From: a virus | Taxonomy: Duplodnaviria > Heunggongvirae > Uroviricota > Caudoviricetes | Direction: 5' to 3' (one strand) | Virus record (IMG/VR): IMGVR_UViG_3300029796_000320 | DNA: 5,453 nt | Shown here: positions 1-5,453 of the stretch, piece by piece | Numbering within the stretch: position 1 is the first letter of the stretch | Layout of the letters: every line of letters starts with the position of its first letter | Notes under the pieces: model-generated | Databases searched by the model: none | Told to the model about the DNA's origin: nothing | What the model saw: the letters and a program-made list of their open reading frames with translations, nothing else | Program-made: the position numbers and the translations under genes

Positions 1-351
1 ATGGAAGATAAATTGAAGATCAACATGAAGCGCCAGTGGCCTGAACCAAAAGATGGTGAGCCTCGCTTGCACATTAAAGAACCCGACAACTCTCCGCTAA
101 CTCCGGATGGTTGGGTTATAGTGCCGAAGAAACTAACCGCTGAGAACGGCGCTAAGGGTGTGCTATCCGGTGAATTTTCAGAAACTACGTTTATAAGCTG
201 CCCGGAATGCTTTGGTGATGATGATTGCGAAACTTGTGACTGCAGCGGGAGAATCGAAATCAAGGTTACAGTCAGTTGGACAACTATCAAAACTATTTGG
301 GCTAAAGGGTGTGAGCACTTTTCAATAGTAGCACCGCAGCAAGATGGGTGA
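1..351 (+). CDS. Hypothetical phage accessory protein with a Cys4 zinc-knuckle-like motif (CxxC-x5-CxxC); start uncertain and possibly 5'-truncated by the window edge
   Basis: Open frame runs from window position 1 to a TGA at 349-351, in the same orientation as xis/int (the early-leftward transcription direction). Motif C-P-E-C-F-G-D-D-D-C-E-T-C-D-C is encoded at nt 199-243. No family recognised from memory. Confidence 0.5.
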   Translation: MEDKLKINMKRQWPEPKDGEPRLHIKEPDNSPLTPDGWVIVPKKLTAENGAKGVLSGEFSETTFISCPECFGDDDCETCDCSGRIEIKVTVSWTTIKTIWAKGCEHFSIVAPQQDG

Positions 352-477
352 TGAAAACAAGTATTTATAACTTAAAAGCATTAAAAAATCGCTTATAGAT
401 CAAAAGAAATCTACGTCAAATATCACTATATTTCAATGTGTTATAATTACCCCGTCCATAAAATGGGGAGACACAAA

Positions 478-720
478 ATGTTCAAACGCTGCATCACCAA
501 GTGTGGAAGCACACCTGACATTCAAGCTTTTATTAATGAAGATGGTAAGCTTGTTGTTGAGAGGAGTGGTCCTTTTATTAGCAAACAACTTATCATTACC
601 TCTCCAGCGGAGATGGCAGGGGAATGGATAGTTTCTGAACCAGAGGAGTGGCACATCCCGCTTCCTTATGGCCCTCAGGGACTGATTTATAACCGTTATG
701 TTCAGAAGGAGGCGGGTTGA
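478..720 (+). CDS. Hypothetical small phage protein, 80 aa from the ATG at 478 (an in-frame ATG at 436 would give 94 aa)
   Basis: GGAG at 467-470 sits 7 nt upstream of the ATG at 478; the upstream ATG at 436 has no Shine-Dalgarno and would overlap a TATAAT-like hexamer at 443-448. Same strand as xis/int. No recognisable motif. Confidence 0.45.
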   Translation: MFKRCITKCGSTPDIQAFINEDGKLVVERSGPFISKQLIITSPAEMAGEWIVSEPEEWHIPLPYGPQGLIYNRYVQKEAG

Positions 721-999
721 CAATGTCAGGCATAACATCGCCGAGAAATCGAAAGAAAAACAGAACAAGGTAAACGTTGACCTTGCAGCATCAGGCATGG
801 AGTACAGAGAGCGCCTTAACATACCTGTTATCACTGAGCAGGTAGCATGAGAGCAACCTGAGCACTCACGCGAGTATTTCATGGAGCGCATCAGATACTA
901 TCGCGAGCAGTCGTTAAACATGCCCAAGGGAAGCAACCCATGGTATATCGAGATGGATGAACAGAACGCCAAGAAGTAAACGCAATTTGAACGAATGCG

Positions 1000-1025
1000 A
1001 ACCCGCCGAGTGCGGGTTTTCTTTT
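1000..1025 (+). terminator. Candidate rho-independent terminator
   Basis: Perfect 7-bp stem aacccgc (1000-1006) / gcgggtt (1012-1018) with loop cgagt, followed by ttttctttt. Confidence 0.55.
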
Positions 1026-1030
1026 ACCTG

Positions 1031-1055
1031 AACTCGCTACGGCGAGTTTTGTTTT
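1031..1055 (+). terminator. Second terminator-like hairpin, or a 5'-UTR structure of the downstream ORF
   Basis: Perfect 7-bp stem aactcgc (1031-1037) / gcgagtt (1042-1048) with loop tacg, followed by ttttgtttt. It ends only 3 nt before the GGAG of the next ORF. Confidence 0.4.
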
Positions 1056-1068
1056 ATGGAGACAAGAA

Positions 1069-1413
1069 ATGTCAGATTTGGCTATGAAGGTTTTGAAATG
1101 GCAATCGACTGGCGATGTTGGCATCAGTAGCGCAACTCTTGCCTCAATCGCATGTGGACTGAAAAAGAATATCTATGGTCATAGCTTCGGTGCTCCACAT
1201 GACGCAGCCGATTTCAGACGATGCGTTGCACTTGTTGAGCAGATTCCAGAAATCAGAGATTCATTCAACAAGGTTGCAAAGCGCGTTCCGGCATTCAAAG
1301 GAATCCTCAACGAATGGGATTCCCTCGTTGCTCTGTTGAAGTCTGAAATGAAGATACACGGAAACAAAGCACCAGAGACTTACAGAAGAATCAGCGAGCT
1401 ACGCAAGGACTAA
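1069..1413 (+). CDS. Hypothetical 114-aa phage accessory (moron-like) protein of unknown function
   Basis: ATG at 1069 preceded by GGAG at 1058-1061 (7-nt spacing); clean 345-nt ORF on the xis/int strand. Sits between two terminator hairpins and the pI/xis region. Lambda coordinates as I recall them (orf55 and ea8.5 upstream of xis) do not map onto any ORF here, so the region looks mosaic relative to lambda. Confidence 0.6.
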   Translation: MSDLAMKVLKWQSTGDVGISSATLASIACGLKKNIYGHSFGAPHDAADFRRCVALVEQIPEIRDSFNKVAKRVPAFKGILNEWDSLVALLKSEMKIHGNKAPETYRRISELRKD

Positions 1414-1504
1414 CCATGAAATAACACCGCCTCACACTCGATGAGGCCTGTTCATTGCTCAATGATATCCAGACCTACCATCGCCGCATCAATGCGGCTT
1501 TTTC

Positions 1505-1518
1505 TTGCGTGTAATTGC
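1505..1518 (+). promoter_or_regulatory. cII-binding box (TTGC-N6-TTGC) of the Int promoter pI
   Basis: TTGC at 1505-1508 and 1515-1518 separated by 6 nt, immediately upstream of the xis ATG at 1531. In lambda the cII-activated pI promoter overlaps the start of xis, so its transcript encodes Int but not intact Xis. Confidence 0.6.
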
Positions 1519-1530
1519 GGAGACTTTGCG

Positions 1531-1749
1531 ATGTACTTAACACTTCAGGAGTGGAACGCTCGCCAGCGACGCCCAAGAAGCCTTGAAACAGTTCGTCGAT
1601 GGGTGCGCGAATGCAGGATATTCCCTCCTCCTGTTAAGGATGGAAGAGAGTATCTGTTCCACGAATCAGCGGTAAAGGTTGACTTAAATCGACCAGTAAC
1701 AGGTAGCCTTTTGAAGAGGATCAGAAATGGGAAGAAGGCGAAGTCATGA
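1531..1749 (+). CDS. xis: Excisionase Xis (72 aa)
   Basis: Translation MYLTLQEWNARQRRPRSLETVRRWVRECRIFPPPVKDGREYLFHESAVKVDLNRPVTGSLLKRIRNGKKAKS matches lambda Xis as I recall it. GGAG at 1519-1522 is 8 nt before the ATG. The 3' end overlaps the int start by 23 nt, as in lambda. The track ORF starting at 1441 is an in-frame upstream extension, not the real start. Confidence 0.93.
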   Translation: MYLTLQEWNARQRRPRSLETVRRWVRECRIFPPPVKDGREYLFHESAVKVDLNRPVTGSLLKRIRNGKKAKS

Positions 1750-2797
1750 GCGCCGGGATTTACCCCCTAATCTTTATATAAGAAACAATGGATATTACTG
1801 CTACAGGGACCCAAGGACGGGTAAAGAGTTTGGATTAGGCCGAGACAGGAGGATAGCAATCACTGAAGCAATACAGGCCAACATTGAGTTATTTTCAGGA
1901 CACAAACACAAGCCTCTGACAGCGAGAATCAACAGTGATAATTCTGTTACGTTACATTCATGGCTTGATCGCTACGAAAAAATCCTCGCCAGCAGAGGAA
2001 TCAAGCAGAAGACTCTCATAAATTACATGAGCAAAATTAAAGCAATAAGGAGGGGTCTGCCTGATGCTCCACTTGAAGACATCACCACAAAAGAAATTGC
2101 GGCAATGCTCAGTGGATACATAGACGAGGGCAAGGCGGCGTCAGCCAAGTTAATCAGATCAACACTGAGCGATGCATTCCGAGAGGCAATAGCTGAAGGC
2201 CATATAACAACAAACCCGGTCGCTGCCACTCGCGCAGCAAAATCAGAGGTAAGGAGATCAAGACTTACGGCTGACGAATACCTGAAAATTTATCAAGCAG
2301 CAGAATCATCACCATGTTGGCTAAGACTTGCAATGGAGCTGGCTGTTGTTACCGGGCAGCGAGTTGGTGATTTATGCGAAATGAAGTGGTCTGATATCGT
2401 AGATGGATATCTTTATGTCGAGCAAAGCAAAACAGGCGTAAAAATTGCCATCCCTACAACATTGCATGTTGATGCTCTCGGGATATCAATGAAGGAAACA
2501 CTTGATAAATGCAAAGAGATTCTTGGCGGAGAAACCATAATTGCATCTACTCGTCGTGAACCGCTTTCATCCGGCACAGTATCAAGGTATTTTATGCGCG
2601 CACGAAAAGCATCAGGTCTTTCCTTCGAAGGGGATCCGCCTACCTTTCACGAGTTGCGCAGTTTGTCTGCAAGACTCTATGAGAAGCAGATAAGCGATAA
2701 GTTTGCTCAACATCTTCTCGGGCATAAGTCGGACACCATGGCATCACAGTATCGTGATGACAGAGGCAGGGAGTGGGACAAAATTGAAATCAAATAA
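1727..2797 (+). CDS. int: Tyrosine site-specific integrase Int, lambda type (356 aa)
   Basis: 356 aa beginning MGRRRSHERRDLPPNLYIRNNGYYCYRDPRTGKEFGLGRDRR, near-identical to lambda Int from memory. The tyrosine-recombinase catalytic context is present (HELRSLSARLY, LLGHKSDTMASQYRDD with the C-terminal nucleophilic Tyr). The stop codon (2795-2797) lies inside the P' arm, as in lambda. Confidence 0.97.
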   Translation: MGRRRSHERRDLPPNLYIRNNGYYCYRDPRTGKEFGLGRDRRIAITEAIQANIELFSGHKHKPLTARINSDNSVTLHSWLDRYEKILASRGIKQKTLINYMSKIKAIRRGLPDAPLEDITTKEIAAMLSGYIDEGKAASAKLIRSTLSDAFREAIAEGHITTNPVAATRAAKSEVRRSRLTADEYLKIYQAAESSPCWLRLAMELAVVTGQRVGDLCEMKWSDIVDGYLYVEQSKTGVKIAIPTTLHVDALGISMKETLDKCKEILGGETIIASTRREPLSSGTVSRYFMRARKASGLSFEGDPPTFHELRSLSARLYEKQISDKFAQHLLGHKSDTMASQYRDDRGREWDKIEIK

Positions 2798-2890
2798 TGA
2801 TTTTATTTTGACTGATAGTGACCTGTTCGTTGCAACAAATTGATAAGCAATGCTTTTTTATAAGGCCTACTTAGTATAAAAAAGCAGGCT
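2794..2890. other. attL (B-O-P') recombination site: P' arm with Int arm-type sites and IHF H' site, 15-bp core, and start of the bacterial B arm
   Basis: Core ttagtataaaaaagc at 2871-2885 is the reverse complement of GCTTTTTTATACTAA. Arm-type sites, read as reverse complements: P'3 2794-2803 (AAATCATTAT), P'2 2805-2814 (CAGTCAAAAT), P'1 2815-2825 (CAGGTCACTAT). An IHF-like element caacaaattgata at 2833-2845 is the reverse complement of TATCAATTTGTTG. Bacterial flank aggcttca follows the core. Confidence 0.85.
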
Positions 2891-2931
2891 TCAACGGATT
2901 CATTTTTCTATTTCATAGCCCGGAGCAACCT

Positions 2932-4215
2932 GTGAACACATTTTCAGTTTCCCGTCTGGCGCTGGCATTGGCTTTTGGCGTGACGCTGACCGCCTGTAGC
3001 TCAACACCGCCCGATCAACGTCCTTCTGATCAAACCGCGCCTGGTACCTCTTCTCGCCCGATTCTGTCGGCAAAAGAAGCGCAGAATTTCGATGCTCAAC
3101 ACTATTTTGCATCCCTGACACCAGGTGCGGCAGCGTGGAATCCTTCCCCGATTACCCTGCCTGCGCAACCTGACTTTGTTGTCGGCCCGGCGGGTACTCA
3201 AGGTGTAACGCATACCACGATTCAGGCGGCGGTAGATGCGGCAATTATCAAGCGTACCAACAAGCGCCAGTATATTGCCGTGATGCCTGGTGAGTATCAG
3301 GGAACGGTGTATGTCCCTGCCGCTCCGGGTGGAATTACTCTGTACGGTACAGGTGAAAAACCGATTGATGTGAAGATTGGGCTTTCCCTTGATGGTGGCA
3401 TGAGCCCTGCCGACTGGCGTCACGACGTCAACCCGCGCGGCAAATATATGCCAGGTAAACCGGCGTGGTATATGTACGATAGCTGCCAGAGTAAACGCAG
3501 CGACAGTATCGGTGTTCTCTGCTCTGCGGTCTTCTGGTCACAAAACAATGGCCTGCAACTGCAAAACCTGACCATCGAAAACACGCTGGGCGATAGCGTA
3601 GATGCGGGTAACCATCCGGCGGTGGCACTACGTACTGATGGCGACAAAGTGCAGATCAATAACGTCAACATTCTCGGTCGTCAGAACACCTTCTTTGTCA
3701 CCAACAGCGGTGTGCAGAACCGTCTGGAAACGAATCGTCAGCCGCGTACGCTGGTGACCAACAGCTATATTGAAGGGGATGTGGACATCGTTTCTGGTCG
3801 CGGCGCAGTGGTGTTCGATAACACCGAATTCCGCGTGGTGAACTCCCGTACCCAGCAAGAAGCGTATGTGTTTGCACCGGCTACGCTGTCCAACATTTAC
3901 TACGGTTTCCTCGCCGTAAACAGCCGTTTCAATGCTTCCGGTGATGGTGTGGCGCAACTGGGCCGCTCGCTGGATGTTGATGCTAATACCAACGGTCAGG
4001 TGGTGATCCGTGATAGCGCCATCAACGAAGGTTTTAACACGGCGAAACCGTGGGCCGATGCGGTGATCTCAAATCGTCCGTTTGCGGGTAACACCGGCAG
4101 CGTTGATGATAAAGACGAAATACAGCGCAATCTGAATGACACAAACTACAACCGCATGTGGGAATACAATAACCGCGGCGTGGGTAGCAAAGTGGTTGCA
4201 GAGGCGAAGAAGTAA
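2932..4215 (+). CDS. ybhC: YbhC, outer-membrane lipoprotein of the pectinesterase-like / acyl-CoA thioesterase family (427 aa)
   Basis: GTG start at 2932 with GGAG at 2922-2925. N-terminal lipoprotein signal MNTFSVSRLALALAFGVTLTAC with lipobox LTAC. Full-length match to E. coli YbhC from memory. Its position next to attλ agrees with the K-12 gene order ybhJ-ybhC-attλ-ybhB-bioA. Confidence 0.93.
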   Translation: MNTFSVSRLALALAFGVTLTACSSTPPDQRPSDQTAPGTSSRPILSAKEAQNFDAQHYFASLTPGAAAWNPSPITLPAQPDFVVGPAGTQGVTHTTIQAAVDAAIIKRTNKRQYIAVMPGEYQGTVYVPAAPGGITLYGTGEKPIDVKIGLSLDGGMSPADWRHDVNPRGKYMPGKPAWYMYDSCQSKRSDSIGVLCSAVFWSQNNGLQLQNLTIENTLGDSVDAGNHPAVALRTDGDKVQINNVNILGRQNTFFVTNSGVQNRLETNRQPRTLVTNSYIEGDVDIVSGRGAVVFDNTEFRVVNSRTQQEAYVFAPATLSNIYYGFLAVNSRFNASGDGVAQLGRSLDVDANTNGQVVIRDSAINEGFNTAKPWADAVISNRPFAGNTGSVDDKDEIQRNLNDTNYNRMWEYNNRGVGSKVVAEAKK

Positions 4216-4248
4216 AAAAGAAAACCCGATAGTCTGAACCATCGGGTT
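4214..4248 (-). terminator. Rho-independent terminator of the convergent aconitase-family gene
   Basis: Stem aacccgat (4223-4230) / atcgggtt (4241-4248) with a 10-nt loop. On the minus strand the hairpin is followed by ttttctttttt (complement of the A-rich run at 4214-4224). Confidence 0.55.
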
Positions 4249-4258
4249 AATGAAACAG

Positions 4259-4286
4259 GGCGCTATATTTCATAGCGCCTTTTTTT
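4259..4286 (+). terminator. Rho-independent terminator of ybhC
   Basis: Stem ggcgctat (4259-4266) / atagcgcc (4272-4279) with loop atttc, followed by a T7 run at 4280-4286. Confidence 0.6.
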
Positions 4287-5453
4287 ACATCTGACGGTTT
4301 TTATTGAAGTTAATCAAACTACCCGCCTTGATAATCTCGCGTTCTTCGGCAGTCAGACTTTCCATATACAGCGTGATTTCCGTTACCGGTGCATCTTCAT
4401 GGATCACATAACCTTTAAACGTCGTTCCAGGATTATCCAGCGCCGCTTTAATGCCAGGGATATAAATGTAATCACCTACGTCAAAGTTCGGTACTTCCGC
4501 CATCTGCAGCGGTAACATCCCCCAGTTGATGACGTTAGAACGATAGCGTTTAGTCGCGTACTCCTCGGCAATATTCGCCAGACCGCCAATCACACGCTGA
4601 CAACTCGCCGCCTGTTCACGCGCAGAACCATCGCCTGGTTTCACCGCATAAACCATGCTGCCAATTTCAGTTTGCAGCGGATCAACATGTTCCTGACCAG
4701 CAATCTGCTTAATGCGCGCAAACACATCTGCCATCTCGCTGACATTCCCCGCCAGACGCTGATTTTCCAGCTCAGCAGTCGCTTTACTTCTGCCAACATA
4801 ACCTGGATCGCGGCGTGACAGGGTAAACTCCGCCAGACCAATCGGATTTGAACGATAAGAAGAGGTTTCACCGGAAGGAATCAGTTCGTCGGTGGTGGTC
4901 ACTTCGTCGAGGATCTTCGAGCACACTTTGAGGACGATATTGTCAGTCAGCGCACCCAATTCTGGCCAGTCTTTAATGTTCGGTCCGTAAATCAGCGGTT
5001 GCTGGGTCGCCCCTTTCACAAAGCCCTGATAAACACGGTTTTTATACGGCGTTACATCGAAGGCGTACTCCGGCACGTTGTCCCAGCAATCGAGTTCGCT
5101 GGCAGAGGTTAAATAGCCACCGTTTGCCGCAGTCGCAGCGATAGAACGAGCGTCCATCAACGCCACCGCTGACATCTGCCCATTAGCTGGCTTAGAGCCT
5201 TCGCGGTTCGGGAAGTTACGCGTGGTGTGGCGAATACTCAAACCGTTGTTGATTGGCGTATCGCCCGCGCCAAAGCATGGGCCGCAGAACGCGGTTCTGA
5301 TGATTGCGCCTGCGCCAATCAAATCTGCTACCACACCTTTTTTGGCGAGATCCATAAACACCGGCTGTGATGACGGGTAAACCGCTAACGAGAAGGTGTC
5401 ATTGCCGCAGGATTGACCGCGCAGCGCATTCGCCGCCGCGATGACGTTTTCAT
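4285..5453 (-). CDS. ybhJ: Aconitase-family hydratase, 3' portion; the N-terminus lies beyond the window end
   Basis: Minus-strand frame is open from the stop at 4285-4287 to the window edge. I translated 5362-5451 by hand and found no stop (reads ...[38 protein letters not shown]...). It contains an aconitase-like CGPCFG motif and an SRRD swivel-domain-like motif. Convergent with ybhC as in K-12. The GTG at 5361 reported by the ORF track is not the real start. Confidence 0.75.

What the first reader, a model, noticed from the sequence alone, without database searches (positions are those of the whole stretch)
1..351. Cys-rich accessory ORF with a CxxC-x5-CxxC zinc-knuckle-like motif at the window edge
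The protein carries a compact Cys4 cluster (CPECFGDDDCETCDC, nt 199-243) reminiscent of DnaJ-type CxxCxG zinc knuckles or a small zinc ribbon, plus a further Cys near the C-terminus. Small zinc-binding proteins in the early-left region of lambdoid phages are often host-takeover or regulatory factors. The ORF starts at window position 1, so it may be longer.
Basis: seen in the sequence. Interest (0 to 1): 0.45.

Follow-up and report, generated by a model that had tools for sequence, protein, structure and literature searches.

The report
Zinc-knuckle tail of prophage pyrophosphohydrolase protein
The Cys-rich "small ORF" is the cut-off tail of a longer prophage protein: a known dATP/dGTP pyrophosphohydrolase (DUF550) domain followed by an uncharacterised, widely shuffled ~85-residue phage domain whose acidic hairpin is probably stapled by one DnaJ-type zinc site.

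Summary
Nt 199-243 encode CPECFGDDDCETCDC in an ORF that is open from nt 1 to the stop at 349-351.

The ATG at nt 1 is internal. Residues 1-30 are the last helix of a PF04447 (DUF550, MazZ-like dATP/dGTP pyrophosphohydrolase) domain. In E. coli ERP001, 100% identical over nt 1-1000, the frame is open for another 107 codons back to an ATG with a Shine-Dalgarno sequence, giving 223 aa.

From about nt 85 to 348 lies a separate domain with no Pfam, NCBIfam or PDB relative:
- an LTAENGAK..GEF motif;
- a β-hairpin whose tip carries CxxC-x5-CxxCxGxG;
- a W.TIK helix.

The AlphaFold2 model has pLDDT 87. An exhaustive profile search finds 1,479 clusters (50% identity). The near-identical module is fused to very different N-termini (DUF550, DUF551, Ea22-like, Lar, many unknown) or stands alone. 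The DNA homology breakpoint at nt 87 coincides with the domain boundary.

The four knuckle Cys are kept in 70 of 77 diverse homologues, with variable spacing. Six distant homologues replace them with a short acidic loop. The fifth Cys (C81) and sixth Cys (C104) are not conserved.

The hairpin is always acidic (about −6), which argues against nucleic-acid binding.

It is not a DnaJ. Function is untested; a zinc-stabilised protein-interaction module is my best inference. Interest is moderate to low.

The parts
1..90 (+). C-terminal helix of a PF04447 (DUF550, MazZ-like dATP/dGTP pyrophosphohydrolase) domain, cut by the window edge. The ATG at nt 1 is an internal Met (residue 108 of the 223-aa ORF reconstructed from E. 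coli ERP001).
   Evidence: Pfam matches aa 1-30 to profile positions 67-96 of 97 (32.3 bits, cut-off 23). The full domain is seen with the upstream sequence of ERP001, E=4.4e-42. The region aligns with the C-terminus of MazZ, 7ody. There is no Shine-Dalgarno sequence before nt 1, but AAGGA precedes the upstream ATG.
85..348 (+). Portable C-terminal module of about 88 aa, an uncharacterised domain that is the real subject of the finding. A mosaic DNA breakpoint lies at nt 87.
   Evidence: E. coli genomes with other N-termini match the window only from nt 87 onward. The 120 closest homologues carry 98 different N-terminal parts. The exhaustive search finds 1,479 clusters. There is no Pfam or NCBIfam hit. 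The AF2 model has pLDDT 87.1.
133..177 (+). LTAENGAKGVLSGEF motif (aa 45-59), the most conserved segment of the family. It comprises an extended segment and a short helix (aa 51-55).
   Evidence: At least 90% of 79 diverse sequences share L, T, A, E, N, G, A, L, G, E and F here, and the Lys is invariant. The motif is also present in homologues that lack the Cys cluster.
178..198 (+). First β-strand of the hairpin (aa 60-66, SETTFIS).
   Evidence: AF2/DSSP strand at module residues 33-39.
199..249 (+). Cys4 knuckle CPECFGDDDCETCDCSG (aa 67-83): two DnaJ-type CxxCxGxG-like half-sites at the acidic tip of the hairpin. The predicted Zn ligands are C67, C70, C76 and C79. C81 is a G-to-C variant.
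   Evidence: Read directly from the sequence. The knuckle lies between the two AF2 strands.
250..270 (+). Second β-strand of the hairpin (aa 84-90, RIEIKVT). It carries a rare P90T change at a near-invariant Pro.
   Evidence: AF2 strand at module residues 57-63. Pro is present in 271 of 273 homologues.
277..330 (+). C-terminal amphipathic helix W93-TTIKTIWAKGCEHFSIV (aa 93-110), with an invariant Trp and conserved IK.I. The non-conserved C104 lies here.
   Evidence: AF2 helix at module residues 66-83. W is invariant and K and I are at least 90% conserved. C104 is V or I in most homologues.
349..354 (+). Tandem stop codons TGA TGA.

Best explanation
SHOWN. Window nt 1-351 is the 3' part of a prophage early-left (exo-xis, Ea22-locus) gene. 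Its product, about 223 aa in the identical ERP001 sequence, has three parts:
- a short Ea22-type leader;
- a complete DUF550 (PF04447) MazZ-like dATP/dGTP pyrophosphohydrolase domain;
- a C-terminal module of about 88 aa.

The module is an independent, mobile domain. It is found near-identical behind very different N-termini, and also as 74-100-aa stand-alone phage proteins in Alpha-, Beta- and Gammaproteobacteria. It is under purifying selection.

INFERRED FROM SEQUENCE AND MODEL. The module folds as an N-terminal extended segment (LTAENGAK), then a β-hairpin, then a C-terminal helix. The four conserved Cys (C67, C70, C76, C79) sit at the hairpin tip as two DnaJ-type CxxCxGxG half-sites. They most likely bind one structural Zn2+ that staples a strongly acidic loop, much like the single zinc site of anti-TRAP or one centre of the DnaJ Cys-rich domain.

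INFERRED MECHANISM (least certain). The module is neither a nucleic-acid binder nor a chaperone. It is a zinc-stabilised protein-protein interaction or assembly module. It would be the constant part that recombination attaches to many different effector or leader domains, here the pyrophosphohydrolase. The invariant LTAENGAK surface and the acidic hairpin would contact a conserved host or phage partner, or mediate oligomerisation.
For: Identity and truncation:
- PF04447 straddles nt 1.
- 19 of the 25 best-matching records that cover nt 1-1000, at 96.8-100% identity, annotate a DUF550 or dATP/dGTP pyrophosphohydrolase protein there.
- In ERP001 the frame is uninterrupted from an SD-preceded ATG.
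- The reconstructed protein matches PF04447 at profile positions 1-96 of 97, E=4.4e-42.
- DUF550 activity is documented in PMC12884076.

Module mobility:
- 98 distinct N-terminal parts among 120 homologues.
- 1,479 clusters in the exhaustive search. In 132 of the 144 newly retrieved representatives among the 150 best hits, the module is C-terminal.
- Partner domains among those representatives: DUF550 x11, DUF551 x10, Ead_Ea22 x6, Lar x2, ASCH/DUF3850.
- Stand-alone versions occur in a Cupriavidus prophage early region and as a moron among head genes.
- The DNA breakpoint is at nt 87.

Selection: dN/dS is 0.12-0.22.

Fold: AF2 pLDDT 87.1, pTM 0.67, with the Cys loop between two strands.

Zinc knuckle of DnaJ type:
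- Cys4 is conserved across 33-41% identity with spacers of 2-14 residues.
- PDB profile hits to 2ctt, 1exk and anti-TRAP.
- hhalign E=1e-4.
- Sub-threshold PF00684 hits in homologues.

Against nucleic-acid binding: hairpin net charge averages -6.4 in 77 homologues.
Against: - No metal-binding, oligomerisation or partner data exist. The mechanism is inference only.
- The upstream part was read from a genome identical over nt 1-1000, not from the window's own source. That source is not in the complete-genome collection.
- Six distant family members lack the Cys cluster, and ST64B Sb31 lacks Cys1, so zinc is dispensable for at least some members.
- Foldseek finds no significant structural relative in the PDB or BFVD, so the fold comparison is uninformative.
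- I could not inspect model coordinates to verify tetrahedral Cys geometry.
- The first AF2 run, with a shallow alignment, failed (pLDDT 46).
- The window's copy carries rare changes at near-invariant positions (G81C, P90T) and 7 nonsynonymous to 2 synonymous differences from the IAI1 copy. This particular copy may be drifting in a decaying prophage.
Confidence: 0.6

Rival explanations
1. A small (116-aa) stand-alone Cys-rich zinc-binding accessory protein starts at nt 1 and acts as a host-takeover or regulatory factor.
For: An ATG sits at nt 1 and the frame is open to nt 351. Stand-alone versions of the module do exist in other phages.
Against: - Residues 1-30 are the end of a PF04447 domain.
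- In the identical ERP001 sequence the frame continues 107 codons upstream to an SD-preceded ATG, and there is no SD before nt 1.
- RefSeq annotates a DUF550 protein across this point in the 19 records among the 25 best matches that cover nt 1-1000.
Confidence: 0.03
2. A genuine DnaJ-family co-chaperone fragment, as RefSeq names some homologues 'molecular chaperone DnaJ'. It would use the zinc finger to hold unfolded substrates and cooperate with DnaK.
For: - Source names.
- The family profile hits DnaJ Cys-rich domains in the PDB.
- PF00684 gives sub-threshold hits in homologues.
Against: - There is no J domain.
- Only two of the four CxxCxGxG repeats are present.
- The window protein gives no PF00684 hit at E<=10, and homologues score 14.9-25.3 bits against a cut-off of 32.7.
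- hhalign similarity is confined to 27 columns.
- No NCBIfam model matches.
- The loop is strongly acidic. From my own knowledge, the DnaJ Cys-rich domain is instead Gly- and basic-rich.
Confidence: 0.04
3. A nucleic-acid-binding zinc ribbon: a small transcription or replication regulator that binds DNA or RNA through the Cys4 knuckle.
For: - Cys4 knuckles and ribbons often bind nucleic acids.
- The neighbours include a TraR/DksA-type zinc protein and a theta-like gene.
- Weak sequence matches to the Rpb3 zinc loop, E=1-2.6.
Against: - The net charge of the hairpin region averages -6.4 and is negative in 75 of 77 homologues, including the Cys-less ones.
- No basic patch is conserved.
- There is no Foldseek match to zinc ribbons.
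Confidence: 0.06
4. The Cys cluster is not a zinc site. It is a redox-active or disulfide or Fe-S centre, as in the DnaJ-like zinc-finger proteins of plastids that have disulfide-isomerase activity. Alternatively it has no metal and the hairpin is stabilised by disulfides.
For: - Extra Cys are common near the cluster: C81 here, and CCC variants in homologues.
- Cys-less members show that the scaffold folds without metal.
Against: - From established knowledge, CxxC...CxxCxGxG spacing in a cytoplasmic bacterial or phage protein is typical of structural Zn.
- The extra Cys are not conserved.
- No experimental data exist either way.
Confidence: 0.1
5. The module is functionally tied to dNTP-pool enzymes. 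It would regulate or localise nucleotide hydrolases, rather than being a general adaptor.
For: - DUF550 is the commonest identifiable fusion partner, in 11 of 144 representatives.
- A nucleoside-triphosphate pyrophosphohydrolase lies two genes upstream in Vibrio phage D93.
- An HD-superfamily hydrolase lies two genes upstream in phage SKA5.
Against: - Most partners are unrelated: DUF551, Ea22-like coiled coils, Lar, and many with no Pfam match.
- Stand-alone copies lack such neighbours.
- These enzymes are common in early regions anyway.
Confidence: 0.12

Closest known systems
DUF550 / PF04447 dATP/dGTP pyrophosphohydrolase (MazZ-type MazG-like enzymes of phages, PDB 7ody)
   Same: - Window aa 1-30 match the C-terminal end of the profile.
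- The reconstructed protein matches profile positions 1-96 of 97 at 142.7 bits.
- An EALE...EWAD (ExxE...ExxD) motif is present upstream.
- The C-terminal helix aligns with MazZ.
   Different: - Only the last ~30 residues lie in the window.
- This phage is a lambdoid prophage with no sign of a Z-genome (2-aminoadenine) system.
- The enzyme carries an extra C-terminal zinc-knuckle module and an Ea22-type leader.
DnaJ cysteine-rich (CR) zinc-finger domain, PF00684 (PDB 1exk, 2ctt)
   Same: Two CxxCxGxG-type motifs (CPECFGDD and CETCD[G/C]SG) lie at the tip of a β-hairpin. The family profile hits 2ctt at E=7.8e-4 and 1exk at E=0.0099, and hhalign gives E=1e-4.
   Different: - Two repeats and one predicted zinc, instead of four repeats and two zincs.
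- No J domain or DnaJ C-terminal domains.
- Below the Pfam cut-off.
- Acidic rather than Gly- and basic-rich.
- Embedded in a different scaffold (LTAENGAK segment plus C-terminal helix).
Anti-TRAP (PF15777, PDB 2bx9), a 53-aa single-zinc DnaJ-like protein of Bacillus
   Same: A small protein with a single zinc site built from two DnaJ-like CxxC motifs, acting by protein-protein interaction. This is the best functional analogy for a one-zinc CR-type knuckle. Weak hits: E=1.8 in the PDB search and 1.1e-4 for homologue P0323.
   Different: - No significant sequence or fold match for the window protein (11.7 bits against a cut-off of 32).
- Anti-TRAP lacks the LTAENGAK and W.TIK elements.
- Any oligomerisation of the module is untested.
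Lambda Ea22 and the ead/Ea22-like family (PF13935), exo-xis region pro-lysogenic proteins
   Same: - Same genomic locus, between exo and xis in the pL operon.
- Some module-bearing proteins are annotated Ea22 or have PF13935 N-termini.
- Same modular design: leader, then middle part, then exchangeable C-terminal domain (PMC10834534).
   Different: - The paper on the lambda Ea22 C-terminal domain mentions no cysteine, and 'zinc' only in a reference title.
- No PDB sequence or Foldseek hit to that domain.
- The window protein has no PF13935 match.
Lambda Ea8.5 hybrid homeodomain/zinc-finger (PDB 2M7A) and Orf73 (TraR-like C4 zinc protein)
   Same: Small zinc-binding proteins of the same exo-xis region.
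   Different: No sequence or fold similarity was detected. The scaffold and the Cys spacing are different.

Membership tests
PF04447 (DUF550, dATP/dGTP pyrophosphohydrolase) | HMM match above the Pfam gathering score | tested here: met
   The window fragment scores 32.3 bits against a cut-off of 23, covering only profile positions 67-96 of 97. The 223-aa ORF reconstructed from ERP001 scores 142.7 bits, covering profile positions 1-96.
PF04447 (DUF550, dATP/dGTP pyrophosphohydrolase) | MazG-type acidic metal-binding motif (ExxE...ExxD) on the helices | tested here: met
   EALE and EWAD were read in the upstream sequence of ERP001. That sequence lies outside the window and comes from a genome identical only over nt 1-1000.
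PF04447 (DUF550, dATP/dGTP pyrophosphohydrolase) | dATP/dGTP to dNMP + PPi activity | not testable with these tools
   The activity is reported for DUF550 and MazZ of Z-genome phages (PMC12884076). It has not been measured for lambdoid prophage members.
DnaJ CR domain (PF00684) / DnaJ chaperones | Four CxxCxGxG repeats forming two zinc centres | tested here: not met
   Only two motifs are present, at aa 67-74 and 76-83.
DnaJ CR domain (PF00684) / DnaJ chaperones | HMM score at or above the gathering cut-off (32.7 bits) | tested here: not met
   The window protein gives no PF00684 hit at E<=10. Distant homologues score 14.9-25.3 bits.
DnaJ CR domain (PF00684) / DnaJ chaperones | J domain with an HPD motif | tested here: not met
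   No DnaJ/J-domain Pfam or NCBIfam hit in the full 223-aa protein or in homologues.
DnaJ CR domain (PF00684) / DnaJ chaperones | Local CxxCxGxG motif similarity | tested here: met
   Profile against PDB: 2ctt at E=7.8e-4 and 1exk at E=0.0099. hhalign: 27 columns, E=1e-4, probability 56%.
Anti-TRAP (PF15777) | HMM score at or above the cut-off (32 bits) | tested here: not met
   The IAI1 homologue scores 11.7 bits. The best homologue scores 22.6 bits. The PDB hit to 2bx9 has E=1.8.
Ead/Ea22-like (PF13935) and the lambda Ea22 C-terminal domain | PF13935 match, or similarity to the solved Ea22 C-terminal domain | tested here: not met
   No PF13935 hit for the window ORF or the 223-aa protein. 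PF13935 occurs only in the N-termini of 6 of 144 other module carriers. The Ea22 C-terminal domain does not appear among the PDB sequence or Foldseek hits.
Structural Cys4 zinc knuckle (generic) | Four Cys conserved across divergent homologues | tested here: met
   At least 4 Cys in 70 of 77 diverse homologues. Six have 0-1 Cys and one has 3.
Structural Cys4 zinc knuckle (generic) | Stoichiometric Zn2+ bound by the four Cys | not testable with these tools
   This needs metal analysis.

The most novel reading that the evidence does not exclude
The ~75-88-aa module (LTAENGAK, acidic Zn hairpin, W.TIK helix) is a previously undescribed and very widespread phage domain family. It counts at least 1,479 clusters at 50% identity across proteobacterial temperate phages. 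It would act as a common targeting or inhibitory 'warhead'. For example, an acidic, DNA-mimic-like or anti-defence hairpin could bind one conserved host protein, and recombination would couple it to many different effector domains, including a dNTP pyrophosphohydrolase.
Probability: 0.15. Interest if true: 0.6.

Novelty: new variant of a known kind. Interest (0 to 1): 0.32.

Why it matters
For annotation:
- The window-edge ORF should not be called a small zinc protein.
- Its relatives should not be called 'molecular chaperone DnaJ'.
- RefSeq splits an uninterrupted 223-aa frame into a pseudogene fragment and a 182-aa CDS.

[quoted passage not shown] Here one conserved, un-named zinc-knuckle domain is the constant element of a hypervariable set of Ea22-locus proteins. 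That gives a defined target for partner-finding experiments and a candidate for a new curated domain family.

If the module recruits the DUF550 enzyme to a partner, it would also link phage dNTP-pool manipulation to a specific host target. None of this is surprising enough to rank high without experimental data.

Tried and rejected
- AF2 on a shallow alignment of 19 close homologues gave pLDDT 46 and was discarded. A 79-sequence alignment including distant homologues was needed.
- Foldseek against the PDB and BFVD gave no significant match: best E=2.5 and 0.07. Only small Cys-rich 'DnaJ'- or 'CR-type'-named viral proteins overlapped the hairpin.
- Pfam and NCBIfam gave nothing for the module.
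- PHROGs gave only unknown-function families: phrog_60 and phrog_17234.
- PADLOC gave nothing.
- Rfam gave nothing in the window.
- Literature searches for Ea22+DnaJ and for DnaJ-like zinc fingers in phages found nothing on this module.
- I looked for a conserved gene neighbour that could hint at function. Contexts in ST64B, Klebsiella VLCpiS13b, SKA5, Serratia OS31, Pseudomonas pAN, Vibrio D93, a Cupriavidus prophage and a metagenomic phage contig differ, beyond being early or accessory regions.
- I could not find the window's exact source. No complete E. coli genome matches all 5,453 nt from nt 1. ERP001 is identical only over nt 1-1000 and has a different integration module.
- I considered and rejected homology of the whole module to DnaJ C-terminal domain I plus zinc finger. 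This was suggested by the 2ctt alignment of 'ELTFNQAAKGV' with 'LTAENGAK'. hhalign supports only the 27-column Cys motif.
Full report
**1. Observation**

Frame 1 of the + strand is open from nt 1 to a TGA at 349-351, which is followed by a second TGA. The translation contains ...FISCPECFGDDDCETCDCSGRIEI... A sixth Cys (C104) lies in KGCEHF.

The window as a whole is the left end of a lambdoid prophage integrated at the lambda attachment site. After the finding ORF come:
- a small ORF at 478-720 (phrog_9613);
- a theta (HolE)-like gene at 698-979;
- an ORF at 1069-1413 (phrog_1229);
- an excisionase (PF07825, E=1e-40) and a tyrosine integrase at 1727-2797;
- the 15-bp lambda att core GCTTTTTTATACTAA at 2871-2885;
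- the chromosomal genes ybhC and ybhJ.

The + strand is therefore the direction of pL transcription, and the finding lies in the exo-xis (ea) region.

**2. The ORF is cut by the window edge and begins inside a known domain**

Pfam places residues 1-30 on positions 67-96 of the 97-position profile PF04447 (DUF550, 'dATP/dGTP pyrophosphohydrolase'), at 32.3 bits against a cut-off of 23. PHROG families align the ORF to their C-terminal ends, for example phrog_17234 positions 129-202 of 203.

A megablast of nt 1-1000 finds 83 E. coli genomes covering at least 80% of the query. Among the 25 best-matching records, the 19 that cover nt 1-1000 annotate a DUF550 or dATP/dGTP pyrophosphohydrolase protein across window nt 1.

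In strain ERP001, 100% identical over nt 1-1000, the frame stays open for 107 more codons. It runs back to an ATG preceded by AAGGA. No Shine-Dalgarno sequence precedes window nt 1. The resulting 223-aa protein matches PF04447 over profile positions 1-96 of 97 (residues 42-137, E=4.4e-42). It shows the MazG-type EALE...EWAD motif. Its C-terminal helix aligns with MazZ, PDB 7ody.

DUF550 has the same dGTP/dATP-to-dNMP activity as MazZ in Z-genome phages (PMC12884076).

Caveat: no complete E. coli genome in the collection matches the window from nt 1 over its whole length. The upstream part is therefore inferred from near-identical relatives.

**3. The Cys-rich part is a separate, mobile domain**

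E. coli genomes such as IAI1 match the window only from nt 87 onward. They have a different N-terminus on the same C-terminal ~88 aa, and RefSeq calls these proteins 'molecular chaperone DnaJ', 'ead/Ea22-like' or 'hypothetical'. The DNA breakpoint at nt 87 coincides with the end of the PF04447 match at aa 30.

Evidence for mobility:
- Among the 120 closest protein clusters there are 98 distinct N-terminal parts.
- An exhaustive HMM search of 1.84 billion representatives finds 1,479 clusters at E<=1e-3 and 1,066 at E<=1e-10.
- The 144 newly retrieved representatives among the 150 best hits carry a near-identical module in proteins of 143-442 aa that share less than 50% identity overall. The module is C-terminal in 132 of them.
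- Recognisable partner domains are DUF550 (11), DUF551 (10), Ead_Ea22 (6), Lar (2) and ASCH/DUF3850 (1). Most partners have no Pfam match.

The module is present in sequenced phages: E. coli SKA5 and PhiR40_1 (annotated 'Ea22'), Salmonella ST64B Sb31, and Klebsiella and Enterobacter phages. More distantly it occurs in Serratia OS31, Pseudomonas pAN and Vibrio D93. A search seeded with the distant members returned 64 proteins. Many are stand-alone proteins of 74-100 aa, from Cupriavidus, Pantoea, Pectobacterium, Acetobacter and metagenomes. One lies in a prophage early region next to RecT and SSB, and another sits as a moron among head genes.

The module itself has no Pfam, NCBIfam or PADLOC match, and only unknown-function PHROGs. 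dN/dS against phage copies is 0.12-0.22.

**4. Anatomy**

A 79-sequence alignment shows three conserved elements:
- h-h-M-P-x-x-LTAENGAK-x-x-L-x-GEF, at least 90% conserved with an invariant Lys;
- a variable, Cys-bearing insert;
- V-x-V-x-W-t-T-IK-x-I-Y/W, with an invariant Trp.

With this alignment AlphaFold2 gives pLDDT 87.1 and pTM 0.67. In ORF numbering the model has:
- an extended N-terminal segment and a short helix at aa 51-55;
- a strand at 60-66;
- the Cys loop at 67-83;
- a strand at 84-90;
- a helix at 93-110.

The Cys4 cluster therefore sits at the tip of a β-hairpin. A shallow alignment had failed (pLDDT 46). Foldseek finds no significant relative in the PDB or BFVD.

**5. The Cys cluster**

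In the enteric subfamily the consensus is CPECFGDD[DE]C[ED]TCDGSG, which is two DnaJ-type CxxCxGxG half-sites. The window's C81 replaces the first Gly of the second motif, a variant seen in 20 of 273 homologues. C104 is Val or Ile in most homologues.

In 77 diverse homologues at least four Cys are present in 70, with CxxC-to-CxxC spacers of 2-14 residues. Six distant members have no cluster and carry a shorter acidic loop instead. ST64B Sb31 has lost the first Cys.

The hairpin region has a mean net charge of -6.4 and is negative in 75 of 77 homologues, with or without Cys.

The family profile hits the solved DnaJ Cys-rich domains (2ctt E=7.8e-4, 1exk E=0.0099) and, weakly, anti-TRAP (E=1.8). 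hhalign aligns 27 columns of the knuckle to DnaJ repeats 3-4 (E=1e-4, probability 56%). PF00684 hits in homologues stay below the gathering score.

**6. Interpretation**

Shown:
- the finding is the 3' part of a gene for a leader-DUF550-module protein;
- the module is an independent, selected and heavily shuffled phage domain.

Inferred from sequence and model:
- the four conserved Cys bind one structural zinc that staples the acidic hairpin tip;
- this resembles one centre of the DnaJ Cys-rich domain, or the single site of anti-TRAP.

Some members do without Cys, while the LTAENGAK and W.TIK elements are near-invariant. The zinc site therefore looks like a stabilising insert, and the conserved surface is elsewhere.

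The consistent acidity argues against nucleic-acid binding. The absence of a J domain, the presence of only two of the four repeats and the sub-threshold scores argue against a DnaJ chaperone.

My best, and explicitly speculative, mechanism is a zinc-stabilised protein-protein interaction or assembly module. It would serve as the constant part of Ea22-locus proteins and here be attached to a dNTP pyrophosphohydrolase. A weaker alternative is a specific link to dNTP-pool enzymes. This rests on DUF550 being the commonest partner and on NTP-PPase or HD-hydrolase neighbours in Vibrio D93 and SKA5.

**7. Comparison with what is known**

The N-terminal 30 residues belong to PF04447, so that membership test is met. 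The module is not a member of PF00684, PF15777 or PF13935, and it is not related to the solved lambda Ea22 C-terminal domain or to Ea8.5. It shares with DnaJ and anti-TRAP only the CxxCxGxG-type zinc motif.

The literature held here describes Ea22 as modular and pro-lysogenic with an unknown partner (PMC10834534, PMC7093339). It does not mention this module.

**8. State of this copy**

Relative to the IAI1 copy, the window's module has 7 nonsynonymous and 2 synonymous differences. These include G81C and a P90T change at a Pro conserved in 271 of 273 homologues. Neighbouring genes in related prophages carry internal stops. This copy may be drifting, but the counts are too small to tell.

**9. 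Verdict**

Novelty is modest. This is a known motif in an un-named but very common phage domain, fused here to a known enzyme domain. Interest is 0.32.

Noticed in passing
window 698-979 (+), TGA at 848-850: A theta (HolE/Hot-like, DNA polymerase III theta subunit) homologue is interrupted by an in-frame TGA. The theta-like frame continues after it (...ITEQVA*EQPEHSREYFMERIRYY...). The same TGA is present in ERP001 and IAI1, where RefSeq flags 'internal stop'. It is either a conserved nonsense mutation or possible readthrough.
   Followed up: partly
window 999-1019 and 1030-1049 (+): Two tandem, mutually similar terminator-like hairpins (GAACCCGC...GCGGGTT-TTC and GAACTCGC...GCGAGTT-TTG), each followed by a T-run. 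They lie between the theta-like gene and the phrog_1229 ORF, inside the leftward early operon.
   Followed up: no
window 2871-2885 (-), with int at 1727-2797 and ybhC at 2932-4215: An exact lambda att core GCTTTTTTATACTAA lies between int and ybhC. The window therefore spans attL of a prophage at the classical lambda attB site.
   Followed up: yes
L002 (E. coli ERP001) 5680-6351, equivalent to window nt 1-351 plus 321 nt upstream: RefSeq splits an uninterrupted 223-codon frame, which has an SD-preceded ATG, into two features. One is a 'partial' pseudogene (5680-5805). The other is a 182-aa 'DUF550 domain-containing protein' whose annotated start is an ATT codon. This is probably an annotation artefact of the mosaic N-terminus.
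   Followed up: partly
L002 7000-8200 compared with window 1000-2900: ERP001 shares nt 1-1000 at 100% identity but then carries a different integration module (a TorI-type excisionase and a DUF4942 fragment, next to csc sucrose genes) instead of lambda-type xis/int at ybhC. The same ea-region cassette is thus joined to different integration modules.
   Followed up: no
window 241-243 (C81) and 268-270 (T90): The window's copy has substitutions at near-invariant positions of the module: G81C (20 of 273 homologues) and P90T (Pro in 271 of 273). It also shows 7 nonsynonymous to 2 synonymous differences from the IAI1 copy. This suggests possible relaxed constraint.
   Followed up: partly
L010 (Salmonella phage ST64B sb31), module at about 2494-2760: Sb31 (277 aa) carries the module with the first zinc-ligand Cys replaced by Phe (SFPECLADEECESCDGSG). 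It is a natural three-Cys variant in a sequenced phage.
   Followed up: no
L008 6001-6243: A stand-alone 80-aa homologue of the module sits as an oppositely oriented moron between capsid and portal/Mu-F-like head genes of a metagenomic phage contig.
   Followed up: no
window 478-720 and 698-850: The phrog_9613 ORF (80 aa from the ATG at 478) overlaps the start of the theta-like ORF by 23 nt. Its ribosome-binding region is embedded in a CCCCGTCCATAAAATGGGG inverted repeat at about 451-469.
   Followed up: no

What the first reader, a model, noticed from the sequence alone, without database searches (positions are those of the whole stretch)
721..1068. ~350 bp without a convincing gene, ending in tandem terminators: possible sRNA, decayed gene or micro-ORF
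Between the stop of the upstream ORF (720) and the 114-aa ORF there are only very short frames on the + strand: 16 aa at 723-773, 17 aa starting at 797, and 32 aa at 881-979 (MERIRYYREQSLNMPKGSNPWYIEMDEQNAKK). The 32-aa frame ends about 20 nt before the strong hairpin plus U-tract at 1000-1025. This could be a prophage small RNA, a small-protein gene, or a pseudogenised remnant from mosaic recombination. A perfect TTGACA at 717-722 has no matching -10, so a promoter is not established. The long minus-strand frames predicted here look non-protein-like.
Basis: seen in the sequence. Interest (0 to 1): 0.45.

Follow-up and report, generated by a model that had tools for sequence, protein, structure and literature searches.

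The report
Broken prophage copy of polymerase theta gene
The apparently gene-less 350 bases are a dead copy of a phage gene for a helper subunit of the bacterial DNA-replication enzyme, followed by two transcription stop signals that phage lambda also carries, so the region is ordinary and already annotated in public genomes.

Summary
The region is not gene-less, though. The 17-aa frame (797) and the 32-aa frame (881) belong to one reading frame, 698-979, broken only by a TGA at 848-850. Its conceptual product matches Pfam DNA_pol3_theta (E 1e-28) and the solved phage P1 Hot protein (E 4e-29). The TGA replaces a conserved Arg, which is CGA or CGT in relatives. A second lesion is a 1-nt deletion in codon 3. 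It disconnects the native ribosome site (AGGAGG 707-712) and start (ATG 723) from the theta frame and creates the 16-aa frame. RefSeq already annotates identical DNA as "DNA polymerase III subunit theta, pseudogene, internal stop". Ninety-one of 5,426 complete E. coli genomes carry the locus. None is within 99% identity of the only uninterrupted copy found, and the four whose annotation I read are all marked pseudogenes. Sister copies carry independent frameshifts, a second stop or a truncation, and substitutions look relaxed. The tandem terminators correspond to the predicted t3/t4 terminators downstream of lambda ea8.5. No evidence supports an sRNA or a functional micro-ORF. Verdict: a decayed moron gene plus conserved terminators, already known, low interest.

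The parts
478..720 (+). Upstream 80-aa hypothetical gene (context). Its stop TGA 718-720 lies 2 nt before the native theta start.
   Evidence: RefSeq CDS WP_000476265.1 in identical DNA; phrog_9613, E 7e-50.
707..725 (+). Native translation start of the theta gene: Shine-Dalgarno AGGAGG (707-712) and ATG (723-725). It is now out of frame with the theta domain.
   Evidence: Intact 85-aa homologues start MSGHNIAEKS from the aligned ATG. Sequence read.
723..773 (+). 16-aa frame (MSGITSPRNRKKNRTR), a by-product of a 1-nt deletion in codon 3 (between 730 and 731: ATG TCA GG- CAT against intact ATG TCA GGT CAT).
   Evidence: DNA alignment with intact E. coli (L048) and L037 genes. The deletion is present in 34 of the 36 clade sequences; in the other two (L035, L047) the start region is itself altered.
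698..979 (+). Extent of the theta (hot/holE-like) pseudogene as RefSeq draws it. Homology to theta runs from about 731 to 979.
   Evidence: Pfam PF06440, 99 bits, E 1.2e-28; PDB 1se7 Hot E 3.7e-29 and 1du2 HolE E 4e-15; PGAP 'pseudo, internal stop'.
848..850 (+). In-frame TGA replacing the conserved Arg of the VAREQPE motif (CGA to TGA).
   Evidence: HMMER alignments; codon is CGA in L033/L036/L042/L043 and CGT in L037-L040 and L048.
881..979 (+).
   Evidence: Same frame as 698-850; hits phrog_1105 theta positions 55-79.
999..1025 (+). Intrinsic terminator 1: stem AACCCGC/GCGGGTT, loop CGAGT, tail TTTTCTTTT. It occupies the position of lambda predicted t3. A mosaic junction lies at about 1012-1014.
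   Evidence: same position as the lambda hairpin; homology to phages that lack theta begins at window 1014.
1030..1055 (+). Intrinsic terminator 2: stem GAACTCGC/GCGAGTTT, loop TACG, tail TGTTTT. It is the homologue of lambda predicted t4.
   Evidence: One stem pair is U-A here, U.G in lambda, HK022 and L043, and C-G in Gifsy-1. Bloch et al. 2014, Table 4.
1058..1413 (+). Shine-Dalgarno GGAG (1058-1061) and the 114-aa ORF (1069-1413) of the next module ('ORF114 of phage 434 / N15 early protein homologue').
   Evidence: phrog_1229, E 3e-51.

Best explanation
Window 698-979 is a pseudogene of a phage-borne DNA polymerase III theta-subunit homologue, the family of E. coli HolE and phage P1 Hot. 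It sits in the exo-xis accessory region of a lambdoid prophage, at the position lambda gives to ea8.5.

Shown:
- Its ancestor was an 85-aa gene starting at ATG 723, placed 2 nt after the stop of the upstream gene and served by the AGGAGG at 707-712.
- A 1-nt deletion in codon 3 put that start out of frame, so ribosomes starting there would make only a 16-aa peptide.
- A later CGA-to-TGA change removed a conserved Arg codon and cut the remaining frame.

Inferred: no full-length theta-like protein is made, and the DNA persists by hitch-hiking within a mosaic prophage module.

The two hairpin/T-tract elements at 999-1025 and 1030-1055 are intrinsic terminators. They correspond to the pair lambda carries downstream of ea8.5, upstream of its 55-aa ORF and xis. 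By analogy with lambda, they would stop leftward transcripts that are not antiterminated before the xis-int end, while N-modified pL transcription reads through. That role is inferred and was not tested here.
For: Homology:
- The conceptual translation matches Pfam DNA_pol3_theta at 99 bits (cut-off 34.6, E 1.2e-28).
- It matches PDB 1se7 (P1 Hot) at E 3.7e-29 and 1du2 (HolE) at E 4e-15. The stop aligns to the Arg of VAREQPE.

Existing annotation:
- RefSeq marks identical DNA and more diverged copies as theta pseudogenes with an internal stop. One copy is marked frameshifted.

Native start and frameshift:
- Most of the 120 listed intact homologues are 85 aa. All five 85-aa sequences I aligned begin MS(G/H/D)(H/F)NIA.
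- DNA alignment shows a 1-nt gap in codon 3 of the window clade.

Ongoing decay:
- 32 of 36 clade sequences have TGA.
- Others carry a 2-nt deletion, a 1-nt deletion, a second stop (TAG at 851) or a 5' truncation; in L047 ATG 723 is changed to AGG.
- 91 of 5,426 complete E. coli genomes carry the locus. None is 99% or more identical to the only uninterrupted copy, L033.

Selection:
- dN/dS is 0.06-0.16 on comparisons involving intact genes.
- Window against L033 shows 0 synonymous and 6 nonsynonymous differences.
- Within the clade there are 6 synonymous against 12 nonsynonymous or nonsense sites.

Related remnant: Gifsy-1 keeps an internally deleted remnant of the same gene with the same terminators.

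Terminators: plus the published prediction of t3/t4 in lambda (PMC4195576).
Against: - ATG 698 is in frame with the theta domain, so the codon-3 deletion alone need not be inactivating. One copy (L033) is open from 698 to 979.
- The within-clade ratio (about 0.5 by my rough count) is relaxed but not demonstrably neutral, and the counts are small.
- The TGA allele is found in at least four different downstream prophage contexts. That fits hitch-hiking but would also fit retention for some other reason.
- No expression data were available.
- Terminator activity is predicted, not measured.
Confidence: 0.9

Rival explanations
1. The gene is still functional at a low level. Translation would start at ATG 698, and the UGA at 848-850 would be read through (Trp inserted, or suppression), giving a small amount of a 93-aa Hot-like protein. 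The leaky stop would act as an expression throttle.
For: ATG 698 is in frame, and one copy (L033) is open throughout from that ATG. The TGA allele is widespread and sits in several prophage contexts.
Against: - I see no Shine-Dalgarno sequence before 698, while the strong one serves the out-of-frame ATG 723.
- The stop replaces an Arg that is Arg in every intact homologue aligned.
- Sister copies carry frameshifts, a second stop and truncations.
- Substitutions are mostly nonsynonymous.
- The single database protein with W at this position is a gene-caller artefact; its DNA has TGA.
- Folding the 63 nt from the UGA gave no hairpin that I would read as a SECIS element.
Confidence: 0.04
2. The region yields a small regulatory RNA, for example a 3'-end-derived RNA that ends at the terminator at 1025. 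The dead coding sequence would be kept as its body.
For: Strong terminators lie right after the remnant. Gifsy-1 and Gifsy-2 keep the last ~35 nt of the coding remnant plus both hairpins at 85% identity even though the middle of the gene is deleted.
Against: - There is no + strand promoter in 300-1600.
- No Rfam family reaches threshold; rsmX scores 26 bits against 56 and rests mostly on the terminator hairpins.
- Conservation follows the theta reading frame: dN/dS is 0.13-0.16 against intact genes.
- The terminator pair is equally conserved in phages that have a different gene upstream (lambda ea8.5, HK022, mEp234). The hairpins are therefore explained without an sRNA.
Confidence: 0.03
3. One of the short frames encodes a functional small protein: the 16-aa frame at 723-773, which has a good ribosome site, or the 32-aa frame at 881-979.
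For: AGGAGG lies 10 nt upstream of ATG 723, directly after the upstream gene's stop, so the 16-aa peptide is probably translated. PHROGs holds families made of the gene halves (phrog_10131, phrog_29833).
Against: - The 16-aa frame exists only because of the 1-nt deletion. Conservation follows the other frame.
- ATG 723 is changed to AGG in L047.
- I see no Shine-Dalgarno sequence before the 32-aa frame, which is the C-terminal part of the theta frame.
- The PHROG 'families' are best explained as annotation of the two pseudogene halves.
Confidence: 0.02

Closest known systems
Phage P1 Hot (homologue of theta; PDB 1se7, 2ido) and E. coli HolE, the DNA polymerase III theta subunit (Pfam PF06440)
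   Same: There is clear sequence homology across the whole domain, including KVNVDLAASG, ERLNIPVI and EQPE...YFMER. Like hot, it is an accessory gene carried by a temperate phage. P1 Hot can substitute for theta and is expressed in lysogeny and lytic growth (Chikova & Schaaper 2005 and 2007, as cited in PMC7556043).
   Different: The window copy is not an intact gene. It has a 1-nt deletion in codon 3 and a TGA in place of the conserved Arg. It lies in the exo-xis region of a lambdoid prophage, not among P1 late genes. An intact E. coli prophage homologue, L048, lies upstream of DUF1367 and NinG genes instead.
Predicted terminators t3 and t4 (and t5) of the lambda exo-xis region (Bloch et al. 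2014, PLoS One, PMC4195576, Table 4)
   Same: - Window 1030-1055 is nearly identical to lambda t4.
- Window 999-1025 occupies the position of t3, with the same hairpin + T-tract design and the same spacing.
- Window 1483-1498 matches t5, just upstream of xis.
   Different: Hairpin 1 has a different stem and loop: AACCCGC-CGAGT-GCGGGTT against lambda AATCCTCGC-ACTC-GCGGGGATT. This version travels with the theta module (also in Gifsy-1 and L007). The mosaic junction falls inside this hairpin.
Lambda ea8.5, the occupant of the same slot in lambda
   Same: It holds the same position: the last accessory gene before the tandem terminators and the short ORF / ORF114 / xis-int end.
   Different: No sequence relationship was seen. 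It is a different accessory gene in the same slot.

Membership tests
DNA polymerase III theta / Hot family (Pfam PF06440) | Sequence match to the family profile above the curated threshold | tested here: met
   99 bits against a cut-off of 34.6, E 1.2e-28, profile positions 2-67 of 70; phrog_1105 E 2.7e-32; PDB Hot E 3.7e-29.
DNA polymerase III theta / Hot family (Pfam PF06440) | Uninterrupted reading frame of about 76-87 aa with its own start | tested here: not met
   TGA at 848-850 lies inside the domain. A 1-nt deletion in codon 3 separates ATG 723 from the frame. RefSeq flags the locus as a pseudogene.
DNA polymerase III theta / Hot family (Pfam PF06440) | Purifying selection on the protein, as in intact members | tested here: inconclusive
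   Comparisons involving intact genes give dN/dS 0.06-0.16. Window against L033 shows 0 synonymous and 6 nonsynonymous differences. Within the clade there are 6 synonymous against 12 nonsynonymous or nonsense sites, plus several indels. This points to relaxation, but the counts are small.
DNA polymerase III theta / Hot family (Pfam PF06440) | Binds and stabilises the epsilon (DnaQ) proofreading subunit | not testable with these tools
   Needs a pull-down or genetic complementation. No intact product is expected here.
Rho-independent (intrinsic) terminators | G+C-rich hairpin followed directly by a T-tract on the transcribed strand | tested here: met
   Sites at 999-1019 + TCTTTT and 1030-1049 + TGTTTT. 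The MFE fold forms both hairpins, -28 kcal/mol, z -2.4.
Rho-independent (intrinsic) terminators | Hairpin maintained across relatives, with pair-preserving changes | tested here: met
   One pair of hairpin 2 is U-A, U.G or C-G in different phages. Hairpin 1 exists in two sequence versions that both fold. Only a few variable pairs are available, so this is qualitative support.
Rho-independent (intrinsic) terminators | Transcript 3' ends at the T-tracts in vivo | not testable with these tools
   Needs Term-seq or RNA-seq. The lambda t3/t4 equivalents are themselves only predictions (PMC4195576).
Known small RNA families (Rfam 15) | Match reaching a family's gathering score | tested here: not met
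   The only hit is rsmX at 26.2 bits against a gathering score of 56, E 0.063, and it spans the two terminator hairpins.

The most novel reading that the evidence does not exclude
The truncated allele may be kept for a reason. One possibility is that UGA read-through gives a trickle of a Hot-like theta that tunes host proofreading in lysogens. Another is that the ~50-aa N-terminal fragment, or the RNA, has acquired a role of its own. Either would explain why one TGA allele is spread over about 90 E. coli genomes in several prophage backgrounds.
Probability: 0.04. Interest if true: 0.5.

Novelty: already known. Interest (0 to 1): 0.1.

Why it matters
It matters mainly as a clean-up. An apparent orphan region is explained by a gene that automated annotation already flags as dead, and by terminators that correspond to ones predicted in lambda.

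Two small points may help annotators:
- The native start is ATG 723, not the ATG 698 used by PGAP. The locus therefore carries a frameshift as well as the annotated internal stop.
- The two halves of this pseudogene appear to have seeded their own 'unknown function' PHROG families.

More broadly, the locus shows how accessory ('moron') genes such as theta homologues decay in lambdoid prophages while the neighbouring regulatory hairpins are kept.

Tried and rejected
- **Phage megablast.** At first sight it seemed to show the region conserved in HK022, mEp234 and Stx phages. After correcting for the query offset, those matches are to the 114-aa ORF and terminator 2 only (window 1012 onward), not to 721-1011.
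- **Rfam at E <= 1.** Only a sub-threshold rsmX hit, resting mostly on the terminator hairpins. Rejected.
- **Promoter at the TTGACA 717-722.** No -10 hexamer follows and the scan found no + strand promoter. The hexamer is simply GGT-TGA-CA, spanning the upstream stop codon.
- **Selenocysteine or programmed recoding at the TGA.** The nearest relatives have CGA or CGT (Arg), and I saw no SECIS-like hairpin. Rejected.
- **Programmed frameshift joining ATG 723 to the theta frame.** Homology in the theta frame already begins at 731, only 5 nt after the ATG, which leaves no room for a slippery site. Rejected.
- **Protein P0001, with Trp at the stop position.** It looked like a revertant. Its DNA (L047) has TGA, and the look-up reports that the locus does not translate to the query, so it is a gene-caller artefact.
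- **Minus-strand ORFs 433-891 and 891-1124.** No PHROG match, and they are antisense to conserved genes.
- **Literature search for prophage theta homologues.** Little came back beyond the P1 Hot citations in PMC7556043.

Full report
**Setting.** The window is the int-proximal end of a lambdoid prophage. It contains an Xis frame (102-aa ORF 1441-1749, with the start matching lambda Xis at ATG 1531) and a 356-aa integrase (1727-2797). A 427-aa ORF (2932-4215) follows on the + strand, and a long minus-strand ORF starts at 4285. From memory, not tested here, these two are E. coli ybhC and ybhJ at the lambda attachment site. The finding (721-1068) lies upstream of a 114-aa ORF (1069-1413). Phage records describe that ORF as 'ORF114 of phage 434 / N15 early protein homologue'. 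This is the exo-xis accessory region transcribed from pL in lambda.

**Checking the observation.** TTGACA is at 717-722 and has no -10 partner. The terminator scan finds hairpin + T-tract sites at 999-1019 and 1030-1049. In 300-1600 it finds six such sites, against 1.0 +/- 0.9 in shuffles. Folding 980-1068 gives both hairpins in the minimum-energy structure (-28 kcal/mol, z = -2.4).

That frame is open from ATG 698 to 979 apart from one TGA at 848-850.

**What it is.** With the stop masked, the 93-codon frame matches three references:
- Pfam PF06440 (DNA polymerase III theta subunit): 99 bits against a cut-off of 34.6, E 1.2e-28.
- The solved structure of phage P1 Hot (1se7): E 3.7e-29.
- E. 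coli HolE (1du2): E 4e-15.

The TGA aligns with the Arg of the conserved VAREQPE motif. A distant DNA search of phage records finds annotated 'DNA polymerase III theta subunit' genes of Klebsiella, Serratia, Salmonella and P1-type phages at 71-79% identity.

In complete E. coli genomes, identical DNA (strain ERP001) is annotated by PGAP as 'DNA polymerase III subunit theta', pseudogene, 'internal stop'. The coordinates correspond to window 698-979. Two more diverged copies in other prophage contexts carry the same annotation.

**A second, unannotated lesion.** A protein search returned hundreds of intact homologues, and most of the 120 listed are 85 aa. All five 85-aa sequences I aligned begin MS(G/H/D)(H/F)NIA, for example MSGHNIAEKSKEEQDKVNVDLAASG. 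An intact E. coli prophage gene (L048) reads ATG TCA GGT CAT AAC ATC. The window reads ATG TCA GG- CAT AAC ATC, so one base of codon 3 is missing.

ATG 723 lies 2 nt after the upstream gene's TGA (718-720) and 10 nt after AGGAGG (707-712). This is a typical arrangement for translationally coupled genes. PGAP's ATG 698 is merely the only in-frame ATG left. I see no Shine-Dalgarno sequence before it, and it lies inside the upstream gene.

**Evidence of decay rather than function.** I aligned 36 sequences of this clade: the window, 31 IMG/VR loci and four E. coli loci.
- 32 of the 36 have TGA and 4 have CGA.
- Of the four CGA copies, two have a 2-nt deletion and one a 1-nt deletion. Only L033 is open throughout.
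- Another copy has a second stop (TAG at 851), and one is truncated at the 5' end by recombination. A further clade copy outside this set, L047, has ATG 723 changed to AGG.
- Among 5,426 complete E. coli genomes, 91 carry the locus. None is 99% or more identical to L033, and the best match is annotated 'frameshifted'.
- A database protein with Trp at the stop position proved to be a gene-caller artefact. Its DNA has TGA.

Substitution patterns agree with decay:
- dN/dS is 0.06-0.16 on comparisons involving intact genes.
- Window against L033 shows 0 synonymous and 6 nonsynonymous differences.
- Within the clade I count 6 synonymous against 12 nonsynonymous or nonsense segregating sites, a ratio of roughly 0.5.

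These counts are small, so this is supporting evidence and not proof. Gifsy-1 carries a further-decayed version: about 14 N-terminal codons (FNIAAKSQEDRDKV) joined out of frame to about 11 C-terminal codons (YMEMSEQNTKK*), followed by the same two hairpins.

**The terminators.** Lambda itself has the same pair, downstream of ea8.5 and upstream of its 55-aa ORF (lambdap35). Hairpin 2 is almost identical to the window's. Hairpin 1 has a different stem but the same position and T-tract. Bloch et al. 2014 list them as predicted terminators t3 and t4 of the lambda exo-xis region. Their t5 corresponds to window 1483-1498, just before xis (PMC4195576).

The pair is also present in HK022, mEp234, Stx2 phage 1717, vB_EcoP-720R6 and Gifsy-1. 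One base pair of hairpin 2 is U-A in the window, U.G in lambda, HK022 and L043, and C-G in Gifsy-1. That pattern fits selection on the helix.

Homology to phages that lack theta starts at window 1014. A mosaic junction therefore falls inside hairpin 1. The 'tandem' look partly reflects two modules meeting there.

How the pair works is inferred from lambda biology. Unmodified leftward transcripts would stop here, ahead of the xis-int end, and N-antiterminated pL transcripts would pass through. This was not tested.

**Rivals.**
- *Read-through of the TGA.* This cannot be excluded by sequence alone. It is made unlikely by the lost start, the conserved Arg and the independent lesions in sister copies.
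- *An sRNA.* There is no promoter, no Rfam support and no conservation beyond what the coding frame and the terminators explain.
- *Functional micro-ORFs.* The short frames are by-products of the two lesions.

**Comparison and novelty.** By descent the locus belongs to the Hot/HolE family, but it fails the test of an intact reading frame. I file it as a pseudogene of that family. P1 Hot is known to substitute for theta and to be expressed in lysogeny (citations in PMC7556043). Public annotation already marks this locus as a theta pseudogene, and the equivalent terminators have been predicted in lambda. I rate it as already known, with low interest.

Noticed in passing
window 698-850 and 881-979; PHROGs phrog_10131 and phrog_29833: The two halves of the broken theta gene match two separate PHROG families labelled 'unknown function' (E 1e-38 over residues 1-50; E 1e-28 over residues 42-93). 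These families look like artefacts of annotating the pseudogene halves as genes.
   Followed up: partly
L044 (Gifsy-1, NC_010392) 1450-1607; Gifsy-2 also matched: An unannotated, internally deleted remnant of the same theta gene lies between STM2623.1n and the DinI homologue. The N-terminal codons FNIAAKSQEDRDKV are joined out of frame to YMEMSEQNTKK*, and the same two terminator hairpins follow.
   Followed up: partly
window 999-1019 against lambda L046 1957-1936 (minus strand): Hairpin 1 comes in two versions at the same position. The loop of the window version (CGAGT) is the reverse complement of the lambda loop plus one base (ACTC+G), as if the palindromic element had been flipped. The mosaic junction with theta-less phages falls inside this hairpin.
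   Followed up: no
window 1483-1530: A third terminator-like hairpin (GCCGCATCAATGCGGC + TTTTTCTT) corresponds to the predicted lambda t5. It is followed by TTGC-N6-TTGC (1505-1518) just before the xis start (ATG 1531). From memory this looks like the cII-dependent pI promoter arrangement of lambda; I did not test it.
   Followed up: no
L005 (E. coli ERP001), L006, L007, compared with the window: The same theta pseudogene module is joined to different downstream modules: ORF114 + TorI, a 55-aa ORF + excisionase + a tyrosine integrase, or a 55-aa ORF + an HTH regulator + a different integrase. This illustrates module shuffling after the gene died.
   Followed up: partly
L048 2501-2758 (E. coli assembly GCA_043182395.1): An intact 85-aa theta homologue in another E. 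coli prophage sits upstream of DUF1367 and NinG genes, not in the exo-xis region. Theta genes therefore occupy different slots in lambdoid genomes.
   Followed up: no
window 1-351: The 116-aa ORF at the window start matches the C-terminal end of Pfam dATP-dGTP_PPHyd (residues 1-30, E 1e-7), followed by a Cys-rich tail. RefSeq calls the corresponding longer gene in ERP001 'DUF550 domain-containing protein', so the window probably holds only its 3' part.
   Followed up: no
window 765-786, minus strand: A terminator-like hairpin + T-run lies on the minus strand inside the theta remnant (GCAAGGTCAACGTTTACCTTGT + TCTGTTTTTC). It is probably a chance match.
   Followed up: no

What the first reader, a model, noticed from the sequence alone, without database searches (positions are those of the whole stretch)
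1069..1413. Uncharacterised 114-aa accessory ORF sitting behind two terminator hairpins, just upstream of pI/xis
The xis-int module matches lambda, but the DNA to its left is not collinear with lambda as I recall it: mapping lambda's orf55 and ea8.5 coordinates onto this window lands on no ORF. Instead there is a well-formed 114-aa gene (GGAG plus ATG, 345 nt) that I cannot place in any family. It lies directly after two intrinsic-terminator hairpins (1000-1025 and 1031-1055) with no obvious promoter between them and the start codon. That suggests either expression only by antiterminated read-through of the early-leftward transcript, or a regulated 5' leader. Variable cargo next to int/xis in lambdoid prophages is where lysogenic-conversion, defence and anti-defence genes tend to sit. 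Function here is unknown.
Basis: partly seen in the sequence, partly recalled or inferred. Interest (0 to 1): 0.62.

Follow-up and report, generated by a model that had tools for sequence, protein, structure and literature searches.

The report
Known phage gene ORF114, function unknown
The 114-codon frame is a real, conserved early phage gene, already catalogued as ORF114 of phages 434 and HK022; it sits right behind lambda's own terminators because the neighbouring gene orf55 is missing here, and its protein belongs to a large phage family of unmatched fold whose function nobody has tested.

Summary
Bases 1069-1413 encode a 114-aa protein with a GGAG ribosome site, directly after two terminator hairpins and with no promoter in between.

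It is not unplaceable. It is ORF114 of phage 434 (GenBank M60848), also HK022_32 and PHROG 1229. It occurs in 963 of 5426 complete E. coli genomes and is under purifying selection (dN/dS 0.13-0.29).

The two hairpins are lambda's own. In lambda, 434 and HK022 they precede orf55. Here orf55 is missing exactly between two look-alike "T-run + GGAGA" ribosome-site segments. About 615 E. coli genomes share this arrangement.

The gene is bracketed by terminators (tL4 pair upstream, t'I downstream) and lies upstream of pI. Expression by antiterminated pL read-through is therefore the best-supported inference. A regulated leader is not supported.

The protein is basic and forms seven helices (pLDDT 93). 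It has no PDB fold match and no Pfam, NCBIfam or PADLOC hit. The family has about 2,400 clusters in temperate and virulent phages and in megaplasmids, with no conserved partner gene. The consistent position next to xis holds only in the enterobacterial clade.

Function remains unknown. My best guess is a stand-alone early protein that modulates the host or its DNA. This is an ordinary, already-catalogued unknown.

The parts
999..1027 (+). First intrinsic-terminator hairpin (stem 999-1019) plus T-run. It is the counterpart of t-L4 of phage 434.
   Evidence: -12.0 kcal/mol. M60848 annotates t-L4 at the equivalent place. The stem sequence differs between the window, 434 and HK022/lambda, but a hairpin plus T-run is kept in each.
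1030..1057 (+). Second intrinsic-terminator hairpin (stem 1030-1049) plus T-run. It is nearly identical in lambda, 434 and HK022, where it precedes orf55.
   Evidence: (-11.9 kcal/mol, z -5.2). Predicted as terminator t4 of lambda in PMC4195576.
1046..1068 (+). Hybrid ribosome-site segment 'GTTTTGTTTTATGGAGA|CAAGAA'. The left half matches the orf55 leader and the right half the ORF114 leader. It marks the orf55-less junction and contains GGAG at 1058-1061.
   Evidence: Four-way alignment; 434 sequence. The junction type is seen in 35 of 80 IMG/VR loci and about 615 E. coli genomes.
1069..1413 (+). ORF114: 114 aa, 12.7 kDa, pI 9.4, seven-helix protein of unknown function.
1429..1447 (.). Conserved 19-nt inverted repeat just after the stop codon, also present in 434. 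No function assigned.
1483..1505 (+). t'I-type terminator hairpin GCCGCATCAATGCGGC plus T-run. It forms the right-hand boundary of the ORF114 cassette.
   Evidence: Annotated as t'-I or terminator in 434 records. Alignment with lambda.
1505..1530 (+). pI promoter region with the CII site TTGC-N6-TTGC (1505-1518). It is downstream of ORF114, so pI cannot express ORF114.
   Evidence: Identical to lambda and 434 in the alignment. Annotated in OL657226.
1531..1749 (+). xis (72 aa), 98.6% identical to lambda Xis.
1727..2797 (+). int (356 aa), 98.9% identical to lambda Int.

Best explanation
Bases 1069-1413 are a genuine gene: the ORF114 gene of the lambdoid 'exo-xis' (delayed-early, leftward) block, first annotated in phage 434.

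Anatomy (shown). ORF114 is a one-gene cassette. In 434-type phages it sits between orf55 and pI/xis. It is bounded on both sides by 'hairpin + T-run' elements. In this window orf55 is absent, and the join lies inside two near-identical 'T-run + GGAGA' ribosome-site segments. That places ORF114 straight behind the lambda hairpin pair (tL4 region).

Expression (inferred). The gene has no promoter, has terminators upstream and downstream, and lies upstream of pI. It can therefore only be transcribed by antitermination-modified polymerase coming from pL during infection or induction. It should not be expressed in the quiescent lysogen or from the CII-dependent pI transcript.

Function (inferred, weak). 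The product is a small, basic, compact seven-helix protein of a fold with no solved relative. It belongs to a large phage and plasmid family that always occurs as a single gene among early, recombination and DNA-methylase genes. I take it to be a non-essential early accessory protein that acts alone by binding a conserved host or nucleic-acid target, that is, host takeover or counter-defence. I do not think it is a prophage-expressed conversion or defence gene.
For: Identity:
- PHROG 1229, E 2.8e-51, full length.
- 96% amino-acid identity to 434 ORF114, from the protein alignment; HK022_32 differs at 4 of 114 residues in the translations. The nucleotide matches to 434 and HK022 are 93.8-94.2%. 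Both genes are annotated.
- 963 of 5426 E. coli genomes carry it.

Coding:
- dN/dS 0.13-0.29 among E. coli alleles.
- Synonymous sites are saturated against the 62%-identical Salmonella homologue.

Anatomy:
- Alignments.
- 434 sequence.
- 35 terminator-direct versus 45 orf55-type junctions in 80 IMG/VR loci.
- About 615 versus about 470 E. coli genomes.

Terminators; t-L4 and t'-I annotated in 434; lambda terminators t4 and t5 predicted in PMC4195576.

No promoter.

Operon context: same strand as ral, cIII, kil, gam, bet and exo in strain ERP001. The exo-xis region is described as pL-transcribed in PMC8614690 and PMC4195576.

Protein:
- pLDDT 93.4, seven helices.
- Only uncharacterised viral matches.
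- No Pfam, NCBIfam or PADLOC hit.
- 2441 clusters at E <= 1e-3.

Stand-alone: no neighbour family occurs in more than 8 of 101 diverse loci. Neighbours are RdgC, DUF5131, PDDEXK proteins and 10 DNA methylases.

Relatives occur in virulent and integrase-less phages.
Against: - No transcript, protein or phenotype data exist for any family member that I could find.
- The promoter scan is a simple consensus scan. An atypical or activator-dependent promoter inside the upstream theta-like gene cannot be excluded, although the two terminators would still intervene.
- The direction of the orf55 event (deletion versus insertion) is inferred from junction sequences only.
- The invariant residues (S20, P43, D45, D48, R51, C52, W83) could be helix caps and core residues. 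They say nothing firm about a binding site or catalysis.
- The functional guess rests only on genomic neighbourhood and timing.
Confidence: 0.6

Rival explanations
1. ORF114 is an accessory factor of site-specific recombination, for example a helper or modulator of excision. That would explain why it sits immediately upstream of the excisionase.
For: - In 80 IMG/VR loci the first gene after ORF114 is an excisionase-like protein in nearly every locus with enough downstream DNA. These are of four unrelated types: TorI 24, lambda Xis about 27, an AlpA-like HTH 12, and P22-Xis-like 9.
- In Salmonella phage SPN9CC the homologue ends 3 nt before an unannotated P22-type xis.
- In an Acinetobacter phage-plasmid a 32%-identical homologue precedes a PrtN-like gene and an integrase.
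Against: - Among 101 diverse clusters (at most 70% identity), only 5 have a tyrosine integrase and 2 a resolvase within 3 kb.
- Homologues occur in integrase-less N15-like PY54, Mu-like SuMu, Vibrio podophages and Clavibacter phage CN1A.
- The enterobacterial pattern is explained by swapping of xis-int modules next to a fixed last gene of the left operon.
- There is no similarity to P22 Xis despite the similar size.
Confidence: 0.1
2. ORF114 is a DNA-binding regulator with an atypical helix-turn-helix. Like other exo-xis proteins, it would bias the lysis-lysogeny decision.
For: - pI 9.4.
- The nearly invariant G-[VI]-S-S-x-T-[LM] segment at the start of helix 2 looks like an HTH turn plus recognition helix.
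- Other exo-xis genes affect lysogenisation and induction (PMC8614690).
Against: - No Pfam HTH model is among the 25 most-matched Pfam families (of 31 with any hit) in 66 diverse members scanned at E <= 1.
- The loop between helices 1 and 2 is 6 residues, longer than in canonical HTH motifs (comparison from my own knowledge).
- Presence in virulent phages argues against a role specific to lysogeny.
Confidence: 0.2
3. ORF114 is a moron: prophage-expressed cargo for lysogenic conversion or anti-phage defence.
For: - Presence/absence polymorphism at a fixed position next to int/xis.
- The cassette is flanked by terminators, as morons are.
Against: - No promoter between the terminators and the start codon, and none on the + strand in 1-2000.
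- No PADLOC hit.
- No signal peptide or membrane segment is evident (GRAVY -0.24, all-helical soluble model).
- Homologues occur in virulent phages.
Confidence: 0.08
4. The two hairpins are a regulated 5' leader (attenuator or riboswitch) specific to ORF114.
For: Two stable hairpins lie immediately upstream of the ribosome site.
Against: - The same hairpins precede a different gene, orf55, in lambda, 434, HK022 and strain A134_1EC.
- Both have canonical T-runs.
- There is no alternative pairing that hides the GGAG in the centroid structure.
- The only Rfam hit is rsmX at 26 bits against a gathering score of 56.
Confidence: 0.03
5. The family works on tRNA or RNA ends, for example as an accessory domain of RNA repair or CCA addition.
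For: - One metagenomic protein fuses the domain to a CCA-adding enzyme.
- In plasmid pF051 the homologue is near an RNA ligase and an AAA ATPase.
Against: - The fusion is a singleton on a 1.9-kb contig.
- No RNA-repair gene recurs among neighbours in 101 diverse loci.
- These are three cherry-picked hints.
Confidence: 0.05

Closest known systems
ORF114 of phage 434 (GenBank M60848; CPT_434_33 in OL657226) and HK022_32
   Same: Same gene. It has 96% amino-acid identity to 434 ORF114 and differs from HK022_32 at 4 of 114 residues (translations). Length is the same. The downstream hairpin, t'I, pI and xis-int are the same.
   Different: In 434 and HK022, orf55 lies between the tL4 hairpins and ORF114. 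Here orf55 is absent and ORF114 follows the hairpins directly. No function is recorded for any of them.
Lambda orf55 and the variable end of the exo-xis region (PMC8614690, PMC4195576)
   Same: Same slot: the last gene before t'I/pI/xis on the pL transcript, behind the same hairpin pair.
   Different: The protein is unrelated. Orf55 is a 55-aa beta-rich protein modelled on T7 Gp2. ORF114 is a 114-aa all-helical protein. There is no orf55 homologue in the window.
Morons of lambdoid phages (my own knowledge: Juhala et al. 2000, promoter-gene-terminator units)
   Same: A single-gene insertion between conserved genes, polymorphic among relatives and bounded by terminators.
   Different: It has no promoter of its own. 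It is therefore not expected to be expressed from the repressed prophage.
PY54 ORF50 / 'N15 early protein' and other PHROG 1229, 15291 and 8038 members
   Same: Homologous domain. PY54 is 50% identical by tblastn. The top viral structural match, UniProt Q7Y3W5 (155 aa), has TM 0.95 and 46% identity; 155 aa is the length of PY54 ORF50, but the tool gave no name for it, so equating the two is my guess. These genes lie in early-region contexts.
   Different: They are not next to an excisionase or integrase. All are uncharacterised.
P22 Xis (116 aa)
   Same: Similar size and position just upstream of int in P22-like phages.
   Different: No sequence similarity (E 19 and 4.2). In SPN9CC both genes are present side by side.

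Membership tests
ORF114 / PHROG 1229 family | Full-length profile match | tested here: met
   phrog_1229 E 2.8e-51, residues 1-114 against profile positions 1-113 of 116.
ORF114 / PHROG 1229 family | Near-identity to the type genes of 434 and HK022 | tested here: met
   96% amino-acid identity to 434 ORF114; HK022_32 differs at 4 of 114 residues. The nucleotide matches are 93.8-94.2%. Annotated as ORF114, CPT_434_33 and HK022_32.
ORF114 / PHROG 1229 family | Family-wide invariant residues (S20, P43, D45, D48, R51, C52, W83) | tested here: met
   All are present in the window protein. Invariant in 66 sequences with 28% mean column identity.
Lambdoid exo-xis delayed-early genes | Located between exo and xis on the pL strand | tested here: met
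   xis lies directly downstream. exo is outside the window, but a prophage of strain ERP001, whose 141-base terminator-ORF114 junction is 100% identical, has ral-cIII-kil-gam-bet-exo upstream on the same strand.
Lambdoid exo-xis delayed-early genes | Transcription from pL dependent on antitermination | not testable with these tools
   Inferred from the absence of a promoter and the flanking terminators. Needs RNA mapping with and without N.
Moron (promoter-gene-terminator cassette) | Own promoter | tested here: not met
   No sigma-70-like site on the + strand in 1-2000. Only 19 nt lie between the terminator stem and the ATG.
Moron (promoter-gene-terminator cassette) | Own terminator, and presence/absence among relatives | tested here: met
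   Hairpin plus T-run at 1483-1505. Lambda and strain A134_1EC lack the gene at the same site.
Excisionase / recombination directionality factor | Similarity to an Xis family (Exc, HTH_17, TorI or P22 Xis) | tested here: not met
   No Pfam hit. BLASTP against P22 Xis gives E = 19.
Known anti-phage defence systems (PADLOC) | Match to a defence-system protein model | tested here: not met
   0 families at E <= 1.
Known anti-defence proteins | Homology or fold match to a characterised inhibitor or sponge | tested here: inconclusive
   No PDB fold match. Not found in the supplements of two anti-defence screens. No dedicated anti-defence HMM library was available.
Rho-independent terminators (the two hairpins) | G+C-rich stem followed by a U-run, conserved across relatives | tested here: met
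   Hairpin 1 has different stems in the window, 434 and lambda/HK022, all of which still pair. Actual termination was not measured.
Helix-turn-helix DNA-binding proteins | Match to an HTH profile or fold | tested here: not met

The most novel reading that the evidence does not exclude
ORF114 is the best-placed experimental handle, sitting in lambda-like phages with full genetics, on a very large and structurally unmatched family of stand-alone early proteins. The family is found in temperate and virulent phages of Proteobacteria and Actinobacteria and in Pseudomonas megaplasmids. Under this reading it carries out a still-unrecognised host-takeover or counter-defence activity against a widely conserved bacterial target.
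Probability: 0.3. Interest if true: 0.6.

Novelty: already known. Interest (0 to 1): 0.3.

Why it matters
As a finding it is ordinary. The gene has been annotated since the 434 int-xis sequence was deposited, and its odd placement behind terminators follows from a simple loss of orf55.

Its residual value is as a lead. A gene carried by 18% of complete E. coli genomes, including many Stx prophages, belongs to a family of about 2,400 sequence clusters. That family has a confident predicted structure, no solved or named relative, and no Pfam entry.

HK022, 434 and the mEp phages are genetically tractable. A deletion plus a defence-library plating assay would be a cheap route to a function for the whole family, and would add to the poorly understood exo-xis region.

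Tried and rejected
1. P22 Xis. It has the same size and position, which suggested ORF114 might be a P22-type excisionase. Rejected: no similarity, and SPN9CC carries both genes.

2. General linkage to integrases. Rejected: only 5 of 101 diverse loci have one nearby.

3. Conserved partner gene. None was found.

4. Domain fusions as functional hints. The N- and C-terminal extensions have no Pfam domains. The one CCA-enzyme fusion is a singleton on a 1.9-kb contig.

6. Structure of the tandem-domain relative P0068, to look for a dimer. The single-sequence model had pLDDT 37 and was uninformative.

7. Literature. Nothing was found for ORF114, its accession numbers, its PHROG number or its peptide strings. 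It is absent from the supplements of Lopatina et al. 2024 and Silas et al. 2023.

8. Rfam. Only a sub-threshold rsmX hit over the hairpins.

9. Other frames and the opposite strand of 891-1413. No PHROG hits.

10. The genome-contig scan returned only 5 loci, and two single-protein viral scans returned 0-1 loci.

Full report
**Setting**

The window is the int-proximal end of a lambda-like prophage at the classical lambda attachment site.
- Int (1727-2797) is 98.9% identical to lambda Int, and Xis (1531-1749) is 98.6% identical to lambda Xis.
- The P' arm and core TTAGTATAAAAAAGC (2871-2885) are followed by ybhC and a ybhJ-like gene.
- The + strand of the window is the strand of lambda's leftward early (pL) transcript.

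**The observation**

- The ORF at 1069-1413 is exactly as described: 114 aa, ATG start, with GGAG at 1058-1061.
- Two hairpins, each followed by a T-run, lie at 999-1027 and 1030-1057. Their energies are -12.0 and -11.9 kcal/mol, and the pair gives z = -4.05 against shuffles.
- Only 19 nt separate the second stem from the start codon.
- A consensus scan finds no + strand promoter in 1-2000.
- The window has no homologue of lambda orf55, ea8.5 or ea22.

**What the gene is**

- The protein matches PHROG 1229 over its full length (E 2.8e-51).
- It has 96% amino-acid identity to 'ORF114' of phage 434. That gene is annotated in GenBank M60848 and again as CPT_434_33. HK022_32 differs at 4 of 114 residues.
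- The gene is present in many Stx-converting phages and mEp phages.
- It occurs in 963 of 5426 complete E. coli genomes, always annotated 'hypothetical protein'.
- Pairwise dN/dS among E. coli alleles is 0.13-0.29.
- Against the 62%-identical Salmonella homologue, synonymous sites are saturated while dN is 0.33.

It is therefore a real gene under purifying selection. It is already catalogued, but I found no functional study. Searches for its names, accession numbers and peptide strings returned nothing. The reviews of the exo-xis region cover orf60a, orf61, orf63, orf73, ea22, ea8.5 and orf55 only.

**Why it sits behind two terminators**

Alignments give the following layouts.
- Lambda: hairpin 1, hairpin 2, 'TTTTGTTTTATGGAGATGATAAATG', orf55. 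The stop codon of orf55 lies in the loop of GCCGCC-TGAT-GGCGG-T6. This is the t'I terminator, and pI and xis follow directly.
- 434, HK022 and many prophages: the same layout up to that hairpin. Then comes 'TTTTTTTATTGGAGACAAGAAATG', ORF114, a conserved inverted repeat, and a second look-alike hairpin GCCGC-ATCAAT-GCGGC-T5. Then pI and xis.
- So ORF114 is a one-gene cassette bounded by 'hairpin + T-run' elements.
- This window: the sequence reads 'GAGTTTTGTTTTATGGAGA|CAAGAAATG'. The left part is the orf55 leader and the right part is the ORF114 leader. orf55 is missing precisely between two near-identical T-run + GGAGA segments.

Both layouts are common.
- 35 terminator-direct versus 45 orf55-type junctions among 80 IMG/VR loci.
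- About 615 versus about 470 E. coli genomes.

The terminators are independently supported.
- The 434 record annotates the first hairpin as t-L4 and the downstream one as t'-I.
- Bloch et al. predicted the second hairpin and t'I as lambda terminators t4 and t5 (PMC4195576).
- Hairpin 1 has different stems in the window, 434 and lambda/HK022, yet it always pairs.

**Expression (inference)**

- ORF114 has no promoter, terminators on both sides and a position upstream of pI.
- It should therefore be made only from antitermination-modified pL transcription, that is, during infection or after induction.
- In strain ERP001, whose junction is 100% identical, the upstream genes ral, cIII, kil, gam, bet and exo are on the same strand.
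- The 'regulated leader' alternative fails. The hairpins serve a different gene in other phages, and nothing reaches threshold in Rfam.

**The protein**

- 12.7 kDa, pI 9.4.
- The AlphaFold model has mean pLDDT 93.4, pTM 0.87 and seven helices.
- PDB sequence profiles give only coiled-coil noise.
- Viral model matches are all uncharacterised.
- There is no hit in Pfam, NCBIfam or PADLOC, including 66 diverse members scanned at E <= 1.
- A profile search of 1.84 billion representatives finds 2441 clusters at E <= 1e-3 and 417 at E <= 1e-10.
- Across 66 members with 28% mean column identity, the invariant residues are S20, P43, D45, D48, R51, C52 and W83.
- These sit at the starts of helices 2 and 3 and in the core. 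They may be helix caps rather than a functional site. That reading is my own and is untested.

**Context across the family**

Within E. coli and Salmonella, the gene is always the last one before an excisionase. Four unrelated excisionase types are involved: lambda Xis, TorI, an AlpA-like HTH and P22-type Xis. An Acinetobacter phage-plasmid shows the same order.

This does not generalise.
- In 101 clusters of distant relatives, only 5 have a tyrosine integrase and 2 a resolvase within 3 kb.
- No neighbour family recurs in more than 8 loci.
- The commonest large neighbours are DUF5131, RdgC, PDDEXK proteins and ten DNA methylases.
- Homologues also occur in N15-like PY54, Mu-like SuMu, Vibrio podophages, Clavibacter phage CN1A and 109 Pseudomonas megaplasmids.

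The family is therefore a stand-alone gene of early, DNA-metabolism or anti-restriction neighbourhoods. The enterobacterial xis adjacency is most simply a consequence of swapping xis-int modules next to a fixed last gene of the left operon.

**Verdict**

The anatomy and the expression logic are well supported. The function is not known. I commit, at low confidence, to a non-essential early protein that acts alone on a conserved host or nucleic-acid target (host takeover or counter-defence).

I rank the rivals in this order:
1. An atypical DNA-binding regulator.
2. An excision helper.
3. A prophage-expressed moron.
4. An RNA-end factor.
5. A regulated leader.

The gene is already known as an uncharacterised ORF, so interest is low to moderate. 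Its value is as a tractable entry point to a large unnamed family.

Noticed in passing
window 698-979 (+): A DNA polymerase III theta (HolE / P1 Hot-like) reading frame is interrupted by a single in-frame TGA at 848-850. From my recollection of HolE, an Arg codon stands there. The same in-frame stop is present in prophages of strains A134_1EC and ERP001, although nearby codons differ. RefSeq calls these 'internal stop' pseudogenes. It could be a pseudogene that has spread or a read-through gene.
   Followed up: partly
window 1483-1530, compared with lambda (L274) and 434 (L001): The ORF114 cassette is bounded by two look-alike terminator hairpins. In lambda a single hairpin (GCCGCC-TGAT-GGCGG-T6), containing the orf55 stop codon, directly precedes pI. 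In 434-type phages that hairpin precedes ORF114, and a second one (GCCGC-ATCAAT-GCGGC-T5) precedes pI. Hairpin + T-run + Shine-Dalgarno segments appear to act as mosaic junctions.
   Followed up: yes
window 1429-1447: A 19-nt inverted repeat, GCCTCACACTCGATGAGGC, lies immediately after the ORF114 stop codon and is conserved in phage 434. It has no T-run on the + strand, and no function is assigned.
   Followed up: no
window 1-351 (+): This is the 3' part of a gene. Its product ends with a dATP/dGTP pyrophosphohydrolase-like tail (PF04447, E 1.2e-7) followed by a CxxC...CxxC zinc-ribbon-like segment. RefSeq names homologues inconsistently, as 'molecular chaperone DnaJ' or 'DUF550'.
   Followed up: no
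window 478-720 (+): An 80-aa ORF matches PHROG 9613 (E 7e-50, unknown function). It is another conserved uncharacterised exo-xis-region gene.
   Followed up: no
L006 2854-3204 (Salmonella phage SPN9CC, NC_017985): A P22-type xis gene (116 aa, near-identical to P22 Xis) is not annotated in the RefSeq record. It lies between the ORF114 homologue and int.
   Followed up: yes
L025 (pSY153-MDR) and 108 other Pseudomonas plasmid records: Distant ORF114-family members (about 26% identity) are carried by 109 Pseudomonas plasmid records; all but two of those listed are 365-584 kb. In pSY153-MDR the gene lies next to two orphan DNA methyltransferases and a divergently oriented HTH-integrase pair.
   Followed up: partly
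window 2798-2885: This is a lambda-type attL: the P' arm, then the core TTAGTATAAAAAAGC at 2871-2885, then the bacterial arm and ybhC. The P' arm differs from lambda at a few bases next to the core (ATAAGGCCTAC versus my recollection of ATAATGCCAAC in lambda).
   Followed up: no
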